A stretch of 64,000 nucleotides of DNA from the NCBI GenBank assembly GCA_030646035.1, contig JAUSMY010000040.1, positions 8,081 to 72,080 on the forward strand, read 5' to 3'. The position numbers were made by a program, and so were the translations under genes. Of this stretch, positions 1-64,000 are shown piece by piece. A model generated the notes under the pieces. That model saw only the letters and a program-made list of their open reading frames with translations, ran no database searches and was not told the DNA's origin. Source of the DNA: Thermodesulfovibrionia bacterium. Its GTDB lineage: Bacteria > Nitrospirota > Thermodesulfovibrionia > UBA6902. Position 1 is the stretch's first letter; the number at the start of each line of letters is the position of its first letter.

Positions 1-1
1 C

Positions 2-508
2 CCTGAAAGTCTGAATCTGAAAGACAAGGTAGTTTTTATTAATAGAGTCGCCAAGGTTGTAAAAGGCGGAAGGAGATTTTCCTTTAGTGCCCTTGTTGTT
101 GTTGGCGATGAAAACGGTTATGTCGGATTTGGTAAGGGCAAAGCTGGAGAGGTTCCCGAGGCCATAAGGAAGGCTATTGAACATGCCAAGAAGAACCTGA
201 TCAAAGTTTCTATGAATAATGGGACTATCCCGCATAGGATAGTAGGCAGTTATGGAGCTGGCAAGGTTGTTATTCAGCCAGGAAAACCTGGAACAGGACT
301 TATTGCCGGAGGGCCTGTAAGGGCTGTTATGGAAATGACTGGGATTCGTAACATAGTTGCAAAGTCTCTAGGCAGCAGAAACCCTTTTAATATGATAAGG
401 GCAACAATAGACGGATTCACCAAATTGCAGGATAGCAACACGGCCCTTAGAAGGGCAGGCAGGGCAGAAGAAGGACAGGAGCAGGGATTAAACAATGATG
501 AATCTTAA
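2..508 (+). CDS. rpsE: 30S ribosomal protein S5 (5' end outside window)
   Basis: Frame running from window start reads ...[36 protein letters not shown]... into track ORF 212..508; canonical position ahead of L30-L15-SecY. Confidence 0.9.
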
Positions 509-680
509 GATAACATTAAAGCGAAGTGTGATTGGCAAACCTGAAAAACAGAGAAAGATCGTAAGATCTCTTGGTTTGAGAAAACTTCATCAGACAGTAC
601 TGCACAGGGATGAGCCTACGATAAGGGGAATGATCCATAAGATTTCGCATATGCTGGAAGTTGTTGAATCAGAAAAATAA
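495..680 (+). CDS. rpmD: 50S ribosomal protein L30
   Basis: 61-aa [24 protein letters not shown]... typical L30; overlaps rpsE stop; conserved synteny. Confidence 0.9.
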
Positions 681-725
681 TTGAAGATTTCTATATAGTT
701 ATTTAGAGATAAAAAGGAAAAATTA

Positions 726-1163
726 ATGAGATTATCAGATCTTGCACCGGTACCAGGCAGCACAAAGAAGAGAAAGAGGGTTGGAAGAGGACCTGGGTCG
801 GGCCACGGGAAGACATCCTGCAGGGGCCACAAGGGACAGAAAGCAAGAACCGGAGGCGGCACAAGGCCGGGCTTTGAGGGCGGACAGATGCCGCTGCAGC
901 GCAGAACCCCAAAGAGGGGATTCACCAATATTTTCCAGGAGCAGTTTTCTGTTGTCAATGTAGGAGCTTTAAACGATATAACTGAAACTCCGATAACTCC
1001 GGAAGTGCTGGTGGAGAAGGGTTTGATAAAGAATATTGCAAATCCGGTAAAGATACTCGGATCTGGTGAGCTGACAAACTCTATTAATGTTAAAGCTCAT
1101 GCCTTCAGCGCTTCTGCTAAAGAAAAGATAGCCAAAGCAAAGGGTAATGCTGAAACAATATAA
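726..1163 (+). CDS. rplO: 50S ribosomal protein L15
   Basis: 145-aa ORF with Gly/Arg/Lys-rich N-terminus ([25 protein letters not shown]) typical of L15; precedes secY. Confidence 0.93.
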
Positions 1164-1232
1164 GTTCCAGAGTTTGAAAAGACCTGGTAATACTAAACAC
1201 TCCTTGAGCATTCATTTAGCCGGATAAATAAT

Positions 1233-2540
1233 ATGAGCATAGTCGCGAGCTTTAAAAATGTTTTCAAAATCCCCGAACTGAAGAGCAGGATACTCTTCAC
1301 ACTTGGCCTTTTGGCTGTTTACAGAATAGGCGCACACATCCCGACTCCTGGCATAGACGGTCTGGAGCTTAGCAAGTTCCTTCTGGACAGGGGCGGCGCT
1401 CTTATGGGCTTCTTTGATATGTTCTCAGGAGGTGCCTTGTCAAGAGCCACCATATTTGCTCTGGGAATAATGCCTTACATCAGTGCTTCGATCATACTTC
1501 AACTTCTTACTGTTGTTGTCCCTGCACTTGGGAAATTGGCCAAAGAGGGGGAAAGCGGAAGAAAGAAGATCACCCAATATACGAGATACGGCACGGTAGT
1601 TATAAGTATCATTCAGTCGTTAGGTATAGCAGTCGGTATTGAGAGCATGAACCAGGGTGCTTTTGTACAGGATCCCGGATGGTCGTTCAGGCTGATGACG
1701 ATGCTGACAATGACTTCAGGCACCGCCTTTATCATGTGGCTTGGCGAACAGATAACCGAAAGAGGCATCGGCAACGGGATATCTCTTATAATCTATGCCG
1801 GAATAGTCGCAGGCTTTCCAAATGCTGTTATTAGTTCAATATCTCTTATCAAGGCAGGAGAGATAAACCTTATATTAATGTTGCTTTTGTTAGTTATGAT
1901 GATTGCTGTGATAGCTGTTATTGTCTTCATTGAAAGAGGTCAGCGGAAAATACCTATACAATATGCCAAAAGGGTTGTTGGGAGAAAGGTTTACGGCGGG
2001 CAGAATACGCACCTTCCGCTAAAGATTAATACTGCCGGTGTCATACCTCCTATTTTCGCATCTTCTATTTTAATGTTCCCTGCAACTATCGCAGGATTTA
2101 TCTCTATTCCCTGGGTTCAATCAATTGCAGGCCAGTTTGCTCCTGGGTCTGTATTCTACACATTATCTTTTACCGCAATGGTATTCTTTTTCTGCTATTT
2201 TTATGCTTCTATAACATTTAATCCTGTTGATATAGCGGAGAACCTTAAGAAGCATGGGGGGTTTATCCCTGGCGTAAGACCCGGTCAGAAGACATCAGAC
2301 CACATCTTCAAGGTGCTTTCAAGGATTACTTTCGGCGGTGCGGTCTATCTTGCTTCGGTATGTCTGTTGCCCCAGTTCCTTATAACGTGGTTCAATGTTC
2401 CATTCTATTTCGGCGGCACGTCCATTCTCATCGTGGTCGGTGTGGCGCTTGATACCATTTCACAGATGGAGTCGCATCTTGTTACACGTTCATATGACGG
2501 CTTTCTCAAAAAGGGCAGGATTCGCGGCAGGAGAGGCTGA
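1233..2540 (+). CDS. secY: preprotein translocase subunit SecY
   Basis: 435-aa polytopic membrane protein; conserved SecY segments (GIMPYISASII, translocation channel helices); position after rplO. Confidence 0.95.
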   Translation: MSIVASFKNVFKIPELKSRILFTLGLLAVYRIGAHIPTPGIDGLELSKFLLDRGGALMGFFDMFSGGALSRATIFALGIMPYISASIILQLLTVVVPALGKLAKEGESGRKKITQYTRYGTVVISIIQSLGIAVGIESMNQGAFVQDPGWSFRLMTMLTMTSGTAFIMWLGEQITERGIGNGISLIIYAGIVAGFPNAVISSISLIKAGEINLILMLLLLVMMIAVIAVIVFIERGQRKIPIQYAKRVVGRKVYGGQNTHLPLKINTAGVIPPIFASSILMFPATIAGFISIPWVQSIAGQFAPGSVFYTLSFTAMVFFFCYFYASITFNPVDIAENLKKHGGFIPGVRPGQKTSDHIFKVLSRITFGGAVYLASVCLLPQFLITWFNVPFYFGGTSILIVVGVALDTISQMESHLVTRSYDGFLKKGRIRGRRG

Positions 2541-2589
2541 ATATTATTAAAGGTGATTTGAGTTTTTTGTTTCTTACTGGTATCGATCA

Positions 2590-3339
2590 TTGATAGTTCT
2601 AAAGTCTCAGGATGAAATAGACAGGATGGCAGTAGCATGCCGTATAGTGGCTGAAGTCCTCATGAAGATAAGGGAGAGCATAGTTCCCGGCATGACGACA
2701 AAAGAACTTGATCAAATTGCAGAATCGTATATTTTGTCACAAAAGGCAACGCCGGCTTTTAAGGGTTATAAGGGCTATCCGGCAACACTCTGTACTTCAC
2801 TGAATGATCAGGTAGTACACGGAATACCAGGCCCTGCTGTATTAAAAGAAGGTGATATAATCAGTATTGATGTCGGCGTCTACCAAGGGGGGTTTTATGG
2901 AGACGCTGCCATAACTTTGCCTGTGGGGCAGATATCTGAAGAAGCCGGCAAATTGCTGTCTGCTACAGAAGAAGCACTTTATAAAGGTATTGAAAAAGCA
3001 CTTGTTGGCAACAGGCTTTCAGATATATCTTATGCTGTTCAGAAGCATGCTGAAGCCGATGGTTTTTCAGTTGTAAAGCAATTTGTCGGGCATGGTATCG
3101 GCAGGGAACTTCATGAGGATCCGCAGATCCCTAATTTTGGGAAGCCTGGAGTAGGCCCCATTCTGAGAGATGGCATGACTCTTGCAATTGAGCCTATGAT
3201 AAATGCAGGAACATGGAAAGTAGATGTTATGAATGACGGCTGGACAGCAGTAACCCGTGATCACCGCCTGTCTGCCCATTTCGAGCATACTGTCGCAGTG
3301 ACTAAAAATGGTCCATTAATCTTGACTAAATTTCATTAA
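2590..3339 (+). CDS. map: type I methionine aminopeptidase (TTG start)
   Basis: 249-aa ORF; N-terminus IVLKSQDEIDRM and metal-ligand region (DxxxD, HGIGRELHE, EPM) typical of MetAP; first codon is TTG. Confidence 0.9.
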   Translation: MIVLKSQDEIDRMAVACRIVAEVLMKIRESIVPGMTTKELDQIAESYILSQKATPAFKGYKGYPATLCTSLNDQVVHGIPGPAVLKEGDIISIDVGVYQGGFYGDAAITLPVGQISEEAGKLLSATEEALYKGIEKALVGNRLSDISYAVQKHAEADGFSVVKQFVGHGIGRELHEDPQIPNFGKPGVGPILRDGMTLAIEPMINAGTWKVDVMNDGWTAVTRDHRLSAHFEHTVAVTKNGPLILTKFH

Positions 3340-3363
3340 ATTATTTATACTTACAAGTTAAAA

Positions 3364-3582
3364 ATGACAAAGGAAGAGTCAATAGAGGTACAAGGCACCA
3401 TTCTGAAGAATCTGCCCAATGCGATGTTTAAGGTTGAGCTGGAGAATGGGCAGGAGATACTGGCATATGTTTCAGGGAAGATGCGCATGCATTTTATAAA
3501 GATACTTCCCGGTGACAAGGTAACCGTTGCTCTTTCGCCTTATGACCTTTCTAAAGGCAGAATAACATACAGGTATAAATAG
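3364..3582 (+). CDS. infA: translation initiation factor IF-1
   Basis: 72-aa [57 protein letters not shown]1-like IF-1 fold. Confidence 0.95.
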
Positions 3583-3627
3583 AAAAGTTATTGCTTGAAA
3601 AAATAATATTTTAAAATTGAGGGATAA

Positions 3628-3741
3628 ATGAAAGTGCGTTCATCAGTAAAACCAATGTGTACAAAATGCAAGATAATTAAGAGAGAGGGGATTCTACGCG
3701 TTATTTGTACCAACCCCAAACACAAGCAGAGACAAGGGTGA
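3628..3741 (+). CDS. rpmJ: 50S ribosomal protein L36
   Basis: Hand-translated 37-aa [40 protein letters not shown] with zinc-ribbon Cys/His pattern; below the ORF-track size cutoff; sits between infA and rpsM. Confidence 0.85.
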
Positions 3742-3747
3742 TAACAA

Positions 3748-3793
3748 GTTAAGAGTTGAGGATTAACTTGCCTGTTAACATTCAACTCTTAAC
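3748..3793 (+). promoter_or_regulatory. 12-bp-stem hairpin in rpmJ-rpsM spacer (possible leader regulatory or processing structure)
   Basis: gttaagagttga at 3748-3759 is the exact reverse complement of tcaactcttaac at 3782-3793; 22-nt loop; 24 nt upstream of rpsM GTG start. Confidence 0.3.
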
Positions 3794-3817
3794 TCATAAT
3801 TATTTTAAGGAGAGAAA

Positions 3818-4186
3818 GTGAGAATAGCAGGAGTAGATTTACAAAACAATGAGAGGATAGAGATAGGACTTACAAAAATCTTTGGTATAGGGCGGACTGC
3901 TTCCATGAATATACTTAAGGAAGCCGGAGTCGACTTTAACAAGAGAGTCAAGGACATTACTGACGAGGAAGGCATTAAGATAAGGGCTGCTATAGATAAG
4001 GATTTTACGGTTGAGGGTGATCTCAGGCGTGAGGTAGCCATGAACATAAAGAGGCTGCGTGATATAGGCAGTTACAGGGGAACCAGGCATAAACTTAAAC
4101 TCCCTTCGAGAGGGCAGAGGACAAAGACTAATGCCCGTACGCGTAAGGGCGCTAAAAAATCTATTGGCGGGCTTCAGAAAAAATAA
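3818..4186 (+). CDS. rpsM: 30S ribosomal protein S13 (GTG start)
   Basis: 122-aa ORF (M)[28 protein letters not shown]...; GGAG-type RBS upstream; GTG initiation codon. Confidence 0.95.
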
Positions 4187-4239
4187 TATTCACTGAAACA
4201 ATATCCAGATTGTAATTATATATAAGGATTGGAGGATTA

Positions 4240-4626
4240 ATGGCCCAGAAGAAGCGAGGCGGAAAAAAAGAGAAAAAGGCAGTTCATTCAGGTTCAGTAT
4301 TTATTCAGGCTACTTTTAATAATACAATAGTTACAATAACTGATAAATCAGGCAATGTTGTCGCATGGTCTTCAGCAGGTGCCCATGGTTTTAAAGGTTC
4401 AAGAAAAGGCACGCCATATGCTGCGCAGATCACTGCGGAAAATGCCTCAAAGAAGGCGATGGGATTTGGAATGCGCCAGGTCGATATATTTGTCAAGGGT
4501 CCGGGAGCAGGCAGGGAATCGGCGATAAGGGCCGTGTCTTCAGCCGGACTCGGAGTTAATATAATAAGAGATATTACACCTGTTCCGCATAACGGCACAA
4601 GGCCGCCGAAGAGGAGAAGAGTCTAA
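4240..4626 (+). CDS. rpsK: 30S ribosomal protein S11
   Basis: 128-aa ORF with S11 core ([35 protein letters not shown]); RBS ggagg upstream. Confidence 0.95.
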
Positions 4627-5252
4627 TGGCAAGATACACAGGAGCCCTCTGCAGGCTGTGCAGAAGGGAAGGGGAGAAACTCTTCCTTAAAGGTGACAGA
4701 TGTTTTATGGATAAATGTGCTGTAGAGAGGAGAAAGTATCCCCCAGGACAGCATGGCCAGCGAAGAAAGAAGATGTCCGACTATGCCGTCCAGTTAAGGG
4801 CTAAACAGAAGGCTAAGGAAACTTACAGTGTGCTTGAGCGTCAGTTTAAGAAATATTTTTACATGGCGGATAAAATGAGCGGGGTTACAGGAAGTAATCT
4901 TCTTAAAATTCTTGAGAGCAGGCTTGACAATGTTGTTTTCCGTCTTGGCTTTGCTGCAAACCGCAACCAGGCAAGACAGTTAGTGACACACGGCCACTTT
5001 ACCGTGAACGGCAAACCTGTAAATATATCTTCATACCTTGTTCGCGCAGGTGATGTTGTAAGTCCGAGTGAAGCCGGCAAGAAGTTCAAGGTCATTCAGG
5101 AAAACATGGAAAAAGTTCAGCAGAAGGGAGTATTGTCCTGGCTTGAAATGGATATTGAAGGCCTGAAGGGCAAGGTTCTGCATCTTCCTGAAAGAGATGA
5201 AATAGATATTCCTGTTCAGGAACAGCTCATAGTTGAGCTTTATTCAAAATAA
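4626..5252 (+). CDS. rpsD: 30S ribosomal protein S4
   Basis: 208-aa [30 protein letters not shown]... (S4 zinc-ribbon-like N-terminus and S4 RNA-binding domain); start overlaps rpsK stop. Confidence 0.95.
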
Positions 5253-5339
5253 TTTTAATATTCTTAAGTTAAAAGTTATTAATAATTTTTTTAATTTTTA
5301 GCTTTTAACTTGTAACTTTTTTCATATTTTGGAGGACAG

Positions 5340-6425
5340 ATGGAATTCAAAAAAAGAGGTTTTAACATTCCTGAAAGGGTTGTTTTTGATTCAGGCAGCG
5401 ACCATAAATATGGCAAGCTTATCGCCGAACCATTTGAAAGAGGCTATGGCACTACTGTAGGTAACGCATTAAGAAGGGTTTTGCTTTCTTCTATTGAAGG
5501 GGCAGCGGTTACTTCTGTAAAGATTCCTGGAGTGCTTCATGAGTTTTCCACGCTGCAGGGCCTTAAAGAGGATGTCGTTGATCTCATACTCAACATCAAG
5601 CAGCTCAGATTCAAGATGCATTCAGATGAACCCAAGGTTGTAACTATTGAGATAAGCGGCCCCGGGGAGGTCAAGGGCAGGGATATTATCACTGATGCCG
5701 ATGTCGAGGTTCTTACCCCTGATCAGCATATTGCAACCCTTGACAAGAAGATGAAATTTACTGCTGAACTCAAGATTGAAAAGGGCACCGGCTACAGAGT
5801 GCCTGATGAAGTGCACGGTGAGGATGAAACCGTGGATATGATAAAGGTAGACTCTATATTCACCCCTGTCAGGAAGGTCAACTTTTGGATAGAGGGGGCC
5901 AGGGTTGGCCGTTCAACCGACTTTGATAAGCTTATCATGGAGATATGGACTGACGGCAGTATCACTCCTCAGGAAGCTCTTTCCCAGGCCGCAAATATAC
6001 TAAATGAACATATATCTCTTTTTTCCATGGATGAGGAAGTGAAAAAGGAAGTTATAGATACAGATGCATATGCAGATGATATTGTTCCTGATGAAGAAGA
6101 TGATGATAGTTCGTTTGAGGAGATGGATGAAGAGGAAGAACCGAGTTCACTGAGTGTGTTTAATGACAATCTCCTTAAGAGCGTTGATGAACTTGAGCTT
6201 TCAGTACGTTCAAATAACTGCCTTAAGAATGCAAATATATTTACAATTGCCGACCTTGTACAGAGGACTGAGTCTGAGATGCTCAGGACTAAAAACTTCG
6301 GCAGAAAGTCACTAAACGAGATAAAAGAGGTAGTTTTAAAGATGGGCCTGCACTTTAACATGAGGATTGAACCAGATGTGTTGAAGAAACTGGAGAAGGC
6401 CAGAGGAGTCAAGCATGCGTCATAA
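5340..6425 (+). CDS. rpoA: DNA-directed RNA polymerase alpha subunit with long acidic inter-domain linker
   Basis: 361-aa ORF; N-terminal domain (GYGTTVGNALRRVLLSS) and C-terminal domain (ELSVRSNNCLKNANIFTIADLVQRTESEMLRTKNFGRKSLNEIKE); RBS ggagg. Confidence 0.95.
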   Translation: MEFKKRGFNIPERVVFDSGSDHKYGKLIAEPFERGYGTTVGNALRRVLLSSIEGAAVTSVKIPGVLHEFSTLQGLKEDVVDLILNIKQLRFKMHSDEPKVVTIEISGPGEVKGRDIITDADVEVLTPDQHIATLDKKMKFTAELKIEKGTGYRVPDEVHGEDETVDMIKVDSIFTPVRKVNFWIEGARVGRSTDFDKLIMEIWTDGSITPQEALSQAANILNEHISLFSMDEEVKKEVIDTDAYADDIVPDEEDDDSSFEEMDEEEEPSSLSVFNDNLLKSVDELELSVRSNNCLKNANIFTIADLVQRTESEMLRTKNFGRKSLNEIKEVVLKMGLHFNMRIEPDVLKKLEKARGVKHAS

Positions 6426-6852
6426 AGTAGCCGGCAGAGGATTTGGAAGGAACACAAAGCAGAGGAAAGCACTTTTGAGGGGTTTGGTAATATCACTTTT
6501 AACCCACTTAAAGATAGAGACGACCGTTGCCAAGGCAAAAGAGACAAGGAAGATAGCTGAGAAGATAATCACTCTCGGCAAGAAGGGCGACCTGCATGCA
6601 AGAAGGCTTGCGATGTCATCTATTCCTGATGAGAACTCCATCACCAAACTCTTTAATGAAATAGCACCGAAGATAAGCCGCACCAGCGGTTACCTTAGAG
6701 TGCTGCAGACCCGCAACAGGATAGGCGACAATGCTTCAATGGCTGTGCTTGAGTTTGTTGATTATGAGAAGCTCCAGAACAAAGAGGAGATAGAGCAGAA
6801 GGCAAAGAAGAAAGAGGCAAAGGCTGCGAAAGCAGAGACGACAGAAAAGTAA
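6415..6852 (+). CDS. rplQ: 50S ribosomal protein L17
   Basis: 145-aa ORF MRHKVAGRGFGRNTKQRKALLRGLV...; Lys/Ala-rich C-terminal tail; overlaps rpoA end. Confidence 0.93.
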   Translation: MRHKVAGRGFGRNTKQRKALLRGLVISLLTHLKIETTVAKAKETRKIAEKIITLGKKGDLHARRLAMSSIPDENSITKLFNEIAPKISRTSGYLRVLQTRNRIGDNASMAVLEFVDYEKLQNKEEIEQKAKKKEAKAAKAETTEK

Positions 6853-6876
6853 AGTTTAATTAATATAAATCACCCT

Positions 6877-6907
6877 AAGGCCTGTGAGCGATCACAGGCC
6901 TTTTTTT
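6877..6907 (+). terminator. Rho-independent terminator after rplQ
   Basis: aaggcctgtga (6877-6887) pairs with tcacaggcctt (6892-6901) around loop gcga, followed by T7 run; 25 nt after rplQ stop. Confidence 0.8.
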
Positions 6908-6996
6908 GATTTCAACTTTTGACATAAGGGGCGTACTTTAGTTCATCCTACTTGATGGATGGGTTGGGCGTCGGTTACCCGCGGAACATCATTGCT

Positions 6997-7650
6997 TCAT
7001 TGTGCGATCCACTCGTGAGTGCAGCCAGGGTTCTCCTTGATATTGGGGCTGTTGTATAGCCTGGGTTTAATCCCGAATAATAATGGGTTGGTTCCGTAGT
7101 ACCTCATCTGCGCGTAGGCGGTATCCTTACAAAAATTCTTGTTGCGCACGGTATAGGCCGCGATAACCAATCCCGTGCGGTCCTTCCCATGGCTGCAATG
7201 CACCAAGACCGGCCAATTATTTCCTTTCTCTAATGCTTCTATCGCTTGCTTGAGAATATTTTCATCTGGACTGGCCCATGGGTTTAAGTTATGCGGGAAG
7301 TCTTCCGGTTGCATGTAAAGAGGGATTACATTGATATTATGCTTCTTGGCGAGACGAAGTTCTTCTGACTCGTCTGCATCAGACGAGAATTTGTTCAGCT
7401 TGACCACGGTCTTGATGCCTATCTTCTCCAGATAGCACCAATCTGCATCTCCCTTTGGTTGACCGCTTCGGTAGATTGCACCTACACCATCAGTGCCACC
7501 TGGGATTACGATATGGAAGTTATAGACTGGGGCTGGATGCGGATCCTTTATAGCGATAACAGCTGACGGTTGCGTCAATGTCGCGCATGCTGTCAGGATT
7601 AAGCAAACGCCCAACATTGCAAGACGTATAACAGGATATACATTTCGCAT
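6997..7650 (-). CDS. predicted lipoprotein with protein-tyrosine/dual-specificity phosphatase-like domain
   Basis: 217-aa ORF; signal peptide with lipobox LILTAC; HCSHGKDRTG matches the HCX5R(S/T) P-loop of Cys-based phosphatases (codons at 7171-7200); RBS aaggag upstream; sampled lines about 50% GC. Confidence 0.6.
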   Translation of the reverse strand: MRNVYPVIRLAMLGVCLILTACATLTQPSAVIAIKDPHPAPVYNFHIVIPGGTDGVGAIYRSGQPKGDADWCYLEKIGIKTVVKLNKFSSDADESEELRLAKKHNINVIPLYMQPEDFPHNLNPWASPDENILKQAIEALEKGNNWPVLVHCSHGKDRTGLVIAAYTVRNKNFCKDTAYAQMRYYGTNPLLFGIKPRLYNSPNIKENPGCTHEWIAQ

Positions 7651-7763
7651 AACTACTCCTTGCTTTTGTCAGATTTAGGTATCTCTCTCCGCCCAACGCC
7701 GAGCTAACCTGAGCGACGCTGTTTGCCGCGTCTGGTTGAGCGCCGTGTTAGGTGAATGCTGAA

Positions 7764-8444
7764 TCACTTACGTTTCTTATTTACTAGATATGGCAGTGAA
7801 GTCGCGTGTTCAATAATTCCCTCAACCTCATTCGCTTTGCAGCTATGGGCATCCCAATTGCGCCATTTTGACTGCTTAAGCATGACTGTAAGATTCTTCT
7901 TTTCTTTGATATAGCTGAGCAGCTTCGCTACATGTGCCTCCTCTACCACAAGGGAAAAACAATCCGACATGCTAGGTTTGGTTGAGCCGTGCAACCAAGC
8001 TAGGAGTGTCAAATCATAGGTGCCATCCTTAGTCATCTGGTACTCAAATGGGCGTTCAATCGAAGAAGAAAACTGAACCTGCTTAGTGACATTCTCTCCA
8101 CCAAAGACTGTGATAGGAACTGCCAGTGAGTCACGTATTAATTCCCCGCTCTCTCCAAAGGCAAGGTAATAAGCAGGTTCAAGAAGGTAACCCTCGGGGC
8201 TGCCGCTATGCTGGATCAAGAGGGCAACTCTATCAACGGTGAGATGCTTGGAGCCAGCATTCGCAAAATTCACTGCCAAGATGAACGAGACAGGCCCCTC
8301 CAAGTCGTGGCTGATGGCAGTGTGCTCACCAGCGGTGAGATGGAGTTCGCCCATACGAAATTTTGATACGTATAGACTGATAATTGAGCCGAGCAATGCT
8401 ACTATTGAAATAACAATGGGCACTAGATCCTTCATCTCAATCAT
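7764..8444 (-). CDS. membrane-anchored hypothetical protein
   Basis: 226-aa ORF with one N-terminal TM helix (LVPIVISIVALLGSIISLYV) then soluble domain with no motif I recognise; strong RBS ggaggg upstream. Confidence 0.5.
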   Translation of the reverse strand: MIEMKDLVPIVISIVALLGSIISLYVSKFRMGELHLTAGEHTAISHDLEGPVSFILAVNFANAGSKHLTVDRVALLIQHSGSPEGYLLEPAYYLAFGESGELIRDSLAVPITVFGGENVTKQVQFSSSIERPFEYQMTKDGTYDLTLLAWLHGSTKPSMSDCFSLVVEEAHVAKLLSYIKEKKNLTVMLKQSKWRNWDAHSCKANEVEGIIEHATSLPYLVNKKRK

Positions 8445-8612
8445 GGTATGTCCCTCCAGATTCTATTCATTTGACTTGCTTCCCACATAACGTAAAGCTC
8501 AGTGACGAGTACCACTGCAAGATAACAACAAACCTCCAAACCAATTTGCATACCTCATAACAATGCTACCTCAAAAAGTGTCCTGTGGTACTCGTTCATC
8601 TGCAGCGCATGG

Positions 8613-9389
8613 TTATGCCTCCGCTGGATTGACTTCGTCTCTTGTATAACCAAATCTTTTAGCAAAAAGAATGTCAATATAGTCAGTAAGAAGAAAAAAG
8701 AAACCAAATAATTCATGTGAACTATTAATGTCAATGAAAATCATCTTGTCTTTTTCAAGAATACTTGAAGCATGGACAATTCTGTGACGTACCTGCGCTA
8801 GATCATCTAGAAAATGTAATGGGTTTTTGTGTTTTGTGCCCTCAAACTCCAGTGGAAAACTAGAGTAATGATTAACTATATCGTTTGCTCTATACCCAAT
8901 ATTAAAAACTTCACTCATCTTGCAAAATTTACCATCCCATTTTCGTGACATGAGTATATCCCGAGAAATATCAAATTGATTTTCAGTGATACCAACAGCC
9001 TGAAAAGAACGGTCAAAAAGTTGGTATAAATATGTTTCAAAAGAACCATAAAACATTACCAAGGTCTGTCTCGTCAAAACATTAACTCCATCAACTGTGA
9101 AGTTAAGTAATCGTGCAGCAGGCATAACAACATAATTGCCACTATTAAGTTGAATTTTGATAGGTGTCTTTTCTTTGAATGGTAACTTGGGAATAATCGT
9201 TTCTGCATAACGTTTTTTACATTCATCAAGGGAGAATTTAGTAACATAAAGAAATCCAGTAATTTCATTGAGTCGTCTAAAAAACAATCGTCGCTCTAAC
9301 GTACACTTGGTTTTTGGTAAAACAAAAGTGTCACCTGCATAAGGATCTGGTCCCATATTTAATGGATTTTGAGAATCGTCTGATGTCAT
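8613..9389 (-). CDS. hypothetical protein, strongly AT-rich gene; C-terminal R-x4-H motif (possible HEPN-like)
   Basis: 258-aa ORF, no TM or signal peptide; sampled 60-nt lines give about 25-35% GC; motif RHRIVH at residues 201-206. Confidence 0.5.
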   Translation of the reverse strand: MTSDDSQNPLNMGPDPYAGDTFVLPKTKCTLERRLFFRRLNEITGFLYVTKFSLDECKKRYAETIIPKLPFKEKTPIKIQLNSGNYVVMPAARLLNFTVDGVNVLTRQTLVMFYGSFETYLYQLFDRSFQAVGITENQFDISRDILMSRKWDGKFCKMSEVFNIGYRANDIVNHYSSFPLEFEGTKHKNPLHFLDDLAQVRHRIVHASSILEKDKMIFIDINSSHELFGFFFLLTDYIDILFAKRFGYTRDEVNPAEA

Positions 9390-9556
9390 CTAATTACCTG
9401 AGCATATATGTATCGTTAGAGGCATAATAATTAGTATACTGCCAACCGTATTGCTGGAATATGAATATCATAGTTGTATGGATAAGAAAAGGCAAGCACA
9501 AATGATATACGGCATAAAGAAGTAGCGCAGAAGTTATAACTTAGCGGAACGAGGAA

Positions 9557-10537
9557 CTAAATACTATCTCCGTTAACCGCGCCAATCTTCCTGAACTTGT
9601 CGTATCTCTCTTTGATACGCATCTCCGGGGTTTTTCTGGAGAGTTCATCGATGTGGAGCAATAACGCTCTTTTCATGTTCTCTGCAATCTCTTTGTGGTC
9701 TTTGTGTGCGCCGCCTGTTGGTTCGGGTATTATATCGTCGCAGACCCCGAACTTTTTAAGGTCTTCCGCAGTGATCTTAAGCGCTGCGGATGCCCTTTCA
9801 AAATCTTTCGGCCCGGTCTCGTTAGGCGCTTTCTTCCATAAGATAGCTGCGCATCCTTCAGGAGATATGACAGAATAGATCGAATGTTCAAGCATAAGTA
9901 TCCTGTCTGCAACTGAAAGGGCAAGCGCTCCTCCGCTTCCGCCTTCTCCGATCACAACAGAGATGATAGGGTTTTTCAGTTTGAACATCATATAGAGGTT
10001 CTTGGCAATGGCTTCAGCCTGGCCTCTTTCTTCAGCGCCAAGTCCGGGATAGGCTCCGGGCGTATCAATAAAAGTTATGAGCGGTTTATTGAAACGGTCA
10101 GCGAGCCTCATTATCCTCAGGGCCTTTCTGTACCCTTCAGGGTGGGGCTGGCCGAAGTTTCTTTCGATCCTCTCCCTCGTGGTCTTGCCCTTCTGATGTC
10201 CGATGACTACAACAGGGAAGCCCTCAAACCTTGCGATGCCTGCTACTATTGCCGGGTCGTCAGAGAAGTTCCTGTCGCCGTGAAGCTCGACAAAATCTTC
10301 CATCAGGAGCTTTATATAGTCAAGGGTATGGGGCCTGTCAGAATGCCGGGCTATCTGGGTCTTTTGCCACGGCGTAAGTTTTGAAAAGATATTGATCCTC
10401 AGGTCAGAGGCCTTCTTCTCAAGCTTGCGTATCTCAGATGTTATATTGACGTCCTTGCCGTCAGCTATACGCCTCAGCTCTTCGATCTTATTCTCAAGAT
10501 CTACTACAGGTTTTTCAAATTCAAGATAATTATGCAT
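9557..10537 (-). CDS. accA: acetyl-CoA carboxylase carboxyltransferase alpha subunit
   Basis: 326-aa [28 protein letters not shown]...; carboxyltransferase core ([20 protein letters not shown]). Confidence 0.92.
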
Positions 10538-10555
10538 AGGTATAATTATATAATA

Positions 10556-13500
10556 TTAATTAAGAATTGCGGAGTTTTCTCCAAGGATATTTTTCACCTC
10601 AACAAGCAGCTCGTTGGAAGGCATAATCTTGAAATCGGTTGAAAGTGTTGTCTCCCATTTTTCAGGAGATATGATCTTAAGGAATACATTGCAGTAGCCT
10701 GAATGTTTTGTGAATATATCCTGAAGCTTCCTGAGCCTTAGCGGATCGGTATCGTTATTCATTACAAGCACAAGTGACCTGTATTTTTGTTCTGTGGGTT
10801 TTTCCCGTCCATTTCCTCTGGCAGCCCTTCCTGATGTTGAAACAGCCTTCAACGCTCCTGCGGTATCATTTATAGAGACGACCTCTTTGGCAATAACCTT
10901 CACGCCTTTGTCAGACTTGTCGATATGCCCTGCTATGACTATCGGCTCCTCCTGTGATAAAAGCTCGCTGCACTTTGTGTATATATCAGGGAAGACGACC
11001 GCCTCAGCAGTTCCGTACATATCCTCGATAGTGAGGGCTGCCATCATGTCTCCCTTCTTAGTAGTTATCTTCTTGATGCTTTGCACTATGCCGCAGATAT
11101 TGACATCTTCCTTGTCATTGCATTCCCTTATTGATGTTGTAGACTTGACTGAAAGTTTAGCAAGCTGTTCCTTAAACTTATTAAGCGGATGCCCTGATAT
11201 ATAAAAACCAAGCGCTTCTTTTTCCATGGTCAGGCGCTTTGACTCGCTCCATTCCTCGACTTCAGGAAGATCTTCTGCCGCAGGGGTGTGCATGTCGAAC
11301 ATGCTTCCCTGCCCTGAGTGCATCTCTTTCTGTGACTTCATCGCAGCATCCATTACAGGGCCCAATGCTTCCATAAGCTGCGCCCTTCTGCCGAATGAAT
11401 CCATGGCGCCAGCTTTGATCAGGCCTTCGATAACTTTCTTATTTACCTTTCTTGAATCAGCCCTTAAGCAGAAATCAAAGTATGAAACAAAACGGCCGCT
11501 GTCTCTTATTGAGATTATCGCCTCGATAGCAGAGCCCCCTACACCCTTTACCGCTTCAAGGCCGAAACGAATAGCCCTTCCCATGACTGTGAACTCCCGC
11601 TTGCTCTCATTCAGGTCAGGTGGAAGTATCTCTATATCCATATCCCTGCACTCGATAATATAGGCAACGACCTTTTCAGTATTATCCATATCCGAGCTCA
11701 GGGATGCTGCCATGAACTCAACAGGGTAGTGGGTCTTAAGATATGCTGTTTGGTATGCTATAAGCGCATATGCTGCGGAATGTGACTTATTAAAACCATA
11801 CTCGGCGAACTGAAGTATAAGGCCGTACAGCTTCTCAGCCTTCTTCTCGGATATCTTATTCTTCTTTGCTCCTTCGATGAATGTGTTCTTAAGCTTCTCC
11901 ATCTCCTCAGGGTTCTTTCCGCCCATAGCTTTTCTAAGGATATCAGCCTGTGCAAGCGTGAAGTTTGCGATCTTGTGCGCGACCTTCATAACCTGCTCCT
12001 GGTAGAGGATGATGCCGTGTGTCTCTTTAAGTATCTTGTCCAGCTCAGGCAGTGATAGCTTTGACAGAGAGCCTGAGGTTATTATCTCATTTGAAGATTC
12101 CTGGTCTTTCTTTCCTTTAATGAACTCATCCACCATGCCGCTCCCAAGAGGGCCGGGCCTGTAAAGCGCCACAAGGGCTATAAGGTCTTCAAAGACCGAA
12201 GGCCTTATCCTTACAAGCAGATCTCTCATGCCGGAGCTTTCAAGCTGAAATATGCCTGTGGTCTTTGCAGAGCTCAGGAGATCAAATGTCTCTTTGTCAT
12301 CAAGAGGGATATTCTTGATAGAAAAATGTCCGGCTTCCGCCTTGTCTTCAGGCAGAAGGTTGCTGTTGATTATCTTTTCAGCCTTGTCAATTACAGTGAG
12401 CGTCTTGAGGCCCAGGAAGTCGAACTTGAGCAGTCCCAAATCTTTTATCGCGTCCATATCATACTGTGTAACAACGGCATCCTCGTTAGAAGCCTTGTAA
12501 AGCGGAAGGTAATCGGTCAGGGGTTCCGGTGATATAACAATTCCTGCTGCATGCGTTGAGGCGTGCCTTGAGAGGCCCTCAAGCCTTTTGGCGATATCTA
12601 TCAGCTTCTTTATCTCGTCATTTGTTTCGTAAAGTTCTTTCAGTTGAGGCTCTGCATTAAGCGCCTTGTCAAGGGTCATCTTCAGGTCAAAGGGGATGAG
12701 TTTGGCGACCCTGTCCACTTCAGCATAAGGCATGTTCATCACCCTGCCGACATCCCTTATGGCGCCACGCGCCTTCATGGTTCCGAACGTTATGATCTGA
12801 GCGACATGATCCTTGCCGTACTTATTGGTCACGTAATCAATTACCTCTGACCTCCTGTCCATGCAGAAATCTATATCTATATCAGGCATGCTCACTCTGT
12901 CAGGATTTAAGAACCTCTCAAACAGGAGGTCGTATTTCATAGGGTCGATACCGGTTATATCAAGGCTGTAAGCAACAAGGCTTCCTGCCGCAGAACCTCT
13001 TCCCGGGCCGACAGGGATGTCCATGCTCTTTGCATATTTGATAAAGTCCCAGACTATCAGGAAGTAGGAGGAAAAGCCCATCTCATTTATCGTCTTAAGT
13101 TCTGTAACCAGCCTTGATGCGTATTCTTCCGGTATATCGCCGCCGAGCTTTTCCTTCAGCCCTGACTCTGTAAGCCGCTTTAAATATGAGTCAAGGTCAT
13201 CAGTGCTGTCTGCGTTATACCTGGGCAGATGGAACTCCCCGAACACAAGGTCAAGATTGCATCTTTCCGCAACCTTCTTTGTATTCTCAATTACTTCAGG
13301 ATTATCTTTGAAATAAGCTTTGATCTCGTCCGGACTCTTGAAATAGAAGGAATTCTTTGAGAAGCGCATTCTCTCCTTGTCATCAAGGGTCTTGCCGGTC
13401 TGTATGCATAAGAGCGCGTCATGCGCGTTTGAGTCTTCTTTGTTTAAATAGTGGCAGTCGTTGGTTGCAACCACCCCTATGTGGAGGTCTTTGCCAAGTT

Positions 13501-14083
13501 CTATTATCTGGCTGTTGATTATATCCTGTTCAGGAAGCTCGTTTGCCTGAACCTCAAGATAGAAGTTATCCGCTCCGAGGATATGCATATAGCTTAATGC
13601 CGCATCTCTTGCCTCGTCTACCATGCCCCTATGAAGAAGAAACGACACCTCGCCTTTAAGGCAGGCTGACAGGCCGATAAGCCCTCCGCTGTACTGCGAC
13701 AGCATATCCTTGTCTATCCTCGGCTTGTAATAGAATCCATCAAGATACGCCTTGCTCACCAGCCGGGTCAGATTTTGATAACCGTGTATGTCTTTGCAAA
13801 GGAGTATCAGGTGAAAAGATGTCTCTGCTTTTCCGTTGGATGAAGCTTTTTTCAAATGGCTGTCAGGCGCGACATATACCTCACAGCCGATGATAGGCTT
13901 CAGCCCTGCCTTTGATACCTTTTTATAAAACTCTATCGCGCCGAACATGTTTCCATGGTCAGTGATAGCGATAGCCGCGAGCTTATACTCAAGGGCCTTC
14001 TCGATCATGTCATCAATTCTAATTGCCCCATCAAGCAAGCTGTAATGGGTATGGAGGTGAAGCGGAACGTAGCTGGAATGCAT
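10556..14083 (-). CDS. dnaE: DNA polymerase III alpha subunit
   Basis: 1175-aa ORF; N-terminal PHP domain (HLHTHYSLLDGA), polymerase core, C-terminal OB-fold region. Confidence 0.95.
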   Translation of the reverse strand: MHSSYVPLHLHTHYSLLDGAIRIDDMIEKALEYKLAAIAITDHGNMFGAIEFYKKVSKAGLKPIIGCEVYVAPDSHLKKASSNGKAETSFHLILLCKDIHGYQNLTRLVSKAYLDGFYYKPRIDKDMLSQYSGGLIGLSACLKGEVSFLLHRGMVDEARDAALSYMHILGADNFYLEVQANELPEQDIINSQIIELGKDLHIGVVATNDCHYLNKEDSNAHDALLCIQTGKTLDDKERMRFSKNSFYFKSPDEIKAYFKDNPEVIENTKKVAERCNLDLVFGEFHLPRYNADSTDDLDSYLKRLTESGLKEKLGGDIPEEYASRLVTELKTINEMGFSSYFLIVWDFIKYAKSMDIPVGPGRGSAAGSLVAYSLDITGIDPMKYDLLFERFLNPDRVSMPDIDIDFCMDRRSEVIDYVTNKYGKDHVAQIITFGTMKARGAIRDVGRVMNMPYAEVDRVAKLIPFDLKMTLDKALNAEPQLKELYETNDEIKKLIDIAKRLEGLSRHASTHAAGIVISPEPLTDYLPLYKASNEDAVVTQYDMDAIKDLGLLKFDFLGLKTLTVIDKAEKIINSNLLPEDKAEAGHFSIKNIPLDDKETFDLLSSAKTTGIFQLESSGMRDLLVRIRPSVFEDLIALVALYRPGPLGSGMVDEFIKGKKDQESSNEIITSGSLSKLSLPELDKILKETHGIILYQEQVMKVAHKIANFTLAQADILRKAMGGKNPEEMEKLKNTFIEGAKKNKISEKKAEKLYGLILQFAEYGFNKSHSAAYALIAYQTAYLKTHYPVEFMAASLSSDMDNTEKVVAYIIECRDMDIEILPPDLNESKREFTVMGRAIRFGLEAVKGVGGSAIEAIISIRDSGRFVSYFDFCLRADSRKVNKKVIEGLIKAGAMDSFGRRAQLMEALGPVMDAAMKSQKEMHSGQGSMFDMHTPAAEDLPEVEEWSESKRLTMEKEALGFYISGHPLNKFKEQLAKLSVKSTTSIRECNDKEDVNICGIVQSIKKITTKKGDMMAALTIEDMYGTAEAVVFPDIYTKCSELLSQEEPIVIAGHIDKSDKGVKVIAKEVVSINDTAGALKAVSTSGRAARGNGREKPTEQKYRSLVLVMNNDTDPLRLRKLQDIFTKHSGYCNVFLKIISPEKWETTLSTDFKIMPSNELLVEVKNILGENSAILN

Positions 14084-14188
14084 GATAGATTTTAGAATAT
14101 CAGGGGTCTTTAGTCAAACAACGGAAAAGTTAAAATTTGAGAGTGAAAAGGCATATAATTTTAAAGGAAAAAACCACAACTTCCAGCT

Positions 14189-15199
14189 TTAAAGTTTATT
14201 TGTAATCGCTATTATCTCTTCAAGTTTCCTGAGCGCGGCTCCTGAGTCAATGGCCTCTTCAGCCTGTTTAACAGCTCCAAAAAAACCGTTCGCGTGGCCG
14301 CCTGCTATCAGGGCTGCGGCTGAGTTCATTATGGTTATATCCCTTTTGGCGCCGGTTAAGCCTTTGAGTATGTCCATTGTTATCTTCGCATTCTCTTCAG
14401 CTGTTCCTCCGACAAGCTCATCCTTTCCTGCTTTTTTAAATCCTATATCCGAAGGAGACAAGTAATAGGTATTCACAGTCCCGTTTTTCAGTTCAGATAT
14501 TTTTGTATCGTCTGTATTTGTTATCTCATCCAGCCCGTCTTTGCCGTGAACGATAAATGCATGTTCAATGCCGAGGTTACATAGCACATGTGCCATTGTC
14601 TCTGTAAGCGGGTCGCTGAATACTCCGAGCACCTGTCTCTTTGCGCCGGCAGGGTTGGTAAGAGGCCCAAGTATATTGAAGACGGTCCTTATGCCCATCT
14701 CTTTTCGAGGGCCTATTGCGAACTTCATGGCAGGATGGAAGAGCGGAGCGAACATGAAGCCGAATCCGGTCTCCTGAAGGCAACGCTCTACTTTTTTAGG
14801 CTCAAGGTCTATCTTGACCCCGAGGGCCTCAAGAACATCAGCGCTTCCCGACCTGCTTGAGACAGAGCGGTTGCCGTGCTTTGCGACAGGCACGCCGCAT
14901 GCCGATACGACTATGGCAGAGGTAGTTGAGATGTTGAATGTATGCGCCATGTCGCCGCCTGTCCCGCATGTGTCAACCGTATTCAGGGGAGAATTTATTT
15001 TTGTCGCCTTTTCGCGCATGATGACCGCCGCGCCAGTGATCTCATCAATGGTCTCGCCCTTTAATCTCAGGGCTGTCAGAAAAGAGGCTGTCTGCGCGTC
15101 TGTAGACTTGCCCTCCATGATATCCCTCATGGAATCAGCCATCTGGACTTTCGAAAGGTCTCGGCCCTCTATTAACAAACTTATGGCTTCTTTTATCAT
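14189..15199 (-). CDS. trpD: anthranilate phosphoribosyltransferase
   Basis: 336-aa ORF; TrpD hallmarks (FLTALRLKGET, CGTGGD, NRSVSSRSGSADVLEALG). Confidence 0.9.
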   Translation of the reverse strand: MIKEAISLLIEGRDLSKVQMADSMRDIMEGKSTDAQTASFLTALRLKGETIDEITGAAVIMREKATKINSPLNTVDTCGTGGDMAHTFNISTTSAIVVSACGVPVAKHGNRSVSSRSGSADVLEALGVKIDLEPKKVERCLQETGFGFMFAPLFHPAMKFAIGPRKEMGIRTVFNILGPLTNPAGAKRQVLGVFSDPLTETMAHVLCNLGIEHAFIVHGKDGLDEITNTDDTKISELKNGTVNTYYLSPSDIGFKKAGKDELVGGTAEENAKITMDILKGLTGAKRDITIMNSAAALIAGGHANGFFGAVKQAEEAIDSGAALRKLEEIIAITNKL

Positions 15200-15299
15200 T
15201 ACATCCTCCGGTCAAAGTATAGCTTTTGGGACATGCTGATTTTATCATAAAAGAAGTTATTAGGGCGAGGGGAAGTTATTGAAGCTTGAGTTACATAAG

Positions 15300-16259
15300 T
15301 TATGAAGAGGGCGCTGTTTCTACTTTATCTGTCGGTACGCAGACACGGTTTCTGCCGGACTGTTTTGCGATGTAGAGGGCCTTGTCGGCTCGTTCGAGGA
15401 TATCCTTCCACTGGTTGTGGTTGTCGTTTTCGTTAAATGCCGCAACCCCGCAGCTTATGGTAAGGTAGCCCCTTTCACAGCCTTTATGCTCGATCCTTAA
15501 AGACTCTATGGCTTGCCTCAGTTTTTCAGCAACAAGTATTGCCTGAGACTTCACCTGCTCATGCACAATTACGACTATCTCTTCACCGCCCCATCTGAAT
15601 ATGTCATCTGACATCCTGATGACCTCTTTTAATGTGTCAGCAACTTTCTTAAGGAGAATATCTCCTTCCAAATGGCCGTATGTATCGTTATAGTTCTTGA
15701 AGTAATCTATATCGCACATTATCAGCCCGTAATTCTGAAGGTATCTGCATGCACGGTGATGGGACTTCTTAATCGATTCATAAAAGGCATGGCGATTCCC
15801 GATCTCCATGAGGGCATCTGTTCTGGCTATCTCCTCCAGCCTTTTATTTAAATTGCCAAGTTCATCATTTTTTTGTGTAAGCTCCTTTTCAAGGTTCAGT
15901 ATCCTCTCTCCTGCCCTGACCCTGACCTTAAGCTCTGCCACGTCAAAAGGTTTTGCAACGTAATCATCAGCGCCTGCCTCAAGCCCTTCTACTATGTCCC
16001 CTTTTTTGTCTTTGCCGGTAAGCAGTATAAAATAAATATATCCTGTTTTATTCAAGGCGCGTATGTTTTTGCACAATGTGACCCCGTCCATTTCCGGCAT
16101 CATCCAGTCTGCGATTATGAACTTGATCTCTTCCTGCTGGAATATCTCCCACGCTATCATTCCGTTTTCAGCTGCTATTACTTCGTGGCCCCAGGCCTTG
16201 ACGGTCTTCTCCAGGAGTTTTCTTGATATGAGGTCGTCTTCAACAACAAGTATCTTCAT
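15300..16259 (-). CDS. response regulator with REC and GGDEF domains (signature reads GGEEI)
   Basis: 319-aa ORF; REC domain (MKILVVEDD..., phospho-acceptor region IIADWMMPEMDG); GGDEF-family domain with RWGGEEIVV at 15576-15590. Confidence 0.85.
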   Translation of the reverse strand: MKILVVEDDLISRKLLEKTVKAWGHEVIAAENGMIAWEIFQQEEIKFIIADWMMPEMDGVTLCKNIRALNKTGYIYFILLTGKDKKGDIVEGLEAGADDYVAKPFDVAELKVRVRAGERILNLEKELTQKNDELGNLNKRLEEIARTDALMEIGNRHAFYESIKKSHHRACRYLQNYGLIMCDIDYFKNYNDTYGHLEGDILLKKVADTLKEVIRMSDDIFRWGGEEIVVIVHEQVKSQAILVAEKLRQAIESLRIEHKGCERGYLTISCGVAAFNENDNHNQWKDILERADKALYIAKQSGRNRVCVPTDKVETAPSS

Positions 16260-16275
16260 ATTTGCCTTTTACTGT

Positions 16276-19200
16276 TTAAATGCTCTCTGCGAATTTATTC
16301 AACTCGGATATCTCAGACCTGAGATTGTCAACAAGCTGTGTGAGGCCGGATATATCATTGTTTCGGCCTTTGTGCTCTATTGCCAATGCAAGGGATTGCA
16401 CCCTTGTGGCGCTCAGGTTTCCTGCCGCGCCCTTTATGCTGTGCGCATTCTTCTGCACAGTGTCCGTGTCTCCTGATGCCACGGCGTCCTCGATCGCCTT
16501 GATCTTATCCGGTACATAAGAAAGAAATTCATTCAACAGCTCTTTATAAAAGTCTTTGTCATCATCGAACCTGGCCATCGCGCTCTTTATGTCTACAGGT
16601 GTATCTGATTCAGGTTTGGCTCCGGATTCAGTAATGTCGTCAGTCGTTTTTGTTGCTATCGGTTTTGGGATGACTATTTTGGATCTTACCCACTTGGAGA
16701 TCTTCTCCAGCATCTCCTGAGGCTCAATAGGTTTTGACAGGTAGTCGTCCATCCCGGCTTCGATGCAGCGCTCAAAGTCGCCTTTCAGCGCATGTGCTGT
16801 CATTGCGATTATTGTTGTGTGCATGCCATTGTTCTCTCTTAAGCGGATCTCATTTGTGGCTTTGATGCCGTCCATCTCCGGCATCTGTATATCCATTAAA
16901 ACAATATCGTACTTTTTCTTATCCAGCGCTTCAAGCGCCAGCCTGCCGTTCTCAACAATATCAACCTGATACCCTGCTTTTGTCAGTATTTTCTGAGCCA
17001 CTTTCTGGTTGACCGGATTATCTTCAGCAAGCAGTATATTTACGCTCTGGTACTTTGTGTCCCTCAATGTGTGGCTTGTCACGATCTTATGTCTATGGGT
17101 CGATCTATCCTTTTCGTTTCCGCTGAGCACAGTGACAATTGTTTCTAAAAGCAGAGATTCCTTAACAGGCTTTATGAGATAGCCTGAACAACCTATATTC
17201 CGTATGTCGGCAACATCTCCCCGGCTCCCCAGAGATGTAAGAATAATTATCTCCGTGTCCTTGATCTCAGGCGTGTTCTTAACAATGACAGTGGTATGCT
17301 CACCGTCCATTCCAGGCATCTGCATGTCAAGCAGCATGACCTTGAACGGGTCTTTAGCTGCAGCAGCTTTCTTGAGTTCCCTGATAGCTGCAACTCCGCT
17401 GTCAACTGATACCGGCCTGCAGCCATAGTTCTCCAGTGTCTTCTCAAGTATCAGCCTATTGGTCTTGTTATCGTCGGTTATAAGCACTCTCATGCCTTTT
17501 AATTCCGGCGTTGTCTTATCAACAGGTATCGGCTGAATATCTTTCTGTTTCTTTATCGGCAGATTGAACCAGAACCTGCTCCCTTTGCCCGGTGTGGTAT
17601 CAACGCCTATCTCTCCGTTCATGAGTTCAACTAATTTTTTTGATATAGACAGGCCCAGCCCGGTTCCTCCATAGATGCGTGTTGTGGAGCCGTCTGCCTG
17701 TGAAAACTCATCAAAGATCATATCCAGCTTGTCTTCAGGCAGCCCTATCCCGGTGTCTGAAACAGAGAAGAGGATATTTTCCACATCATCGTCCTCTTCC
17801 AGAAGTTCGGCCCTTATTACCACTTCCCCTTTATGAGTGAACTTGATAGCGTTGTTGCCCAGGTTCAGCAGTATTTGGCGTATCCTGGCAGGGTCGCCTA
17901 TCAGCAGTGAACTCACTTCATGATGGATCATGCATGCGAGTTCGAGATTCTTTTCAGATGCCTGGAAGGCGAGGGTCTCGGCAACCCCTTCTACTGTAAG
18001 CCTCAGGTTGAAATCTATATGCTCTATAGGCATCTTCCCTGACTCGATCTTTGAAAAGTCCAGGATGTCATTTATTATGTTCAGAAGGGAATAAGCGCTC
18101 TTTTTAACAATTGAAAGGAAATCATACTGTTCATCCGTAAGCTCGGTATCCAGCGCCAGCGAGGTCATCCCCACAATAGCGTTCATCGGTGTGCGTATCT
18201 CATGGCTCATGTTTGCAAGGAACTCGGACTTGATCTTGTTTGCTTCTTCAGCCTTGATACGCTCTGATACAAGATCCTTGTGGGTACCCTCAAGGATGAA
18301 CATCATGTTGTTGAAGGTCTCGGTTGTTTCATAAAGCGCATCTGCTGTGGACATCTTGTAAACGTCACACTGCTCACACCTGCCGTATTTCTGTGCGAAT
18401 TGTCCCTGCACTTGTCCCCCGCAGTGTGTGCCTGCAAGCTGCCAGCATCTCACATTATGTTTTCCATAAGCAGGGCAGTCTTCTTTTCCGCACTTTTTAA
18501 ATTCCCAGCAGGTGGGGATGTAGGGATTATGAACAGGTTTGTATTCATGATTAGTGAAACCTTTTTTTGCCTCAACCTCGTTAATGATCTGCGAGAAGGT
18601 TTCAAGTGCATGGTGAAGGTTTTTTCTGTCTGTCTCAAGCTTCTCGCGTGTATCCATAAGCAGGGCTTCCACTGATTTGCGGTCAGTGATATCCTTGGCT
18701 ATTATTATTATGTCGGTGATATCGCCGTGGTCATCTTTCAGCACAGAGCCTGACAGGATGGATGGTATTGAGTCATGGCCCTTTGTCTCGCATGAGGTCT
18801 CATATCCCCTGACAATGCCTGCATCAAGGAGCATGCCGAAGAAATCAGCCTGGTCTGTCTCTCTTCCGGCCTTACCGCACAGCATGCCGAATTCACTGCC
18901 TATCAATTCATCTTTGCTGTAGCCGAGGAGGTTCACCGCTGCATTGTTAACGTTCTTGATCCTGCCTTTAGAATCCAGTATGACCATGATGTCAGCAATA
19001 GACTCCAGGATCTCGTCGAGGTGGCTTTTTGAGACCAAGACTTCAGAAAGCTTCTGGGTCATCTTATTAAATGCGAGGCCGAGTTGGCCGATCTCATCAT
19101 CTGAGGCTACATCAACCTTTTGGCTGAGGTTCCCGTCAGCAACAGATTGGAAAACAGTAACAAGGTTCTTCACCGGCCTGGATAGCGCTTTTTGCAGGAG

Positions 19201-19809
19201 AAAGGCGAGCAGAATACCGGACAATATTCCAATGGCAGCGAAAACCAAACTGAGTGTTTGTGACCGCTTTCCTTTAGATATGATCTCTTCCATGTGCCTG
19301 CTTATCTCGACCCGGACATTGTTTTTCAGTGCCAGCACATTCTCATGGGCTGAATGTTCTGTTTCAAGGAGTACCTTTTCCCATGAGCGCACCCCTTCTC
19401 CGGTACTTCCAGTGGCAAGCTCCTGTGAATAAGCAACCACTGCAGTTCTGTATTTCTTTGATTTTTCAATAAAGGCCTTCAGCATTACTTTGTCATCTTC
19501 ATGGATAAGAGTATCTTTCAGGGATTCTGAATCTGCAGTAAGCTGTTTGATGTTTTTCAGCAAAGGCTTTATATCTGTATGGCCTTCAATTACATATACG
19601 GTGAGCTGCCCCCTTATATCAACAAACCTTGAAAGAAGTTCATCTATATCCCTGAGATTTTTTCTGTGCCCTTCCTCTAAAGAAGCCAGTTCCCTGTTCA
19701 TGTATGAAGTGTGGTAGATGTCAAGCAGGCTGATAACGGCTATGAGGAATACAAGTATTCCAAGGCCGATGTATCGGAGGGCGCGGTTTGATATATGCAA
19801 CTTATTCAT
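16276..19809 (-). CDS. hybrid sensor histidine kinase (TM-HAMP-PAS-Cys-rich insert-HisKA-HATPase-REC-REC-HPt)
   Basis: 1177-aa ORF; H-box [10 protein letters not shown]-box [12 protein letters not shown], two receiver domains ([23 protein letters not shown]), HPt ([12 protein letters not shown]); 7-Cys segment at residues 434-481. Confidence 0.88.
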
Positions 19810-19811
19810 AA

Positions 19812-20705
19812 TTATTTAAATATCAGGAAAAGCGGTTCGGATATTCTCCCCTGTCCATACCAGTGCGCTGTTTTCTTATCAATGGGCTCTCCGTAGAGGC
19901 CGGGGATTGATATTCCGAAGAGATATTTCTCCCCGGATTTGGGGCTTAACCGGATGTCATCGCTATGCCCTGTATCAAGCTTGCGGCCGAACTCGATAGT
20001 CCATACGCCCTCTTTCCATACGCCTTTGGCAGGGATATCTCCCATGCTTCCTGAGGGCTTTATATGCGTGAACTGGTCTATGATGTCACCTTTGTATTCG
20101 GTAAGTATTATATTTTGATAGCTGGGGTTCCCTTCATCAGACAGCCTCAGAAGATAACGCTTCTTTCCTGTCGTACTTACAACTTCCTGTGATTTATTCT
20201 GAGAGACTGCTGAGATTATGTCGTACTTGTCATCAGCATACCCGCTCGGGTCAGTACGGTTTGCCTTCCAGTACCATATGTCAGCAGTATAGTCATCGTC
20301 CGAGAAACTGGAGAGATCGACTTTATGGTCCATCATATTCCATTTGAGGGTAAAGGTATCTTCTCTCTGCGGGCCGAGTATGTATGACTCCAGGTTGTTG
20401 TCCCATACCCATGGTTTGTGGAGCCTGTCTTCAGTAGCATCAGGGTATTTGACCAGAAAGTAGATCATATCATCAGTGTAAATACTTTTAATTGTCACAT
20501 CTGCTTCTGTCCTGACATCTTTTACCTTAAAGCTTTTTATACCCTCCCATACCTTGTCATTGGAAACTCCGTCAATGGCAGGAGACTCTTTGACTTTGGT
20601 TGAGGTGATATCTTGTGAGGCGAGGGCGGTTCCGAAGGTTAGGATAATTACTGAAGTTATTAATAAAGATGAAATAAAACCTTTCGTTTTCATATGCTCC
20701 TCCAT
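19812..20705 (-). CDS. secreted hypothetical protein co-transcribed with the hybrid kinase (possible periplasmic ligand-binding partner)
   Basis: 297-aa ORF with N-terminal signal peptide; Trp/Tyr/Asp-rich; stop abuts the kinase start codon; fold assignment not possible from sequence alone. Confidence 0.5.
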
Positions 20706-20817
20706 TAAATAAAATGATAAGTTTTATCCATATGTTTGTAATTATATTCTTTCTATATGTGATTAAGCTACTGTTAAATAGCGGGTGGTTACAATTCTAA
20801 TAAGTTAAAGATAAATG

Positions 20818-21399
20818 TCAGGAATTGATCTTCCTTATAAGCCATGCCATGTTCTCTCCGAGCTTCTTCATGGTCTCAATCCCTTCGCTGTCATCTTTGA
20901 CCTCGCCCGGTTTTCTTCCGATGCCGATATTCCAGTAGCTTGAGCCGGGGATTATCATCTCCCCTATGAGGAAGAAGTAGTTTAAAGAGCTGAAGACATG
21001 GCTGGCGCCGGCGCGCCGTACGGCGACAACAGCGGCTCCTGCCTTGCGCTTTAACATATTGTCATTGGCGCGTGATACCATGCCTGCTCTTTCGATCAGA
21101 GCCTTCATATTTGCAGAGACATCGGCAAAATAGGTGGGAGAGCCGAGAATGATACCGTCAGCCTCAAGCATCTTTTCGATGCATTCATTTGCGATATCAT
21201 TATCAACGCTGCATCTCTTGTCCTTTTTGTCGAAGCACTTAAAGCATCCGATGCATCCGTGGATAGGCTTGCCTGCCATCTGAAAGAGTTCGGTCTCAAT
21301 GCCTTCTCTGCTTATCTCATCCAGAACAGAATTTAAGAGTATAGCCGTATTTCCGTCTTTGCGCGCGCTTCCGTTAAAACCGATAACCTTCATCTGCAA
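20818..21399 (-). CDS. NADPH-dependent FMN reductase / iron-sulfur flavoprotein family
   Basis: 193-aa ORF; flavodoxin-like N-terminus (KVIGFNGSARKDGNT) and compact Cys cluster (HGCIGCFKC...C) as in Isf-type flavoproteins. Confidence 0.7.
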   Translation of the reverse strand: MQMKVIGFNGSARKDGNTAILLNSVLDEISREGIETELFQMAGKPIHGCIGCFKCFDKKDKRCSVDNDIANECIEKMLEADGIILGSPTYFADVSANMKALIERAGMVSRANDNMLKRKAGAAVVAVRRAGASHVFSSLNYFFLIGEMIIPGSSYWNIGIGRKPGEVKDDSEGIETMKKLGENMAWLIRKINS

Positions 21400-21420
21400 G
21401 GCCTCCTTTGACAGACTGTT

Positions 21421-21969
21421 TCAGCGGATTATTTTTGTGAATTTTGAACCCTCGATGGTCAGGTTGAACATAAGCCCTTTATTGCTGAATACAAAGCCGA
21501 CTATCGGGTCTTCTATATTCATGGTATTGATGTCGCCTCCTTCACCCCATTTCACTATGGCGACTGAGCCGTCTACCCCGGCTTTCCATCCGTCGCTCTT
21601 CCTGAAATCGGCAAGCGCTTTGTTTTCGAGGAATACAATAACTATTGACTTTGACTGCGCCCCGAGCTGAAACCCGATAGATGCTGCGGCTGTGCTGTAA
21701 TATTCTTCTGATTTGCCGTCTATACGCAGCACACCCTCGCCGTATTCTCCGCCTACACCGATGCCTGCTTTTATCACTCCGGAGAAGATAAGCACGCCTT
21801 TTGCTTTTTTGAGAAACTCACTCCCTCCGGGGATCTCTTTCTGGAACTGCGCCAGAGTGGCGTCAGCGTCTATGTTTATCTCATCCCTGCTCTTTGCCTC
21901 TGAGGCGCTGATTCCGGCAAACAATACGATAAAACTAACAACTGCAACAATGGCTCTCTTCATCTTCAT
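21421..21969 (-). CDS. secreted SYLF/Ysc84-like (DUF500-type) lipid-binding domain protein
   Basis: 182-aa ORF with signal peptide; Gly-rich repeated strands (AGIGVGGEYGEGVL, ASIGFQLGAQ) resembling the SYLF fold; tentative. Confidence 0.45.
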   Translation of the reverse strand: MKMKRAIVAVVSFIVLFAGISASEAKSRDEINIDADATLAQFQKEIPGGSEFLKKAKGVLIFSGVIKAGIGVGGEYGEGVLRIDGKSEEYYSTAAASIGFQLGAQSKSIVIVFLENKALADFRKSDGWKAGVDGSVAIVKWGEGGDINTMNIEDPIVGFVFSNKGLMFNLTIEGSKFTKIIR

Positions 21970-21990
21970 GGCATATCTCCTTTTTTTGAA

Positions 21991-23205
21991 TTAGTTATCT
22001 GATTTGACACGCCTGATAAGATCATTTTCTCTCACTCCATCAACAGAAGGGATTGATACGATCTCTTCGTTCCTGCCCACATCAACGTGCTTTCCCTTTT
22101 CATTACATATATCATCCACAATGAATGATCTATCTTCAAGTCCTGTTGACAGGAATTCGACACTATCTCCTGTGCTGAGATTGTTCCTTAATAGGATATC
22201 GATTCTGCCGTTATGGACTGATCTCACTATGCCGACCAGATCATGGCTCATCCTGTAAACATTTTCTTCATTATGATTGTAATCTTCATCAGGCTGCTTG
22301 CCAAGAAACATACCTGTTGTATAACCTCTGCTTGAGATCATGGAAAGTTCTCTAAGCCATCTCTCCTGCACAACGTAGGGACGATCCTTCAGGCTGTCAA
22401 CCGCTTCCCTGTAAGTCTTGATCACTCCGGCAACGTAATTTATGCCCTTCATGCGCCCCTCTATCTTAAAGCTGTCAATCCCTGCATCGGCAAGCTTATC
22501 AAGGTGCTCTAACATGCAGAGGTCTTTTGAGCTCATCATGTATGTGCCTCGCTTGTCTTCATAAACAGGATGAAACTCATCAGGCCGTTTCTCCTCCATT
22601 AGCGTATAGTTCCATCTGCAGGAGTTTGTGCATTCCCCATGGTTGGCAGGCCTGTTGGCGAGAAAGCTGCTGATATAGCACCTACCAGAATAAGAGATGC
22701 ATATTGCGCCGTGGACAAAGCACTCAAGCTCGATTGATACACTGTCGCGTATCTCTTTTATCTCATCGATCGCAAGCTCTCTTGCAAGGACGAGCCTTTT
22801 AGCACCGGCCTTTTCCCAGAATAGGGCGGTCTTAGGGTTTGTGATATTTGCCTGCGTGCTTATATGGATCGGGATCTCCGGCGAGATATCTTTTGCCATC
22901 TCAAAGATGCCGAGGTCAGAGATTATTATTCCGTCCGGTTTTGCCCTTTTTAGAAAGGTTAAATGATCTTTTATCGGAGAGATATCTCTGCTGTGAGGTA
23001 TGATGTTTGCAGTGATATATATTCTTTTGCCTTTTTGATGGACCAGCTCAACGGCCTTTATCAGCCCATCTTCATCAAAGTTACCGGCCTTTGCCCTGAG
23101 GCTGAATTCAGAAAGCCCCAGATATACCGCGTCGGCGCCGTAGTGAAGCGCGGTTATCAGTTTTTCAAAGTTGCCGGCAGGCGCCAGGAGTTCGGGTGTC
23201 TTCAT
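21991..23205 (-). CDS. peptidase U32 family protein (Fe-S dependent hydroxylase-type, RlhA/TrhP/YhbU-like)
   Basis: 404-aa ORF; U32 N-terminus (ELLAPAGNFEKL...GADAVYLG) and conserved Cys cluster (ECFVHGAICISYSGRCY, C..C). Confidence 0.85.
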   Translation of the reverse strand: MKTPELLAPAGNFEKLITALHYGADAVYLGLSEFSLRAKAGNFDEDGLIKAVELVHQKGKRIYITANIIPHSRDISPIKDHLTFLKRAKPDGIIISDLGIFEMAKDISPEIPIHISTQANITNPKTALFWEKAGAKRLVLARELAIDEIKEIRDSVSIELECFVHGAICISYSGRCYISSFLANRPANHGECTNSCRWNYTLMEEKRPDEFHPVYEDKRGTYMMSSKDLCMLEHLDKLADAGIDSFKIEGRMKGINYVAGVIKTYREAVDSLKDRPYVVQERWLRELSMISSRGYTTGMFLGKQPDEDYNHNEENVYRMSHDLVGIVRSVHNGRIDILLRNNLSTGDSVEFLSTGLEDRSFIVDDICNEKGKHVDVGRNEEIVSIPSVDGVRENDLIRRVKSDN

Positions 23206-23229
23206 GGAAGATCATATCTTGCGAACTGC

Positions 23230-23517
23230 CTACTCTTTGGTCCACTCCTGCAGCGTTTCAATGATCTTCTTCGCCTGCTCTTTGCTGGATATGTTGAACT
23301 TGGACCTCTGGCTGTACACCCCGTTGGTCTTCTGGTAGCGGCGGATACTGTATTTCTCTTCTCCGAACGTCTCGTTCTTCTTGTCCCACTGCTGGTATCT
23401 GAACATTAAAGTCGCCCACGCGCCTTTTGAAAGTATCACCTTGTCAAGTTCCTTGACGAGCTGGACATTGTCCTCTTCATAGTTCATTGTTAATTCATTT
23501 ACATCTTCAGCACCCAT
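23230..23517 (-). CDS. hypothetical small protein
   Basis: 95-aa ORF, charged, no recognisable motif; lies between the ParE-like toxin and the U32 gene. Confidence 0.35.
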   Translation of the reverse strand: MGAEDVNELTMNYEEDNVQLVKELDKVILSKGAWATLMFRYQQWDKKNETFGEEKYSIRRYQKTNGVYSQRSKFNISSKEQAKKIIETLQEWTKE

Positions 23518-23634
23518 GGCATTCTCCTTTTTTGTTTTATAGAATTATATGCTAAAAGCGCGGTTAATTCCAAGTTGCAGGCGGATTCTGGCTTATTCAG
23601 CGAATGTACCTATGGTGTTCGCTGTGGTGATTTG

Positions 23635-23916
23635 TTATGGGTGTTTTTGAGGGTCTTGTCTGTTATCAAAAACAGAATGAATTACTATTTCGTTTCCTTC
23701 GATAGAATAAAATATTGAAAAAGGAAATCTTCTAATGACACAGCCTCTTAAACAGGAATATAATGTTTTGTACATCTCCGGGAAAGCGAGAATGTTATTT
23801 AGCGATACCTCAATACAGTCGAGAAATTCAAAACCAAGTCCTCTTCTCTGTTTTTCGTACCATTCAAACGCTAATTCAAGGTCGTCTTTAGCCCTGTCTG
23901 TATAGCGCAGAATCAT
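23635..23916 (-). CDS. type II toxin, ParE/RelE family
   Basis: 93-aa ORF; C-terminal RGCVIRRFPFSIFYSIEGNEIVIHSVFDNRQDP matches the ParE/RelE pattern; overlaps upstream antitoxin gene by 4 nt. Confidence 0.7.
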   Translation of the reverse strand: MILRYTDRAKDDLELAFEWYEKQRRGLGFEFLDCIEVSLNNILAFPEMYKTLYSCLRGCVIRRFPFSIFYSIEGNEIVIHSVFDNRQDPQKHP

Positions 23917-24149
23917 TTATATTTATCACGCAGCTCTTCATGAACACTTTTCCAATCATGAAGTTCCAGTTTTCCATCTTTATAATCTTTGTATCTTTTG
24001 TCTAATTCGATTTTTTGCCATTCCGGCATTGGCAGCACTTCATTGTTTCGAGCAATAGCATCCCAAATATCCTCAACTAATAGTAGTTTTTCTGACAAGT
24101 CCAATTTATCTATCTCTTTTACGATTTCATTTGGTCTCATTGTGAACAC
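23913..24149 (-). CDS. putative addiction-module antitoxin (partner of ParE-like toxin)
   Basis: 78-aa ORF with LSxxEKLxLVEDIWDAI and WQKIELDKRYKDYKDGK pattern typical of small antitoxins paired with RelE/ParE toxins. Confidence 0.65.
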   Translation of the reverse strand: MFTMRPNEIVKEIDKLDLSEKLLLVEDIWDAIARNNEVLPMPEWQKIELDKRYKDYKDGKLELHDWKSVHEELRDKYK

Positions 24150-24221
24150 CTCCTATATAAATTTTACAATATTAATATAATCCCACAATGCACGGGTGAG
24201 ACACGTGTCTTTTTGCGCATG

Positions 24222-24770
24222 TTAGGGTTTGGCCTTGTACGTGCTTATGAATTGCTTATATGCGTCCAGTACTTTTTGATATCCTTCTTGCGAACGAGAA
24301 CTAAGAGTGAAGATTAGATAGAAATCACCTTCTTCGCCGTATGACGCTTGCTCCCAGTTTCCCTTTTCTTTCGGGAAAAATGTATACGATTTCAGAAGCT
24401 GACCATCAGCAGTAGTAAGTGAAGTAACTTCAGAAATGCTTAGACTGGGATCTTGTGACATGAACTGCTCTTTGTCATCGCTAATCAACGAATCCATAGA
24501 TTTTATTTCAGGAATTCTTGGCTTGTAAAGCGCCTTCACGTAGATAACTGATTCAGCGTTGGCGAATGTATAACCGTCAGGTGCTTGAGCATTGGCGCTG
24601 TACATGTAACTATGATCACGGTCATGGTGCCAGCCTTTTAAAGTTGGCATCTTGGGCCACCAATAGAAACACACCCCGGTTTCACACGGAACGGCAATTT
24701 TCTCTATCTCAGCATGAGCGCATAGGGGAAGTAACACCAATACGATTAATAGAGCAACGAGACGTTTCAT
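24222..24770 (-). CDS. secreted hypothetical protein
   Basis: 182-aa ORF with signal peptide (LLIVLVLLPLCAHA); no recognised domain; same strand and 75 nt downstream of the ligase cluster. Confidence 0.45.
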   Translation of the reverse strand: MKRLVALLIVLVLLPLCAHAEIEKIAVPCETGVCFYWWPKMPTLKGWHHDRDHSYMYSANAQAPDGYTFANAESVIYVKALYKPRIPEIKSMDSLISDDKEQFMSQDPSLSISEVTSLTTADGQLLKSYTFFPKEKGNWEQASYGEEGDFYLIFTLSSRSQEGYQKVLDAYKQFISTYKAKP

Positions 24771-24845
24771 ATTATCTCCTAACCATATTTTTATTAGATA
24801 GTTATCTGGATAATAACAATATTTCTTAGCAGGGTCAATATAATT

Positions 24846-25556
24846 CTATTTGCAAAGCAGGGCATCGCTAACCGCTTTAATGATATTCGCCTGAAGTTCT
24901 CTCCAGTGCCTCTTATCTCCGACGGGAAATTTCTGATTGACCTCAAGCTCAACCCCGATATACTGTCTCTGCGGGAAACTTTTTCTGAAATATGTCACAA
25001 GACCATCGGCTTTGCCGAGGTAGGGATAATTGCGGCGGACGACGAGATCGTGATTTGAGGCGGTGAGCGCCTTCTGCCAGCGGATGCAGAAATCTTTTTC
25101 TTTCATTCTCGAAGGGTCATATAGCAGCCCAATATCTGCAGTGCGCTTCACGCCATTAATCACAGGCGTAAAGGTATGAACCGCTATGTGCAGAACATTT
25201 TTGCCCGAATGAATCTTTTCTGCAATAACTGATTCAATAGCATTCCGGTAGGGATGGTAGTATTTTTTTAGGATATTGGCTCTTTCATCACGGTCGATCT
25301 TTCGGCTTATTTCAGAAAAGAGGTTCGGATGTTTTAATGACCGGTTCAGGTCAACAAGCAGGCGTGTGATTTCTGAGTAATAACAGCGGACTCCGAGATC
25401 TTCTGCAATGGCTCCTGCGAGTTCATATGAGCCATGATCAAAACCCTTATGGCTCTTCAGCAGTTTTTCTTTGCCCTTGAAAAGATGTGCGTATTCCTGC
25501 GGCACAAGATTGCCGCCGTGTTCGCAGGAGATGATTATCTCAAATGGCTTATTCAA
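24846..25556 (-). CDS. N-formylglutamate amidohydrolase (FGase) family amidase
   Basis: 236-aa ORF; N-terminal IISCEHGGN and overall pattern of the FGase family; start overlaps upstream GCS2 gene. Confidence 0.7.
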   Translation of the reverse strand: MNKPFEIIISCEHGGNLVPQEYAHLFKGKEKLLKSHKGFDHGSYELAGAIAEDLGVRCYYSEITRLLVDLNRSLKHPNLFSEISRKIDRDERANILKKYYHPYRNAIESVIAEKIHSGKNVLHIAVHTFTPVINGVKRTADIGLLYDPSRMKEKDFCIRWQKALTASNHDLVVRRNYPYLGKADGLVTYFRKSFPQRQYIGVELEVNQKFPVGDKRHWRELQANIIKAVSDALLCK

Positions 25557-26787
25557 TGAACACCCTGTTTTCAGCGAGGCATTCGCAAAGTTTTTTATAT
25601 GCCGTTTTCAGCTTTTCATGTGAAGGGTTTCTGCCAATGGATCTGAGTATTCGCTTTGAGAGAGTTCCCTCTTCTGTAATGAGCCTGAGTATTTCAAGCG
25701 ATTCAGAAGAAATGGCGGCTTTCTTTCCGGCTTCAGTTATAAGATGCTTCCACAATTCATTTGCAGTTGCCTTCTTTCCAAAGAATCCGAACATCTCGAG
25801 ATAATGCGCATTCTCAATTACCGCGCTTCCGCTATCGCGTATGGTGCTTTTAAAGACCGGAAGCAATGCGTTCACTCCCCATGCCTTCTGTTCTTCATAG
25901 CCGGACCATTCATCAGCAACAAGAAGTTTTAAGACTGATATGATTATCTCAGCTATGGCGATATCAGCGCGCGGGCATTCCTGCGTATCTGCAATACGTA
26001 TCTCCATCGCGTTTCTCTCGTAACGCGGTATGGCGCCTCTTGAATTGAGCCATTCATTTTGCAGGATATTCTCATCATCATATTCCGCTATATCCCTGTA
26101 CATTTTCCCAAGTATCTTTTCTTTGTATTCAGCCTTTGTGAAGACAGGTTCAGGAATTATCTTTCCCATGATCGAAGGAACCTTCTTCTGGTTTGCGGCG
26201 TAATGCAGAAGCCGCGTATCCTGCAAGCCGGTGATCTTCCCTTCAACAACAGGAGAACTTGCGGCGAGCGCTGGGATCATCGGTAGGAGCAGCCGTACAG
26301 CGGCATGAAGCCTGCCGAATTCATCATCACCTTTGAAAGAGAGATTTATGTGCATGCTCTGGACATTTGCCCAGCCGTGCCTCTTGCAGTTGAATATCCT
26401 GTCGTAGGTTTCGTACACATTATGGTAACGGCGCGCCCATAGCCTGGTCTCTTTTCGGGGGTTCATCCACGGATGCATGGCAGAGGGCATGAGCATTCCG
26501 CCCATCGGGCTGAGGATCTTATTGATGTCTGTTATCTGCTTATGAAATGATTTTGAAAGCCCCTTCAGCGAGGGCACGGGATCATTGTTCTTGATCTCCA
26601 TGACATGAGAGACAAGTTCATTTGACCAGCCCATGCTGCCGTTATAATGATCGGTCGTGTACCGTCCTGCTGCAGAGCGGAGGACTTCGTCGGATACAGG
26701 CATGACATCAAGCGTTTCGCAGTCTGCGATAATATATTCGAGTTCAATGCCGCAGCCTTCAAACAGTTTCAGTCTATTCGCAGCCAC
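25549..26787 (-). CDS. carboxylate-amine ligase, glutamate-cysteine ligase family 2 (GCS2/YbdK-like)
   Basis: 412-aa ORF; N-terminal GIELEYIIAD and length typical of GCS2; overlaps neighbours on both sides. Confidence 0.75.
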   Translation of the reverse strand: MAANRLKLFEGCGIELEYIIADCETLDVMPVSDEVLRSAAGRYTTDHYNGSMGWSNELVSHVMEIKNNDPVPSLKGLSKSFHKQITDINKILSPMGGMLMPSAMHPWMNPRKETRLWARRYHNVYETYDRIFNCKRHGWANVQSMHINLSFKGDDEFGRLHAAVRLLLPMIPALAASSPVVEGKITGLQDTRLLHYAANQKKVPSIMGKIIPEPVFTKAEYKEKILGKMYRDIAEYDDENILQNEWLNSRGAIPRYERNAMEIRIADTQECPRADIAIAEIIISVLKLLVADEWSGYEEQKAWGVNALLPVFKSTIRDSGSAVIENAHYLEMFGFFGKKATANELWKHLITEAGKKAAISSESLEILRLITEEGTLSKRILRSIGRNPSHEKLKTAYKKLCECLAENRVFIE

Positions 26788-26790
26788 AGG

Positions 26791-28266
26791 TTAATACCAT
26801 GTTTCCTTGCGCTGTTCTATCCTGCGCAATATGACACGCATGATCCTCAGGTAGAGCTCTTCTTTGAGTATCGCGTCCTCAACCCCGTAGTCGATGTTGG
26901 GATTGTCGTTCACTTCAATGATGTAATACTTGTCGCCGTCCTGTTTTATGTCGACACCGTATAAACCGTCGCCTATCAGGTTTGCGGCGCGGAGCGCGGC
27001 GCGTATGAGGCCTGTTGGAGCATGCTCCACCGGGATAGTTTCAGCCCTGCCGTCTTCGGTCTTTAAACCGTTCAGGTCGCGTTTTATTATCTGCCAGTGT
27101 TTTTTAGCCATGTAATATTTGCATACAAAAAGCGGCTGCCGATCAAAGACGCCGACGCGCCAGTCAAAAGGTGTTGACAGGAATTCCTGGGCGATTATCA
27201 GCTCTGAACGGTCGAGCATCTTCCCCACATTCAGCCTCAGTTCTTCCTCAGTCTCAACCTTTATGACACCCTGTGAGAACGAACTGTCCGGCTTTTTCAG
27301 GATGCAGGGCAGACCGAGCATACCGGTTATCTGTTTTGCATTTTCGCGGTGAACGATGACCGTCTTTGGAGTCAGCATCTTGTTGCGCTCAAGCAGTTCC
27401 GCAAGAAAGACCTTATTGGTACACTTCAGTATGGACTCAGGATCGTCAATAACAACCAGTCCCTCTGCCGCAGCCTTGCTTGCAAAGCGGTATGTATGAT
27501 GAAGTACGCTTGTGGTCTCACGGATGAAGAGCGCGTCAAACTCGCTGAGCCTGCCGAAATCTTCCCTGTCGATAAGTTCCGCTTCCATTCCGAGAGATTC
27601 CGAAGACCTTATGAAACGTTCGATAGCTTTCGGGTTTGAAGGCTGTTCCTCTTCATCTTTATCAAAGAGGATAGCGAGGTCGAATCGCGGCGCCTTTTTT
27701 CTGCTGGTGTATTTCCGCCTCTTCTGGAAATACTCACTTGCGGCTTCAACCACAAAAGCGCGATGCTCTTCAGGGATGTCGTTCACTGCGATGGGATTAA
27801 TATTCTGTATCTGCCATTTCTGCTCTTTGTCATTAAAGACAAATATAGCCCGCAGAAATGGAGACTCAAAAAGTTTGAATAGATGGTTGCAGAGCGGGTC
27901 ATGCCTCTTTGCCATATTCCGTCCAAAATAAATACTGAGCACAAACTCTGTCGACTGGATAGGGGCAAGGCTCTTCTGAATAAGTTCTTCAACTTCATCA
28001 GAAGCAACCCGTATGATGGTCTGGGATTTAAGGTCCTGTATCGTGCTGATGCTCGGAATGGGCTTGTGCCCCCTTGCGGCGGCAAGCAGCGAGACATAGT
28101 AGCCGGTGCTCTGATACCGGTAGGACCGGCAGAGATTGAAGACCTTCACGTCACGCATCGCGGCATAGCCCGGATCGGTAAGATAGGTCTTTGCAGCTAC
28201 AAGTTCACTTCCTTCAAAATGGATCGGAAGGTCGCTGGGGTCATTGACGACTATAAGTATTGCCAA
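26791..28266 (-). CDS. RimK-type ATP-grasp ligase with N-terminal extension domain
   Basis: 491-aa ORF; C-terminal ATP-grasp core (GLPCILKKPDSSFSQGV, LIIAQEF, YYIIEVNDNPNID); about 190-aa N-terminal domain. Confidence 0.75.
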   Translation of the reverse strand: MAILIVVNDPSDLPIHFEGSELVAAKTYLTDPGYAAMRDVKVFNLCRSYRYQSTGYYVSLLAAARGHKPIPSISTIQDLKSQTIIRVASDEVEELIQKSLAPIQSTEFVLSIYFGRNMAKRHDPLCNHLFKLFESPFLRAIFVFNDKEQKWQIQNINPIAVNDIPEEHRAFVVEAASEYFQKRRKYTSRKKAPRFDLAILFDKDEEEQPSNPKAIERFIRSSESLGMEAELIDREDFGRLSEFDALFIRETTSVLHHTYRFASKAAAEGLVVIDDPESILKCTNKVFLAELLERNKMLTPKTVIVHRENAKQITGMLGLPCILKKPDSSFSQGVIKVETEEELRLNVGKMLDRSELIIAQEFLSTPFDWRVGVFDRQPLFVCKYYMAKKHWQIIKRDLNGLKTEDGRAETIPVEHAPTGLIRAALRAANLIGDGLYGVDIKQDGDKYYIIEVNDNPNIDYGVEDAILKEELYLRIMRVILRRIEQRKETWY

Positions 28267-28275
28267 TCTTCTTCC

Positions 28276-28986
28276 TTACTTTGCCTTCTTGGGTTCGATG
28301 ATGAGCAGGTTTGCGTCATAGGTCAGAACTCCAAGAAGTACAGAACACAAAACCCTGTCTATTGAGATCATATAATGATGGCTGTCGGAATACGGGTTCG
28401 CGAGAAAAGGGTCAGCCACCATGACGGTCCGCTCTTCCCTGTTATATCCGTTCAACACGACAAAATGCCCTGCAGGCTCTCCCTTTATATCATCCCAGTC
28501 GTTCATCTGTCCTGATTCCCTCGGGCTCTGGTAAAGATATGTTGAACTGAGGCCCGTTAAGATCGGAGCGGCGCGGTTCAGGTATTTTCTTATAAGCGCT
28601 TTGGTCAGGTCCTTTAATCTCAGCTTGCCGCCAAGCTGCAGGAATTCAAGAAAGCCTTCTGTTGCCACATGGAGTTTGGGAATATCCTTTGCCGACATCT
28701 GTGCTTTTAAACGTTCCTGTATATCCGGCCCGTCGTCCGCAAACCATGTCGGGTCAAAGATGTTGAGGTTGTATGTGTAGATCGTTGCGGTATATCCGCG
28801 GTTCAAGGCATGGCATGCCAGAAACACGGCAAGTGTGCCGCCCTCATCAAGATACTTTACCTCCTGGACAACCTGATCCAGCGAGATATTGTCCCCGAAA
28901 TAATTATAAACTGCGTGCAGGCATGCCGGGCCGCATGTTGTCTCAGTTGGCTGGGCTAAGATATTGAAATCAAGGCTTTGTTTCAC
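28276..28986 (-). CDS. papain-like cysteine peptidase (C39-like)
   Basis: 236-aa ORF; candidate catalytic Cys in TTCGPACLHAV and downstream His (GHFVVLNGYN) as in C39-like peptidases. Confidence 0.55.
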   Translation of the reverse strand: MKQSLDFNILAQPTETTCGPACLHAVYNYFGDNISLDQVVQEVKYLDEGGTLAVFLACHALNRGYTATIYTYNLNIFDPTWFADDGPDIQERLKAQMSAKDIPKLHVATEGFLEFLQLGGKLRLKDLTKALIRKYLNRAAPILTGLSSTYLYQSPRESGQMNDWDDIKGEPAGHFVVLNGYNREERTVMVADPFLANPYSDSHHYMISIDRVLCSVLLGVLTYDANLLIIEPKKAK

Positions 28987-29088
28987 TTGCTGAAATAGGT
29001 CATGTCATCACCTTATCTTTGGGTCGATCACTCAGTTATTATATAACTTAAACTTTACCAAAAATCAATTTAACTTTTCCTAACTGTC

Positions 29089-30426
29089 TCAATCAGATTT
29101 CTTCTTAAACGGTATCAGATCATATACAAGCCCTATTGTCGGTGTTGTGCTGATTACCTTCAAAAATAGTTTTGAATATGGGATGTGCTCAACCTCCCTG
29201 ACCTCCCTGAGTTTTGGAATGAAGATAAACGAGGCTATATACCTGATGATGCAGCTCACAACAAATACCAGAAGGTAATTCGACCAGAATATCTGATTGT
29301 AGCGTACTATCAGGCCGCCGATTAGGGAGCCGGCAAATATGGCAACACCGTTAATGACATTGTAATATGCGATGCCGGTCGCCCTTTTTTGAGGTGTTGT
29401 TGTGTCAAAGATAAAATTAAAGGATGCTATCTCAAAACCTGCCCAGACAAAACCGGCATAGATCTGGACTGCCAGAAGATACCAGACCGAACTGGAAAAG
29501 AGCCAGAGAATAGGCGCAAGAGGCATTAAGAAACCTGATAGGCTCAGTACCTTTCTTGAGCCGAACCTGTCGGATGCCTTGCCCCAGACAGGCATGAAGA
29601 GGAGTTTTGAAATGATGGCAGCCGCAATGATGATGGTATATGTTGAGTAGCTGAATTTCAGGTCGTTCAGCATATAGGGAGTAAAGAACGGCGCTGACAT
29701 ATAGACGCAGGAATTCATTAAAGAGAGGTAAAGCACAAATGTGCCGTAGTTACGGAATCTCGCCTGTCTGATGAACTCAACAAAACTGAATTCAGCTGAT
29801 TCAGACACTTCATACGGCGGTTCGTACTTTTTCCTAAGGAAGAAAAATGAGGCTATTCTCGAAATAAGCGCAAGTGAAAAGATCGTGACAAAGCCTATAT
29901 ACTGCATTTCAGGCGTGCTTGAAAAATTCTGCAGAATATATCCGCCTGCCATGTAAGCTGAGAATGTTGCAAAGCCTGTTACCTTGTTCCTCATGCCGAA
30001 GTAAGCGCCGCGCTCGTTTTCATTCACAAGGTCGCCCATCCAGCTGTTCCATGCCGGGCTGAGTATCATGCCGAATAACCAGTAAAGGCAGGCAAAAAAT
30101 ATCAGATGAGCGATACGGAATGTTCCGAAGAAGAATACGAGGGATATTGGGATATACATCAGACCCTGGAGCAGGGCTGCTGTTGAGACGAGATTTTTCC
30201 GCGATCCAAAAAGCCTGATAAGCCTATTTGAGTAAAGCTGCGATAGTGAACCTATCAGCAGAGGCATGGAGCTTAACAGGCCGAGGTTTATGTTGGTTGC
30301 TTTGAGAAAGACTGCGAAAGCAGCTAGAAAAGATTCTCCGAAACCTATCATAGATGCGGCAAAGGTCCCGTCAATGATAGAGTAATGAAGGCTCTTCTTT
30401 ATCCTGTCACTGCCGTTAGTCTTCAT
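29089..30426 (-). CDS. MFS family transporter
   Basis: 445-aa ORF with about 12 predicted TM helices and MFS-like loop motifs. Confidence 0.8.
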   Translation of the reverse strand: MKTNGSDRIKKSLHYSIIDGTFAASMIGFGESFLAAFAVFLKATNINLGLLSSMPLLIGSLSQLYSNRLIRLFGSRKNLVSTAALLQGLMYIPISLVFFFGTFRIAHLIFFACLYWLFGMILSPAWNSWMGDLVNENERGAYFGMRNKVTGFATFSAYMAGGYILQNFSSTPEMQYIGFVTIFSLALISRIASFFFLRKKYEPPYEVSESAEFSFVEFIRQARFRNYGTFVLYLSLMNSCVYMSAPFFTPYMLNDLKFSYSTYTIIIAAAIISKLLFMPVWGKASDRFGSRKVLSLSGFLMPLAPILWLFSSSVWYLLAVQIYAGFVWAGFEIASFNFIFDTTTPQKRATGIAYYNVINGVAIFAGSLIGGLIVRYNQIFWSNYLLVFVVSCIIRYIASFIFIPKLREVREVEHIPYSKLFLKVISTTPTIGLVYDLIPFKKKSD

Positions 30427-30597
30427 ATTCTGCTTCCCATAACTCGAAGTAATGCGGGGGAAAGTTCAGCTGCTTATCTTTCTGCAGTATGGATAAATAT
30501 AATATTTGTTATTGCTTCCGGTCAAATTTCATATATAATTCATTCTATCAGGGAAGTATCAAACTGTCTTGTTTTATAATCGTTACAAAAAGGCAAA

Positions 30598-31713
30598 TTG
30601 AAGATATTAAGTGTAAACACAGGAAGTTCCTCTGTCCGTCTTGCCGCATTTATCAATTCAGGCAGCGTGCCTAAAAAGCTGGCTGACAGACATATAAAGC
30701 TGAACGAGAGTACACCCGAGGCAATTCTGCGGGCTTTTGTTAATGAAAGCAATTTTAAGGATGTTCAATGCATTGCCCACCGTGTCGTTCATGGAGGCAC
30801 AAAACTCCTTCAGCCATGTCTGATAAATAGTGAAATCGAGAATGAGATCAACCGCCTTTCACCTATGGCGCCATTGCACAATCCATCGGCTTTGAAATGG
30901 ATCCGCATATGCCGCGAATTATTCGGGCAGAATGTTCCGCAGGTTGCGGTCTTTGATACAGCCTTTTATTCTCAGATGCCTGAAGTTGCAAAAACGTACG
31001 CTTTGCCTCGTGATATTTGCATAGAGCACGGGATACGGCGTTACGGCTTTCACGGCCTTGCTCACAGCGCCATGCTTCAGAGATGGCAGGGAATACGGCC
31101 TGATATTAAATACGGGGGCAGGGTGATATCGCTTCAGCTTGGCGCAGGCTGTTCGATAACTTCTATAAGAGATGGCAAAGCTGTAGATACCTCAATGGGC
31201 TTTTCTCCTCTTGAAGGTCTGGTCATGGCAACACGCTCAGGAGATATTGACCCTGAGATATTATTATTTCTTCAAAAGTCCGGAGGCCTTACAGCAGATG
31301 AGATACATAAAATGCTGAGCGAGTCCTCAGGTTTATTGGGTTTATCAGGCATCAGCAATGATATGCGTGTGCTGCTGGAAAGCGACGCACCTGAAGCGCG
31401 CCTTGCAATTGATCTTTACTGCTACCGCGCAAGAAAATATATAGGTTCATACCTTTCAGTTCTCAACGGGGCTGATGTAATTCTCTTTGGCGGCGGGGTA
31501 GGGGAGAATGCTTCGTTGATAAGAGAGCGCATTCTCCATGATATGAAATGGTGCGGCATAGAGCTTGACCGCCGTATTAACAATGATACAATTGGTATTG
31601 AAGGGCGCATCACTTCATCTTCAAGTAAAATTGAAGCGTGGGTGATTTCAGTAGACGAAGCCGCAGTTCTTGCAAAAGAGGCGTTTACAGTTATAGGAGG
31701 GTTAAATGAGTAA
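30598..31713 (+). CDS. ackA: acetate kinase
   Basis: 371-aa ORF; [17 protein letters not shown]-terminus, HRVVHGG and FDTAF motifs. Confidence 0.85.
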
Positions 31714-34078
31714 TGTTTTATCCGCAGAGCAATTACAGTTAATGAATGCTTACTGGCGCGCGGCAAATTATCTTGCCGTGGGGCAGATATATCTTTATGA
31801 TAATCCGCTCCTGAAGGAACCTCTGAAGATAGAGCACATCAAGCCGAGGCTGCTCGGCCACTGGGGCACGACTCCGGGGCTCAATTTTATTTACGTTCAT
31901 CTCAACAGAATTATAAAGGAGCATGACCTGAATGTGCTCTACATTGCCGGCCCCGGTCACGGCGGCCCTGCGATCGTTGCCAACACTTATCTTGAAGGAA
32001 CGTACAGCGAGGTCTATCCGCATATTTCTCAGGATGCCGACGGGATGAAGAAACTCTTTAAACAGTTCTCATTCCCCGGCGGAATTCCCAGCCATGTAGC
32101 GCCTGAGACACCGGGTTCGATACATGAAGGAGGTGAACTCGGTTATGCTGTTTCTCATGCCTACGGCGCGGTATTTGATAACCCCGGCCTTATCGCTGCC
32201 TGTGTCGTCGGAGACGGAGAGGCTGAGACAGGACCGCTTGCCGCTGCCTGGCATTCAAACAAATTTCTAAATCCTGCGCGCGATGGAGCAGTATTGCCGA
32301 TACTTCATCTGAACGGATACAAGATAGCCAACCCCACACTTTTGGCAAGGATCAGTCATGAGGAGCTTGAAAAGCTTTTTATCGGGTATGGATATAAACC
32401 GTATTTTGTTGAAGGGTCTGACCCCGAAGTCATGCATGAGCTGATGGCTTCGACCATGGATACAGTTTTTGCCGAGATAAAATCGATACAGGATAGTGCC
32501 CGTTTAAATGGGGTTACAAAACGGCCGATGTGGCCTATGATCATTATGCGGACGCCAAAAGGCTGGACCGGCCCGAAGGTAGTTGACGGCAAGAAGACCG
32601 AGGGTTCATGGAGGTCGCATCAGGTTCCGTTTTCAGAAATGACTGGCAATCCCGGCCACATCAAACTTCTTGAAGACTGGATGAAGAGCTACAGGCCTGA
32701 AGAACTTTTTGATGAGAAAGGCATGCTTAAACCCCAACTGTCTGAACTCGCTCCAAAGGGTGAAAGGCGTATGGGCGCAAATCCTCATGCCAACGGCGGT
32801 GCGCTCCTCAAGGCTCTAAAGATGCCTGACTTCCGCGATTACGCGTTAAAGGTAGATGCACCAGGGCAGGTTGAGGGAGAGGCAACACGCGTTATGGGAT
32901 ACTTTCTGCGGGATATAATGAAGCTCAATATGAAGAGCAGTAACTTCCGTGTCTTCGGCCCGGATGAGACAGCATCAAACCGCCTCGGCGCGCTCTTTGA
33001 AGTGACAGACCGTGTATGGATGTCTGATACGATTCCTGAAGATGACCACCTCTCTCCTGACGGGCGCGTGATGGAGATACTGAGCGAGCATACGTGCCAG
33101 GGCTGGCTTGAGGGCTATCTTCTCACAGGCAGGCACGGGCTTTTCTCATGCTACGAGGCATTTATCCATATCATTGACTCGATGTTCAACCAGCACGCAA
33201 AGTGGCTGAAGGTCACGTCAAAGGAGATACCATGGCGCCGTCCTATTGCGTCTCTTAATTATCTCCTGACCTCGCATGTATGGAGGCAGGACCATAACGG
33301 CTTCAGCCATCAGGACCCGGGCTTTATCGATCATGTGGTGAACAAGAAGGCGGACATCATCCGCGTTTATCTTCCGCCTGACGCAAACACACTTCTCTTT
33401 GTGACAGACAAATGTCTGCGAAGCCGTAACTTCATAAATGTTATTGTCGCTGGCAAACAGCCTGCACCTCAGTGGCTTGACATGGATGCTGCTATCAAGC
33501 ACTGCACATACGGGATAGGCATATGGGAATGGGCAAGCAATGACAGGGGTTCGGAGCCGGATGTTGTCATGGCATGTGCCGGTGATGTCCCTACACTTGA
33601 GACACTTGCCGCAGTGGACATCCTCCGCCAGCAGGTGCCTGATCTAAAAATACGGGTCATCAATATTGTTGACCTCATGACGCTCCAGCCGAAAGAGGAG
33701 CATCCGCATGGGCTCTCGGACAAAGACTTTGACACTCTCTTTACTAAGGATAAGCCGATAATATTTGCGTATCATGGTTATCCATGGCTTATCCACCGCC
33801 TCACCTACAGAAGGACGAATCACAAGAACCTCCATGTCAGGGGATACAAAGAAGAAGGCACCACCTCAACTCCGTTCGATATGGTCGTCTGTAATGACCT
33901 GGACCGTTTCCACCTTGTTGCTGATGTGATAGACCGCGTAGCGGATCTCGGCTCTGTCGCAGCTTACACTAAACAGTTTGTTCGTGATAAACTCATTGAG
34001 CATAAGCAGTACATCAAAAAGTACGGCCAGGACATGCCTGAGATCCGTGAATGGACATGGAAACGAAATAACAGCTGA
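31706..34078 (+). CDS. xfp: xylulose-5-phosphate/fructose-6-phosphate phosphoketolase
   Basis: 790-aa ORF; phosphoketolase signature regions ([15 protein letters not shown]; ThDP fold); overlaps ackA by 8 nt. Confidence 0.9.
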
Positions 34079-34098
34079 AAAATATTAAGGAGGATTAA

Positions 34099-34545
34099 AT
34101 GAGAAGAGCAACGGTAAAAATTATTTTAGGTATTCTTGTAATTGCAATAATGAGCCTTGGGGCATCAAGAAGCGAAGCTCTGCACGAATACTTCAAGAGC
34201 CTTGATATAAACAATGACGGAAAGGTAGATCTCCAGGAATTTTCAGGCGAGATGAAGAAGCAGGTCTTTGATGAGCTTGATGCTGATAAGAACAAAGAAG
34301 TGACTGAAAGTGAATGGGGCAGCGTCCCTGATATCACTGAAGAGAAAGAGCATGAAAGTGTTTTCAAGAAGATAGACAGGGACACAGACAGCAGGATCAC
34401 CTTTTTTGAGTTTTCAGATTACGCGGAAAGCAACTCAAACATAATGAAGGCTTTTATGGGCCTGGATATGGATAAGAACAATCTCCTCTCTCCGGATGAG
34501 GTCTCATCCAGACCGATGTTCAGGTTGATAACGGTGCATTTTTAA
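34099..34545 (+). CDS. secreted EF-hand calcium-binding protein
   Basis: 148-aa ORF with signal peptide and four EF-hand-like loops (DINNDGKVDLQEF, DADKNKEVTESEW, DRDTDSRITFFEF, DMDKNNLLSPDEV). Confidence 0.6.
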   Translation: MRRATVKIILGILVIAIMSLGASRSEALHEYFKSLDINNDGKVDLQEFSGEMKKQVFDELDADKNKEVTESEWGSVPDITEEKEHESVFKKIDRDTDSRITFFEFSDYAESNSNIMKAFMGLDMDKNNLLSPDEVSSRPMFRLITVHF

Positions 34546-34565
34546 GAGGCGATATATCTGACCAA

Positions 34566-35198
34566 ATGGAACCTTTGACCTTTTTCATCTACGCATTCAC
34601 ATCTATCTTTGTCATTGTAAATCCGGTGAGCGGCATACTCACGTTCATCGCGTTGACTAACGGGATGGATCTTTCTGCAAAGAAAGAGATAGCCAAACGC
34701 TCTGTGACGGTCGCCTGCATAACAGCGATAGCTTTTGCCATTGCCGGAGAGGCCATCCTGAGGTTCTTTAATATTACCGTGGACAGTCTGCGTGTCGCAG
34801 GAGGGGTGCTGCTCTTTTTGATAGCCATTGACATGCTCCATGGAAGGGTCTCCAGAGAGAGCGTGACGCCTGAGGAAGTCAAGGATGCTTCAAAGAGGGA
34901 TGATGTCGCCGTGTTCCCGCTTGCTATTCCTCTGCTCACAGGCCCGGGCGCTATCACTACGGTGATCGTATTGATACGAACAGGCAAGACATGGGACTTG
35001 AAGGTCATAACACTCCTTGCCATTTTACTGACCTTTTTTCTCTCTTATCTTTTTTTTAGATTCGCTGACAAGATCAACAAGATAATGGGTGTGACCATCT
35101 CTCTGGTGATAACGCGGTTGATGGGCCTGATGCTGGCGGCTATAGCTTCCAATTTTATCGCTGAAGGGTTGTGGAATATATATAAGTCGTTCAATTAA
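34566..35198 (+). CDS. MarC family integral membrane protein
   Basis: 210-aa ORF; six TM segments; N-terminal FxxxxxxIFVIVNPV pattern typical of MarC/UPF0056. Confidence 0.7.
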   Translation: MEPLTFFIYAFTSIFVIVNPVSGILTFIALTNGMDLSAKKEIAKRSVTVACITAIAFAIAGEAILRFFNITVDSLRVAGGVLLFLIAIDMLHGRVSRESVTPEEVKDASKRDDVAVFPLAIPLLTGPGAITTVIVLIRTGKTWDLKVITLLAILLTFFLSYLFFRFADKINKIMGVTISLVITRLMGLMLAAIASNFIAEGLWNIYKSFN

Positions 35199-35226
35199 TT
35201 TTAGATAAAAGGATATGGTATAACCA

Positions 35227-36621
35227 ATGTCAATTAACATCTCTTTTCACGGCGGTGTCGATACTGTAACCGGCTCGTGCCATCTTCTTGAAGCCGGAGG
35301 TTTGAATATCCTTGTTGACTGCGGGCTCTTTCAGGGCGGTTCTGAGATCGATGAGAAAAACTATGGCGAGTTCGGTTTCGATCCTTCCTCTATCGATTAC
35401 CTCCTTGTCACGCACGGGCATCTTGACCATTGCGGACGAATTCCAATCCTTGTCAAGAAAGGTTTTAAGGGGAAGATAATTACCACCGCTGCAACCGGCG
35501 AGATCGCAAAGGTAATCCTGCTTGATTCCGCGAAGATACAGGAAGAGGATTTTGAGAGATGGAAGAGGATAAAGAGGCGCAGGGGACAGATACAGCGGGA
35601 GCCTCTATATACAACTCTCGATGCTGTTGACGCACTTGTGCATTTTGATCCAAGCGCACGATATGAGACTCCGATCAAATTAAACGGAAACGTGACCGCA
35701 ACATTCAGGGACGCCGGGCATATATTCGGGTCTGCATTCATAGAGATCAAGGTTAAAGGTTTTGGAACGATACTGTTTTCCGGCGATCTCGGCAACAGGG
35801 GCAAGCCGATACTTAATGACCCTTCATTCCCTGAAAGAGCTGATGTGGTCATACTTGAAAGCACTTACGCAAACAGGAACCATAAGAATATTGATGACTC
35901 AGTAGCTGAATTCCGTCAGGCGATAATCGATACATTCAAAAGGGGCGGCAATGTCCTTATTCCTTCATTTGCATTGGAGAGGGCTCAGGACCTGCTTTAT
36001 TTCCTGAGAGAATTCAGGCAGAACGCGGAGATACCCGCCTGCACCGTCTATCTTGATTCTCCTATGGCGATCAATGTTGCCGATATCATGCACAGGCATC
36101 CTGAACTTTTCGATCTTGAAGCAGCCGGGCTGTTGCAGAGAGGAATAGACCCTTTCATGTTCCAGGGTTTAAAGCTCACAAGGCATCCTGAAGAATCAAG
36201 AAAGATAAATTTTATAAAGAGCAATGCCATTATCATTGCGGGTTCAGGCATGTGCAACGGCGGAAGGATAAGCCATCATCTTAAGCATAATATATGGAGA
36301 AAAGAATCTTCAGTGATATTCGCGGGCTATCAGGCTGCCGGCACACTTGGGCGGAAGATAGTTGACGGCAACAGGAGAGTGAAGATCTTTGATGAGCCTT
36401 TCAAGGTAAACGCAAAGATATATACGATAGGCGGTTTTTCAGCGCATGCTGACAAGGATATACTTTTAGACTGGCTGCGGCACTGCAAAGGGCTTGATAA
36501 GGTCTTCCTCGTACACGGCGAGCGCGACAGCATTGAGGGTTTCAGGAAAGAGATAATGAAACAGAAAATATCCGCGAAGGTTAATGTCCCGCATCTGCAT
36601 CAGTCGTTTTTGCTTGGGTGA
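35227..36621 (+). CDS. MBL-fold beta-CASP ribonuclease-type metallo-hydrolase
   Basis: 464-aa ORF; metallo-beta-lactamase motif HGHLDHCG plus beta-CASP region. Confidence 0.8.
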   Translation: MSINISFHGGVDTVTGSCHLLEAGGLNILVDCGLFQGGSEIDEKNYGEFGFDPSSIDYLLVTHGHLDHCGRIPILVKKGFKGKIITTAATGEIAKVILLDSAKIQEEDFERWKRIKRRRGQIQREPLYTTLDAVDALVHFDPSARYETPIKLNGNVTATFRDAGHIFGSAFIEIKVKGFGTILFSGDLGNRGKPILNDPSFPERADVVILESTYANRNHKNIDDSVAEFRQAIIDTFKRGGNVLIPSFALERAQDLLYFLREFRQNAEIPACTVYLDSPMAINVADIMHRHPELFDLEAAGLLQRGIDPFMFQGLKLTRHPEESRKINFIKSNAIIIAGSGMCNGGRISHHLKHNIWRKESSVIFAGYQAAGTLGRKIVDGNRRVKIFDEPFKVNAKIYTIGGFSAHADKDILLDWLRHCKGLDKVFLVHGERDSIEGFRKEIMKQKISAKVNVPHLHQSFLLG

Positions 36622-36845
36622 GCCGGTCTCTATTGCTTTCATTGGGTTCGATTTTGCTGACTTCTGCTTTGAAACACATCTTGTTTATTAATTCAAAATA
36701 TCTTCAGCGGTAGTATGTGGGTTAATTTTTTATCTTGAAAAATCAGGCAGTAATGGGGTTGCATTTATCCATCTTTATTTTTTTAAACTAATAACTGATG
36801 GTGCTCTTTTGCATGTATGGTATATTAGTACCATGATGAGGTAAA

Positions 36846-37130
36846 ATGAAGGCAGAACTTGTTTATCATGAGAAGAGATATTTTGAGGACAGTACTTTTC
36901 AGGAGATAAAGATATGGAGTGTTCCTGAAAGCAGAGACAAGCCTCATGGCATCAAATACTCTTTTGCCTATATTGCTGATAATAAAAGGGTGCTGGGATA
37001 TGACAATGCAGAATATAAAGGAGACCACAGGCATTACAAAGGCAGAGAGTATCCTTATATATTTCATAGCCTGGATAAGTTATGGCAGGACTTTAACATG
37101 GACATAGAACGATTCAGGAGGCAGAGATGA
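36846..37130 (+). CDS. small protein, first gene of a toxin-antitoxin-like two-gene cassette
   Basis: 94-aa ORF; His/Tyr-rich C-terminus (DNAEYKGDHRHYKGREYPY); overlaps downstream gene by 4 nt. Confidence 0.4.
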   Translation: MKAELVYHEKRYFEDSTFQEIKIWSVPESRDKPHGIKYSFAYIADNKRVLGYDNAEYKGDHRHYKGREYPYIFHSLDKLWQDFNMDIERFRRQR

Positions 37131-37504
37131 GAGTAAGAGATATAAAAATATCCATAAAAACGCAGGATGAATTATTAGATGAGGTAAAAGGTGTCTGGGG
37201 AAAACTGGAAAAAGGTAAGAAGGTTTCAAGGCACGAGGGGATATCTTTTGAAAGTCTTGATGCCATGAGAAAGGTTCTGACAGAGAAGAGGCTGAAGATA
37301 TTGAAGACGATCAAGAAAGAACATCCGCAATCAATTTATCAACTTGCCAGCCTGCTCCACAGGGATATCAAGAATACATTTAATGATGTCCGGCTTCTGG
37401 AAGAGATGGGGCTTATAGATCTGAAGAAGACCAAAGACGGCAGAGAGAAGTGTACTCCTGAAGTGTCATATGACAGGATAGTGCTTGAGATCCCGGTTGG
37501 GTAG
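37127..37504 (+). CDS. putative winged-helix DNA-binding protein, second gene of the cassette
   Basis: 125-aa ORF; predicted HTH around LKTIKKEHPQSIYQLASLLHRDIKNTFNDVRLLEEMGLI. Confidence 0.45.
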   Translation: MRVRDIKISIKTQDELLDEVKGVWGKLEKGKKVSRHEGISFESLDAMRKVLTEKRLKILKTIKKEHPQSIYQLASLLHRDIKNTFNDVRLLEEMGLIDLKKTKDGREKCTPEVSYDRIVLEIPVG

Positions 37505-37510
37505 AGGGCG

Positions 37511-38620
37511 CTAAAACCACTTCTTCCTCTTAAAGAAGAACAGCATCGTAATTGCCACAGTAGCCATTAGACCCAATGCAAATGGATAACCGTAGTACCA
37601 GTTGAGTTCAGGCATATTGAGAGGGCTGTTTGCCGTATTGAAGTTCATGCCGTAGAGTCCTGCGATGAAGGTCAGCGGTATGAATATCGCCGCGAAGATG
37701 GTGAGGACCTTCATTACTTCGTTCATCCTGTTGCTTATGCTTGAGAGGTATACATCAAGCATGCCGGAGATCATGTCCCGATAAGTCTCCACTGAATCAA
37801 TGACCTGTATCGTGTGGTCGTAAAGGTCGCGCAGGTATATGCTGGTGGATTCTTTTATAAGCGGAGTCTCTTCCCGCTCCAGGTTTCCTATCATCTCACG
37901 CAGGGGCCATACTGATTTCCGCAGAAATATCATCTCTCTTTTCAATAAATGTATCTTCTGCAGTGTTTCAGGCCTCGGATTCGTGACGAGCTCCTCTTCT
38001 ATCAGCTCTATATCTTCACCGATATTTTCAATGACCTTGAAATAGTTATCCACTACGGCATCTATCAAGGAATACGCGAGGTAATCAGCGCCTGCCTTTC
38101 TTGTGCGCCCTTTATTAAGTTTGATCCGGTCTCTGATCGAGTCAAAAATATCCCCGATATTTTCCTGGAATGTTATGACGTAGTTATTGCCGATGATAAG
38201 ACTTACCTGCTCAACATCGACATACTTGGTTTCTTCGTTGTAAGTGAGCATTTTGAGGACGATGAATATGTAATCGTCAATAATATCCATCTTGGGGCGC
38301 TGTTCTGTATTAAGGAGATCCTCGATGACGAGGGAATGGATATTGTAATGTTCGCCCAGTTTCTCTGCTATAGATACATCATGAAGCCCGTCAACATTGA
38401 TCCATGTGACCGTCGGCCTTTCTTTGAATGGGAAGCAGTCTTCAACTTTGTGGACTTCTTTTATCTCAACATTGATCTCATCATAATCAATTAAAGTTAT
38501 CTTTACTTCTTCAGTCTTTTTTTCGCCGACAAATACCGGAGCTCCGGGAAGAAGCCCGGATTTCGTAGATCTCTTTGAACTCTTGTATCTTCTTACTCTG
38601 TGTTTAACAGGTTTGGCCAT
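37511..38620 (-). CDS. corA: magnesium/cobalt transporter CorA
   Basis: 369-aa ORF; two C-terminal TM helices with the YGMNF signature. Confidence 0.88.
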   Translation of the reverse strand: MAKPVKHRVRRYKSSKRSTKSGLLPGAPVFVGEKKTEEVKITLIDYDEINVEIKEVHKVEDCFPFKERPTVTWINVDGLHDVSIAEKLGEHYNIHSLVIEDLLNTEQRPKMDIIDDYIFIVLKMLTYNEETKYVDVEQVSLIIGNNYVITFQENIGDIFDSIRDRIKLNKGRTRKAGADYLAYSLIDAVVDNYFKVIENIGEDIELIEEELVTNPRPETLQKIHLLKREMIFLRKSVWPLREMIGNLEREETPLIKESTSIYLRDLYDHTIQVIDSVETYRDMISGMLDVYLSSISNRMNEVMKVLTIFAAIFIPLTFIAGLYGMNFNTANSPLNMPELNWYYGYPFALGLMATVAITMLFFFKRKKWF

Positions 38621-38628
38621 TGGTCTGC

Positions 38629-39192
38629 TTATAGCTTTAAGAAATTCCTCAGAAGGTCCATCCCTGCCTTTGTCAATATCGATTCAGGATGAAACTGCAC
38701 GCCTTCTATAAGAAGCTCTTTATGCCTAATCCCCATTATCTCATCCATGTCAGTCCATGCGGTTATCTCAAAGCAATTGGGAAGTGTCTCGCGCTTAATG
38801 AGGAGTGAATGGTATCTTGTTGCTTCGAAAGGATTTGGCAATCCTTTAAATATGGTTTTGCCGTCATGATGTATCATTGACGTCTTGCCGTGCATAAGTC
38901 TTGGCGCGTTTATTATGTCTCCGCCAAACGCGGCGCCTATTGACTGGTGGCCGAGGCATACGCCGAGTATGGGTAATTTGCCTGCGAAATGTTTTATGAC
39001 CTCAATTGATATACCCGCTTCTTTAGGCGTGCATGGTCCCGGCGAGATGACTATCTTTCCAGGGCTCAGCATCGCAATCTCAGGAATAGTTATCCTGTCA
39101 TTCCTAAAGACCTTTACATCTTCACCCAGTTCGCCGAAGTACTGAACCAGGTTATAAGTGAAGGAATCATAGTTGTCGATCATTAATAACAT
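38629..39192 (-). CDS. trpG: anthranilate synthase component II (glutamine amidotransferase)
   Basis: 187-aa ORF; class I GATase triad context (GVCLGHQ, HPES). Confidence 0.85.
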
Positions 39193-40697
39193 TAAAGTTT
39201 CTCCGCCATCTCTATCGCCTTGAACATGCCTTTTGCCTTATTCACTGTCTCCTGATATTCCATTTCAGGGTCAGAGTCTGCCACTATGCCTGCCCCTGCC
39301 TGGATGTATGCTTTATCATTCTTAAATATGATAGTCCTTATTGTTATACACATATCCATATTACCTGAAAAGTCAAAGTACCCTAAACATCCGGCATACG
39401 GCCCGCGCCTCGTGGGTTCAAGTTCTTCGATTATCTCCATAGCCCTTATCTTCGGCGCTCCAGATACGGTGCCTGCAGGGAATGATGCCCTGAGCACGTC
39501 AAATGAGTCAAGCCCTTTTTTGAGCTTGCCCACAACATTTGAGACTATATGCATCACGTGCGAGTATTTCTCAATTGTCATGAGTTCGGTCACTTTTACG
39601 GAACCTGTGACCGCAACCCTTCCGACATCGTTTCTGCCAAGGTCAACGAGCATTATATGCTCAGCCAGTTCCTTCGGGTCGGCGATGAGCTCTTTCTCCA
39701 ATGCGATATCTTCCTCTTTGGTCTTGCCCCTTCTTCTTGTGCCTGCGATAGGCCTCAGTTCGATAGTGTCGTCTTCTACCCTTACGAGTATCTCAGGCGA
39801 TGAGCCGACAAGCGTGCTTCTGCCTGTATTCAGGTAGAACATATACGGCGATGGGTTGATGACCCTAAGCGCCCTGTAAGCGTTCATGGGGTTGATGTCT
39901 GTCTCTCTTTCAAAGTTCTGTGATAATACGACCTGGATGATATCACCGGAGTTGATGTATTCTTTTGCCTTTTCAACAGCCTCTTTAAATCCTTCTTTCC
40001 CGAATGAACTTTTTATCTCTGTTTTCTGTTCTGTCCCGGTATTATTGCTCTTTCTGTTCTTTGGCGGGACAGCCTTTGTCATCAGTTTTTTTACTATGGC
40101 ATTTATCTTTTCTTCAGCCTCTCGGTATGCCTCTTCAGGGTCTTTTCCCTCTGTGTATGCGTTGGATATGACCTTTATTGTCTGGCTCAGGTTATCAAAG
40201 ACAAGAAGCGTGTCAGTGAACATCAGAAAGATATCAGGGTGGTCAATGCCCTTATGGCGCATGTCAGGCAGCTTTTCAAAATGGCGCACTGTGTCATATC
40301 CGATATAGCCGACAAATCCTCCGTGAAACCTCGGGAGGCCTTCTGTCTTTACAGGCCTGTACTTTTTCAGTTCAGCTGATATCACCTCAAGCGGGTCGTG
40401 CTTGAACTTAACCTTCTCTTTTTCTGAACCGCGTTTGATAGTGATGTTTCTGCCCTTCCCCTCGATTATCATTGAAGGGGAGCTTCCGAGGAAAGAGTAT
40501 CTTGCCCATTTCTCGCCGCCCTCGATACTCTCAAGCAAGAAACCTGCCTTAGACTTGAGCTTCAGAAATGCGGAAAGCGGGGTCTCAAGATCGGCAAGGA
40601 TCTCCCTATAGACAGGGATCAGATTGCCTTCCTTTGTCTTCTTTTTAAATTCCTCTATGTCAGGGTGGAGCATTTGACAAACCCACTCAATATTCAT
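39192..40697 (-). CDS. trpE: anthranilate synthase component I
   Basis: 501-aa ORF; chorismate-binding domain ([11 protein letters not shown] region); abuts trpG; exact start uncertain. Confidence 0.88.
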
Positions 40698-40749
40698 TAT
40701 GATTTTAACTGTCTATTATAGAATAAAAAGAGTTAAAAATTGTTTTATT

Positions 40750-40824
40750 GCGGGTGTAGCTCAGTGGTAGAGCACAACCTTGCCAAGGTTGGGGTCGAGA
40801 GTTCGAGCCTCTTCACCCGCTCCA
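40750..40824 (+). tRNA. tRNA-Gly (anticodon GCC)
   Basis: Cloverleaf folded by hand: acceptor GCGGGTG/CACCCGC, anticodon loop cuuGCCaa, T-arm GGTTCGA-type (GTCGAGAGTTCGAGCCTC), encoded CCA. Confidence 0.85.
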
Positions 40825-40834
40825 TTAAAGATCA

Positions 40835-40876
40835 AAGGAGTTAGTCCCTTCAAATCGGGATTAACTCCTTCTTTTT
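40835..40876 (+). terminator. Rho-independent terminator after tRNA-Gly
   Basis: 14-bp stem aaggagttagtccc / gggattaactcctt (one G-U pair), loop ttcaaatc, then cttttt. Confidence 0.7.
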
Positions 40877-41002
40877 AATTGGAGATCGCGTATTCTTGCT
40901 CTGTTGAAAGCTCTGTTACGATTTCTTAAGATTGTGACATAGAAGCAGTGCCCGGATTTAGCAGGTGTAAGAGGCAAGGATAATGATGGGAGTATACTGT
41001 AA

Positions 41003-41842
41003 ATGATCTGCAAAAAATGCGGAGTGGAACTTAATAGGCAGCGCCGTAACTGGCTGATAAAGTTTTTTGTTTTTACAAGATTTTATGAGTGCCCTGTCTG
41101 TTATAATTCTTATCTGTGGTTTTATGGTTTCTTGTTGAAACGTCTTTTTCTGTTTACAATTGTCTCAATATTTGCTGCAGAAGCCGTAATTATGTTCACC
41201 ATCTCGAAGTTCACTTCTTTTCCGTTAAGCACGCAAGCTATTATTGATTCATTAATATTGATATGTGTGGTCATCCCGATCCTGTATTTTTTCCTGGCTA
41301 AACCATTACGATTGAATATTGTAGCACGTAAAAACCTGGAGAAGGAAGTTGAAACATTGTCAATATCTGATAAACTTACCGGCTTTTACAACAGGAGAGA
41401 ATTTTTTGTTCTGGGCGCGGATCAGCTGAAGCTGGCCGAGCGCGAAAAGAGAGAAAAGGTTTTGTTTTGTGCCGGCCTTGATTTCCTGAAGTATATTAAT
41501 TATAACCTGGGGTACCAGATTGGCGACAATGTATTAATAGAAACAGCCGGCATTATCAGGAAAAGTTTTGATAAATCTGACATCATAGCCCGCATCGGCG
41601 GTGATGAGTTTGCGATTCTGGCAGATGGTATGCATGAAGACAACATCCAGAGACTTATCCGCCGCTTAAAAACAAATCTGGATGCATACAATGCTAAAGC
41701 GGGAAAGACCTGTGAGATATCTTTAAGTATCGGGATAAAACGTTATAATCCCGAGTCCCCGTGTTCAATAGACAAACTGCTTTCCGATGCTGATGAATTG
41801 ATGTATGAAGAGAAAAATCTTAAAGGGAAAATGTTAGTTTAA
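41003..41842 (+). CDS. membrane diguanylate cyclase (zinc-ribbon, TM, GGDEF)
   Basis: 279-aa ORF; N-terminal CxxC...CxxC, TM helices, canonical RIGGDEFAIL active-site motif. Confidence 0.8.
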   Translation: MICKKCGVELNRQRRNWLIKFFVFTRFYECPVCYNSYLWFYGFLLKRLFLFTIVSIFAAEAVIMFTISKFTSFPLSTQAIIDSLILICVVIPILYFFLAKPLRLNIVARKNLEKEVETLSISDKLTGFYNRREFFVLGADQLKLAEREKREKVLFCAGLDFLKYINYNLGYQIGDNVLIETAGIIRKSFDKSDIIARIGGDEFAILADGMHEDNIQRLIRRLKTNLDAYNAKAGKTCEISLSIGIKRYNPESPCSIDKLLSDADELMYEEKNLKGKMLV

Positions 41843-41882
41843 CTCCTTGCTGTTTATTGCTATATCAATGTTTCAGCCGTAT

Positions 41883-42371
41883 TTAACGGCTGACTTCACC
41901 AATATAATCCGATCCCTCAAGCCGGGCGACTGCAGTAAGTTTTCCATTAATGAAAACCTGAACTGATGGTGTTGCAATGTTAATGCCGGCTGTTAAATTT
42001 CTTATGTCACGTCCTATGTTTTCAGCCATTTCCACAGCTTCAAGCTCAGACAGGGCAGGTGATAGATTGATCCGGCAGTTTTTTGGGTTGATTAGTAAAA
42101 CTGAAAATATCTTGCCTTGATATTTAGAGGTTAAACTGTCTGCTATTGCTTTCCAGTTATGTTCAGTAGTTTTTTGTGTTGTCTGCTCAGTATTTTTCTG
42201 CGCCATTTTTTCCTGACGCATTATTGATAACTTGGTCACTAACCACATCGCGCCTAACGATAATAGCCCCATTATTATTATGAAGACTATCAGGCATCGC
42301 CCTGCTCTTTTTTTAAGGGATATGTTTACCAAGGTCATCTTTCTCCGGTTCTGGAACATCTCTTCTGTCAT
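41883..42371 (-). CDS. membrane-anchored hypothetical protein
   Basis: 162-aa ORF with one TM helix (LIVFIIIMGLLSLGAMWLV); no recognised domain; start uncertain. Confidence 0.4.
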   Translation of the reverse strand: MTEEMFQNRRKMTLVNISLKKRAGRCLIVFIIIMGLLSLGAMWLVTKLSIMRQEKMAQKNTEQTTQKTTEHNWKAIADSLTSKYQGKIFSVLLINPKNCRINLSPALSELEAVEMAENIGRDIRNLTAGINIATPSVQVFINGKLTAVARLEGSDYIGEVSR

Positions 42372-42684
42372 TCTTTAGTCTTCTGATATGGTATCTTCGC
42401 TGATGTCCTTTATATCCAAGGTGGTGCGTGTGTCTTCGCCTGTCAACTAAAGTCCTCCTGACAAATTTGCGTTCAGCCGCATCTTCTTCCATTTCGCCTT
42501 GACGGCCAAACTCGTTATCGTTTTTATCATTATTAACCATCTGAAAGCCTCTGCGTAAATTCTATCACAACCTATACAGTTATAAAAGCGATATTGGATC
42601 AATTTTGCCGGCATCTGAAGTTTTTAAATTTTTGAATTGGCAATGAAAAGGTAAAATCTGGTAAAATCCTACTCACACTTAAAA

Positions 42685-42760
42685 GGCGACGTACCCAAGT
42701 GGCTAAGGGGGAGGTCTGCAAAACCTTTATTCAGCGGTTCGAATCCGCTCGTCGCCTCCA
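42685..42760 (+). tRNA. tRNA-Cys (anticodon GCA)
   Basis: Cloverleaf folded by hand: acceptor GGCGACG/CGTCGCC, anticodon stem-loop gaggt-cuGCAaa-acctt, T-arm AGCGGTTCGAATCCGCT, encoded CCA. Confidence 0.8.
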
Positions 42761-42774
42761 ATATTTTTGATTGT

Positions 42775-44886
42775 TTGCCCGAGTCTTTTAAGATAATATA
42801 TCTAATGCTACTTCCATCGGTCCGAAAGATTCCATATCTTCTTTTATCGCTCTTATCTATTTTGTGCTTTGCCCATATCTCTCATGCTTCATATTTTCAG
42901 CCTGATGAGGCCGAGGCTCAGATAAGAGAGGCGGCTGGATTCATAAGTTCAGGCAAACATGTAGAGGCAGAAACATCACTTCTTCAACTGATAGAAAGAT
43001 CTTCGCCGGATGCCAAGGCCTTTCTCCTGCTTGGAAGGCTTTACCTGATCAAAGGGGAAACCGTTAAGGCTGAACAATACCTGAAGAAGGCTGAAGAGGA
43101 GTATCCGCTTCTTAAGGATTATGCGTCAAAACTTCTTGCTGATACTTATCTCAAGAGCAGGGAATATGAAAAGGCCCTTGATGCGGCAGCCCAGATAAAG
43201 AACAGCCTTCTCAAGAAGGAAGTGATGCTTATCCGGATAAAATCCCTGCTTGTCTTAAAGAGGGATAATGATGCAAAGAAAGAGCTATATGAATTCATCA
43301 ATTTATATCCTCAGGAATGGGATTACAAATGGATGCTCGCATCACTGCTTAGAGGAAGAGGCGAAACAGAAGCTGCAGTAAAGATATATAAAGACATCTA
43401 CATAAGCGCGTCCCCGCTCTCTACGGATGCAAGTAAGGAACTGAAGCCTTTGAAGGCTGATATATTTACAAAGAGGGAGATATTAAAGAGGGCTGACAAC
43501 TTCTTTAAAAAAGGCGACTACAGGCTGGCCGAAGTTAACTACAATCATGCACTAAAAGGTTTTATTGATCCCATCAAAAAGAGAATAAAATATCAGATCG
43601 CTACGTGCCGTTTCAGGCTTAAGGATTATGATAAGTCAGCTGCTATCTTTGGCACGGTCGGTTCCGCAAGGGCAAAATACTGGCAGGCAAGGTCTCTTTA
43701 CAGGGCTGACAGGTTTGGGGAGTTTGTGCAGGTAGTAAATGAACTCCGGAAGAAGTACCCTAATGACAAATACTCTGCAATGGCTCTCTTTGTTTACGCC
43801 GACGACTTCAGGAGAAAGGGTGATGTGAATGCGGCTACAGAGATATTCAATAAAATAATAGAGAACTCACCGTCAGATGCAGAGGAGGCGTTGTGGGGGA
43901 TAGCGTGGATGAACTACACCGCCGGCAATTATGAGGCGGCCCTTGCAGGTTTTATCAGGCTCTCTGAATATAAGAAGAGCAAGGATTACAATAAGTACAT
44001 TTACTGGAAGGCAAGGAGCATTGACAAGCTCTCTGAGAACTGCCTTACTCATAAATCTGAAGGTGTAAATTGTCCTGCGTCCGGCAAGTATCTAATCAAA
44101 GACTTTGCCCCTGATAACAGTTATTACGGGCTGCTTCTAAGGTTGAATTACGGGATTGGAGAGATGCCTGAGAGGGCTGCTCCTTATATCCCTGAAAGGC
44201 CGGAGGGCGTGAGCTTCCAGAGAATAGATGCGCTTGCGCTTTTGGGGATGAAGGATGAGGCGGTGAATGAAATTGCCGCTGTTTTATCAAAATCTCTGGC
44301 TAACTCAGAACTGTTATATCTCGGGTACCTGGCCAAGAGCATTGATGAATATAAGAGCATTATCAGATTCGCAGAAGGGGCAGAGGGGAGAGATTTTCTC
44401 GTTCTGTCATATCCGCTTGCTTACTGGGATATAATAAGCAGTGTCTCTGAATCAAAAGGCATAGACCCTTATCTTGTTGAGGCTCTTATAAGGGAAGAGA
44501 GCAGATTTAATTCTGGTGTGATGTCCTGGGCCGGGGCATACGGCCTTATGCAACTTATGCCTGCCACCGCCGGCAGGCTCAAGTCAGATGCAGGCGTTGT
44601 TCTGAAAAATGAGTCAGACCTGTATGATGTTGAAAAAAATATTCTAATTGGAACACACTATCTGTCCTTACTTTTAAAAGAATTCAAGGTTCTGCCTTTT
44701 TCTATAGCCTCATATAACGCCGGCGAGAACGCGGTACGGGGATGGATGAAGAGGTATCAGGGGAGGCCTTCTGATGAGATCATAGAGGAGATCCCTTATG
44801 ATGAGACCAGAAATTACGTAAAAAAGGTTTTAAGGAGTTACTGGCGGTACAGGTTATTATACGGACTGAATATTGAGGGATATTGA
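42775..44886 (+). CDS. slt: soluble lytic murein transglycosylase with TPR-like superhelical domain
   Basis: 703-aa ORF with signal peptide; C-terminal SLT catalytic motif (EESRFNSGVMSWAGAYGLMQLMPATA). Confidence 0.85.
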   Translation: MPESFKIIYLMLLPSVRKIPYLLLSLLSILCFAHISHASYFQPDEAEAQIREAAGFISSGKHVEAETSLLQLIERSSPDAKAFLLLGRLYLIKGETVKAEQYLKKAEEEYPLLKDYASKLLADTYLKSREYEKALDAAAQIKNSLLKKEVMLIRIKSLLVLKRDNDAKKELYEFINLYPQEWDYKWMLASLLRGRGETEAAVKIYKDIYISASPLSTDASKELKPLKADIFTKREILKRADNFFKKGDYRLAEVNYNHALKGFIDPIKKRIKYQIATCRFRLKDYDKSAAIFGTVGSARAKYWQARSLYRADRFGEFVQVVNELRKKYPNDKYSAMALFVYADDFRRKGDVNAATEIFNKIIENSPSDAEEALWGIAWMNYTAGNYEAALAGFIRLSEYKKSKDYNKYIYWKARSIDKLSENCLTHKSEGVNCPASGKYLIKDFAPDNSYYGLLLRLNYGIGEMPERAAPYIPERPEGVSFQRIDALALLGMKDEAVNEIAAVLSKSLANSELLYLGYLAKSIDEYKSIIRFAEGAEGRDFLVLSYPLAYWDIISSVSESKGIDPYLVEALIREESRFNSGVMSWAGAYGLMQLMPATAGRLKSDAGVVLKNESDLYDVEKNILIGTHYLSLLLKEFKVLPFSIASYNAGENAVRGWMKRYQGRPSDEIIEEIPYDETRNYVKKVLRSYWRYRLLYGLNIEGY

Positions 44887-44940
44887 TTTTTGAGTATAAT
44901 TAAACAGATAGATTGAAGTGCTTTACTTTTAGGTTTAACT

Positions 44941-45270
44941 TTGATAACTTACAAACTGACAAAACAGGAAGTCTTTAATTTCTTAAGGGAGGATGATGTC
45001 TTGGATAAGATGAAGTTGCTTGAGGAGAAGATAACGCAGGTGATCATAAAGCTCAAATCTCTTTCAGATGAAAATAGTGTACTGAATTCCAGGGTGCAGG
45101 AACTCAATGAAGAGCTTGGGAAGAAGGATGAGCAGATCATATCATTTAAAAAAGAATTGGAGATCGCCAATAAACTCAAAGAAAACATTGACAAGCTCAA
45201 CAGCGAGCGTGACGCCGTTAAGTCTCAGATCGAGGGTTTAATAGGCGAGCTTGAATCTATAGAGCTGTAG
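44941..45270 (+). CDS. coiled-coil protein, possible ZapB-like cell-division factor
   Basis: 109-aa ORF, almost entirely heptad coiled coil; directly upstream of zapA; start uncertain. Confidence 0.45.
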   Translation: MITYKLTKQEVFNFLREDDVLDKMKLLEEKITQVIIKLKSLSDENSVLNSRVQELNEELGKKDEQIISFKKELEIANKLKENIDKLNSERDAVKSQIEGLIGELESIEL

Positions 45271-45281
45271 GGGATTATTCT

Positions 45282-45551
45282 ATGCGATCAATAGAGGTGC
45301 AGATCCTTGGACAGAACTACTCAATAAAGACAGATGAGGATGAGGCTTATATTAAAAAGCTGTCCCAATATGTTGACAGTAAATTAAAAGAGGTCTATAG
45401 CGCAGCTCCAAACTCTAATCATGTAAAGGTGGCGATCATGGCTGCATTAGGCATAGCTGATGAACTCTTTAAAACCAGGGATGAGCTGGAATCCTTTGAC
45501 AAAATTATTGAGGAGAAGACAAGGGTCTTGTCGAGCCTGCTTGAAAAGTAG
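45282..45551 (+). CDS. zapA: cell division protein ZapA
   Basis: 89-aa ORF; VQILGQNYSIK N-terminal strand and helical C-terminus typical of ZapA. Confidence 0.75.
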   Translation: MRSIEVQILGQNYSIKTDEDEAYIKKLSQYVDSKLKEVYSAAPNSNHVKVAIMAALGIADELFKTRDELESFDKIIEEKTRVLSSLLEK

Positions 45552-45603
45552 TCATGATCCCTTAGGCTGCCTTGAATGTACCCCTTTTTTTGTAAAGTGA
45601 ATA

Positions 45604-47103
45604 ATGGAAGAACATAACGTATTAATACAGGAGAGGCTCAAGAAGCTTCAAAAGCTTAAGGATTCCGGCATAGATCCTTACGGAGGCCCTTTTTCCGTAA
45701 AGGACAAGTCTGATGATATTCATTCACACCATGCCGGCAAGAGCAAGGATGAACTTCTTCAGGATGAGATCAATTGCACTATAGCAGGCCGCATCGTGGC
45801 ATACAGGGGATTCGGCAAGGCTGCCTTTGCCCATATTCAGGATGCGACCGGAAGGATACAAGTCTATTTCAAGAAGGAGATCCTGGGTGAAAGCTATGAT
45901 CTGCTGAAGGATATGGACATTGGTGACATAACGGGTTTAAGCGGGATCCTCTTTAAAACGAAGACTGATGAACTGACTATAGAGGTCAGGAGCTTTTCAA
46001 TTCTCTGCAAATCACTTCGCCCTTTGCCTGAAAAATGGCATGGGCTTAAAGATATTGAGATAAGGTACAGGCAGCGTTATGTTGACCTTATCGTTAACCC
46101 CGCTGTGAAGGAAGTCTTTATAAAGCGCAGCATGCTGATAAAGGCTCTCAGGGATTTTTTTGATTCCAGGGATTTCATAGAGGTTGAGACCCCGATGATG
46201 CATCAGATCCCCGGAGGGGCTGCTGCAAATCCATTCATCACCCATCATAAGGCCCTGGGTATAGACCTTTACCTTAGGATAGCTCCTGAGCTTTATCTCA
46301 AGAGGCTCCTTGTCGGCGGATATGACAGGGTATATGAGATTAACAAGAACTTCAGGAACGAGGGCATCTCAAAAAAGCATAACCCTGAATTCACAATGCT
46401 TGAGTTTTATATATCTTATGTTGATTACAGATATCTTATGGATCTTACCGAAGAGCTGATCGCTCTCCTGTGCGAAAAGGTCGCAGGGAGTTTAAAGGTG
46501 CCGCATGGAGAGGACGGGCAGGAGACGATAGACTTTACGCCTCCGTGGCCGAGGCTGACCATTATGGAGGCGATGGAGAAGGAAGGCGTAGATCGTGCCG
46601 TATTCAGTAACATAGCGAAAGCCAGAGCTTTTGCATCTGCAAATAATATCGGTTTTGACAAGAATGCCTCACATGGAAAGATACTGGATGAGATATTCAA
46701 AGAGAAGGTTGAGTGGAAGCTGATCCAGCCGACATTTATAACAGATTATCCTGTTGAACTGTCACCGCTTGCAAAGAGAAAGAAAGAGAACCCCGAACTT
46801 GTCGAGAGGTTTGAGCTCTTTGTTGCCGGCAGGGAGATAGCAAATGCCTTTTCCGAGCTCAATGACCCGGCAGACCAGAAGCAGAGGTTCCTTGAGCAGG
46901 TTGAGGCAAGAGAGAAGGGCGATGATGAGGCCAGCCATATGGATGAGGATTTTGTAAGGGCGTTGGAATACGGCATGCCTCCTGCCGCAGGAGAGGGAAT
47001 TGGAATCGACAGGCTTCTCATGGTGCTGACAAATTCTCAGTCGATCAGGGACGTTATTCTATTCCCGCAGATGAAACCGGAACAGCAGCAAGGCCAAGAA
47101 TAA
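45604..47103 (+). CDS. lysS: lysine--tRNA ligase (class II)
   Basis: 499-aa ORF; N-terminal OB anticodon-binding domain and class II motifs (FRNEG, GGAAA, GIGIDRL). Confidence 0.95.
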   Translation: MEEHNVLIQERLKKLQKLKDSGIDPYGGPFSVKDKSDDIHSHHAGKSKDELLQDEINCTIAGRIVAYRGFGKAAFAHIQDATGRIQVYFKKEILGESYDLLKDMDIGDITGLSGILFKTKTDELTIEVRSFSILCKSLRPLPEKWHGLKDIEIRYRQRYVDLIVNPAVKEVFIKRSMLIKALRDFFDSRDFIEVETPMMHQIPGGAAANPFITHHKALGIDLYLRIAPELYLKRLLVGGYDRVYEINKNFRNEGISKKHNPEFTMLEFYISYVDYRYLMDLTEELIALLCEKVAGSLKVPHGEDGQETIDFTPPWPRLTIMEAMEKEGVDRAVFSNIAKARAFASANNIGFDKNASHGKILDEIFKEKVEWKLIQPTFITDYPVELSPLAKRKKENPELVERFELFVAGREIANAFSELNDPADQKQRFLEQVEAREKGDDEASHMDEDFVRALEYGMPPAAGEGIGIDRLLMVLTNSQSIRDVILFPQMKPEQQQGQE

Positions 47104-47128
47104 AAAATAAGATTTTAATTTATATTTT

Positions 47129-48397
47129 ATGAACCTTCCTTATCAATTCTTCATAGCGCTCCGCTACTTCAGAAGCAAGAAAAAGAGCAGAGGGATATCC
47201 TTGAACACTTTGATATCTATCGGAGGCGTTGCGTTAGGCGTAATGGCTCTGATAATCGTACTTGCCGTAATGGAGGGATTTCAGAAGGATCTACAGGAAA
47301 AGATCCTCGGGGTCAATGCGCATATAGTTGTTCAGAGTTATGAAGGCAGGATATCTGATCATGATTCCATGATGAAGACCATAAGTGCTGAAAAAGATGT
47401 CCTGTCATCTTCCCCGTATATTTACGGCCAGGTCATGTTACGGTCTGGCGACAGGGTGAACGGTGTTATCTTAAAGGGCATTGATCCGGCGCTTGAGGCG
47501 AAGACAACGGATGTGCTGAACAGCCTTAAGGAAGGCAGTTTAGCCGGCCTTAAGGAAGGCAGGGATGTTCCTGAGATAATAATAGGCATGGAGCTTCTCA
47601 GGACACTTGGAGCATTTGTAGGCGATGAGATAGAGATGATATCGCCTGTAAGTGAGGTCGGGCCGCTCGGTATGATCCCCAAGATGAAGAAGTTCCGTAT
47701 CGGTGGTGCCTTCAGAGTCGGTATGTATGAGTATGATTCAGGCCTTGCTTTTATTAATATCAAAGATGCGCAGAAATTTCTCAACTATGGAAGTTCTGTT
47801 ACGGGAATCGAGGTTCGTGTAAATGACATTTACAAAGCTGAAGCCATATCGGAAAGAATCGGCGATGCTCTCAATAATGGAGCAAAAGTGAATAGCGATG
47901 AAAAGATACCTACAATAAAGTATTACGCCTGGGACTGGATACGTATGAACAGGAACCTCTTTTCCGCCCTGAAGCTTGAGAAGATAGTAATGTTCATAAT
48001 CCTGACACTCGTAATACTTGTCGCATCCTTTAATATCGTCAGCAATCTGATAATGATCGTCATTGAAAAGTCGCGAGAGATAGCTATTCTAAAAGCTGTA
48101 GGCGCTACATCCGGCGGGATTATGTCTATCTTCATGATCCACGGCCTGATTATTGGTGTCCTGGGTACGGCCTTTGGTGTTGCCGGAGGATATATTGTTT
48201 GCCAGCTGCTTAAGACCTACAAGTTCATAAGCCTGCCTGCAGATGTCTACTATCTCAGCTATCTTCCTGTGAGGATAGACTTGTTTGATTTTCTTATTGT
48301 GCCTGCTGCTGCGATTCTGATAAGTTTTCTTGCGACTATTTATCCTTCTTGGCAGGCAGCAAAGCTTCACCCTGTAGAACCGCTCAGGTATGAATAA
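47129..48397 (+). CDS. lipoprotein-releasing system permease (LolC/LolE, FtsX-like)
   Basis: 422-aa ORF; N-terminal TM helix, large periplasmic domain, C-terminal FtsX-type TM bundle. Confidence 0.85.
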   Translation: MNLPYQFFIALRYFRSKKKSRGISLNTLISIGGVALGVMALIIVLAVMEGFQKDLQEKILGVNAHIVVQSYEGRISDHDSMMKTISAEKDVLSSSPYIYGQVMLRSGDRVNGVILKGIDPALEAKTTDVLNSLKEGSLAGLKEGRDVPEIIIGMELLRTLGAFVGDEIEMISPVSEVGPLGMIPKMKKFRIGGAFRVGMYEYDSGLAFINIKDAQKFLNYGSSVTGIEVRVNDIYKAEAISERIGDALNNGAKVNSDEKIPTIKYYAWDWIRMNRNLFSALKLEKIVMFIILTLVILVASFNIVSNLIMIVIEKSREIAILKAVGATSGGIMSIFMIHGLIIGVLGTAFGVAGGYIVCQLLKTYKFISLPADVYYLSYLPVRIDLFDFLIVPAAAILISFLATIYPSWQAAKLHPVEPLRYE

Positions 48398-48417
48398 AGA
48401 TTTAAAGGAGGCAGCAA

Positions 48418-48594
48418 TTGAGAATATTGATCAATGTCGGCCTGTTTATTTTTTTTCTGCTTGCAGTATGCGCTGTTATAGCTTTTTGGAAGGGCGGTGA
48501 TCCTTTCAGATGGCTTGGAGAAAACATCATAGTTTTAGGGAAATCGATTATAAGCATCGGAGACAGTGTTGATGAGTTTCTGCATAGAAGATAA
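48418..48594 (+). CDS. small hydrophobic ORF (58 aa, TTG start) between lol permease and ATPase genes
   Basis: Hand-translated: (M)RILINVGLFIFFLLAVCAVIAFWKGGDPFRWLGENIIVLGKSIISIGDSVDEFLHRR; AAGGAGG RBS at 48405-48411, 6 nt before TTG; one predicted TM helix; below track cutoff. Confidence 0.35.
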   Translation: MRILINVGLFIFFLLAVCAVIAFWKGGDPFRWLGENIIVLGKSIISIGDSVDEFLHRR

Positions 48595-48612
48595 TAGATC
48601 CTGAATAGAGGG

Positions 48613-49293
48613 ATGAAAATGGCTGTTGAACCACTGATAAAGATAAAAAACATATCAAAAACATTTTCCGCGCCGGGCGGAGACCTGACTGTTTTAAAGG
48701 ATGTCAGCTTTGAAGTTAAGCAAGGCGAGATGACCGCTATAATGGGTCCTTCAGGCGCTGGCAAGAGTACACTTCTTCATATACTCGGTGCGTTGGACAG
48801 GCCTACTTCAGGGAGCCTGCATTTCGAAGGCGCTGACATGCTTTCACTTTCAAATGATGCATTAGCTCATTTTAGGAATAAAACAGTCGGTTTTGTCTTT
48901 CAGTTTCACCATCTCCTGCCGGAGTTTAACAGTATTGAAAATGTAATAATGCCGGCGCTGATCGCAGGGCTTAATCGTGAAGCAGCAAGGGTGAAAGCTG
49001 AGGAGGTTTTACGATCCCTGGGCCTCTCAAAAAGGCTGCTTCATAAACCTGGAGAGCTGTCTGGTGGAGAGCAGCAGAGAGTCGCAGTTGCAAGAGCGCT
49101 TATGCTTGACCCTAAGGTTGTTCTTGCCGATGAGCCGACAGGCAATCTCGACACTCAGACCGGTGAGGAGTTGTTCAATCTCTTGATTGAACTTAACAAA
49201 AAAGGCATTACGTTCATCATTGTTACCCATAATGAGATCCTTGCATCAAGATGCGGAAGGATCATCAGTATGTGTGACGGCGTTGTTGTTTAA
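48613..49293 (+). CDS. lolD: lipoprotein-releasing system ATP-binding protein
   Basis: 226-aa ORF; Walker A GPSGAGKST, ABC signature LSGGEQQRVAVARAL, Walker B VVLADEPT. Confidence 0.9.
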   Translation: MKMAVEPLIKIKNISKTFSAPGGDLTVLKDVSFEVKQGEMTAIMGPSGAGKSTLLHILGALDRPTSGSLHFEGADMLSLSNDALAHFRNKTVGFVFQFHHLLPEFNSIENVIMPALIAGLNREAARVKAEEVLRSLGLSKRLLHKPGELSGGEQQRVAVARALMLDPKVVLADEPTGNLDTQTGEELFNLLIELNKKGITFIIVTHNEILASRCGRIISMCDGVVV

Positions 49294-49443
49294 TAGTTAT
49301 TCCGGATTATCTTCTGCCCTGATATTTTCATCTGCTTTTATCTGTAATTATGCCGTAATTATAAATAAAGCTTGACAAAAAAGATTATTTATAATTCAAT
49401 GTTTAGTATATATGTATATATATAAGCCATATATCTATAATAA

Positions 49444-49923
49444 TTGGCATTAATTATGATCCTTTATCTTGTGCGTCATGGAGATGCAAAAAACAAAAAT
49501 GAAGATCCCTCAAGGGGACTTTCAGATAACGGGATTGCGGATATTAAGAGGGTTGCAGGGCATCTTGCCGGTTTAAATGTGAGAGTGGAGAGGATATTTC
49601 ACAGCGGTAAATTAAGGGCGACGCAGACTGCTCAGATAATGGCAGATGCTGTCGGGACCGATTATCCCATCACTGAAACAGACGGGCTTGCCCCGATGGA
49701 TGACCCGGGGATATGGTATGAACGCATATGCGAGATGAATTACGACGCTATGCTTGTAGGACACCTTCCATATTTAAGTATTCTTTCTGCCTTACTTCTT
49801 TCCCGTACTCAGGATAATAGATTTGTTGAATTTGAGACCGGCGGGGTTGCCTGTTTTGAAAGGGCGAAAGACTGCAGGTGGGAGCTGAAGTGGAAGACAG
49901 GCCCGGAGAGTATACAGAAGTGA
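49444..49923 (+). CDS. sixA: phosphohistidine phosphatase SixA family
   Basis: 159-aa ORF; histidine-phosphatase RHG motif (LYLVRHGDA); true start may be the Met 4 codons downstream. Confidence 0.7.
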   Translation: MALIMILYLVRHGDAKNKNEDPSRGLSDNGIADIKRVAGHLAGLNVRVERIFHSGKLRATQTAQIMADAVGTDYPITETDGLAPMDDPGIWYERICEMNYDAMLVGHLPYLSILSALLLSRTQDNRFVEFETGGVACFERAKDCRWELKWKTGPESIQK

Positions 49924-49941
49924 TGGTAATAGGAGATTATT

Positions 49942-51261
49942 GTGGTTGATGTTATGTTAGTGATTATATTAATTCTGGTTCTTGTTGCTGTTGGTCAGCT
50001 TACAATGATTCTGAATCGAAGTTCAAAAATTGATTTATCTCAGCTTGAATCCCATATTGCTTCCTTTGAGAGGAACCAGGAAAGGACCGAAAGGGCATTA
50101 AGAGAAGAGGTCGCTCTAAATAGAGAAGAAACGTCAAAGAGTTCAAGAAATCTCAGGGAAGAAATGGTCAACAGTATGACAAAAATATCCAATGTTCAGC
50201 AAGAGCAGTTTGATAGTTTTTCAAAAAAACTCGATACATTGACACAAAGTAATGAGCAGAAGCTAGATAAAATGAGAGAAACTGTTGAAGGCAGGCTGAA
50301 ACTTCTTCAGGATGATAACACAAAGAAACTAGACCAAATGAGAGAAACTGTTGATGAAAAACTCCATGCTACTCTTGAAAAACGATTAGGGGAATCTTTT
50401 AAGCATGTGAGCGACAGGCTTGAAAAAGTTCATCAGGGACTTGGTGAGATGCAAACATTGGCTGCCGGAGTAGGAGACCTTAAGAAAGTTCTGACAAATG
50501 TGAAAACAAGAGGGACTTGGGGTGAAATTCAGCTTGGTGCTCTATTGGAACAAGTATTATCCGGTGAACAATATGAAAAAAACGTCGTCACAAAAAAAGG
50601 AAGTAATGACAGAGTTGAATTTGCTATTAAGCTGCCCGGGCATGATGATAAAGATGACCAGCCGGTTTGGTTGCCTATTGATGCAAAATTTCCTCGTGAA
50701 GACTATGAAAGACTTGTTGAAGCACAGGAGAAGGCTGATGCCGGGCTTGCAGAAGATGCAGCAAAACAACTGGAGGTCAGGATTAAATCAAGTGCTAAAG
50801 AGATTAAAGATAAATACCTTGATCCTCCTCATACTACAGATTTTGGCATTATGTTTTTGCCGACAGAGGGCTTGTTTGCTGAGGTTATAAAAAGACCAGG
50901 TCTTTCCGATTTTTTACAGAGAGAATACCGGATATCAGTTACCGGCCCCACAACTTTAGCCGCTTTATTGAACAGCCTTCAAATGGGGTTTAGGACACTT
51001 ACTATTGAAAAGCGTTCAAGTGAAGTTTGGTCTTTGCTTGGAGCTGTAAAAACAGAATTTGGGAAGTTCGGCACTATTCTTGATAAAACCCAGAAAAAAC
51101 TTCAAGAAGCCAGCAATACAATAGAAGATGCTGCAAAAAAATCTCGCACTATTGAGAGAAAATTAAAAAATGTACAGGAACTTCCTTCGCAAGAACCTTC
51201 ATTAATCACTGATGAAATATCAGATAATGATGAAGCCGAAAATGATGGGGTAATTACATAG
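49942..51261 (+). CDS. rmuC: DNA recombination protein RmuC
   Basis: 439-aa ORF; N-terminal TM helix, long coiled coil, C-terminal RmuC domain. Confidence 0.8.
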   Translation: MVDVMLVIILILVLVAVGQLTMILNRSSKIDLSQLESHIASFERNQERTERALREEVALNREETSKSSRNLREEMVNSMTKISNVQQEQFDSFSKKLDTLTQSNEQKLDKMRETVEGRLKLLQDDNTKKLDQMRETVDEKLHATLEKRLGESFKHVSDRLEKVHQGLGEMQTLAAGVGDLKKVLTNVKTRGTWGEIQLGALLEQVLSGEQYEKNVVTKKGSNDRVEFAIKLPGHDDKDDQPVWLPIDAKFPREDYERLVEAQEKADAGLAEDAAKQLEVRIKSSAKEIKDKYLDPPHTTDFGIMFLPTEGLFAEVIKRPGLSDFLQREYRISVTGPTTLAALLNSLQMGFRTLTIEKRSSEVWSLLGAVKTEFGKFGTILDKTQKKLQEASNTIEDAAKKSRTIERKLKNVQELPSQEPSLITDEISDNDEAENDGVIT

Positions 51262-51293
51262 TCGCAAACCTTAATTAAACAAAGGAGGGCATC

Positions 51294-51572
51294 ATGTCGG
51301 AGAAACTGAGTCATGAAGAGTTTATCAGAAAGGCTATTGTAAGTTTAAGAAAGGAGGGCTACAAGGGTATACACACTGTGTACTCAGGTTTCAACAACGC
51401 TTTCAAGAAGTATTTTGAGGGAGCCAATCCTGTTGAGGAGACCAATAAACTTGCAAAGGAAGGGAAGCTCGTTATCAGGCCTGTTAAGGGCGGAGTAATG
51501 CTGTATCTGCCTGAAGATGTTACGCCTACAAAGGACATCGGTGATGAGGCGCTCAAAAAGATGGGACTTTAG
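51294..51572 (+). CDS. hypothetical small protein
   Basis: 92-aa ORF with RBS aaggagg upstream; no recognised motif. Confidence 0.4.
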   Translation: MSEKLSHEEFIRKAIVSLRKEGYKGIHTVYSGFNNAFKKYFEGANPVEETNKLAKEGKLVIRPVKGGVMLYLPEDVTPTKDIGDEALKKMGL

Positions 51573-51578
51573 TCTAAT

Positions 51579-52604
51579 ATGTCTATCCGCCAGCAGACAG
51601 AAGATATAGAGAAACAAGTCCTCCATCCAAAGGCCATGCTGAGTTCAAAGAGCAGGGGGAGGAAGAAGAAAGAGAGAGAAGGCGAGATCAGAACATGCTT
51701 TCAGCGGGACAGGGATAGGATAATCCACTGCAAGTCATTCAGAAGGCTGAAGCACAAGACGCAGGTCTTTCTCGCTCCAAGAGGCGACCACTACAGGACA
51801 CGCCTTACTCACACGCTTGAAGTTTCTCAGATAGCCCGGACAATTGCCAGAGCCCTCAGGCTCAATGAAGACTTGACTGAAGCGATAGCGCTTGGGCACG
51901 ATCTTGGGCACACTCCTTTCGGGCATGCAGGTGAGGATGTGCTGCGTGAAATATATCCCGGTGGGTTCAAACATTACAAACAGAGCCTCAGGGTTGTTGA
52001 TGTTCTTGAACGCAACGGGCAGGGACTAAATCTTACATATGAAGTCAGGGACGGAATAGTAAAGCACTCAAAGGGGATGGGGGATATATTCTCACCTGGC
52101 AGTAAAAGCACACTTGAAGGCCAGATAGTCAGGGTATCGGATATAATTGCATATGTTAACCATGACCTTGATGATGCTGTCAGGGCCGGTGTCTTGAAAC
52201 GTTCCAGCATTCCTTCAAGCTTTCTGAAGATAGGCGATACACAGGCAAAAAGGATCGATACCATGGTGAAGGATCTGATTTACTCATCGCTTGATTCAGG
52301 TCTTGAATGTATTGAGATGAGTCCGGGAATCAAGAAGGTCACTTATGAATTAAGAGATTTTTTATATGAAAATGTTTATGAAGGGGCGATAGCAAAAAAG
52401 GAGTTCAAAAAGGCGCGGAAGATACTGCTTGACCTTTACGAGTATTACATTGAGCATACAGAAGAGGTCTTTAATGAATATCCAAAAGATATGACCAGGA
52501 ATAAGAAGAGAATGGTCTGTGACTTTATAGCCGGGATGACTGACAGGTTTGCCCTGATGATGTATGAGCGGCACTTTATGCCGCAGCCGTGGATGGTCTT
52601 TTAA
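51579..52604 (+). CDS. dgt: dGTP triphosphohydrolase-like HD-domain phosphohydrolase
   Basis: 341-aa ORF; HD motif region ([13 protein letters not shown]...[15 protein letters not shown]). Confidence 0.85.
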
Positions 52605-52631
52605 TATGCCTGTTACTTAAACCCGATTGTC

Positions 52632-52660
52632 TTGACAATGTCTGTATGTCCCCTTATAAT
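52632..52660 (+). promoter_or_regulatory. consensus sigma70-type promoter for ihfA
   Basis: TTGACA (52632-52637), 17-nt spacer, TATAAT (52655-52660); 24 nt upstream of ihfA ATG with RBS ggagg. Confidence 0.55.
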
Positions 52661-52684
52661 TAAGAAAAAGTCTGGAGGATAAAT

Positions 52685-52963
52685 ATGACAAAAGCTGATT
52701 TAGCCGATAAAATATATGAAACAGTAGGTCTTTCCAAAAAAGAAGCAGCAGGTATTGTGGAACTGCTTTTTGATAATATGAAAAATATCCTTTCTGAAGG
52801 TGAGTCAATAAAAATAACCGGTTTTGGTACATTTCTTGTGAGAAAGAAAGGCGCCCGCAGAGGCAGAAATCCAAAGACCGGGGAAGAGATGCAGATCGAA
52901 CAGAGAAGGGTCGTAACTTTTAAGCCCAGCCTTCAGTTTAAATCCCTTGTTGAAAAGGTATAG
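52685..52963 (+). CDS. ihfA: integration host factor alpha-like DNA-binding protein (HU/IHF family)
   Basis: 92-aa ORF; GFGTFLVRKKGARRGRNPKTGEEMQIEQRRVVTFKP matches IHF-alpha arm region. Confidence 0.8.
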   Translation: MTKADLADKIYETVGLSKKEAAGIVELLFDNMKNILSEGESIKITGFGTFLVRKKGARRGRNPKTGEEMQIEQRRVVTFKPSLQFKSLVEKV

Positions 52964-52968
52964 ATCTT

Positions 52969-53310
52969 ATGGCGCCTTTAGTCCAGGAAAGGATGATTCC
53001 GGACAAACTCTTCTATAAAATAGGCGAGGTCAGCAGCATCGCTGATACAGAGTCTTATGTATTGAGATACTGGGAATCTGAGTTCCCTTTTCTTAAGCCC
53101 AGGAAGAATAAGGCCGGTCAAAGAGTCTATACAAGGAAGGATCTTGAAACAGTACTCAAAATAAAGAACCTTTTATATAAAGAAAAATATACAATAGCAG
53201 GTGTAAAAAATAAGTTTGCCAAGCAGTCAGATGTGAAAAGTTCCGTATCATTAAATACCATTCAGAGTGTTAAGAAGAAGCTTAAAGATATACTTAAGCT
53301 TCTCAAATAA
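52969..53310 (+). CDS. MerR family transcriptional regulator
   Basis: 113-aa ORF; N-terminal MerR HTH (YKIGEVSSIADTESYVLRYWESEFPFLKPRKNKAGQRVYTRKD). Confidence 0.7.
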   Translation: MAPLVQERMIPDKLFYKIGEVSSIADTESYVLRYWESEFPFLKPRKNKAGQRVYTRKDLETVLKIKNLLYKEKYTIAGVKNKFAKQSDVKSSVSLNTIQSVKKKLKDILKLLK

Positions 53311-53411
53311 GACTTAGAAGTTCCTGCAGCACTTTCCCAGGTTGCAGTTGTAGTCATCAGATACCAGGTATATGGTTATTAAGGTATGGTGATAGGAATA
53401 CAGTTTTTTAT

Positions 53412-53488
<77 letters not shown>

Positions 53489-53601
53489 TTAAACAGTCAG
53501 CTTGTTTTTATTTCGTGAGTAAAATGTTATAGTAACTATGTTACTGCCCCATTAAAAAGAAGAGGTTTTTAATGGGTATACTTCATGCCTCATTATTTTA
53601 T

Positions 53602-53631
53602 AGAGTGGGTTCTCCCACTCTTTTGTTTTTT
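53602..53631 (+). terminator. terminator-like hairpin immediately upstream of rimP (possible attenuator)
   Basis: agagtggg (53602-53609), loop ttct, cccactct (53614-53621), then tttgtttttt; ends about 10 nt before probable rimP ATG at 53642. Confidence 0.55.
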
Positions 53632-53641
53632 GGAATATGAA

Positions 53642-54109
53642 ATGGATATAAAGGAACTTGAAGATAAAGTAAAAAATATTATCGAGCCTGTTATTAACTC
53701 GATTGGGATTGAGCTTGACCGTCTTTCGATCAGGAAGATGCATGGCAGCTACCTGATGAGGGTATTTATTGATAAGGACAATGGCATTACTATTGACGAC
53801 TGTGAGAATGTGAGCAGGGAGATAGAGGCGATCCTTGATGTCGAGGATCCGATCCCAGGCTCATATGTTCTTGAGGTCTCTTCACCAGGGCTTGACAGGC
53901 CTTTAAAAGGGGCGGCGGATTTCCGAAAACATATAGGTAAGATCGCAAGGGTTGTGATAAACAACTCTATAGATAAGCAGACTTTTTTTGTCGGAAAAAT
54001 TTTACAGTCTGATGATCTTGGGGTGGTCTTGCTTTTACCCAAGGATAAGGAAATGAAGATACCTTTTGAGAATATCTCAAAGGCAAGACTTGAAGTGGAG
54101 GTCGAATAA
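53642..54109 (+). CDS. rimP: ribosome maturation factor RimP
   Basis: Track ORF 53585..54109; probable start at internal ATG 53642 (MDIKELEDKV...) giving 155 aa; conserved LEVSSPGLDRPL motif. Confidence 0.85.
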   Translation: MDIKELEDKVKNIIEPVINSIGIELDRLSIRKMHGSYLMRVFIDKDNGITIDDCENVSREIEAILDVEDPIPGSYVLEVSSPGLDRPLKGAADFRKHIGKIARVVINNSIDKQTFFVGKILQSDDLGVVLLLPKDKEMKIPFENISKARLEVEVE

Positions 54110-55239
54110 TGAATCGTGAATTAATACAGATAATCGAGCATATGAGCAAGGAGAGGGGGATTCCCAAGGAATCCATCATCCTGACTCTCGAATCAGCAAT
54201 CTTGTCGGCAGTAAGGAAGAAGATAGGATTGAAGCCTGAGATAGATATTAAGATAAATACAGAAAAAGGCGGCATCTCTATAAATGCAAAGAAGAAGGTA
54301 GTTAAAAAGGTAGTGGCGCCTGATGAAGAAATTTCTCTTAAGGATGCTAAAAAAATAGATCCCACAAAAGAGATTGATGACGAGGTTGATACACCTATCT
54401 CTTTTGATAATTTTGATTTCGGCAGGATAGCGGCGCAGACAGCAAAACAGGTCCTGTTCCAGAGAGTGAAAGAGGCTGAGAAAGAGGCTATATTTGAGGA
54501 GTTTAAGGGCAAAGCCGGCCAGATCATCAGCGGTGTAGTAATACGCAGAGAAAAGGGAAACTATTACGTAACCCTTGGAAGAGCTGAAGCAACGCTTCCT
54601 CAAAAGTCAACGTTGCCTTCAGAGACGCTCAAGAGGGGAGAAACCATAAGGGCTTATATAGAGGAAGTAAAGATCGTGAACAAGGCGCCTCTGATATTGC
54701 TTTCCAGAACACATCCGAGATTTGTTGCTGAGCTCTTCAAGATGGAGATACCTGAGATATATGATGGCCTTGTTGAGATAAGAGATATTGTGCGTGAGGC
54801 CGGAGACAGGACAAAACTTACTGTCATATCGAAAAACTCCATGATAGACCCTGTCGGCGCCTGCGTAGGCATGAAAGGCACAAGGGTTCAGTCTATCGTA
54901 AGGGAACTGAAGGGAGAGAGGATCGATATTATCCCCTGGACAGATGACCCTCGCACGCTGATACCCAAAGCGCTCAGCCCTGCTCATGTGGAAAGTATCG
55001 GACTGGATGAAGAAGGCAAATCCGCTATGGTCGTTGTCAACGACCAGCAGTTGTCTATAGCTATAGGGAAAAAAGGGCAGAACGTCAGGCTGGCATCTCA
55101 GCTGACAGGCTGGGAGATCGAGATAATCGGCGAGTCAGAATATAACAAGATGAGGTCGGGAATTACTGAATCTGAGGAACCCTCGAAGAATGAAGGAGAG
55201 TTCCAGGAGGAGAAAACCTCTGAGGATGAAGAAAGCTAA
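54109..55239 (+). CDS. nusA: transcription termination/antitermination factor NusA
   Basis: 376-aa ORF; S1 and tandem KH domains (GVVIRREKGNYYV, DPVGACVGMKGTRVQSIVRELKGERIDII). Confidence 0.95.
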   Translation: MNRELIQIIEHMSKERGIPKESIILTLESAILSAVRKKIGLKPEIDIKINTEKGGISINAKKKVVKKVVAPDEEISLKDAKKIDPTKEIDDEVDTPISFDNFDFGRIAAQTAKQVLFQRVKEAEKEAIFEEFKGKAGQIISGVVIRREKGNYYVTLGRAEATLPQKSTLPSETLKRGETIRAYIEEVKIVNKAPLILLSRTHPRFVAELFKMEIPEIYDGLVEIRDIVREAGDRTKLTVISKNSMIDPVGACVGMKGTRVQSIVRELKGERIDIIPWTDDPRTLIPKALSPAHVESIGLDEEGKSAMVVVNDQQLSIAIGKKGQNVRLASQLTGWEIEIIGESEYNKMRSGITESEEPSKNEGEFQEEKTSEDEES

Positions 55240-57352
55240 GGATTCAGGCAAGGCAAGAGATTCTGTATTTTTCACAAAGATAACAAAAGATACCTCTGTC
55301 CAGTACATTAAAGGCGTCGGCCCTGCACGTGCCAGGCTTTTAGAAAAACTTCATCTAAAGACACTTGAAGACCTCCTGTATCACTTTCCAAGGCGGTATG
55401 AAGACAGAAAGAACCTCAGTAAAATATCTGACCTCAAATACGGTAGCCACGAAACAACCGTAGGCCAGATCGTATCCGCAGAAATCGTCAATACACGGAG
55501 CAGCAGGATGAAGATCTTTGAGGCCACTCTAAAGGATGATTCCGGTATTCTAATCTGTAAATGGTTCAACCAGCCTTATCTCAAAGAGTATCTGAAAGAA
55601 GGTTATGAGGTTGTTGTCAGCGGTGTTGTAAAGGGCAGCCATAATGCAGCTATAGGTCTTATGGAGAATCCTGATTTTGAGCTGATAGGCAAAGAAGATA
55701 AATTTATTCATACTTCCAGGATAGTGCCTTTTCATAACGCCACAGAAGGCCTTAAACCAAAACAGTTTCGAACCTTGATCTTTAATACTATCGAGAAACA
55801 TCTTGATATATTGCAGGATTATCTTCCCGTAGATATCCTGGAACGAAACAGATTGAAGCCCCTCCATTGGAGCATAAAAGAGGCTCACTTTCCTGAAGAC
55901 ATATCTGATATGAGCGAGTTAAATAGAGGTGCGAGCCATGCGCACAGGCGGCTTATTTTTGATGAATTTTTTCTGCTTGAACTCGGCCTTGCCCTTAATA
56001 AGAAAAAGATGACGATAGAGAAGGGTATAAGTTTAAAAGGCAAGAGCGATCTCGTAACCCGTTTTTTTAATGGGCTCTCATTTGAGCTTACCGGCGCTCA
56101 GAAGAGAGTGATAGATCAGGTAAGTACTGATATGAAGAAGGATGTTCCAATGAACCGCCTTCTTCATGGTGATGTAGGCTGCGGAAAGACTGTAGTGGCG
56201 TTTGCCGCTATGCTTATAGCGGTTGACAGCGGTTATCAGGCATGTCTGATGGCGCCTACAGAACTCCTTGCAGAACAGCATTACATAAACATTAAAAAGA
56301 TGGCAGAGGGGCTTAGCCTGAAGATAGCGCTTCTGACATCAAGCAGCAAAGGCGGGCCTTGTGAGGATATAGCAAGCGGGGCTGCTCAGATAGTGATCGG
56401 TACTCATTCACTTATTCAGGAAACTGTGGAGTTCAAGGCGCTCGGCCTTGCAGTTATAGATGAGCAGCACAGGTTCGGTGTTGTTCAGAGGGCGGATCTA
56501 AGGCGTAAAGGGAATAACCCTGATATACTCATCATGACCGCAACCCCGATACCCAGAACACTTGCATTGACGCTTTACGGTGACCTTGATATCTCTATAA
56601 TTGATGAACTTCCTTCAGGCAGAAAACCTATCATGACAAAGATTCTGTTCCCTTCCCAGAAGGATGATGTTTACTCTCGTATAGAGGCTGAGATATCAAA
56701 GGGAAGGCAGGCATATATAGTCTACCCTTTAATTGAGGGGTCTGAAAAGTCAGACCTCAAGTCAGCCATAGACGGCGCAGAGGCGCTTAAAATGAAATTT
56801 CCTGATAAAAGGATCGGCCTTGTTCACGGGAAGATAGACCGCAATGAGAGAGAGTCTGTCATGAACAGCTTCAAATCCGGGGATATAGATATACTAGTTT
56901 CAACTACTGTTATCGAAGTAGGTATAGATGTGCCGAATGCCTCTCTCATGCTTATCGTCCATGCTGAAAGGTTTGGGCTTGCACAATTGCATCAACTAAG
57001 GGGACGGATCGGCAGGGGTGACTATGAATCATACTGCCTGCTGCTGGCATACCCGCCATGCAGTGATGATGCAAAGAGGCGCCTTAAAGTTATGGAGTCA
57101 ACCGGTGACGGATTCAGGATAGCTGAGGAGGACCTGGCAATAAGAGGCCCGGGAGAATTTTTCGGCACAAAGCAGTCAGGCATCCCGGAATTGAAGATTG
57201 CTGATATAATAAGGGACATCGGAATTCTTGAGATGGCGCGGAGAGAGGCATTTAATCTTGCAGATGCCGACCCCGGACTGAACCTGCACCCTTTGCTTAA
57301 GGAAACTTTAGATAAGAGATGGGCGGGAAGATTAGAACTGGTTAAAAGCTGA
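55190..57352 (+). CDS. recG: ATP-dependent DNA helicase RecG
   Basis: 720-aa ORF; wedge domain then SF2 helicase motifs (GDVGCGKT, VIDEQHRFGV, MTATPIPRTL); start ambiguous between 55190 and 55227; overlaps nusA 3' end. Confidence 0.9.
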   Translation: MKESSRRRKPLRMKKAKDSGKARDSVFFTKITKDTSVQYIKGVGPARARLLEKLHLKTLEDLLYHFPRRYEDRKNLSKISDLKYGSHETTVGQIVSAEIVNTRSSRMKIFEATLKDDSGILICKWFNQPYLKEYLKEGYEVVVSGVVKGSHNAAIGLMENPDFELIGKEDKFIHTSRIVPFHNATEGLKPKQFRTLIFNTIEKHLDILQDYLPVDILERNRLKPLHWSIKEAHFPEDISDMSELNRGASHAHRRLIFDEFFLLELGLALNKKKMTIEKGISLKGKSDLVTRFFNGLSFELTGAQKRVIDQVSTDMKKDVPMNRLLHGDVGCGKTVVAFAAMLIAVDSGYQACLMAPTELLAEQHYINIKKMAEGLSLKIALLTSSSKGGPCEDIASGAAQIVIGTHSLIQETVEFKALGLAVIDEQHRFGVVQRADLRRKGNNPDILIMTATPIPRTLALTLYGDLDISIIDELPSGRKPIMTKILFPSQKDDVYSRIEAEISKGRQAYIVYPLIEGSEKSDLKSAIDGAEALKMKFPDKRIGLVHGKIDRNERESVMNSFKSGDIDILVSTTVIEVGIDVPNASLMLIVHAERFGLAQLHQLRGRIGRGDYESYCLLLAYPPCSDDAKRRLKVMESTGDGFRIAEEDLAIRGPGEFFGTKQSGIPELKIADIIRDIGILEMARREAFNLADADPGLNLHPLLKETLDKRWAGRLELVKS

Positions 57353-57428
57353 AAGTGAAAAGTTTATAATTTTCGGTTTGATAAATCTTCACTTCTAACT
57401 CTTAGCATTCAACTCTTTTGGAGGATAT

Positions 57429-57743
57429 ATGATGATAGAAAAGATCAGAAAGAGTTTTAATGACGGAGTAGCGAATCTCAAGTGGCTGGCTAATTTCCTT
57501 GCTGAGCGTACAAGGGCTGAGACATCCATATTTAAACTGCGTTATGAAAGCAGCAGGCTTGAGAACAGAATAGATGAACTTTATAAAGACGTCGGCAAGC
57601 GGGTGCTTGAGATCAAGGAGAAAGAGGAAAAAGATGTTTTTAAGGATTTCATTATCCTTCAGACGATTGATGAGATAAAGGCGCTGAGGAAAGAGATTGA
57701 TGATTACAGCGGTAAAGAAGAGGAGTTTAAGAAAATTACATAA
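57429..57743 (+). CDS. hypothetical coiled-coil protein
   Basis: 104-aa charged helical ORF; stop overlaps start of the downstream peptidase gene. Confidence 0.4.
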   Translation: MMIEKIRKSFNDGVANLKWLANFLAERTRAETSIFKLRYESSRLENRIDELYKDVGKRVLEIKEKEEKDVFKDFIILQTIDEIKALRKEIDDYSGKEEEFKKIT

Positions 57744-58531
57744 TGTTAACCTATTTTATATTTTTCACATATGGCCTACTGGTAGGTTCTTTTCTTAATG
57801 TTTGTATCTATCGCATTCCTATAGGGTTATCTGTAGTAAGGCCTTCATCACTCTGTCCTTCGTGCGGCAATCCTGTGAAGTTCTATGACAATATCCCTGT
57901 GCTAAGTTATATATTCCTCGGTGGGAAATGCAGGTCATGTAAGGCAGGTATATCTTCAAGGTATCCGCTTGTTGAGTTTCTTAATGCTGTGTTATACCTT
58001 ATTCTTGTAAGCAGATTTGGCACTGCTTCACTTCCGGCGCTGATAGTTTATTGCGCCCTTCTTTCAGCTCTTATTGTTATTACATTTATCGATATTGACT
58101 ATCAGATCATCCCTGATGTGATAAGCCTTACAGGTATTCCTCTCGGGATTCTCTTCGGAGCTTTCCTGCTGCCGGACCCTTTTTTAAGGACTGAACTTAT
58201 GGGATTTAAAACTTCCTTCATTGGATTTCTTGCAGGCGGGGCAGGATTCTACATGATAGCTGTTTTAGGAAAACTTGTCTTTAGAAAGGATGCAATGGGC
58301 GGCGGAGATATAAAGTTTATGGGTATGATAGGCGGTTTTCTCGGGTGGAAGGGTGTGATCCTTACTACTTTTTTAGGTAGCCTCTTCGGCGCAGTCATAG
58401 GGATAGCCTTGATCGTATGGAGAGGCAGGGAATGGGGAGCGCAGATACCGTTTGGCCCATACCTTGCGCTTGGAGCTGTTGTCAGCCTCTTCTGGGGGCA
58501 GGAGATATTGGTCTGGTACGGGGTTTTTTAA
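57743..58531 (+). CDS. prepilin peptidase (A24 family, PilD-like)
   Basis: 262-aa ORF; Cys tetrad CPSCGNPV...CRSC, catalytic Asp context (GGGDIKFM), multiple TM helices. Confidence 0.85.
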   Translation: MLTYFIFFTYGLLVGSFLNVCIYRIPIGLSVVRPSSLCPSCGNPVKFYDNIPVLSYIFLGGKCRSCKAGISSRYPLVEFLNAVLYLILVSRFGTASLPALIVYCALLSALIVITFIDIDYQIIPDVISLTGIPLGILFGAFLLPDPFLRTELMGFKTSFIGFLAGGAGFYMIAVLGKLVFRKDAMGGGDIKFMGMIGGFLGWKGVILTTFLGSLFGAVIGIALIVWRGREWGAQIPFGPYLALGAVVSLFWGQEILVWYGVF

Positions 58532-58771
58532 ATACGTCATATTCTCAGTTTTCTGCACTATGAGTTTCCAGCTTTTTGTCATATTCCAACCCTTCAAAAT
58601 ACATATCTTTCATCGTATATATTTAAAATCTTTATTAGCTCATAGGGTACACGCAATATTATTTTTGAAAATGTATACTAAAAAAGTTAATTATCCTTAC
58701 TTATCTCAGTCATTGACCGCACAGACCTTTTTTTGTGGCTGAGAAAGTAATAATACGGAGTTTAAAACGCA

Positions 58772-59230
58772 ATGTTAACTATCAAAGATGTATTGCAGTC
58801 AAAAAGTTCTGCTATCTGGTCAGTTTCCCCGGATGATTCTGCCTATAAGACCATGGAACTTATGGCAGAGAAGAATATCGGTGTATTGGTAGTTATTGAT
58901 GAAGATAATGTGGTCGGTATAGTCTCTGAGAGAGATTTAGCCAGAAAGATAATTTTGAAAGAACTATCCTCCAAAAAAGTTTCTGTCAAAAAAATAATGA
59001 CAAAGGATATATACTGCATCACTCCGGACAAATCTGTTGAAGAATGTATGGGTGTTATGACAACAGCTCATATCCGCCATATGCCTGTCTTTGAAAACAA
59101 GAGACTGATAGGTGTCATAACCTTCGGCGATATCGTAAATGCATTACTTGTTGAGCAGGAAGTAAAGATCCAGGATTTGGAGAGTTACTTCTCCTGCTGC
59201 GATTCAGTATCATTCGATCATGATGTTTGA
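58772..59230 (+). CDS. CBS domain pair protein
   Basis: 152-aa ORF with two CBS motifs (GVLVVIDEDNVVGIVSERDL, HMPVFENKRLIGVITFGDI). Confidence 0.75.
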   Translation: MLTIKDVLQSKSSAIWSVSPDDSAYKTMELMAEKNIGVLVVIDEDNVVGIVSERDLARKIILKELSSKKVSVKKIMTKDIYCITPDKSVEECMGVMTTAHIRHMPVFENKRLIGVITFGDIVNALLVEQEVKIQDLESYFSCCDSVSFDHDV

Positions 59231-59336
59231 TATGGACTGCTCATTGGTCTTGCAATAGGATAATTCATCTAACTTTTAAATATCTTCCTTCCTTAACCCA
59301 TCGCTTGCTGTTTTCGAATGTTATACTATTTAACTT

Positions 59337-60203
59337 ATGGCTGATTATAAAGTAAAAACAAAGAGCAGTCTGGTTGATTTTCTGGCGGATATCGGATACA
59401 CGAAGACCAAAGTGAAGCAGCTGCTTAAACACAGGGCTATCGGGGTGAATGGTAAAGATCTGAAGATACTCAGCCGTCTTTTGCTTGAGGGAGATACTGT
59501 TTCGGTCAGCAAAGACAGGAAAGAGAAAAAGGAGATAAAAATTGTTCCTTCAATGGGGATCAAGGTCATTTATGAGGACGATGATCTCATAGTCATAGAA
59601 AAGCCTGCCGGCCTGCTGACAATAGCCTCTGATTCAGAAAAGATAAAGACAGCTTATTATCAGTTGAACGAATTCTTCAAGGAGAGGACTCCGGGAACAA
59701 ATGAGAGGTTATTCATCGTACACCGGCTGGATCGTGATACATCAGGCCTTATTGTCTTTGCAAAGAATGAGACAACCAAAAGGGCCCTCCAGGGGAATTG
59801 GGATCAGGTTGATAAACGGTATTACGCTATTGTTGAGGGTGCGCCTGTGAAAGAAAGGTCTGAGATCAGAAGCAGGCTGAGCGAGACCAAATCGCTTAAG
59901 GTCTATAGCAGCCGGCATTCAGAAGATGGGAAGCTTGCCATAACAAAATACCGGGTCATAAAGAAGAGCCCCGAGTATTCTCTTCTTGAAATATTGCTTG
60001 AAACGGGACGCAAGAACCAGATACGCGTGCATCTCTCAGATATCGGCCATCCTGTGGTCGGTGATAAAAAATACGGGGCAAGAACCAATCCATTCAGCCG
60101 TCTCGGGCTTCATTCTTATCTCCTTTCATTCAAACACCCGGCTACCGGGGCACTATTGCGTTTTGAGAGTAAACTTCCGGGAGTCTTCGGAAAGTTAACC
60201 TGA
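59337..60203 (+). CDS. RluA family pseudouridine synthase
   Basis: 288-aa ORF; S4-like N-terminal domain and catalytic motif HRLDRDTSG. Confidence 0.85.
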   Translation: MADYKVKTKSSLVDFLADIGYTKTKVKQLLKHRAIGVNGKDLKILSRLLLEGDTVSVSKDRKEKKEIKIVPSMGIKVIYEDDDLIVIEKPAGLLTIASDSEKIKTAYYQLNEFFKERTPGTNERLFIVHRLDRDTSGLIVFAKNETTKRALQGNWDQVDKRYYAIVEGAPVKERSEIRSRLSETKSLKVYSSRHSEDGKLAITKYRVIKKSPEYSLLEILLETGRKNQIRVHLSDIGHPVVGDKKYGARTNPFSRLGLHSYLLSFKHPATGALLRFESKLPGVFGKLT

Positions 60204-60237
60204 GCACCATATCAGGTGTGAGGCCTGCCCCAGACGA

Positions 60238-61833
60238 ATGACAACAAAACAGAACATTGAACTTAATGATCAGTTCCTTCATGCCCTGCGTATCATTGAA
60301 GATTCTGAAATGAATGTCTTTATCACAGGAAGGGCGGGCACGGGCAAATCCACCTTGCTTCAGTATTTCAGAGAGTCCACGAAAAAGAATATCGCAGTAC
60401 TTGCGTCGACCGGCGTTGCAGCAGTGAACGTGAAGGGGCAGACGATCCATTCATTCTTCAATTTTAGAATTGATGTTACCCCGGACACGGCCGGCAGGAT
60501 AAAGCCGAGGAATAAAGAGATATACAAGAAGCTCGATGCTATTGTCATTGATGAGATTTCTATGGTGAGGGCTGACCTGCTGGATTGTGTGGATATATTC
60601 CTTAGAAAGCACGGCAGAAAAAAGTCACTCCCGTTCGGCGGGATACAGATGATATTTATCGGAGACCTTTATCAGCTGCCGCCGGTTGTGACGTCAAGAG
60701 AAAAGGCGCTTTTTACGGATTACTACAAGAGTCCATATTTCTTCAGCGCCAGGGTTTTTGATGACGACCTTTTTTCCAGCATGTCTGTTAAGGATGCGCC
60801 TTTTGAAATGAAATTCATTGAGCTTGAAAAGGTCTATCGGCAGAAAGATCAGAAATTTCTGGATGTGCTCAACAGTATCAGGAACGATACTGTCACGGAT
60901 GATGATATTAAAGAAATTAACAAGAGGTATGATCCGGATTTTGCCGAAATTCCGGGTGATTTTTATATCTATCTTACGACAACAAATGCCCTCGCAGAAA
61001 AAATTAACATGAACAAGCTTGCCGGGCTGAAAGGCAAAGAACTTAATTATCAGGGCAATGTTAACGGGGATTTTAAAGGAAGGACCCTTCCCACTGCCTT
61101 GGATCTTATTATTAAAGAAGGTTCACAGGTAATGCTTCTCAACAATGACTCACTCGGACGCTGGATAAACGGCAGTATTGGCAGGATCGTACAGGTTGAG
61201 GAGGGCGGGGATGCTGCTGATGTCATGTGGGTGGAACTCTCTGACGGCGAGGTTGTGGATGTTACCCCCTACAAATGGGAGATGTACGAATTCTCATATG
61301 ATAAAAAGACCTCCAGGATACTATCTGAAAACATTGGATCTTTTACTCAATATCCTCTCAGGCTAGCATGGGCAGTAACCATCCATAAATGTCAGGGCAT
61401 GACTTTTGATAATGTGATTATAGACCTAGGAAGCGGCACATTTTCACATGGCCAGCTTTATGTAGCATTGAGCCGGTGCACCACTTTAGACGGACTTGTC
61501 CTTAACAGATTAATTAATAAAAAAAATATCCTGCTTGACAGAAGGATCGTGGGTTTTGTTACACGATACCAGTATAAAGAGGCTGAAAAGCATCTCTCGC
61601 TTGAAGATAGGTTTGCCATCATTGAGAAGGCGATACAGGGGAAGAAAAAGCTTGAGATAATATATCTGAAGACAAAAGACGAAAAATCAAAGAGAACTAT
61701 CATTCCGGTATATGCCGGGGAAATGGAATATCAAGGCAGGAAATTCCCCGGGCTTAAGGCATTCTGCACCATTGCAAAGGGTGACAGAGTATTTCACATA
61801 GAAAGGATTCTCGAGATGATGATTGTTGACTGA
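60238..61833 (+). CDS. PIF1/RecD-like SF1 helicase with about 100-aa C-terminal accessory domain (possibly WYL-like)
   Basis: 531-aa ORF; Walker A GRAGTGKST, Walker B IVIDEISM, SF1B C-terminal motifs (TIHKCQGMTFD, ALSRC). Confidence 0.78.
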   Translation: MTTKQNIELNDQFLHALRIIEDSEMNVFITGRAGTGKSTLLQYFRESTKKNIAVLASTGVAAVNVKGQTIHSFFNFRIDVTPDTAGRIKPRNKEIYKKLDAIVIDEISMVRADLLDCVDIFLRKHGRKKSLPFGGIQMIFIGDLYQLPPVVTSREKALFTDYYKSPYFFSARVFDDDLFSSMSVKDAPFEMKFIELEKVYRQKDQKFLDVLNSIRNDTVTDDDIKEINKRYDPDFAEIPGDFYIYLTTTNALAEKINMNKLAGLKGKELNYQGNVNGDFKGRTLPTALDLIIKEGSQVMLLNNDSLGRWINGSIGRIVQVEEGGDAADVMWVELSDGEVVDVTPYKWEMYEFSYDKKTSRILSENIGSFTQYPLRLAWAVTIHKCQGMTFDNVIIDLGSGTFSHGQLYVALSRCTTLDGLVLNRLINKKNILLDRRIVGFVTRYQYKEAEKHLSLEDRFAIIEKAIQGKKKLEIIYLKTKDEKSKRTIIPVYAGEMEYQGRKFPGLKAFCTIAKGDRVFHIERILEMMIVD

Positions 61834-61865
61834 TATGCAGAACAACAACTAAATTAGTGCCAGAC

Positions 61866-62900
61866 TTATTCTAATATAGATGCTGTGATTTCCTGCGCAT
61901 CAGAGACAGAAGTCGGTAAACTGGCTGTTAACTCCATAAAGCTTTTTGAGAGGATATTCTTTGCGCTCGAATCACGCACATTTCTGTCAGCAGATCCAAA
62001 AATTACTGCAATGACCCGTTCTCCGTTTTTAGATACTGTTGCAGCAATGGAGAATCCGGCAGCTCTGAAGTACCCTGTTTTAAAGCCGTCACAGCCTTCA
62101 AAACTTCCAACAAGATGATTGTGGTTTCGCATAACAAGCGGTTTTGGGCTGTCTGTGCGGAAAAGGCGTTCTTTAGTTGAAGTATATCTCAAGGCAGCAG
62201 GATGTTTAAGCAGTTCCAGACATAATTTTGTTATATCTCTGGGGGTAGAAACATCCGGCTTGCCTTTAGCAGGAGGAAGACCGTTCACGGTACTAAATAA
62301 TGTGTCCGTCATGCCGAGTTCCTGTGCCCGCTTGTTCATGAGGCTGATAAATTTTTCCTTGTCACCTGTGTAATGAAGCGCAAGCGCCATTGCTGCATCA
62401 TTAGCTGACGGAATCATGAGGGCATAGATCAGATCATCCACCGTATGAACTTCACGTTCTTTTAAATAAACCTGTGAGCCGTCTACTTTAGCTACTTCGG
62501 CTGATATTTTGACTTTATCCTGGAGGGTTATCTGTTTTGCTTCGATAGCCTCCAGAATAACAAGAAGGTTCATCATTTTGACCATACTTGCAGGGTAGCC
62601 CTTAACATCCGGATTGTCTTCAAAAAGCACTTTGCCTGTAGCAGCATCAATTGCGATAGCGCCTAAATATGGATTTTTTGATATTTTTTGTAAACCAGAC
62701 TTGGATACTTTTGTTTTGGCTTTCCTGGTTGTCTGTTTTTTCTTGACAGTTGTGGTGCTTTTCTTGGCAGCGTATGTAGAAGTTATTGTGCATAGAAACG
62801 CAACAATGAGAAATGCAGAGATAAAAAATAATAATGAATGTTTTTTCATAGGCATTGTTTTTACTTTTAATATTATATGAATTATGGAGTAATTAGACAA
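61866..62900 (-). CDS. D-alanyl-D-alanine carboxypeptidase/endopeptidase (S11, PBP5/PBP7-like)
   Basis: 344-aa ORF with signal peptide; SxxK (ASMVK), SxN (SAND) and KTG (GFKTGY) motifs. Confidence 0.8.
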   Translation of the reverse strand: MSNYSIIHIILKVKTMPMKKHSLLFFISAFLIVAFLCTITSTYAAKKSTTTVKKKQTTRKAKTKVSKSGLQKISKNPYLGAIAIDAATGKVLFEDNPDVKGYPASMVKMMNLLVILEAIEAKQITLQDKVKISAEVAKVDGSQVYLKEREVHTVDDLIYALMIPSANDAAMALALHYTGDKEKFISLMNKRAQELGMTDTLFSTVNGLPPAKGKPDVSTPRDITKLCLELLKHPAALRYTSTKERLFRTDSPKPLVMRNHNHLVGSFEGCDGFKTGYFRAAGFSIAATVSKNGERVIAVIFGSADRNVRDSSAKNILSKSFMELTASLPTSVSDAQEITASILE

Positions 62901-63399
62901 GGTTTATTTTAAGATTTTTTTTTAAGATGAATAATATTCACCACTCAATCATCAATATGATTAGCAGAAGGCTGGTATCTGCTTGTTGAAAAACAATCTT
63001 TAAACAGTGCTCCGCAATAGAAAATATATCAAAGATTATGAAAACATGTTAGGCAAAATCAATGAGGACTTCCTCAGATTCCCATATGCCTTTTTTATGC
63101 AATGAATCCTCAAATAAGGAATAATCTTCCTGAAATACCATACTTGCTTGAGCTAACTAGTTGATTTTTAAAATGTTTTAATATGGCATGAATTTTGCTT
63201 TGTAGGGTTAAGCGATAAAATTACATATGATGGTCAAATTAAATAAGGGGAGGTGAGAATGAGCAAGTAAAACAATGTGGAACTGTAGTAAAATTAGAAG
63301 TGAAGCAGTTAATCTGATAAAGCATATGTTTTTAAGCTTTTGAAAGAATTCAGGCAGTTCAAAAACTAAACCAACTTATATTAAAAGGGGAAAAGAAAA

Positions 63400-63996
63400 A
63401 TGAATAAGAAGATGATGAAGCAAATTGTAATGTTATTAATAGTAGCAATGGTATTTGTCGGATGTGCCAAGAAGCCGGAAATGGAACTCAATAGCGCTCA
63501 GGCTGCATTGACCGCTGCAATGGAAGAGGGAGCCAATAAGTACGCTAAAGACGAAGCAAAGGGTCTTAATGATGAGCTTCAGGCTGCATTGGATGAGATG
63601 AAGGTCCAGGAAGGCAAGATATTCAAGAATTATGACAAGACAAAAGAGATGCTTGCTAAAGTAAACGGCGGAGCAGAGGCACTTAAGGCAAAGATCCCAG
63701 CTCTCAAACAAGCTGCTAAAGATGCTGCACAGGCTGCTGCAGATTCTGCAAAGGCATCTATTGAAGAAGCAAAGGCTCTGTTAGCAAAGGCACCAAGAGG
63801 CAAGGGTTCAATGGCAGATATTGAAATGATGAAGGCTGATGTTACCGGACTTGAAGCTTCTATGGCTGAAGTACAGACATTGATCGATACAGAAGAATAC
63901 TTCGTTGCAGCAGATAAAGCCAATGTTATCAAGACCAGCGCAGTAGGCGTTATTGACGCAGTTAATCAGGCACTTGCGAAAAAAGGCAAAAAGTAG
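63400..63996 (+). CDS. Ala/Lys-rich helical lipoprotein, function unknown
   Basis: 198-aa ORF; signal peptide with lipobox VFVGC; RBS ggggaaaag upstream. Confidence 0.5.
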   Translation: MNKKMMKQIVMLLIVAMVFVGCAKKPEMELNSAQAALTAAMEEGANKYAKDEAKGLNDELQAALDEMKVQEGKIFKNYDKTKEMLAKVNGGAEALKAKIPALKQAAKDAAQAAADSAKASIEEAKALLAKAPRGKGSMADIEMMKADVTGLEASMAEVQTLIDTEEYFVAADKANVIKTSAVGVIDAVNQALAKKGKK

Positions 63997-64000
63997 AAGG

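Follow-up and report, generated by a model that had tools for sequence, protein, structure and literature searches.

A probable integron cassette array without an integrase between rplQ and accA in a Thermodesulfovibrionia genome

The region between rplQ and accA in a Thermodesulfovibrionia (Nitrospirota) genome is very probably a short, integrase-less array of integron cassettes; on the minus strand, these are three independent cassettes of one gene each, ordered C-B-A. Clusters of attC sites lacking an integron-integrase are known as CALINs (Cury et al. 2016, PMC4889954; IntegronFinder 2.0, PMC9024848), and the array was classed as such because no integrase was found in the window, that is, in the whole 64-kb stretch of DNA that was analyzed, from a contig of about 121 kb. 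The array is situated where the rpsK-rpsD-rpoA-rplQ operon and the dnaE-accA gene pair converge. A preliminary description had placed three minus-strand genes here, each with its own ribosome binding site. The ORFs proved to be real, with coordinates and strand confirmed, and are co-oriented, and the Shine-Dalgarno sequences (AGGT, GGAGG, and AGGAG, one per ORF) are present. The features are listed in Table 1.

Table 1. Features of the rplQ-accA junction, with cassette limits as predicted from the crossover rule
Feature	Coordinates	Strand	Details
rplQ	6415..6852	+	
rplQ intrinsic terminator hairpin	6877..6902	+	11-bp stem and T-run; z -3.0
attC_A (60 nt), degenerate terminal site	6910..6969	-	R'' GCCCAAC, spacer CCATC, R' GTTGAAA, spacer CAAAA
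Cassette A	6916..7696	-	Begins TTGGGC; own R'' GCCCAAC complements GTTGGGC at 7/7 positions
Gene A	6997..7650	-	217-aa predicted lipoprotein phosphatase, PTP/DSP superfamily; P-loop HCSHGKDRTG
attC_B (63 nt)	7691..7753	-	R'' ACCTAAC, spacer ACGGC, R' GTTGGGC, spacer TCGGC
Cassette B	7697..8490	-	Between G/TT of attC_C and G/TT of attC_B
Gene B	7764..8444	-	226 aa; N-terminal TM helix, beta-sandwich, C-terminal helical region
attC_C (134 nt)	8485..8618	-	R'' GCATAAC, spacer CATGC, R' GTTATGT, spacer TTTAC
Cassette C	8491..9427	-	TTATGC to G of own R' box; G/TT crossover rule; one ORF
Gene C	8613..9389	-	258-aa solo HEPN protein, RiboL-PSP type; Rx4H motif; GC 0.341
Leader	9428..9556	-	accA stop codon to inferred cassette C start; outside any cassette
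accA	9557..10537	-	

The attC sites were called with two custom covariance models rather than the curated model of IntegronFinder, and the window sequence was excluded from both. Model R1 comprised 11 attC-like sites beside homologs in other metagenomes, and model R2 comprised 103 external sites. Scanning of the whole window with R1, on both strands and with filters off, produced only two significant matches, attC_B (45.1 bits, E value of 1.2e-8) and attC_C (25.1 bits, E value of 9e-4). With R2, these sites scored 43.2 bits (E value of 3.1e-9, the best in the window) and 31.3 bits (E value of 4.8e-6), respectively. Both fall in the spacers directly behind genes B and C, on the same strand and within about 4 kb, CALINs being recognized by at least two such sites. 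The R2 match at attC_A (10.5 bits, E value of 1.8, rank 4 in the window) was aligned over the full length and lay on the expected strand within the expected spacer. In a pattern scan, the R box of attC_C matched at 7/7 positions and that of attC_A, a bottom-strand site, at 6/7; the evidence for attC_A is weak taken alone. A crude scan by regular expression and stem was unspecific as sole evidence, with 32 matches in the window, and the covariance models were used instead.

In 446 kb of loci containing homologs of A, B, or C, there were 103 matches, 100 of which were on the gene strand, and these occurred in arrays (10 in locus L128 and 13 in locus L114). The control, 1.145 Mb of Nitrospirota accA loci, exhibited just 5 matches at an E value of <=0.5. 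Since the seed sites were chosen by a pattern that encodes the attC consensus, a concern about circularity is not fully removed; however, the strand bias, the arrays, the integrases described below, and the negative control argue against circular attC calling. The spacers contain attC sites that are specific to the locus, and the A, B, and C families travel elsewhere as cassettes.

attC_B and attC_C conform to the known architecture, whose consensus boxes are R'' RYYYAAC and R' GTTRRRY, in having 5-nt spacers, pairing within both the R and the L boxes, and an L'' box with an extrahelical base; attC_A conforms only partly. attC_C comprises an L'' box of GCT[G]CAG[A]TG plus an 11-bp stem, a 69-nt loop, and an L' box of CACTGAGC, and its R'' box overlaps the TAA stop codon of gene C. 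In attC_B, the loop is enclosed by L'' GCT[C]AACC and L' GGTTAGC, an arrangement near-identical to that of the attC site behind the B homolog in locus L005. In attC_A, the corresponding boxes are CATCAAGTAGG (L'') and CCCCTTATGT (L').

The R'' box of every cassette is complementary to the TTRRRY sequence at the cassette's own 5' end, as predicted by the G/TT crossover. The fit of R'' to the cassette's own start relative to the downstream R' box was 4 versus 1, 3 versus 2, and 4 versus 3 for the three cassettes in the window, and in 44 external consecutive site pairs, R'' fitted the preceding R' box (3.05/4) better than its own R' box (2.07/4; P = 6.6e-5). The CATAA core in the R'' box of attC_C has a perfect complement, TTATGC, at two places, 9427-9422 and 9517-9512, so that the left boundary of the array is at either 9427 or 9517. 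We prefer 9427, which puts the ATG of gene C about 32 nt downstream; in external arrays with an upstream attC site, the gap to the start of C is about 10 to 40 nt.

The spacers had also been described as containing hairpins. The imperfect palindromes are real and correspond to the attC sites, but the bulk folding energy did not bear this out (z of -0.23, -0.35, and -1.07); only the rplQ-proximal end folds notably (z of -3.0), owing to the rplQ terminator, which is native and is the right-hand chromosomal flank of the array. The unremarkable folding energy of the spacers, together with the host-like GC contents of A (0.478) and B (0.463; window gene mean, 0.449 +/- 0.031), would fit ordinary lineage genes of no mobile origin, separated by REP-like or terminator palindromes. 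This explanation is extremely unlikely, given that the palindromes match the attC model with E values of 3e-9 and 5e-6 and conserved AAC/GTT cores, that none of 80 related Nitrospirota accA loci contains A, B, or C, and that the nearest homologs of the three genes are found in Proteobacteria, Planctomycetota, Desulfobulbaceae, and Bacteroidia. It is further opposed by the homologs of C, which are AT-rich relative to their own flanks in 46 of 49 loci. In the window, C has the lowest GC (0.341, z of -3.5) and GC3 (0.248, z of -3.4) of the 53 ORFs. The heterogeneous composition reported in the preliminary description therefore holds for the strongly AT-rich gene C but not for the supposedly GC-rich phosphatase gene A; only C deviates.

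The absence of the genes from the 80 related accA loci and the variability of the junction, where the gap between rplQ and accA ranged from 101 to 7694 bp across 11 relatives with different cargo each time, indicate that the genes were acquired, in support of the earlier suggestion of a small acquired accessory islet. Integron cassette capture can now be given as the way in which this happened. It had been pointed out that the region contains neither an integrase nor a tRNA target, and indeed there was no integrase-like sequence in the window (best E value of 0.75 in a tblastn search with the IntI of locus L009), and the nearest tRNA was about 31 kb away. Searches of the locus likewise turned up no flanking repeats, either direct or inverted, no tRNA target, and no Rfam family. 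The implied lack of any mobility signature was nevertheless wrong in effect, since such a signature exists in the form of the attC sites in the spacers. Reconstruction of the empty site from the relatives was unsuccessful, with nucleotide similarity ending inside accA and rplQ, because their intergenic DNA is too diverged.

Homologs of A, B, and C were observed in co-oriented attC arrays elsewhere, some of which adjoin integron integrases. The homologs are bracketed by attC sites at 3449-3511 and 4205-4264 in locus L174 (A), at 5904-5960 and 6742-6804 in L005 (B), and at 5365-5455 and 6823-6947 in L009 (C), and in L003 an attC site at 5396-5458 is directly behind a B homolog. The L009 array is divergent from an integrase that matched TIGR02249 with 288 bits (cutoff, 265), and IntI homologs are also present in L106 and L133. 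The arrays in which C or B homologs occur additionally contain CBASS, Mrr, PIN_12, and GNAT cassettes.

The three genes had been regarded as one islet and possibly a defense unit. A dedicated antiphage system of three genes, or of two (a HEPN protein and a membrane effector), acquired as one unit, would be in keeping with the co-orientation and close spacing of A, B, and C, with C being a HEPN protein, and with the CBASS, Mrr-type, type I restriction, and AbiU genes that C homologs sometimes adjoin. Such a system is very unlikely, however, as no two of A, B, and C occurred together in 175 fetched loci (1.64 Mb) and an attC site of its own sets each gene apart from the following one. Apart from same-genome duplicates, C had no conserved neighbor, upstream or downstream, in 81 loci, and the neighbors of B homologs are unrelated. 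In PADLOC-DB 2.0, A and B had no matches and C had a single match (PDC-M15A, E value of 0.037), which is not significant; scans of the three proteins against PADLOC, PHROGs, and NCBIfam gave nothing useful beyond Pfam. The genes are thus three independent single-gene cassettes that were never found together elsewhere.

It is possible, though on balance we think it unlikely, that the array belongs to a complete and active integron whose integrase is encoded beyond the 64-kb window or at another place in the genome or, in a variant of this explanation, that it is the remnant of an integron platform, as old as the lineage and next to accA, that has lost intI. Cury et al. 2016 (PMC4889954) located about half of CALINs on replicons with an IntI gene, and in L020, a distant Nitrospirota relative, a truncated integron-integrase ORF is located directly behind accA. 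However, no attC site was found next to this remnant, and the L020 accA is only 68 to 69% identical; at such a distance, the shared accA-side position may be a coincidence. Furthermore, the window contains no IntI-like sequence within 7 kb on one side of the array and 54 kb on the other, and just 129 nt separate accA from cassette C. 

In the leader between accA and cassette C (fold z of -0.23), a terminator scan found no terminator and a promoter scan found a weak sigma-70-like site at 9495..9467. As there is no terminator after accA, expression of the cassettes of the CALIN probably depends either on read-through out of dnaE-accA or on the weak promoter in the leader.

The product of gene A had been described as a lipoprotein with a phosphatase CX5R motif, and it has both a lipobox and a phosphatase P-loop. 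The LTAC lipobox (residues 19 to 22), behind a positively charged n-region and a hydrophobic core, is kept in most homologs, and the P-loop is invariant among them. In Pfam, A matched Y_phosphatase2 (PF03162, 53 bits; cutoff, 27), Y_phosphatase3 (PF13350, 44.8 bits; cutoff, 22.2), and DSPc, and its relatives in the PDB are PFA-DSP1, Siw14, and the periplasmic TpbA. With TpbA of P. aeruginosa (PDB 4r0s) and PFA-DSP/Siw14, it shares the HCxxGKxRTG P-loop and export, and TpbA (218 aa) is of similar size, but the sequence similarity to these proteins is just 25 to 35 bits. TpbA is soluble in the periplasm, whereas A is a predicted lipoprotein, and no TpbB/YfiN-like partner was found near A.

The product of gene B, which belongs to an undescribed family, is a beta-sandwich protein anchored in the membrane. 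The AF2 model shows one N-terminal TM helix (residues 4 to 28), in agreement with the single-TM protein described previously, and the C-terminal helical region contains a conserved QSKWRxWxAH motif. Pfam has no model for the family, of which there are 359 representatives at 50% identity. A shared upstream partner of B was considered and rejected, since the candidate gene in L003 and that in L005 and L006 bear no relation to one another or to C.

Gene C has an all-alpha HEPN fold. It scored 22.1 bits against PF18735, below the gathering threshold of 28.4, but 33 of 33 aligned relatives matched this model at an E value of <=0.01 (best E value of 2.9e-8), and many relatives at 52 to 69% identity have a precomputed PF18735 domain. 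The R201-x4-H206 motif (RHRIVH), which fits the catalytic Rx4-6H pattern of HEPN proteins, is invariant in 33 sequences, and the solo family comprises more than 215 clusters at 90% identity. C is not linked by fusion or operon to the endoribonuclease L-PSP domain or ParB, the link for which the RiboL-PSP-HEPN family is named, neither being among the neighbor families listed. No antitoxin gene or RNA was found beside it; a second ORF would not fit into the cassette, Rfam gave no match at an E value of <=1 over 6500-10000, including for an abiF-type RNA upstream of C, and sequence conservation upstream of C homologs extends only about 20 to 40 nt. Relatives of C and B were absent from IMG/VR viral contigs. 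The idea that C is regularly trailed by a membrane or secreted protein was dropped, with about 13 of 32 contexts fitting it, not clearly above background. C is a predicted RNase and a possible abortive-infection or toxin gene, and it is the only one of the three genes with a plausible role of this kind.

The array resembles described CALINs in its small size, its co-oriented attC sites (at least two within 4 kb), its single promoterless ORF per cassette, the lack of a nearby intI, and its cargo, which is mostly of unknown function and includes no resistance genes. It differs in that its sites come from a custom covariance model rather than IntegronFinder, in its decayed terminal attC site, and in its host, a Thermodesulfovibrionia MAG, and position between rplQ and accA. 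Cassettes inserted into genomes at attG secondary sites, or SALINs (Loot et al., bioRxiv 10.1101/2022.09.11.507474), are likewise located in ordinary intergenic regions without attI, intI, or flanking repeats, and their last R' box is a hybrid with the chromosome, as the GTTGAAA box at the right-hand end of the array may be with its chromosomal target. In the window there are three cassettes, not one, and, with the empty site not recoverable from the relatives, a GWT target is only putative.

Gene C can be compared with the BRiCs, phage-resistance integron cassettes which include brcN of the AbiV family (Kieffer et al., bioRxiv 10.1101/2024.07.02.601719), AbiV being a HEPN protein (PDB 9bj5). 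C is similarly a single-gene cassette with a HEPN fold and no antitoxin, but it probably belongs to the RiboL-PSP HEPN family rather than AbiV. RiboL-PSP-HEPN proteins are distantly related to the AbiD/AbiF (Abi_2) HEPN proteins (Anantharaman et al. 2013, PMC3710099), with which C shares its solo HEPN organization, the Rx4H motif, and the predicted RNase function. Unlike them, it showed no abiF-type RNA upstream in Rfam and no PADLOC Abi match, and its N-terminal region is specific to its family, with no fusion to an L-PSP domain.

We suggest that each cassette consists of a promoterless ORF followed by an attC site in the arrangement R''-spacer-L''...L'-spacer-R' and that the cassettes were inserted singly by an integron integrase that acted in trans or has since been lost. 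Cassette A would have been inserted first and cassette C last, C being proximal to accA and the only gene that is still compositionally foreign. C would act as a dimeric, metal-independent HEPN RNase and may be a single-protein abortive-infection or toxin gene, B would be a membrane-tethered beta-sandwich protein, and A, an analog of TpbA or the PFA-DSPs, would be a lipoprotein phosphatase facing the periplasm. A more speculative proposal, which we regard as rather doubtful, is that C is a self-contained, antitoxin-less abortive-infection RNase spread by integrons over at least four to five phyla and that B may represent a new family of membrane-tethered cassette proteins with a part in phage exclusion or in interactions at the envelope. 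If this were true, the window would offer two candidate new integron-borne defense genes, C and B.

The CALIN is an already known type of element, here in a Nitrospirota genome, and its mechanism is not new. What had been an islet of unknown function is now assigned to a defined class of mobile element with cassette boundaries, and its cassette families are common to Nitrospirota and to the lineages of the nearest homologs named above. Two of these families, C and B, are widespread and uncharacterized and are candidates for functional screens, which are worthwhile because integron cassettes of unknown function have recently often been shown to be phage defense genes.

The element between rplQ and accA is a three-cassette CALIN, a clustered set of attC sites without an integrase as defined by Cury et al. 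(PMC4889954), in a Thermodesulfovibrionia genome. The preliminary description had placed three minus-strand genes at this convergent junction, each with its own ribosome-binding site, and ORFs A, B and C were indeed found there, with a separate Shine-Dalgarno sequence read before each. The heterogeneous base composition that it reported held for the AT-rich C (GC 0.341, z −3.5; GC3 0.248, the lowest among the window's 53 ORFs) but not for A (0.478) and B (0.463), which are host-like and leave C as the sole compositional deviant of the three; the 48 to 60% GC given for the phosphatase gene, A, was too high. The window's ORF with the next highest AT content after C, encoding an RmuC-family protein (49942-51261, plus strand; GC 0.389, GC3 0.298), had no attC match nearby.

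Features of the rplQ/accA junction (window coordinates; cassette boundaries inferred)
Feature	Position	Strand	Description
rpsK-rpsD-rpoA-rplQ	ends 6852	+	gene block
dnaE-accA	accA ends at 9557	-	gene block
Gene A	6997-7650	-	ORF, 217 aa
Gene B	7764-8444	-	ORF, 226 aa
Gene C	8613-9389	-	ORF, 258 aa
attC_A	after A	-	putative, degenerate, 60 nt: GCCCAAC-CCATC-CATCAAGTAGG...CCCCTTATGT-CAAAA-GTTGAAA
attC_B	7691-7753	-	63 nt: ACCTAAC-ACGGC-GCT[C]AACC...GGTTAGC-TCGGC-GTTGGGC
attC_C	8485-8618	-	134 nt: GCATAAC-CATGC-GCT[G]CAG[A]TG + 11-bp stem, 69-nt loop, CACTGAGC-TTTAC-GTTATGT
Cassette A	6916-7696	-	
Cassette B	7697-8490	-	
Cassette C	8491-9427	-	

In other genomes, the stretch just 3′ of the stop codon of C homologs often reads TAAC followed by an imperfect palindrome ending in GTTAGGC-like cores, and when 63 non-redundant downstream regions were scanned with a pattern, 25 proved to contain classic attC sites. 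Matching architecture was found in the window spacers on the minus strand. Folding of these spacers was no more stable than that of shuffled sequence (z −0.2 to −1.1), and only the rplQ terminator (6877-6902) stood out, so that the hairpins reported earlier were real as imperfect palindromes of attC architecture but not as bulk folding energy. Within the C (HEPN) family, R'' (GC[A/T]TAAC) extends over the final Ala codon and the TAA stop (L129:922-983, L161:513-570 and L164:1013-1075 among the homolog loci; 8612-8618 in the window), so that the conserved C terminus, PAEA followed by the stop, and the recombination site have bases in common.

As a guard against circularity, covariance model R1 was built from 11 external sites and no window sequence. 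Applied with filters off to both strands of the entire window, it returned only two significant matches, attC_B (45.1 bits, E 1.2e-8) and attC_C (25.1 bits, E 9e-4). On the loci of A, B and C homologs (446 kb) there were 103 matches, 100 of them on the gene strand, set in arrays (10 in L128, 13 in L114 and 7 in L099), and on Nitrospirota accA loci (1.145 Mb) only 5 at E ≤ 0.5. Another model, R2, made from those 103 external matches, scored attC_B at 43.2 bits (E 3e-9), attC_C at 31.3 bits (E 5e-6) and the site after A at 10.5 bits (rank 4, E 1.8) in a full-length alignment. With nine matches at E ≤ 10 in 128 kb, the probability of a chance match in the 144-nt spacer and strand of A is about 1%; the terminal attC_A is a weak candidate for an attC site. 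The dense array of the metagenome contig L128 (3-4944), which holds a C homolog and ten highly uniform attC sites of 76 nt, spaced about 440 to 880 nt, resembles a sedentary chromosomal integron.

In other genomes, attC sites border homologs of A, B and C alike: an A homolog lies in a six-site array of a Sulfuricella MAG (L174), a B homolog in L003 has attC directly 3′, and a C homolog in L009 is flanked by attC sites. The L009 array, whose cargo comprises CBASS, the C homolog and an Mrr-type endonuclease, has a divergently oriented, frameshifted integron integrase (TIGR02249, 288 bits; cutoff 265), and IntI homologs also adjoin the arrays in L106 and L133. The 64-kb window, as previously described, contains no IntI-like sequence. 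On L005, a high-GC proteobacterial contig, a B homolog sits in a three-cassette CALIN (5356-7293) with housekeeping genes on either side (glycosyl hydrolase family 3; acpS/pdxJ), and its attC is nearly identical in architecture to attC_B. A PIN_12 protein and a GNAT acetyltransferase are further cargo of arrays with B homologs (L003:2914-4002, L170:902-1393); both domain types have been reported among phage-resistance integron cassettes (Kieffer et al., bioRxiv 10.1101/2024.07.02.601719).

Integron recombination crosses over between G and TT (G/TT), and the 5′ TTRRRY of a cassette should therefore complement its own attC R'' better than the downstream R' does. Across 44 external consecutive pairs, R'' matched the cassette start at 3.05 of 4 positions and the downstream R' at 2.07 (Wilcoxon p 6.6e-5), and all three window cassettes obeyed the rule; GCCCAAC of attC_A is complementary at 7/7 positions to the GTTGGGC where cassette A begins, versus 4/7 with its own GTTGAAA. 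This right-hand R' pairs poorly with its R'', as expected if TTGAAA is chromosomal and the array was inserted at a secondary (attG-type) site, a reaction shown experimentally (Loot et al., bioRxiv 10.1101/2022.09.11.507474). Cassette C was taken to begin at 9427 because of a TTATGC there, about 32 nt before the ATG; where an upstream attC was placed in other arrays, its gap to the C start was about 10 to 40 nt. It could instead begin at 9517, where TTATGC recurs. The accA-C leader has two copies of the heptamer TTATGCC (9427-9421 and 9517-9511), 90 nt apart, and both complement R'' of attC_C, making the left boundary ambiguous.

New cassettes enter at the upstream junction, so that A would be the oldest and C the newest, in agreement with the finding that C alone has not blended in by composition. 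In 46 of 49 loci, C homologs had a higher AT content than the flanking sequence (mean −8.7 points), and the low GC is thus partly a family trait. A terminator scan and folding found no terminator after accA; the promoterless cassettes could be expressed by predicted dnaE-accA read-through or from a putative weak promoter-like site at 9495-9467.

An accA scan with one genome per species yielded 80 Nitrospirota loci, none of which encoded relatives of A, B or C. Eleven kept the convergent rplQ/accA layout, with gaps of 101, 221, 638, 706, 763, 830, 2211, 2438, 3645, 4567 and 7694 bp (2704 bp in the window) and different cargo in every genome, such as two-component genes with a DUF6922-AbiEii pair, LemA with a beta-CASP RNase, an M6 peptidase and others. 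A, B and C are thus accessory genes at a junction that varies between genomes, which upholds the proposal of an acquired islet. The closest relative (L011, accA 86% identical) holds 7.7 kb of other cargo here, including a DUF6922 and AbiEii nucleotidyltransferase pair (16721-17582; type IV TA/Abi), two-component signalling genes, a DMT_6 transporter and a PilZ protein. The distant relative Bacterium BMS3Bbin09 (L020) has a truncated integron-integrase-like ORF on the minus strand (6593-7356) just past accA (5526-6512), where the window has its array; no attC was detected beside this ORF, which might mark an old integron platform here.

Gene A matched Y_phosphatase2, Y_phosphatase3 and DSPc above the Pfam cutoffs, and its invariant P-loop (HCSHGKDRTG) and conserved lipobox agree with the lipoprotein with a phosphatase CX5R motif described earlier. 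By sequence, A is a predicted lipoprotein phosphatase whose relatives are the PFA-DSP/Siw14 group and periplasmic TpbA. B, described as a single-TM protein, has in its predicted structure (pLDDT 79.9) a TM helix at residues 4-28, a nine-strand beta-sandwich matching only generic Ig-like domains, and a C-terminal helical part bearing a conserved QSKWRxWxAH motif. It had no family match in Pfam, NCBIfam, PHROGs or PADLOC; its own family comprises 359 representatives at 50% identity (profile search), mostly of 200 to 245 aa, and none of nine genuine members scanned had a Pfam domain. K and R residues are more numerous after the TM helix than before it, which hints weakly at a cytoplasmic domain. 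Signal peptides are reported to be enriched among cassette proteins (Ghaly et al. 2023, PMC10661359), which fits A and B.

C gave a sub-threshold Pfam match to HEPN_RiboL-PSP, a family described as a distant relative of AbiD and AbiF (Anantharaman et al. 2013, PMC3710099). Its cassette is too short for an additional antitoxin gene, and no Rfam family matched within 6500-10000 at E ≤ 1, hence no abiF-type RNA motif was detected. Judging from its family, C is most likely a dimeric HEPN RNase and a single-protein abortive-infection or toxin gene. In one screen, at least one third of the mobile-integron cassettes of unknown function that were examined are reported to give phage resistance, including one of the AbiV family (Kieffer et al., bioRxiv 10.1101/2024.07.02.601719).

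The three genes had also been proposed to form a defence unit. We surveyed the context of homologs of B (L001, L003, L005, L170 and L173), C (L007, L009 and 79 metagenome loci) and A (L174); no two of the families occurred together in 175 loci (1.64 Mb), where C alone was present in 83, B alone in 10 and A alone in 2. The genes preceding B homologs were mutually unrelated. No conserved neighbor of C homologs was found; their neighbors include Mrr (4 cases), type I restriction enzymes, CBASS, AbiU and TIR, which fits defence islands and cassette arrays alike. The preliminary observation was largely right and its reading as an acquired islet holds, but the three-gene unit has to be abandoned, and the mobility signature thought to be missing is present as attC sites in the spacers. 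CALINs are an already known kind of element, and the cassette families of this array are common to several phyla.

What the first reader, a model, noticed from the sequence alone, without database searches (positions are those of the whole stretch)
6997..7650. Exported lipoprotein carrying a Cys-based phosphatase P-loop
A lipobox (LILTAC) precedes a domain with HCSHGKDRTG, the HCX5R(S/T) signature of tyrosine, dual-specificity and phosphoinositide phosphatases. An extracytoplasmic phosphatase of this class is unusual and could act on lipids or on surface phosphoproteins.
Basis: partly seen in the sequence, partly recalled or inferred. Interest (0 to 1): 0.45.

Follow-up and report, generated by a model that had tools for sequence, protein, structure and literature searches.

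The report
Lipoprotein cysteine phosphatase on integron cassette
The gene really does encode a membrane-tethered, exported cysteine-dependent phosphatase, but such exported enzymes are common in environmental bacteria; the unreported point is that this one travels between bacterial phyla as an integron gene cassette.

Summary
Window 6997-7650 (minus strand) is a 217-aa ORF with a strong ribosome-binding site, a lipoprotein signal (LILTA|C22) and the P-loop HCSHGKDRTG (Cys152).

Export is supported by conservation: Cys22 is kept in 78 of 81 homologues, and Cys174 and Cys210 are present together or absent together (78/0/3), which suggests a disulfide.

The claim that this is unusual does not hold. 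About 3,000 clusters of small, mostly signal-peptide-bearing relatives exist. TpbA, Lmo1800 and Pho16B are published exported or lipobox-bearing precedents.

The addition is that the gene is a 781-bp integron gene cassette (6916-7696). It is the last of three cassettes, with no integrase in the window, inserted between accA and rplQ. The same cassette occurs in arrays in Sulfuricella, Methylococcales and Gallionellaceae genomes.

I infer a self-contained periplasmic phosphomonoesterase. Its substrate is untested. Interest is modest.

The parts
6997..7650 (-). ORF of the 217-aa prelipoprotein Cys-phosphatase (stop codon included)
7656..7661 (-). Shine-Dalgarno AAGGAG, 5 nt before the ATG. It is part of a cassette leader conserved across loci.
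7585..7650 (-). Signal peptide (residues 1-21) and lipobox L-T-A-C. Cys22 (7585-7587) is the predicted lipidated first residue of the mature protein.
   Evidence: PROSITE PS51257 rule applied; Cys22 kept in 78 of 81 homologues
7300..7308 (-). P115-E116-D117 in the loop between strand 107-110 and helix 130-141. [quoted passage not shown]
   Evidence: E116 74 of 81 (otherwise D), D117 79 of 81; secondary structure
7171..7200 (-). P-loop H151-C152-S-H-G-K156-D157-R158-T159-G160. Cys152 is the nucleophile, Arg158 binds phosphate, and Lys156/Asp157 are the ALP-type pair.
   Evidence: signature definition in PMC3091653
7129..7131 (-). Cys174, predicted disulfide partner of Cys210
   Evidence: Co-occurrence: 78 homologues have both, 0 have one, 3 have neither
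7021..7023 (-). Cys210 in the C-terminal tail, predicted disulfide partner of Cys174
6916..7696 (-). The phosphatase gene cassette: from the TT of the upstream core site G|TTGGGC to the G of its own R' site
   Evidence: DNA homology to L001, L009, L010 and L013 starts and stops at these points
6910..6969 (-). attC of the phosphatase cassette (R'' GCCCAAC 6963-6969, R' GTTGAAA 6910-6916). It is decayed: the central stem is mutated and the last base of R' is off consensus.
   Evidence: (best hit in the window, E 0.01, with an HMM built without window sequences)
7691..7753 (-). attC of the preceding cassette (R'' ACCTAAC, R' GTTGGGC). Its R' supplies the start of the phosphatase cassette.
   Evidence: best RYYYAAC...GTTRRRY hairpin in the 64 kb; second-best hit, E 0.077
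7764..8444 (-). Cassette 2 ORF: 226 aa, one N-terminal hydrophobic helix, no known family
8485..8618 (-). Probable long attC of cassette 1 (R'' GCATAAC containing the ORF's TAA stop; R' GTTATGT; stem GCTGCAGATGAACGAGTACCAC / GTGGTACTCGTCACTGAGC)
   Evidence: the same stop-inside-R'' arrangement is seen in the cassette array of L047
8613..9389 (-). Cassette 1 ORF: 258 aa, RiboL-PSP-HEPN-like, GC 34%

Best explanation
The gene encodes a prelipoprotein. I infer from the lipobox that it is exported, lipidated at Cys22 and cleaved. That would leave a ~195-residue enzyme hanging from a membrane into the periplasm on a ~20-residue Thr/Pro/Ser/Ala linker. The residue at +2 is Ala and is never Asp in the family. 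By the E. coli Lol rule this points to the inner leaflet of the outer membrane, but that rule is extrapolated to this phylum.

The globular part is a minimal dual-specificity/PTP-fold phosphatase; this is shown by profile and structure comparison. From established PTP chemistry I infer the following. Cys152 attacks the phosphate. Arg158 and the P-loop backbone hold it. Thr159 helps hydrolyse the thiophosphate. The leaving group is protonated by Asp157 in the P-loop (as in MptpB, Lmo1800 and myotubularins), by Asp117 of the conserved PED loop, or by both. A Cys174-Cys210 disulfide staples the C-terminal tail; this is inferred from perfect co-occurrence.

The gene is a promoterless 781-bp integron cassette. 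It is the last of a three-cassette array without an integrase, inserted between accA and rplQ; this is shown by homology of the non-coding flanks. The same cassette sits in unrelated hosts next to unrelated cassettes. I therefore infer that it works on its own, as a periplasmic phosphomonoesterase acting on generic small or envelope-associated phosphate esters (organophosphates, inositol- or lipid-type phosphates). I do not think it is a partner-specific signalling enzyme.
For: Fold and family:
- Pfam Y_phosphatase2, Y_phosphatase3 and DSPc are all above their cutoffs.
- The PDB profile search gives AtPFA-DSP1 at 1e-12 and TpbA at 2.4e-12.
- The AF2 model has pLDDT 88 and pTM 0.85.

Export:
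- The lipobox rule is passed, and Cys22 is kept in 78 of 81 homologues.
- The +2 residue is A, T, G or S and never D.
- Cys174 and Cys210 co-occur 78/0/3.
- More distant relatives also carry lipoboxes or signal anchors.

Catalytic residues are conserved: C152 and R158 81 of 81, D157 80, K156 79, D117 79. The P-loop Asp and Lys roles are shown by mutagenesis in MptpB, Lmo1800 and LM1 (PMC3091653).

Cassette:
- The leader (GTTGGGCGG...AAATCTGACAAA...AAGGAG) and the 3' attC are conserved across phyla.
- Window versus L001 identity is 80% in the leader, 82% in the ORF and 77% in the 3'UTR plus attC, but 33-42% outside.
- L001 shows seven consecutive ORF-plus-attC units.
- An attC HMM built without window data ranks the two flanking sites first and second in the 64 kb.

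Host independence:
- There is no conserved neighbour across 23 loci.
- Hosts span Nitrospirota, Beta-, Gamma- and Deltaproteobacteria and Verrucomicrobiota.

Weak hints of a link to phosphate metabolism: a PhoD gene lies next to the homologue in L007. A homologue sits in the creA position upstream of creBC, with a GDPD gene nearby, in L040.

Against: Cys-based DSPs are usually slow on small esters; TpbA has kcat 0.0076 per s on pNPP (PMC4409338). That is a poor fit for nutrient scavenging.

I found no Pho-type regulatory evidence. The phosphate-related neighbours are two cases among about 25 contexts.

Export and lipidation are predicted, not shown, and no SignalP or LipoP run was possible.

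The individual attC hits in the window are weak (E 0.01 and 0.077), and their DNA folding z-scores are unimpressive. The cassette call rests on homology to clear arrays elsewhere.
Confidence: 0.55

Rival explanations
1. TpbA-like signalling phosphatase. It removes phosphate from Tyr/Ser/Thr on the periplasmic part of a membrane sensor, such as a YfiN/TpbB-type diguanylate cyclase, and so tunes c-di-GMP or another pathway.
Against: The gene moves as a single-gene cassette between phyla with no conserved partner. TpbA's P-loop is HCKHGNNR, which lacks the invariant Lys-Asp pair of this family (PMC4409338). The GGDEF genes in the window are not adjacent to the gene. One of them is a cytoplasmic REC-GGDEF.
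Confidence: 0.15
2. Envelope lipid phosphatase. Tethered at the membrane, it dephosphorylates a lipid head group (a phosphoinositide-like lipid, PGP, undecaprenyl-PP or lipid A) and remodels the surface. That could be a transferable adaptive trait.
Confidence: 0.15
3. Phosphoanhydride hydrolase like Siw14/PFA-DSP, acting on inositol pyrophosphates, polyphosphate or pyrophosphate outside the cytoplasm.
For: The best sequence and structure matches are AtPFA-DSP1 and Siw14. Pfam Y_phosphatase2 is the top family.
Against: The PFA-DSP substrate-binding P-loop residues Lys151, Arg152 and His155 (PMC9038691) are Ser, His and Asp here. PFA-DSPs lack a general acid in the WPD-like loop. This family has a conserved PED there, plus a 5-residue insertion. 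Bacteria are not known to make inositol pyrophosphates (my own knowledge).
Confidence: 0.07
4. Relic cargo: a decaying cassette whose product is no longer expressed or useful in this host.
For: Its attC is degraded. The central stem is lost and R' is GTTGAAA. No integrase or Pc promoter was found in the window. The only promoter-like site lies upstream of cassette 1, at 9495-9467.
Against: The ORF is intact, with every catalytic and structural residue of the family preserved, and it keeps a consensus Shine-Dalgarno. The protein is 77-79% identical to its closest homologues, with no frameshift.
Confidence: 0.05

Closest known systems
TpbA (PA3885) of Pseudomonas aeruginosa, a periplasmic dual-specificity phosphatase
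   Different: TpbA has a cleavable signal peptide rather than a demonstrated lipobox. Its P-loop is HCKHGNNR, with no Lys-Asp pair. It has no Cys174/Cys210 pair and a GW motif where this family has NYC. It has a dedicated substrate, TpbB (PMC4409338). It is not cassette-borne as far as I know.
Atypical lipid phosphatases (ALPs): MptpB, Listeria Lmo1800/Lmo1935, Leishmania LM1, metagenomic Pho16B
   Same: The diagnostic P-loop HCXXGKDR[TA]G matches exactly. Pfam Y_phosphatase3 is above its cutoff. Lmo1800 has a predicted lipid attachment site and Pho16B a signal peptide (PMC3091653, PMC6409689).
Plant and fungi atypical DSPs (AtPFA-DSP1, yeast Siw14), which are inositol pyrophosphatases
   Different: They are cytoplasmic eukaryotic enzymes. 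Their P-loop is strongly basic (CKRGKHR) and they have no general acid in the WPD-like loop (PMC9038691). They have no signal peptide or disulfide.
Integron gene cassettes and CALINs (clusters of attC sites lacking an integrase)
   Same: Each unit is one promoterless ORF plus an attC with RYYYAAC...GTTRRRY ends. The cassettes are in the same orientation. The neighbours in other arrays are toxin-antitoxin pairs, acetyltransferases and unknowns. The distribution across phyla is sporadic.
   Different: The array here has only three units, sits between housekeeping genes (accA and rplQ), and the terminal attC is decayed. It is probably no longer mobile.

Membership tests
PTP superfamily, dual-specificity (DSP) fold | HCX5R(S/T) P-loop at the end of a beta strand, followed by a helix | tested here: met
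   HCSHGKDRTG lies after strand 148-151 and before helix 157-170. C152 and R158 are invariant in 81 of 81 homologues.
PTP superfamily, dual-specificity (DSP) fold | Significant profile and structural similarity to solved DSPs | tested here: met
PTP superfamily, dual-specificity (DSP) fold | Cys-dependent phosphatase activity | not testable with these tools
   This needs the purified enzyme with a C152S control.
Bacterial lipoprotein | Lipobox [LVI][ASTVI][GAS]C after a positively charged n-region and a hydrophobic h-region | tested here: met
   The PS51257 rule is passed. The lipobox is L-T-A-C22, with R2 and R9 in the n-region. It is conserved in 78 of 81 homologues.
Bacterial lipoprotein | Lgt/LspA-dependent lipidation and cleavage | not testable with these tools
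   This needs globomycin or palmitate labelling. SignalP and LipoP were not available.
Atypical lipid phosphatases (ALP, MptpB type; PMC3091653) | P-loop signature HCXXGKDR[TA]G with conserved Lys and Asp | tested here: met
   HCSHGKDRTG. K156 is kept in 79 of 81 and D157 in 80 of 81 homologues.
Atypical lipid phosphatases (ALP, MptpB type; PMC3091653) | Overall homology to MptpB, including conserved regions C1-C5 and the extra helical elements | tested here: not met
Atypical lipid phosphatases (ALP, MptpB type; PMC3091653) | Absence of a WPD-type general-acid loop | tested here: inconclusive
   A conserved P115-E116-D117 sits in the equivalent loop. Whether it reaches the active site could not be measured.
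Atypical lipid phosphatases (ALP, MptpB type; PMC3091653) | Phosphoinositide phosphatase activity | not testable with these tools
   This needs an enzyme assay.
PFA-DSP / Siw14 inositol pyrophosphatases | Basic P-loop C-K-R-G-K-H-R that contacts the inositol phosphates | tested here: not met
   Here the P-loop is C-S-H-G-K-D-R. Only the Gly-Lys and the Arg are shared (alignment; PMC9038691).
PFA-DSP / Siw14 inositol pyrophosphatases | WPD-like loop without an acidic general acid | tested here: not met
   A 5-residue insertion carrying a conserved Glu-Asp is present relative to AtPFA-DSP1.
TpbA-like exported bacterial DSPs | N-terminal export signal plus a small DSP domain with the VHCxHGxxRTGL...Y...A..EM block | tested here: met
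TpbA-like exported bacterial DSPs | Dedicated periplasmic phosphoprotein substrate (TpbB/YfiN) | tested here: inconclusive
   No conserved neighbour was found in 23 loci. No YfiN-type gene is adjacent. Absence of linkage does not exclude a substrate encoded elsewhere.
Integron gene cassette | Single ORF followed by an attC with R'' RYYYAAC and R' GTTRRRY, with homology ending at the G|TT crossover points | tested here: met
   Upstream G|TTGGGC at 7691-7697. Downstream GCCCAAC...GTTGAAA at 6910-6969, where R' is one base off consensus. Homology to other arrays stops at these points.
Integron gene cassette | attC folds as an imperfect hairpin with extrahelical bases and is recognised by IntI | tested here: inconclusive
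   The upstream attC pairs R'' with R' (-10 kcal/mol, z -0.3 to -0.6). The phosphatase's own attC has lost its central stem (z -1 to -1.6). Recombination cannot be tested here.
Integron gene cassette | Integron integrase and attI next to the array (a complete integron) | tested here: not met
   No tyrosine-recombinase motif was found in the six-frame translation of the 64 kb. None appeared among ten IntI-sized ORFs or within 6 kb in 23 related loci. The array is therefore a CALIN-type cluster.

The most novel reading that the evidence does not exclude
A horizontally circulating integron cassette gives any diderm host a lipid-anchored periplasmic phosphatase with an ALP-type active site. The enzyme edits phosphate groups on envelope lipids or glycans, such as phospholipid head groups, undecaprenyl-linked intermediates or LPS phosphates. 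This changes surface charge, and with it susceptibility to cationic antimicrobials, metals or phages. It would be a mobile envelope-remodelling trait carried by a Cys-based enzyme rather than the usual PAP2 enzymes.
Probability: 0.1. Interest if true: 0.7.

Novelty: new member of a known kind. Interest (0 to 1): 0.3.

Why it matters
Exported Cys-based phosphatases are abundant in environmental bacteria but almost unstudied. TpbA is essentially the only characterised small one.

This clade is compact: 217 aa, a lipobox, a probable disulfide and an ALP-type P-loop on a minimal scaffold. Because it is cassette-borne it must work without host-specific partners. That makes it a convenient model for asking what such enzymes dephosphorylate outside the cytoplasm.

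It also adds a defined enzymatic function to the largely unannotated cargo of environmental integrons. It documents a cassette cluster fixed between core genes in a Nitrospirota (Thermodesulfovibrionia) genome.

None of this overturns current understanding.

Tried and rejected
- Conserved gene neighbourhood as a clue to function. All-against-all BLAST of ORFs from 23 loci found nothing shared except the phosphatase.
- Upstream regions, read by eye for shared regulatory signals. No formal Pho-box search was run. The conserved upstream block turned out to be the cassette leader and core site instead.
- Rfam scan of 6800-9700 at E<=1 gave no hits.
- attC detection by a strict regex plus folding energy. 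The first threshold found nothing. The relaxed version found the upstream site as the best in the window but missed the decayed one. DNA folding z-scores of the individual sites are weak. RNAalifold on the MAFFT alignment of attCs gave no consensus structure, so I built no covariance model.
- My first attC HMM included the two window sites, which made it circular. I rebuilt it without them. That HMM is specific to one attC sequence type and misses the different attCs of L042 and L047.
- Integrase search: none in the window or in the loci held.
- Checking the Cys174-Cys210 distance and the position of Asp117 relative to Cys152 in the model. Coordinates are not exposed to the scripting environment.
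- Literature searches for cassette-borne phosphatases and for exported lipoprotein DSPs returned nothing specific.
- Asp129 as general acid (it aligns near TpbA Asp105/108). I rejected it because it is not conserved: D58/E8/T6/N4.

Full report
**The observation**

The region 6997-7650 holds one long ORF on the minus strand, 217 aa with an ATG start. AAGGAG lies five bases upstream of the start. The translation begins MRNVYPVIRLAMLGVCLILTAC. This passes the PROSITE lipoprotein rule, with Cys at position 22 and Arg2/Arg9 in the n-region. Both motifs are therefore present at the stated coordinates.

**They are not chance matches**

- Pfam gives Y_phosphatase2 (E 4e-14), Y_phosphatase3 (2e-11), DSPc and three newer DSP-PTPase families, all above their curated cutoffs.
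- NCBIfam has no specific model.
- An identical protein is in NCBI as 'tyrosine-protein phosphatase' from a Thermodesulfovibrionia MAG. This names the source organism and shows the gene is already annotated at superfamily level.

**Family**

About 90 close homologues (45-79% identity, 195-220 aa) were found. In an alignment of 81 full-length members:

- The lipobox Cys is present in 78, and the residue after it is A, T, G or S, never Asp.
- C152 and R158 are invariant. D157 (80), K156 (79), T159 (79), D117 (79) and E116 (74, otherwise Asp) are nearly so.
- Cys174 and Cys210 are both present in 78 sequences and both absent in the remaining three. No sequence has only one.

I read that co-occurrence as a structural disulfide, which fits an extracytoplasmic location. 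Cys72 of the window protein is not conserved.

**Structure**

AlphaFold2 with the family alignment gave a confident model: pLDDT 88, pTM 0.85.

- It has an N-terminal helix (the signal peptide), then a lower-confidence stretch of about 20 residues, which would act as the tether.
- The compact alpha/beta domain ends strand 148-151 at the P-loop, and helix 157-170 follows.
- Foldseek against the PDB ranks AtPFA-DSP1 and Siw14 first (E 5e-9, TM about 0.75 on the target). TpbA comes further down.

The fold is therefore settled as a minimal dual-specificity scaffold. The spread of scores does not single out a substrate class.

**Sub-family assignment**

With a profile of the family, AtPFA-DSP1 (1e-12) and TpbA (2.4e-12) are equally close. 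I tested three candidate memberships.

- *PFA-DSPs.* They are defined by a very basic P-loop (CKRGKHR) that binds inositol pyrophosphate and by a WPD-like loop without an acid (PMC9038691). Here the P-loop is CSHGKDR. The equivalent loop carries a five-residue insertion with a conserved Pro-Glu-Asp. Both features fail.
- *TpbA.* It shares the export signal and the block around and after the P-loop. Its P-loop is HCKHGNNR, and it has a dedicated substrate (PMC4409338).
- *MptpB-type atypical lipid phosphatases (ALPs).* The P-loop matches exactly the diagnostic signature HCXXGKDR[TA]G. In those enzymes the Asp was shown by mutagenesis to be catalytic and the Lys to bind phosphoinositides (PMC3091653). 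That family includes Lmo1800, with a predicted lipid attachment site, and the secreted metagenomic Pho16B, a promiscuous phosphatase and phytase (PMC6409689). However, overall similarity to MptpB is weak, and the larger ALP architecture is absent.

My reading is an ALP-type active site on a PFA-DSP/TpbA-sized scaffold. It has two candidate general acids, Asp157 in the P-loop and Asp117 in the PED loop. Asp129, which aligns near TpbA's Asp105/108, is not conserved and was dropped.

**How unusual is export?**

A profile search of 1.84 billion cluster representatives found 18 clusters at E<=1e-30, 2,986 at <=1e-10 and 9,481 at <=1e-3.

- Of the 148 best, 146 have a CX5R motif, typically HCxHGxDRTG.
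- Of the 141 with a usable N-terminus, 128 have a signal-like N-terminus by a crude hydrophobic-run rule, and 47 have a lipobox.
- 32 have the full ALP motif.

Exported small DSPs are therefore a large, mostly uncharacterised bacterial family.

**Genomic context and the main new finding**

The gene lies between the ribosomal/rpoA-rplQ operon on the plus strand (ending 6852, with a terminator at 6877-6902) and accA-dnaE on the minus strand (from 9557). It shares that gap with two other minus-strand ORFs that have no solid family assignment.

Across 23 loci carrying homologues, nothing but the phosphatase is conserved.

The non-coding flanks, however, are conserved across phyla.

- About 47 nt upstream of the ATG, the window, Sulfuricella (L001), Sideroxydans (L010), Methylococcales (L009) and other loci share GTTGGGCGG...AAATCTGACAAA...AAGGAG.
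- Downstream of the stop they share GCCCAAC...CCCCTTATGTCAAAC-GTTRRRY.
- These are the core site (GTTRRRY) and inverse core site (RYYYAAC) of integron attC sites.
- In L001 seven consecutive same-strand ORFs are each followed by such a site. They encode GST, CMD, the phosphatase, a ParE/antitoxin pair and others.

A five-way DNA alignment shows that homology to the window starts at the G|TT of the upstream site and ends at the G|TT of the downstream site. Against L001, identity is 80% in the leader, 82% in the ORF and 77% in the 3'UTR plus attC, but 33-42% outside.

An attC HMM built only from other loci ranks 6913-6969 and 7691-7752, both on the gene's strand, as the two best hits in the 64 kb. 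The E-values are modest (0.01 and 0.077).

The phosphatase's own attC is decayed. Its central stem is mutated and R' is GTTGAAA.

**The other two cassettes**

The upstream ORF (7764-8444) ends 10 nt before the attC at 7691-7753. Its homologues are again scattered across phyla on short contigs.

The next ORF (8613-9389) is RiboL-PSP-HEPN-like, with GC 34% against 44% for the window. Its stop codon lies inside a GCATAAC motif, and a long imperfect hairpin ending in GTTATGT follows. In L047 its homologue sits in a long array of toxin-antitoxin, acetyltransferase and unknown cassettes with obvious attC sites. The stop there is embedded in the same way.

No integrase was found in the window or near the related loci. 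I therefore call 6910 to about 9540 a three-cassette cluster lacking an integrase. Its left boundary is not defined.

More distant homologues (46-62% identity) are not in cassettes:

- One overlaps creB in a PTP-creB-creC operon with a GDPD gene upstream.
- One lies next to a PhoD gene.
- One is in a defence island.

**Mechanism and role**

- *Shown:* the fold, the catalytic motif, conservation of the export signal and of the cysteine pair, and the cassette structure by homology.
- *Inferred from established PTP chemistry:* Cys152 thiolate attack, Arg158 stabilisation of the transition state, Thr159-assisted hydrolysis of the thiophosphate, and acid catalysis by Asp157 and/or Asp117.
- *Inferred from the lipobox and the Lol +2 rule:* a periplasm-facing lipoprotein, probably on the outer membrane. 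That rule comes from E. coli and may not hold in Nitrospirota.
- *Inferred from the biology of cassettes:* a single promoterless gene that functions in Nitrospirota, several proteobacterial classes and Verrucomicrobiota should not depend on a host-specific partner.

This favours a generic phosphate-ester substrate over TpbA-style signalling. Which ester it hydrolyses (small organophosphate, inositol phosphate or lipid head group) cannot be decided here. I give the self-contained periplasmic phosphomonoesterase reading 0.55. The rivals are TpbA-like signalling 0.15, envelope lipid phosphatase 0.15, phosphoanhydride hydrolase 0.07 and relic cargo 0.05.

**Verdict**

The claim of rarity is wrong.

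The gene is a new member of a known kind: an exported bacterial Cys phosphatase with an ALP-type P-loop. It is already annotated at superfamily level. The cassette context and the probable disulfide are useful additions but are not surprising to a specialist. Interest is 0.3.

Noticed in passing
window 7764-8444 (-), with attC at 7691-7753: A 226-aa ORF with one N-terminal hydrophobic helix and no Pfam or NCBIfam hit. Homologues at 68-83% identity are scattered over Gamma- and Deltaproteobacteria MAGs, mostly on short contigs. It appears to be the middle cassette of the array.
   Followed up: partly
window 8613-9389 (-), with probable attC at 8485-8618: A 258-aa RiboL-PSP-HEPN-like ORF (Pfam E 1.6e-4, below cutoff) with GC 34% against 44% for the window. 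More than 200 homologues occur in Scalindua, Nitrospirae, Desulfobulbaceae and Bacteroidia. Its TAA stop lies inside the R''-like motif GCATAAC, as in the clear cassette array of L047. It could be a toxin or a defence nuclease.
   Followed up: partly
L040 7882-12070: A 62%-identical homologue of the phosphatase overlaps the start of creB (ATGA) in a PTP-creB-creC operon, i.e. where E. coli has creA. CreB and CreC score above the NCBIfam equivalog cutoffs. A cytoplasmic GDPD gene and a small AAA gene lie just upstream.
   Followed up: partly
L007 6714-8360: A PhoD-type alkaline phosphatase gene lies convergent and immediately downstream of the 46%-identical homologue P0085, in a 6.79-Mb genome.
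   Followed up: no
L027 5905-6216 (Pseudomonas fluorescens S613): Only the C-terminal third of a P0085-like phosphatase survives (from VHCSHGKDRTG to the end). It sits next to an IS630-type transposase gene and is a truncated pseudogene. It was the only cultured-isolate genome among the close matches in the genome scan.
   Followed up: partly
window 15300-19809 (-): A hybrid histidine kinase (4HB-HAMP-PAS-HisKA-HATPase-REC-REC-Hpt, 1177 aa) is followed by a REC-GGDEF response regulator. This is a c-di-GMP output two-component pair about 8 kb from the finding. No link to the phosphatase was found.
   Followed up: no
window 6877-6902 (+): A strong intrinsic terminator hairpin (11 bp stem followed by a T run) lies after rplQ. 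It sits 8 nt beyond the end of the phosphatase cassette's attC, so the cassette array abuts the end of the ribosomal operon.
   Followed up: no
L042/L043 1-20700: A 60%-identical homologue lies in a long run of small same-strand ORFs with PIN/MazE pairs, Fic and an acetyltransferase. My attC HMM and regex found no attC there. Either the attC type is different or this is another kind of variable island.
   Followed up: partly

What the first reader, a model, noticed from the sequence alone, without database searches (positions are those of the whole stretch)
8613..9389. AT-rich orphan gene with a C-terminal R-x4-H motif (possible HEPN-like RNase)
This is the most compositionally deviant gene in the window. 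Residues R201-H206 (RHRIVH, codons at about 8772-8789) fit the R-x4-6-H signature of HEPN-fold RNases, which are common toxin or abortive-infection effectors. A single short motif is weak evidence on its own.
Basis: inference. Interest (0 to 1): 0.55.

Follow-up and report, generated by a model that had tools for sequence, protein, structure and literature searches.

The report
HEPN RNase gene on integron cassette
The AT-rich gene is not an orphan: it belongs to a small, widely shared family of HEPN-type (predicted RNA-cutting) proteins and sits on a mobile integron gene cassette, so it is a plausible but untested phage-defence or toxin gene of a known kind.

Summary
The ORF (8613-9389, minus strand, 258 aa), its RHRIVH motif (8772-8789) and its deviant composition (lowest GC, 0.34, and GC3, 0.25, of 63 ORFs) are real. 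"Orphan" is wrong: more than 215 homologues exist at 52-69% identity in at least five phyla.

The new point is context. The gene is a 937-bp single-gene integron cassette (8491-9427). Its stop codon lies inside the R'' box of an attC site (8485-8618). A second cassette with a strong attC follows (7691-7753). The window has no integrase, so this is an integrase-less cassette array, but a close relative has an integron integrase directly after accA. Homologues lie in cassette arrays next to integron integrases, with no conserved partner gene.

It is most likely a stand-alone RNase acting in abortive infection or growth arrest. That function is inferred only. It is a new member of a known kind, of modest interest.

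The parts
8613..9389 (-). ORF of 258 aa encoding a RiboL-PSP-type HEPN protein (GenBank MDO8282232.1, annotated hypothetical)
8772..8789 (-). Codons of R201-H202-R203-I204-V205-H206, the HEPN R-x4-H catalytic motif
   Evidence: Coordinates verified. R201 and H206 are invariant in 41 close and 27 distant homologues; position 202 is H, N or D. The motif lies at the C-terminal end of helix 190-206.
9036..9038 (-). Codon of E118, the conserved acidic residue in the long helix 91-132 (HEPN helix 2)
   Evidence: Invariant in A6 together with Y114, W151, R201 and H206. It lies in helix 91-132 of the model. A conserved acidic residue in helix 2 is a HEPN feature according to PMC3710099.
8491..9427 (-). 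Cassette 1 (937 bp, GC 0.354): 5' end TTATGCC, 38-nt leader, the HEPN ORF, and attC up to the G of R'
   Evidence: The 5' TTATGCC box is shared with homologue cassettes and is the exact complement of R'' GCATAAC. It holds a single ORF and no partner gene.
8485..8618 (-). attC site 1: R'' GCATAAC (8618-8612, containing the TAA stop codon), 5-nt spacers, stem with three single-base bulges on one arm, R' GTTATGT (8491-8485)
   Evidence: Covariance model R2, built only from other loci: 22.5 bits, E=1.4e-3 over the whole window. 11-bp perfect inverted repeat 8505-8515/8585-8595. Bottom-strand DNA fold -16.7 kcal/mol, z=-2.65, 0 of 200 shuffles as stable.
7697..8490 (-). Cassette 2 (794 bp): 226-aa membrane-anchored protein of unknown function (ORF 7764-8444) plus its attC
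   Evidence: ORF. 23 homologues in several phyla, never next to HEPN homologues. Model: TM helix plus beta-sandwich.
7691..7753 (-). attC site 2: R'' ACCTAAC, L box GCT[C]AACC, R' GTTGGGC (fits GTTRRRY)
   Evidence: R1 (6 seeds): the only hit in the 64 kb, 30.1 bits, E=2.9e-6. R2: 44.1 bits, E=3.7e-9.
6908..6969 (-). Doubtful third attC-like site downstream of the phosphatase ORF 6997-7650
   Evidence: R2 14.9 bits, E=0.13. It is on the right strand and in the right place, but it does not fold as a hairpin. Treated as unproven.
9428..9556 (-). Spacer between accA and cassette 1. There is no attC, no integrase and no terminator. It holds one promoter-like site (9495-9467) pointing into the array and a second TTATGCC box at 9517-9511.
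   Evidence: CM search with filters off. Promoter/terminator scan. Homology to relative L028 ends a few bases past that genome's intI stop codon. No significant IntI remnant.

Best explanation
Shown:
- The gene encodes a divergent member of the RiboL-PSP branch of the HEPN superfamily with all catalytic-type residues intact: R201, the polar H202, H206 and the helix-2 acid E118.
- It is the sole ORF of a 937-bp integron gene cassette. The cassette's attC recombination site starts inside the last codon and stop codon.
- The cassette is the first of two (possibly three) cassettes in an integrase-less array (CALIN). The array lies between the accA-dnaE genes and the rplQ end of the ribosomal-protein/rpoA cluster of a Thermodesulfovibrionia genome.
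- A close relative carries an integron integrase at this same locus.
- Horizontal acquisition as a cassette explains the deviant base composition.

Inferred:
- The protein acts alone, probably as a dimer like other HEPN RNases, as a metal-independent endoribonuclease.
- It is held inactive in healthy cells, possibly by its family-specific N-terminal segment and small beta-subdomain.
- On phage infection or stress it cuts cellular RNA (tRNA, rRNA or mRNA). This stops translation and causes growth arrest or abortive infection.
- In this genome expression would depend on read-through from accA or on the weak promoter-like site in the spacer.
For: HEPN identity:
- Pfam PF18735 is the only family hit. 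It matches 39 of 41 homologues, best E=2.9e-8.
- Y114, E118, W151, R201 and H206 are the only invariant residues down to 17% identity, and the residue after R is H, N or D. This matches the HEPN signature described in PMC3710099.
- The AF2 model (pLDDT 88.5) has four long core helices with the motif at the end of the third.

Cassette identity:
- attC models built only from other loci find three hits in 128 kb of searched strand. All are on the gene strand and directly after consecutive ORFs.
- attC 1 folds canonically.
- 65 of 66 attC hits in the model-building and genome loci lie on the gene strand. In the independent metagenome loci, 122 of 134 hits do, and the 12 opposite-strand hits re-read sites already hit on the gene strand.
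- The attC begins 2 nt before the end of the coding match in 31 metagenome loci.
- 42 of 54 distinct gene copies end in TAAC.
- True integron integrases (TIGR02249, 426 bits) flank arrays that hold homologues.
- A relative with 93% identical AccA has intI right after accA.

Stand-alone nature:
- No recurrent neighbour occurs within 3 kb in 17 loci.
- All 74 family representatives are about 250-280 aa or fragments, with no fusions.

Defence inference:
- Neighbouring cassettes include CBASS (CD-NTase plus Cap15), TIR, ThsB-TIR, Abi_C, Mrr and many toxin-antitoxin pairs.
- HEPN-only or HEPN-containing single integron cassettes have been shown to protect against phages. Examples are Esos and Taranis (bioRxiv 10.1101/2024.07.02.601686), the AbiV cassette brcN (10.1101/2024.07.02.601719) and an AbiU2-HEPN cassette (10.64898/2026.03.17.712381).
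Against: - There are no functional data of any kind.
- The window protein scores below Pfam's gathering threshold (22.1 vs 28.4 bits).
- Foldseek against the PDB found nothing with E below 0.1.
- PADLOC gave only a weak hit to a candidate system (PDC-M15A, E=0.037).
- PHROGs, plasmid and phage collections gave nothing.
- attC 1 is a modest hit (E about 1e-3).
- The base before the cassette's 5' TTATGCC is A rather than the expected G.
- The window has no integrase, so the cassette may be immobile and silent here.
- About half of the homologue loci lack a detectable attC.
- How a toxic RNase would be tolerated without an antitoxin is unexplained.
Confidence: 0.6

Rival explanations
1. An addiction or toxin module. 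The HEPN protein is a toxin whose main role is to stabilise the cassette array by killing cells that lose it, with an unrecognised antitoxin. The antitoxin could be an RNA from the long attC region, a distant gene, or an intramolecular inhibitor.
Against: The cassette holds one ORF and a 38-nt leader. No MNT or other conserved neighbour occurs within 3 kb in 17 loci. The central part of the attC is not conserved between homologue cassettes.
Confidence: 0.15
2. A stress-response or dormancy RNase, or an RNA-binding or RNA-processing protein with no role in phage defence. Anantharaman et al. proposed this for integron-borne HEPN domains.
For: PMC3710099 proposes that HEPN domains in integron cassettes induce dormancy under stress. 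Some homologues lie among metabolic genes with no defence neighbours (L001; L009 and L020).
Against: The patchy distribution across phyla and the cassette mobility fit an accessory conflict gene. Strictly conserved catalytic residues argue against a pure binding role. Published tests of HEPN cassettes showed phage resistance.
Confidence: 0.15
3. Silent cargo in this genome. The cassette is a stranded remnant of a decayed integron, with no integrase and no proven promoter. It is not expressed and contributes nothing at present.
For: The 64-kb window has no IntI. Cassettes are normally promoterless. Only one weak promoter-like match lies upstream, and such matches are fewer than in shuffled sequence. 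The cassette's 5' junction is non-canonical (A before TTATGCC).
Against: The ORF is intact with all conserved residues. A 99% identical copy occurs in another data set. It lies co-directionally 166 nt behind accA with no terminator between them, so read-through is plausible. This reading concerns expression rather than molecular function, so it can be true together with the best explanation.
Confidence: 0.25
4. A chance motif in a non-HEPN helical protein.
For: R-x4-6-H is expected about once by chance in a protein of this size, and a second non-conserved match exists. Foldseek found no PDB match. The Pfam hit is below threshold.
Confidence: 0.03

Closest known systems
RiboL-PSP-HEPN family (Pfam PF18735; Anantharaman et al. 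2013, PMC3710099)
   Same: It is the only Pfam family hit, for the window protein and for 39 of 41 homologues. Both have R-x4-H with a polar residue after R, an acidic residue in helix 2 and an insert between helices 2 and 3. The family was predicted to be an RNase distantly related to AbiD/AbiF.
   Different: The window protein is below the gathering score. There is no fusion to an endoribonuclease L-PSP domain and no ParB neighbour, the two contexts that named the family. This subfamily has its own conserved N-terminal segment (about 90 aa) and is a compact group of only 74 cluster representatives.
HEPN-containing single integron cassettes shown to defend against phages: Esos and Taranis of the Vibrio cholerae chromosomal integron, brcN (AbiV) of mobile integrons, and an AbiU2-HEPN cassette of V. 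mimicus
   Same: All are one small gene per cassette with a HEPN-type domain, carried by integrons, with growth arrest or abortive-infection phenotypes reported.
   Different: They belong to different HEPN families (Abi_C/AbiJ, AbiV, AbiU2; Esos is unspecified) and come from Gammaproteobacteria. The window gene is untested and sits in a Nitrospirota genome.
'Integron cassette HEPN' family (PDB 3jrt) of Anantharaman et al. 2013
   Same: A HEPN domain with R-x4-6-H carried on integron cassettes.
HEPN-MNT type II/VII toxin-antitoxin systems (e.g. SO_3166/SO_3165, PDB 5yep)
   Different: There is no adjacent MNT nucleotidyltransferase gene or any other conserved partner. The protein is about twice as long.
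[quoted passage not shown]
   Same: Two or more co-oriented attC sites, each after a small ORF, with no integrase nearby.
   Different: The array is very short (2-3 cassettes), and the upstream junction is non-canonical.

Membership tests
HEPN superfamily | Conserved R-x4-6-H motif | tested here: met
   RHRIVH at 201-206. R201 and H206 are invariant in A1 (41 sequences) and A6 (27 sequences, down to 17% identity).
HEPN superfamily | Polar residue (N, D or H) immediately after the conserved R | tested here: met
   H202 is invariant in A1. The position is H, N or D in distant members. Criterion from PMC3710099.
HEPN superfamily | [quoted passage not shown] | tested here: met
   [not shown]
HEPN superfamily | Conserved acidic residue upstream, in helix 2 | tested here: met
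   E118 is invariant in A6 and lies in helix 91-132.
HEPN superfamily | Metal-independent endoribonuclease activity that leaves 2',3'-cyclic phosphate ends | not testable with these tools
   Needs biochemistry.
Pfam PF18735 HEPN_RiboL-PSP | Score at or above the curated gathering threshold (28.4 bits) | tested here: inconclusive
   The window protein scores 22.1 bits, E=1.6e-4, below the cut-off. 39 of 41 homologues match at E<=0.01, best 2.9e-8. Many homologues carry a precomputed PF18735 assignment. It is best described as a divergent subfamily.
Pfam PF18735 HEPN_RiboL-PSP | Eponymous contexts: fusion to endoribonuclease L-PSP or an operon with ParB | tested here: not met
   There are no fusions among 74 representatives and no conserved neighbour in 17 loci. 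This is a typical context, not a strict requirement.
Integron gene cassette | attC site at the 3' end (R''-L''...L'-R', with R' close to GTTRRRY, imperfect hairpin with extrahelical bases) | tested here: met
   8485-8618: R2 22.5 bits, E=1.4e-3. The fold shows a 6-bp R box, 5-nt spacers and bulges on one arm, z=-2.65. R' is GTTATGT, one mismatch to the consensus.
Integron gene cassette | Single, usually promoterless ORF oriented towards its attC, with a short leader | tested here: met
   One ORF with a 38-nt leader, and the stop codon lies inside R''.
Integron gene cassette | The same cassette family is found in arrays next to integron integrases elsewhere | tested here: met
   L002, L003, L005, L044, L011, L071 and L021 have IntI (TIGR02249 up to 426 bits against a cut-off of 265). 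Arrays of up to 11 co-oriented attC sites occur.
Complete integron | intI gene and attI adjacent to the array | tested here: not met
   No IntI in the window (tblastn E>7) and no attC/attI-like hit upstream. A relative has intI at the same locus. The window element is therefore a CALIN.
Integron gene cassette | Excision and integration by an integron integrase | not testable with these tools
   Needs a recombination assay.
HEPN-MNT toxin-antitoxin | Adjacent MNT (nucleotidyltransferase) antitoxin gene | tested here: not met
   The cassette has a single ORF, and no recurrent neighbour occurs across 17 loci.
Integron cassette HEPN family (PDB 3jrt) | Detectable sequence or close structural similarity to 3jrt | tested here: not met
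   [not shown]
Known defence-system HEPN components (PADLOC: ApeA, PD-T4-5, PD-T7-3 and others) | Match to a PADLOC model | tested here: not met
   The only hit is PDC-M15A, E=0.037, over 36 residues around the motif.

The most novel reading that the evidence does not exclude
This compact family (about 257 aa, found in integrons of anaerobic sediment and groundwater bacteria of at least five phyla) could be a new self-contained, single-protein anti-phage system. Its family-specific N-terminal segment and small beta-subdomain would act as a built-in sensor or lock. That would keep a HEPN RNase harmless without any antitoxin until infection. It would extend the 'integrons as defence biobanks' idea well beyond Vibrio and clinical integrons.
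Probability: 0.3. Interest if true: 0.5.

Novelty: new member of a known kind. Interest (0 to 1): 0.3.

Why it matters
If the inference holds, this is an easily testable, very small defence or toxin module: one 777-bp gene with three obvious point-mutant controls. It is spread by integrons among uncultured anaerobes (Nitrospirota, Desulfobacterota, Planctomycetota, Bacteroidota, Chloroflexota). It would add a RiboL-PSP-type HEPN to the short list of HEPN cassettes shown to protect against phages, and it would show that environmental chromosomal integrons outside the Proteobacteria stock the same kind of cargo. For genome annotation, it turns a "hypothetical protein" and two unannotated intergenic hairpins into a defined mobile element. 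That element also explains the local compositional anomaly. None of this is conceptually new.

Tried and rejected
- Rfam scan of 5.5-11 kb: no attC family and only noise.
- First attC scanners in Python: one call was lost, and the strict versions missed most sites, including the window's.
- RNAalifold on a raw MAFFT alignment of full-length attC sites gave no structure. I therefore built a model from six trimmed seeds in one register and iterated.
- Foldseek against the PDB: no hit with E below 0.1. The afdb50 library was unavailable.
- PDB sequence searches with two profiles: nothing.
- PADLOC, NCBIfam and PHROGs: nothing useful for the protein.
- Plasmid and phage collections: no match.
- Idea that the downstream 226-aa gene is a partner or a relative of the HEPN gene: rejected. 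A weak tblastn similarity (E 0.16) had an hhalign probability of 3%, and the two genes never co-occur.
- Idea that the accA-cassette spacer keeps a decayed intI fragment: not supported. The alignment score of 28 compares with a shuffle mean of 25.6 +/- 3.5.
- Third attC after the phosphatase gene: left as doubtful.
- Looking for an 'empty site' in relatives: L027 has different synteny, so there is no clean empty site.

Full report
**1. The observation**

An ORF runs 8613..9389 on the minus strand and encodes 258 aa. RHRIVH occupies residues 201-206, which is window 8772-8789, exactly as reported. The ORF's GC is 0.340 against 0.441 for the window. It has the lowest GC and the lowest GC3 (0.247) of 63 non-overlapping ORFs of at least 80 aa.

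A single R-x4-6-H is expected about once by chance in a protein of this size. A second match, RANDIVNH at residue 167, is present but not conserved. The motif therefore carries weight only through its conservation.

The word "orphan" is wrong:
- 215 proteins match at E <= 1e-3, the listed ones at 52-69% identity over the full length.
- Thirteen genome loci and 79 metagenome loci encode relatives.
- The protein itself is GenBank MDO8282232.1, a hypothetical protein of a Thermodesulfovibrionia MAG.
- Host assignment is supported by the 100% identical neighbouring protein and by the AccA relatives.

**2. What the protein is**

Pfam gives one family, PF18735 HEPN_RiboL-PSP. It covers residues 100-226 with E=1.6e-4 and 22.1 bits, below the 28.4-bit gathering score. 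Scanned individually, 39 of 41 homologues hit the same family, best E=2.9e-8. Many carry a precomputed PF18735 label, and UniRef names one of them a RiboL-PSP-HEPN domain protein.

An exhaustive HMMER search of 1.84 billion cluster representatives finds only 74 relatives. All are about 250-280 aa or fragments, with no fusions. This is a compact, divergent subfamily.

In an alignment reaching 17% identity, the only invariant residues are Y114, E118, W151, R201 and H206. R33, L194, V205, D239 and F242 are nearly invariant, and the residue after R201 is H, N or D. This is the signature Anantharaman et al. give for catalytically active HEPN domains (PMC3710099):
- an R-x4-6-H motif;
- a polar N, D or H after the R;
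- an acidic residue in helix 2;
- the motif at the end of helix 3, running into the loop to helix 4.

The AlphaFold2 model is confident (pLDDT 88.5, pTM 0.84). It shows long helices at 31-68, 91-132, 190-206 and 223-246. A helical and hairpin insert lies between the second and third helices. RHRIVH closes helix 190-206, and a loop follows.

Taken together, assigning the protein to the HEPN fold with an intact RNase-type site is well supported. RNase activity itself is untested.

**3. What the locus is**

The genes around the homologues were the first clue. They sit singly in runs of small co-oriented ORFs rich in toxin-antitoxin pairs, acetyltransferases, TIR, CBASS, Mrr and Abi_C genes, next to tyrosine recombinases. 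Those recombinases are integron integrases: TIGR02249 scores 426 bits against a cut-off of 265 in L002, and split copies occur in L003 and L005. More occur in L044, L011, L071 and L021.

Reading the flanks showed the following:
- an RYYYAAC-type box (GCATAAC, GCTTAAC or CCCTAAC) overlapping the stop codon of each homologue;
- a GTTRRRY-type box 60-130 nt downstream;
- another GTTAGGC, GTTAAGC or GTTATGC box 10-30 nt before each start codon.

Rfam has no attC model, so I built covariance models from loci other than the window. R1 used six trimmed seeds. R2 used 33 harvested sites, all of which fell on the gene strand.

R1 finds exactly one hit in both strands of the 64-kb window: 7691-7753 on the minus strand, 30.1 bits, E=2.9e-6. 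R2 finds three hits, all on the minus strand and each directly after one of three consecutive minus-strand ORFs. The result is unchanged with filters off:

| Site (minus strand) | Bits | E-value | Position |
|---|---|---|---|
| 7691-7753 | 44.1 | 3.7e-9 | after the 226-aa ORF |
| 8485-8618 | 22.5 | 1.4e-3 | starts inside the last codon and stop codon of the HEPN ORF |
| 6908-6969 | 14.9 | 0.13 | after the phosphatase ORF |

Site 8485-8618 contains an 11-bp perfect inverted repeat. Its bottom strand folds as single-stranded DNA into the textbook attC shape: a 6-bp R box, 5-nt unpaired spacers and a stem with three single-base bulges on one arm. The free energy is -16.7 kcal/mol, z=-2.65, and none of 200 shuffles is as stable. 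The third site does not fold as a hairpin, so I treat it as doubtful.

Cassette 1 therefore runs from TTATGCC at 9427 to the G of GTTATGT at 8491. It is 937 bp with GC 0.354. Its 5' end is the exact complement partner of its own R'' box GCATAAC, as expected for a cassette that circularises.

In 79 metagenome loci that played no part in model building, R2 gives 134 hits at E <= 0.05. Every independent site is on the gene strand. In 31 of these loci the attC starts 2 nt before the end of the coding match. Of 54 distinct gene copies, 42 end in TAAC. The overlap between stop codon and R'' is thus an ancestral property of this cassette family. About half of the loci lack a detectable attC, so some copies are stranded or have divergent sites.

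The gene is more AT-rich than its surroundings in 16 of 17 loci, including the window; the exception is L015.

**4. Local history**

The window has no integron integrase (tblastn E>7) and no attC or attI-like hit between accA and cassette 1. The element is therefore a short integrase-less array (CALIN).

The closest available relative has 93% identical AccA. It carries the C-terminal part of an integron integrase (TIGR02249, 173 bits, cut by the contig end), convergent with accA and directly after it. DNA homology between the two genomes is 87% over 100 nt. It runs through the end of accA and about 39 nt beyond, past that intI stop codon, and then stops. A decayed intI remnant in the window's spacer is not supported statistically.

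The simplest reading is that a chromosomal integron at the accA locus lost its integrase in the window's lineage. This is an inference from one truncated contig. A more distant relative (86% AccA identity) has different genes after accA and no integron.

The short-read assembly of the source sample breaks with a 30-nt overlap exactly at 8591-8620. This hints at alternative junctions at this attC in the population.

**5. How it probably works**

Shown: the gene is a single-ORF mobile cassette. Its protein has an intact HEPN catalytic signature and no conserved partner within 3 kb in 17 loci.

Inferred from established knowledge of HEPN enzymes: a metal-independent endoribonuclease, normally acting as a dimer with juxtaposed R-x4-6-H motifs, that cleaves host RNA and arrests translation.

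Inferred from context and precedent: a role in abortive infection or growth arrest. HEPN-bearing single cassettes of Vibrio and mobile integrons protect against phages:
- Esos and Taranis (10.1101/2024.07.02.601686);
- brcN, an AbiV cassette (10.1101/2024.07.02.601719);
- an AbiU2-HEPN cassette (10.64898/2026.03.17.712381).

A review also lists PF18735-type HEPN domains in validated E. coli systems (PMC10952713), but no PADLOC model of those systems matches this protein.

How toxicity is held in check is unknown. The conserved N-terminal 90 residues and the small beta-subdomain are candidates.

Expression here would need read-through from accA, since no terminator lies between them, or the single weak promoter-like site at 9495-9467.

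Rivals:
- an addiction toxin with an unrecognised antitoxin;
- a stress or dormancy RNase, as proposed in 2013;
- silent cargo, which is compatible with the other readings.

**6. Comparison and novelty**

The protein works like, and is most likely a divergent member of, the RiboL-PSP branch of the HEPN superfamily. It is sub-threshold for the Pfam model and lacks the L-PSP fusion or ParB context that named that family.

It is not a member of the 3jrt integron HEPN family, of HEPN-MNT pairs, or of any PADLOC-modelled system.

The element is an ordinary integron cassette in a CALIN. HEPN domains on integron cassettes, and integrons as stores of defence genes, are already published.

What is added here:
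- one more HEPN family on cassettes;
- its spread across at least five phyla of mostly uncultured anaerobes;
- the explanation of the compositional anomaly.

**Verdict.** It is a new member of a known kind, of modest interest (0.3).

Noticed in passing
[not shown]
   Followed up: partly
window 6997-7650 (-), 6908-6969 (-): A lipoprotein-like dual-specificity/tyrosine phosphatase (Y_phosphatase2, DSPc, Tc-R-P) lies just after attC 2. It is followed by a weak attC-like hit (14.9 bits, E 0.13) that does not fold as a hairpin. It may be a third, decayed cassette or simply a host gene. Its GC is host-like.
   Followed up: partly
L028:4193-4579 (relative of the window's genome; the window equivalent would lie just beyond 9556): A metagenomic relative with 93% identical AccA has an integron integrase fragment directly downstream of accA and convergent with it. 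The window has only a 166-nt spacer there. This suggests the window's array is the remnant of a chromosomal integron that lost intI.
   Followed up: partly
window 8591-8620: Two contigs of the Logan assembly of SRR13727526 end and start here with a 30-nt overlap, inside the 5' arm of attC 1. This looks like a branch in the assembly graph at the cassette junction and may reflect cassette-array polymorphism.
   Followed up: no
window 9511-9518 and 9421-9428 (-): Two TTATGCC boxes lie 90 nt apart in the accA-cassette spacer. The second is the cassette's 5' end. The base before each is T or A instead of the G expected at an integrase crossover. Homologue loci L017 and L020 show the same non-G junction. 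Unexplained.
   Followed up: no
window 23635-23916 (-): The ORF with the second-lowest GC (0.358) is a ParE-family toxin (Pfam PF05016, E=1e-9). It is probably part of a small toxin-antitoxin insertion.
   Followed up: no
window 49942-51261 (+): A RmuC-family gene has unusually low GC3 (0.30) compared with its neighbours.
   Followed up: no
window about 62600-63400: This is the most AT-rich stretch of the window (GC about 0.30 over 777 bp). It spans the end of a D-Ala-D-Ala carboxypeptidase gene (61866-62900, minus strand) and the following intergenic region.
   Followed up: no
L005:5831-7382 and L004:209-9797: Arrays that hold HEPN homologues also carry compact defence cassettes: a CD-NTase plus Cap15-like CBASS pair, ThsB-TIR, TIR_2, Abi_C and Mrr_cat genes. 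Each is bounded by attC hits.
   Followed up: no

Follow-up and report, generated by a model that had tools for sequence, protein, structure and literature searches.

A two-CW domain with seven conserved cysteines in the HAMP-derived region of a hybrid sensor kinase from a Thermodesulfovibrionia bacterium

The kinase gene and its operon

We have analyzed a window of 64,000 nucleotides from a Thermodesulfovibrionia bacterium, with emphasis on a hybrid sensor histidine kinase gene whose features are collected in Table 1. The predicted protein is 100% identical to a protein (P0005) of a Thermodesulfovibrionia MAG. From its N-terminus the kinase consists of TM1, a periplasmic 4HB-like region, TM2, HAMP, PAS, a helix, the two-CW domain that is the subject of this report, an AS2-like helix, HisKA, HATPase, two REC domains and Hpt. 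Hydrophobic segments were located by hydropathy at residues about 12-34 and 186-208. Since both of them precede the HAMP and PAS domains, the cysteine-rich segment that follows PAS was placed in the cytoplasm.

The kinase gene lies between two other genes of its operon. The upstream gene encodes a secreted protein of the EB_dh family, and its stop codon is 2 nt ahead of the kinase start. Members of this family are kin of the haem-b-binding gamma subunit of ethylbenzene dehydrogenase. The downstream gene encodes a REC-GGDEF protein, which is the likely endpoint of the phosphorelay. The order EB_dh, kinase, REC-GGDEF is kept in relatives.

Table 1. Location in the window of the kinase gene, its operon neighbors and the features of the kinase
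Feature	Position	Strand	Residues and basis
REC-GGDEF response regulator (diguanylate cyclase), downstream operon gene	15300..16259	-	Pfam REC and GGDEF
Hybrid sensor histidine kinase gene	16276..19809	-	1177 aa; ORF list, Pfam and hydropathy
HATPase_c catalytic domain	17551..17898	-	638-753; Pfam PF02518, E 2.2e-30
HisKA (DHp)	18037..18231	-	527-591; Pfam PF00512, E 4.9e-22
His536 codon, predicted phospho-acceptor	18202..18204	-	H-box SHEIRTP; 55 residues past last Cys
AS2-like helix	18271..18345	-	489-513 (25 aa), continuing into DHp helix; hhalign and motif frequencies
Optional cassette (helix, two-CW and AS2-like helix)	18280..18666	-	about 382-510; alignment with relatives
Two-CW domain	18346..18513	-	433-488; NCBIfam NF045718 two_CW_domain
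Seven-Cys core	18367..18510	-	434-481; translation, 48 aa
Helical linker after PAS	18514..18681	-	377-432; ends in lead-in motif 'KGF..(R)F.NP.(I/L)P' (family consensus)
PAS domain	18682..19023	-	263-376; Pfam PAS_9, E 1.6e-14
Canonical membrane-proximal HAMP	19045..19194	-	206-255; Pfam PF00672, E 2.2e-14
Secreted EB_dh-family protein, upstream operon gene	19812..20705	-	Pfam PF09459, E 1.6e-19

The seven cysteines and the two-CW family

The core of the segment has the pattern C434-W-x4-C440-x4-C445-P-x8-C455-W-x6-C463-x14-C478-x2-C481, with 5, 4, 9, 7, 14 and 2 residues between successive cysteines. A first-pass annotation of this DNA had pointed to the cluster at residues 434-481, and translation bears it out: there are seven cysteines, flanked by PAS (263-376) and HisKA (527-591). 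The two CxxC pairs described there reduce to a single one, C478-x2-C481, and the peptide quoted overshoots its coordinates by two residues, D482 and V483. That annotation gave no strand, and it overlooked both the NCBIfam membership and the HAMP-like embedding described below. The cluster is encoded on the minus strand, and a plus-strand reading of 18367-18510 is nonsense. Seven of the 13 cysteines of the kinase fall within these 48 residues. Taking as background the Cys frequency in the remainder of the kinase (6/1129), the binomial P of this clustering is 7e-9 per protein window, or about 8e-6 when corrected for about 1130 windows.

The segment scores 47.3 bits with the NCBIfam model NF045718, whose cutoff is 35; the E value is 2e-12, and positions 2-78 of the 80 in the model are covered. 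Both Cys-Trp dipeptides are present (C434-W435 and C455-W456); family-wide, the Trp of the first and second dipeptide occurs at frequencies of 89% and 72%. On this profile match, residues 433-488 are a full-length member of the widespread and catalogued, but uncharacterised, two-CW domain family. The family comprises 1962 clusters at 50% identity (E<=1e-3) and 3906 at 90% identity. A lack of conservation in orthologues, which the first-pass annotation regarded as evidence against a binding module, is not what the alignments display, since in 24 related hybrid kinases, the most distant about 45% identical overall, all seven cysteines are invariant. Among 302 domain copies drawn from widely differing proteins, each of the seven is at least 99% conserved, and for P446, G460, T461, G465, Q468, G469 and K474 the conservation is 94% or more. 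Residue 462, a histidine in this kinase, varies among L, F and H in the same copies. His462 was thus rejected as a ligand, and the ligand set of the domain is taken to be Cys only.

An eighth cysteine is found in 67 of the 302 copies, usually two residues past the third. Copies that have it tend to lack the first Trp (W/A in 188 copies and Y/C in 24, against W/C in 9 and Y/A in only 1). This variation between seven and eight cysteines fits a site with three or four Cys ligands.

Searches for relatives outside the family gave little. With the Cys segment alone, Pfam returned at E<=10 only a spurious 13-residue match to XAF1_C (E 0.06), and a sequence profile search of the PDB returned only chance matches to Cys-rich proteins (thrombospondin repeat, conotoxin; E>0.2). 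The lack of a Pfam model is the sole point in favor of the segment being a chance Cys-rich linker or an annotation artefact devoid of function. Such an explanation has a negligible probability, given the clustering and the match to a curated NCBIfam model, and the conservation of the cysteines over a family of about 2,000 sequence clusters already refutes it. Literature searches for two-CW or NF045718 found no function, cofactor, structure or paper.

For the domain, AF2 modeling from 78 diverse sequences predicts short helices and loops in a small bundle, with pLDDT 82 and pTM 0.67; with only 25 close sequences the pLDDT was 57 and the model was unusable. The existence of stand-alone two-CW proteins, together with the pLDDT of 82, indicates that two-CW is a module of roughly 55 residues predicted to fold independently. 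No PDB fold match was found for the predicted fold.

Several known types of cofactor site were compared with the segment. There is no known Fe-S motif in two-CW, neither CxxCxxCxxxCP nor a match to Fer4 in Pfam. A PAS-borne [4Fe-4S] sensor of the NreB type was rejected, as PAS ends at residue 376 and nothing in the Cys cluster (434-481) matches PAS or GAF. A c-type haem site was rejected because there is no CxxCH (the lone CxxC is CEQC, followed by Asp) and because the segment is cytoplasmic; the latter also led us to reject an extracytoplasmic disulfide domain. Known zinc-finger and zinc-ribbon families gave no profile or fold match to two-CW.

Small Cys-only domains made of short helices and loops often bind zinc, and the AF2 model is of this kind. 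In such a domain one or two Zn2+ ions (Zn2Cys7 with a bridging thiolate, or ZnCys4 with three spare cysteines) would stiffen or dimerise an unusually long HAMP connector and would carry no signal of their own. The non-conserved His, the one CxxC knuckle and the absence of an Fe-S family match all suit structural zinc. However, two zinc sites would have just that one knuckle, and the seven invariant ligands are neither four nor eight, with an eight-Cys subgroup besides. Overall we regard structural zinc as unlikely, if deserving of consideration, and further points that bear on it come from the distribution of the domain.

Alternatively, the free cysteines might themselves be the receptor, through disulfide or persulfide formation in the presence of an oxidant or of sulfide/polysulfide or by capture of thiophilic Cu(I), Cd, Hg or As(III), with no resident cofactor. 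Sensors of As(III) and Cu(I) typically have three-Cys sites, and a ligand set of Cys without His or Asp, as well as the variable count of seven or eight, would be in keeping with this. On the other hand, the seven invariant cysteines at fixed spacing and the invariant Gly, Thr, Gln and Lys around them suggest a pre-organised cluster site and not a handful of reactive thiols, and with 13% Cys a domain of 55 aa would hardly be expected to fold unless a centre is bound. A direct thiol sensor is accordingly improbable, more so than structural zinc.

Embedding in HAMP and distribution of the domain

The sequence that follows the last cysteine resembles AS2, a helix of HAMP. In hhalign comparison with 169 canonical HAMPs, the post-Cys segment of the family matches AS2 with prob 86% and P 5e-6, and that of the kinase's own orthologue group with prob 74% and P 2.8e-5. 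The AS2 signature D-x-I-G-E-x-F-N-x-M is kept after two-CW in the family, and native examples have the order TM2, AS1, 'GNLDxRV', two-CW and 'GDEIxQLxxxFNxM'. When two-CW was excised in silico from 139 members, the spliced family gave a full-length HAMP match (hhalign prob 95.7%, P 1e-8) that covers template columns 5-53 of 54, while the reversed control reached prob 4.5%. Seven of ten individual spliced sequences also gave a Pfam HAMP match across the splice junction, at 27.8-43.1 bits (cutoff 25). These alignments place two-CW, in the family at large, as an insertion in HAMP between the connector and AS2. The family itself had been catalogued already; new here are this insertion within a HAMP domain, with the HAMP match regained on excision, and the heptad steps and cassette-like absence described below. 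The searchable literature yielded no HAMP interrupted by a Cys-rich domain.

In the kinase described here the relationship is less complete. Its spliced sequence has no Pfam HAMP match, and within its orthologue group the AS2 side alone matches HAMP, the AS1 half not being recognisable; the match of the linker to AS1 and connector is weak (prob 17%, P 0.0015). Because a full profile match is absent, we term these flanks HAMP-derived or AS2-like and not HAMP. Across the family, the distance from the last cysteine to the phospho-His is 55 residues in 46 cases, then 62, 69, 83 or 90, or else 57 or 64. The length of this linker thus moves in heptad steps.

The close relatives P0021, P0022, P0024, P0025 and P0033 lack the cassette, and each aligns with the kinase through one gap of 122-129 residues. 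P0024 resides in the same EB_dh/kinase/REC-GGDEF operon type. A unit of ~125 aa therefore comes and goes as one block in otherwise collinear kinases. One of the two-CW-less relatives has an ACR_tran efflux gene nearby.

The first-pass annotation had proposed a search for the Cys pattern in other kinases. It is indeed found there, and beyond them: among 144 multidomain representatives the fused outputs are HisKA (79), GGDEF (25), MCPsignal (8), EAL (3) and HD_5 (1), outputs of the HisKA, GGDEF, MCP, EAL and HD-GYP kinds being represented. Some proteins carry tandem two-CW units with a period of about 126 aa. Others, of 63-100 aa, consist of the free domain and begin with Met-Asn-Cys-Trp; NCBI already names these stand-alone homologues "two-CW domain-containing protein". 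With its varied outputs, free form, adjoining phospho-His helix and presence or absence as a cassette, two-CW behaves like a signalling input domain. A structural brace would not be expected to be optional in otherwise identical operons, to be shuffled among outputs or to exist as a free protein of 65 aa, which counts against the zinc reading. HAMP is missing from the stand-alone proteins, and the module therefore cannot act by way of AS2 alone. No partner gene, for example a radical-SAM maturase or one for Fe-S assembly, recurs in the neighborhoods of the stand-alone genes, and for want of such a partner in the neighborhoods examined the idea that they are RiPP precursors was dropped.

All members with an organism or sample name are MAG or metagenome sequences. 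The named sources are Thermodesulfovibrionia, Sulfobium, Desulfobacterales, Desulfobulbus, subsurface Thermoleophilia, Phycisphaerae, Halanaerobiales and a marine sediment metagenome. Most of these lineages and sites are anoxic, oxygen tolerance being assumed from lineage and sampling site. No named sequence comes from a cultured aerobe, which is a further point against structural zinc, since zinc fingers would have no cause to be missing from aerobes, if a weak one given biased sampling. The occurrence in sulfate- and sulfur-cycling lineages would suit a direct thiol or soft-ligand sensor, but genes for metal resistance or sulfur stress are absent from the neighborhoods examined. The genome scan relied on a single, narrow peptide pattern taken from Nitrospirota sequences; its taxonomy is therefore biased and the argument from habitat is weak. 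No two-CW match was found in the plasmid collection, a result that carries no weight.

A candidate metal or iron-sulfur sensor and its known counterparts

The distribution among signalling proteins, the conservation and the cassette behavior fit a metal- or cluster-binding sensor, in partial support of the first-pass suggestion of a metal or Fe-S module that could make the kinase redox- or metal-responsive. From the sequence evidence we consider it somewhat probable that two-CW binds a metal or an Fe-S cluster and provides the kinase with an extra cytoplasmic sensor input. The seven thiolates would hold a metal centre, most likely iron-sulfur, at two sites with a 4+3 split. The state of this centre (its redox state or occupancy, or its loss through contact with an oxidant such as O2 or NO) would alter the contact of the domain with the beginning of AS2. 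An altered contact could then change how the HAMP-like bundle packs and, with it, the kinase/phosphatase balance of DHp-CA. In this kinase the AS1 side would have decayed into a post-PAS coiled coil, while the AS2-like helix (E497-T-F-N-N-M-M) appears to be retained and is predicted to run unbroken over the 55 residues from the last cysteine to His536. The signal would pass through the two REC domains to Hpt and on to the REC-GGDEF protein of the adjacent gene, and so to c-di-GMP synthesis. Two-CW would be an added, optional input alongside the periplasmic 4HB-like region, with its EB_dh-family partner gene, and PAS.

A more specific proposal, which we put forward tentatively, is that two-CW constitutes an uncharacterised class of Fe-S sensor with two sites, built into the HAMP connector, which would make it the first cofactor-bearing HAMP. 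Anaerobes would splice this compact cassette of about 125 aa between any input and any output, be it kinase, diguanylate cyclase or chemoreceptor, so that signalling is gated according to redox, O2, NO or Fe-S status in the cytoplasm, and the free 65-aa proteins would act in trans.

HAMP, one of the commonest signal-converting modules of bacteria, is regarded as a passive relay from an upstream sensor to a downstream output. If a metal centre of seven cysteines sits in its connector, the relay itself can sense. It would also offer a portable system of about 125 aa with which to study how a change at the AS2 start reaches a kinase, cyclase or chemoreceptor output, a study aided by the natural occurrence, in the same operon type, of kinases that have the insert and of others that lack it. 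A function would be gained for about 2,000 sequence clusters that occur almost only in uncultured anaerobes, and, in the Thermodesulfovibrionia bacterium, a cytoplasmic redox or metal input to c-di-GMP control. If zinc is merely structural, two-CW in HAMP is a curiosity of domain architecture.

Of the systems with which two-CW can be compared, NF045718 is the same family and shows no difference from the segment, but it is known as a sequence model only. The flanks of two-CW correspond to canonical HAMP (PF00672), in that AS1 and the connector precede it and AS2 follows, with a continuous helix leading into DHp; two-CW proteins differ in carrying an insert of roughly 55 residues with seven cysteines just before AS2. 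The 7Fe and 8Fe ferredoxins are about 55 residues long, have seven or eight cysteines and a Cys-Pro, and hold [3Fe-4S] plus [4Fe-4S] or two [4Fe-4S] clusters, respectively. The likeness to two-CW in length, in the 7/8-Cys variants and in Cys-Pro is a numerical analogy only; two-CW lacks the ferredoxin motif and has neither the family nor the fold match.

CZB is a small zinc module found on MCPs and diguanylate cyclases and also alone, in which the state of the metal site drives signalling. Both CZB and two-CW are thus small modules that are fused to MCP or GGDEF outputs as well as free-standing. CZB, however, forms a bundle of four helices, binds zinc through 3His/1Cys and is usually C-terminal, whereas two-CW has Cys only and lies inside HAMP, N-terminal to the output.

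In Aer, a PAS domain with FAD acts laterally on HAMP, the separate N-terminal PAS docking onto it. This resembles the proposed action of two-CW, in that a cofactor domain would work via the AS2 region of HAMP and not through a transmembrane piston. The difference is that the candidate cofactor domain of two-CW is covalently inserted in the HAMP connector.

A functional analogy may be drawn with Fe-S sensor kinases, of which NreB (PAS, [4Fe-4S]) and AirS ([2Fe-2S]) are reviewed by Unden et al. 2013, as cited in PMC8199190. They have a cytoplasmic module with a Cys-ligated cofactor upstream of the DHp-CA core, as is proposed for two-CW, a works-like analogy for O2 or redox sensing. We found no relation of sequence or fold between them and two-CW. 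In NreB and AirS the cluster is held by four Cys in a PAS or GAF fold, whereas two-CW is neither PAS nor GAF and has seven Cys with another spacing.

The two-CW segment of the hybrid kinase

We have analyzed the cysteine-rich segment of a hybrid histidine kinase that is 100% identical to a protein annotated from a Thermodesulfovibrionia (Nitrospirota) MAG. A summary of the features is presented in the table below. The kinase has two hydrophobic segments (~12-34 and 186-208), so everything past residue 208 should be cytoplasmic; residues 377-526 match no Pfam domain. The first-pass annotation had reported a seven-cysteine cluster lying between PAS and HisKA with two CxxC pairs. Cluster and placement are both real: 7 of the 13 Cys of the protein fall within 48 residues, with a probability of ~7e-9 per window, or ~8e-6 once the whole protein is scanned, and the plus-strand reading of the same DNA is an unrelated frame. 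The spacings (5, 4, 9, 7, 14, 2), however, contain only one CxxC.

Features of the kinase, its neighbours and related genes
Feature	Location	Strand	Remark
Anthranilate phosphoribosyltransferase-type gene	window 14189-15199	minus	Glycos_transf_3; ordinary neighbour
REC-GGDEF regulator gene	window 15300-16259	minus	
Hybrid kinase ORF	window 16276..19809	minus	1177 aa
Seven-Cys segment	window 18367-18510	minus	residues 434-481
HAMP	kinase residues 206-255		Pfam
PAS	kinase residues 263-376		Pfam
HisKA	kinase residues 527-591		Pfam
HATPase_c	kinase residues 638-753		Pfam
Two REC domains	kinase		Pfam
Hpt	kinase residues 1090-1170		Pfam
Secreted EB_dh-family protein gene	window 19812-20705	minus	
FMN_red-family flavoprotein gene	window 20818-21399	minus	193 aa
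Secreted Ysc84-like protein gene	window 21421-21969	minus	ordinary neighbour
Peptidase U32 family protein gene	window 21991-23205	minus	ordinary neighbour
P0024 gene (kinase without two-CW)	L091 4001-7132		
P0240 gene (stand-alone two-CW)	L087 4001-4195		64-aa protein

The segment is a member of the NCBIfam family NF045718 (two_CW_domain), which matches residues 433-488 over the whole model length with 47.3 bits (curated cutoff 35 bits); both CW dipeptides are found. As the sequence family is already catalogued, the domain is not new in itself. Beyond its name, no description was found in the literature and databases searched: the family has no Pfam model, a sequence search gave no PDB relative, and neither the two-CW name nor the accession nor the peptide motif turned up in any paper of a literature search.

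Conservation, spread and the candidate metal site

None of the seven cysteines varies among 24 related hybrid kinases, whose overall identity goes as low as ~45%, and each is at least 99% conserved among 302 domain copies from all hits. This conservation refutes a chance cluster of cysteines, an explanation to which we give almost no credence. Also conserved (94-99%) are a Pro after the third Cys, G-T before the fifth, and G, Q-G and K after it. The residue preceding the fifth Cys (H462 in the window's kinase) is L, F or H, so this His is no general ligand. Seven cysteines occur in 228 of the 302 copies and eight in 67, the eighth usually two residues past the third (C-P-C). The latter position covaries with the first Trp (W/A 188 and Y/C 24, vs W/C 9 and Y/A 1), defining an eight-Cys subgroup: W accompanies A, V or S, while Y or H accompanies C. 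The equivalent residues here are W435 and A447. This covariation suggests that the two positions lie close together and that three or four Cys serve as ligands at one of the sites; the pattern would fit a pair of centres divided 4+3 or 4+4. The two-CW sequence has one CxxC knuckle only and contains no CxxCxxCxxxCP, no CxxCH and no conserved His. The metal or Fe-S module proposed in the first-pass annotation is reasonable but unproven as a reading of the sequence, and draws in part on the miscounted CxxC pairs. We favour a metal centre held by thiolates, with Fe-S as the most likely kind; that the domain instead senses thiols or soft metals directly seems improbable.

An exhaustive profile search found 1962 clusters (50% identity) with E<=1e-3, 804 of them with E<=1e-10. 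The 90%-identity collection gave 3906 matches, many being proteins of 63-100 aa made of two-CW alone, some under the NCBI name 'two-CW domain-containing protein'. Architecture statistics are best taken from the exhaustive search, since the word-indexed profile search of that collection listed only proteins of 63-102 aa and none of the long kinases, which score higher in the exhaustive search. Among 144 multidomain representatives the Pfam outputs are HisKA (79), GGDEF (25), MCPsignal (8), EAL (3) and HD_5 (1), with PAS, GAF, Cache and CHASE also present as inputs. Two copies are found in 11 of 291 proteins, and several genomes carry more than one copy. The genome scan relied on one narrow peptide pattern, which biases the census of sources. 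All members with an organism or sample name are MAG or metagenome sequences: Nitrospirota/Thermodesulfovibrionia, Candidatus Sulfobium, Desulfobacterales, Desulfobulbus, Desulfobaccales, subsurface Thermoleophilia/Gaiellales, Phycisphaerae, Halanaerobiales, Caldiserica and marine sediment metagenome.

Insertion into HAMP and the link to the kinase core

The consensus after the last Cys in 158 multidomain members, C-[ED]-V-[YF]-x-x-[AS]-x-x-D-P-[IVL]-x-E-[IL]-G-E-x-F-N-N-M-M-x-[IL]-L-E, is the signature of the HAMP helix AS2; that before the first Cys is L..A..eIS.LI..V..kkgF.vRF.NP.L..C. The protein set also supplied 169 canonical HAMP domains for comparison; against these, the post-Cys segment aligns to columns 34-53 (probability 86%, P 5e-6) and the pre-Cys segment, weakly but in correct order, to AS1 plus connector (columns 6-31; 17%, P 0.0015). 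Computational removal of two-CW from 139 members, with the cuts placed one residue ahead of the first Cys and six past the last, left flanks that, once joined, matched columns 5-53 of 54 (95.7%, P 1e-8), against 4.5% for the reversed-sequence control. Of 10 spliced sequences, 7 reached 27.8-43.1 bits with Pfam HAMP (gathering cutoff 25), and all seven alignments cross the junction and take in almost the whole model. The native order is illustrated by P0327, a family member: TM helix, 'KPVKALRHATEEMIKGNLDARVELPIVP', two-CW, 'GDEIQQLSATFNYMVSDL'. At the family level the flanks qualify as HAMP by profile; those of the window's protein do not. Its own spliced sequence gave no Pfam HAMP match and its orthologue group matched AS2 and no other HAMP part (74%, P 2.8e-5), so we term the local unit HAMP-derived, made up of a predicted coiled coil following PAS, then two-CW, then a helix of AS2 type.

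The last Cys lies 55 residues from the H-box His in 46 proteins, the window's kinase included (C481 to H536). Other distances are 62, 69, 83 or 90, and 57 or 64 in kinases with a HEINNP-type H-box; from the F-N of AS2 to the same His they are 36, 43, 50, 64, 71, or 38 and 45. These seven-residue steps indicate a single continuous coiled-coil helix running from AS2 into DHp, the HisKA domain.

An optional cassette and its proposed role

Five close relatives (P0021, P0022, P0024, P0025, P0033) have the layout of the window's kinase from TM1 to Hpt and are missing a single uninterrupted block of 122-129 residues, aligned to ~382/387 to 508/510, that comprises the post-PAS helix, two-CW and the AS2-like helix; in these the PAS C-terminus runs directly into the DHp helix. 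The whole AS1-like helix/two-CW/AS2 unit is also repeated upstream of GGDEF or HisKA in P0241, P0242 and P0247 (period ~126 aa in P0241). Such tandem units resemble a poly-HAMP array with a Cys7 insert in every HAMP. Judged by block loss and unit-wise repeats, the unit behaves as a self-contained, optional cassette, which speaks for an extra input and against a structural need of the kinase. A purely structural zinc module is the likeliest of the alternatives to a metal or Fe-S sensor, yet still rather unlikely.

Among the relatives of the EB_dh family is the subunit of ethylbenzene dehydrogenase that binds haem b. In the window the EB_dh gene ends 2 nt before the kinase start, and the EB_dh/kinase/REC-GGDEF cassette is conserved with differing flanks (window, L084, L085, L091), including at the loci of the two-CW-bearing P0013 and P0019 and of P0024. 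P0024 and the window's kinase are a natural pair, one without and one with the block, suited to experimental comparison. For the 4HB-like region of the kinase, the EB_dh protein may act as a co-sensor in the periplasm. The adjoining FMN_red gene, whose position is not conserved in relatives, encodes a Cys cluster, C-x2-C-x2-C-x7-C (HGCIGCFKCFDKKDKRC), and its product resembles iron-sulfur flavoproteins of anaerobes. Stand-alone two-CW genes have varied surroundings, with unrelated neighbours at L086, L089 and L002 and no conserved maturase or assembly gene. The P0240 gene is flanked by genes for a sigma-54-type response regulator and a PAS hybrid kinase, and the kinase gene follows it after 36 nt; the arrangement resembles the fused architecture split in two, and P0240 may represent a form of the module that acts in trans.

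In the mechanism we propose, two-CW would be placed where AS2 begins within a HAMP-type bundle. A change in its metal centre would alter how AS2 packs and, through this, the activity of DHp-CA; the phosphorelay through REC, REC and Hpt would then control the adjacent REC-GGDEF cyclase. Stimulus and sign of response are conjectural. We found no account in the literature searched of the HAMP-connector placement, of the coupling to the phospho-His in heptad steps or of the gain and loss as a cassette; with these features the metal-sensor hypothesis can be put directly to the test. The two-CW unit may work like the Fe-S kinases NreB and AirS (as cited in PMC8199190), with which it has no fold or motif in common. 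Aer and CZB likewise share no fold or motif with the two-CW unit, which by analogy would work as they do.
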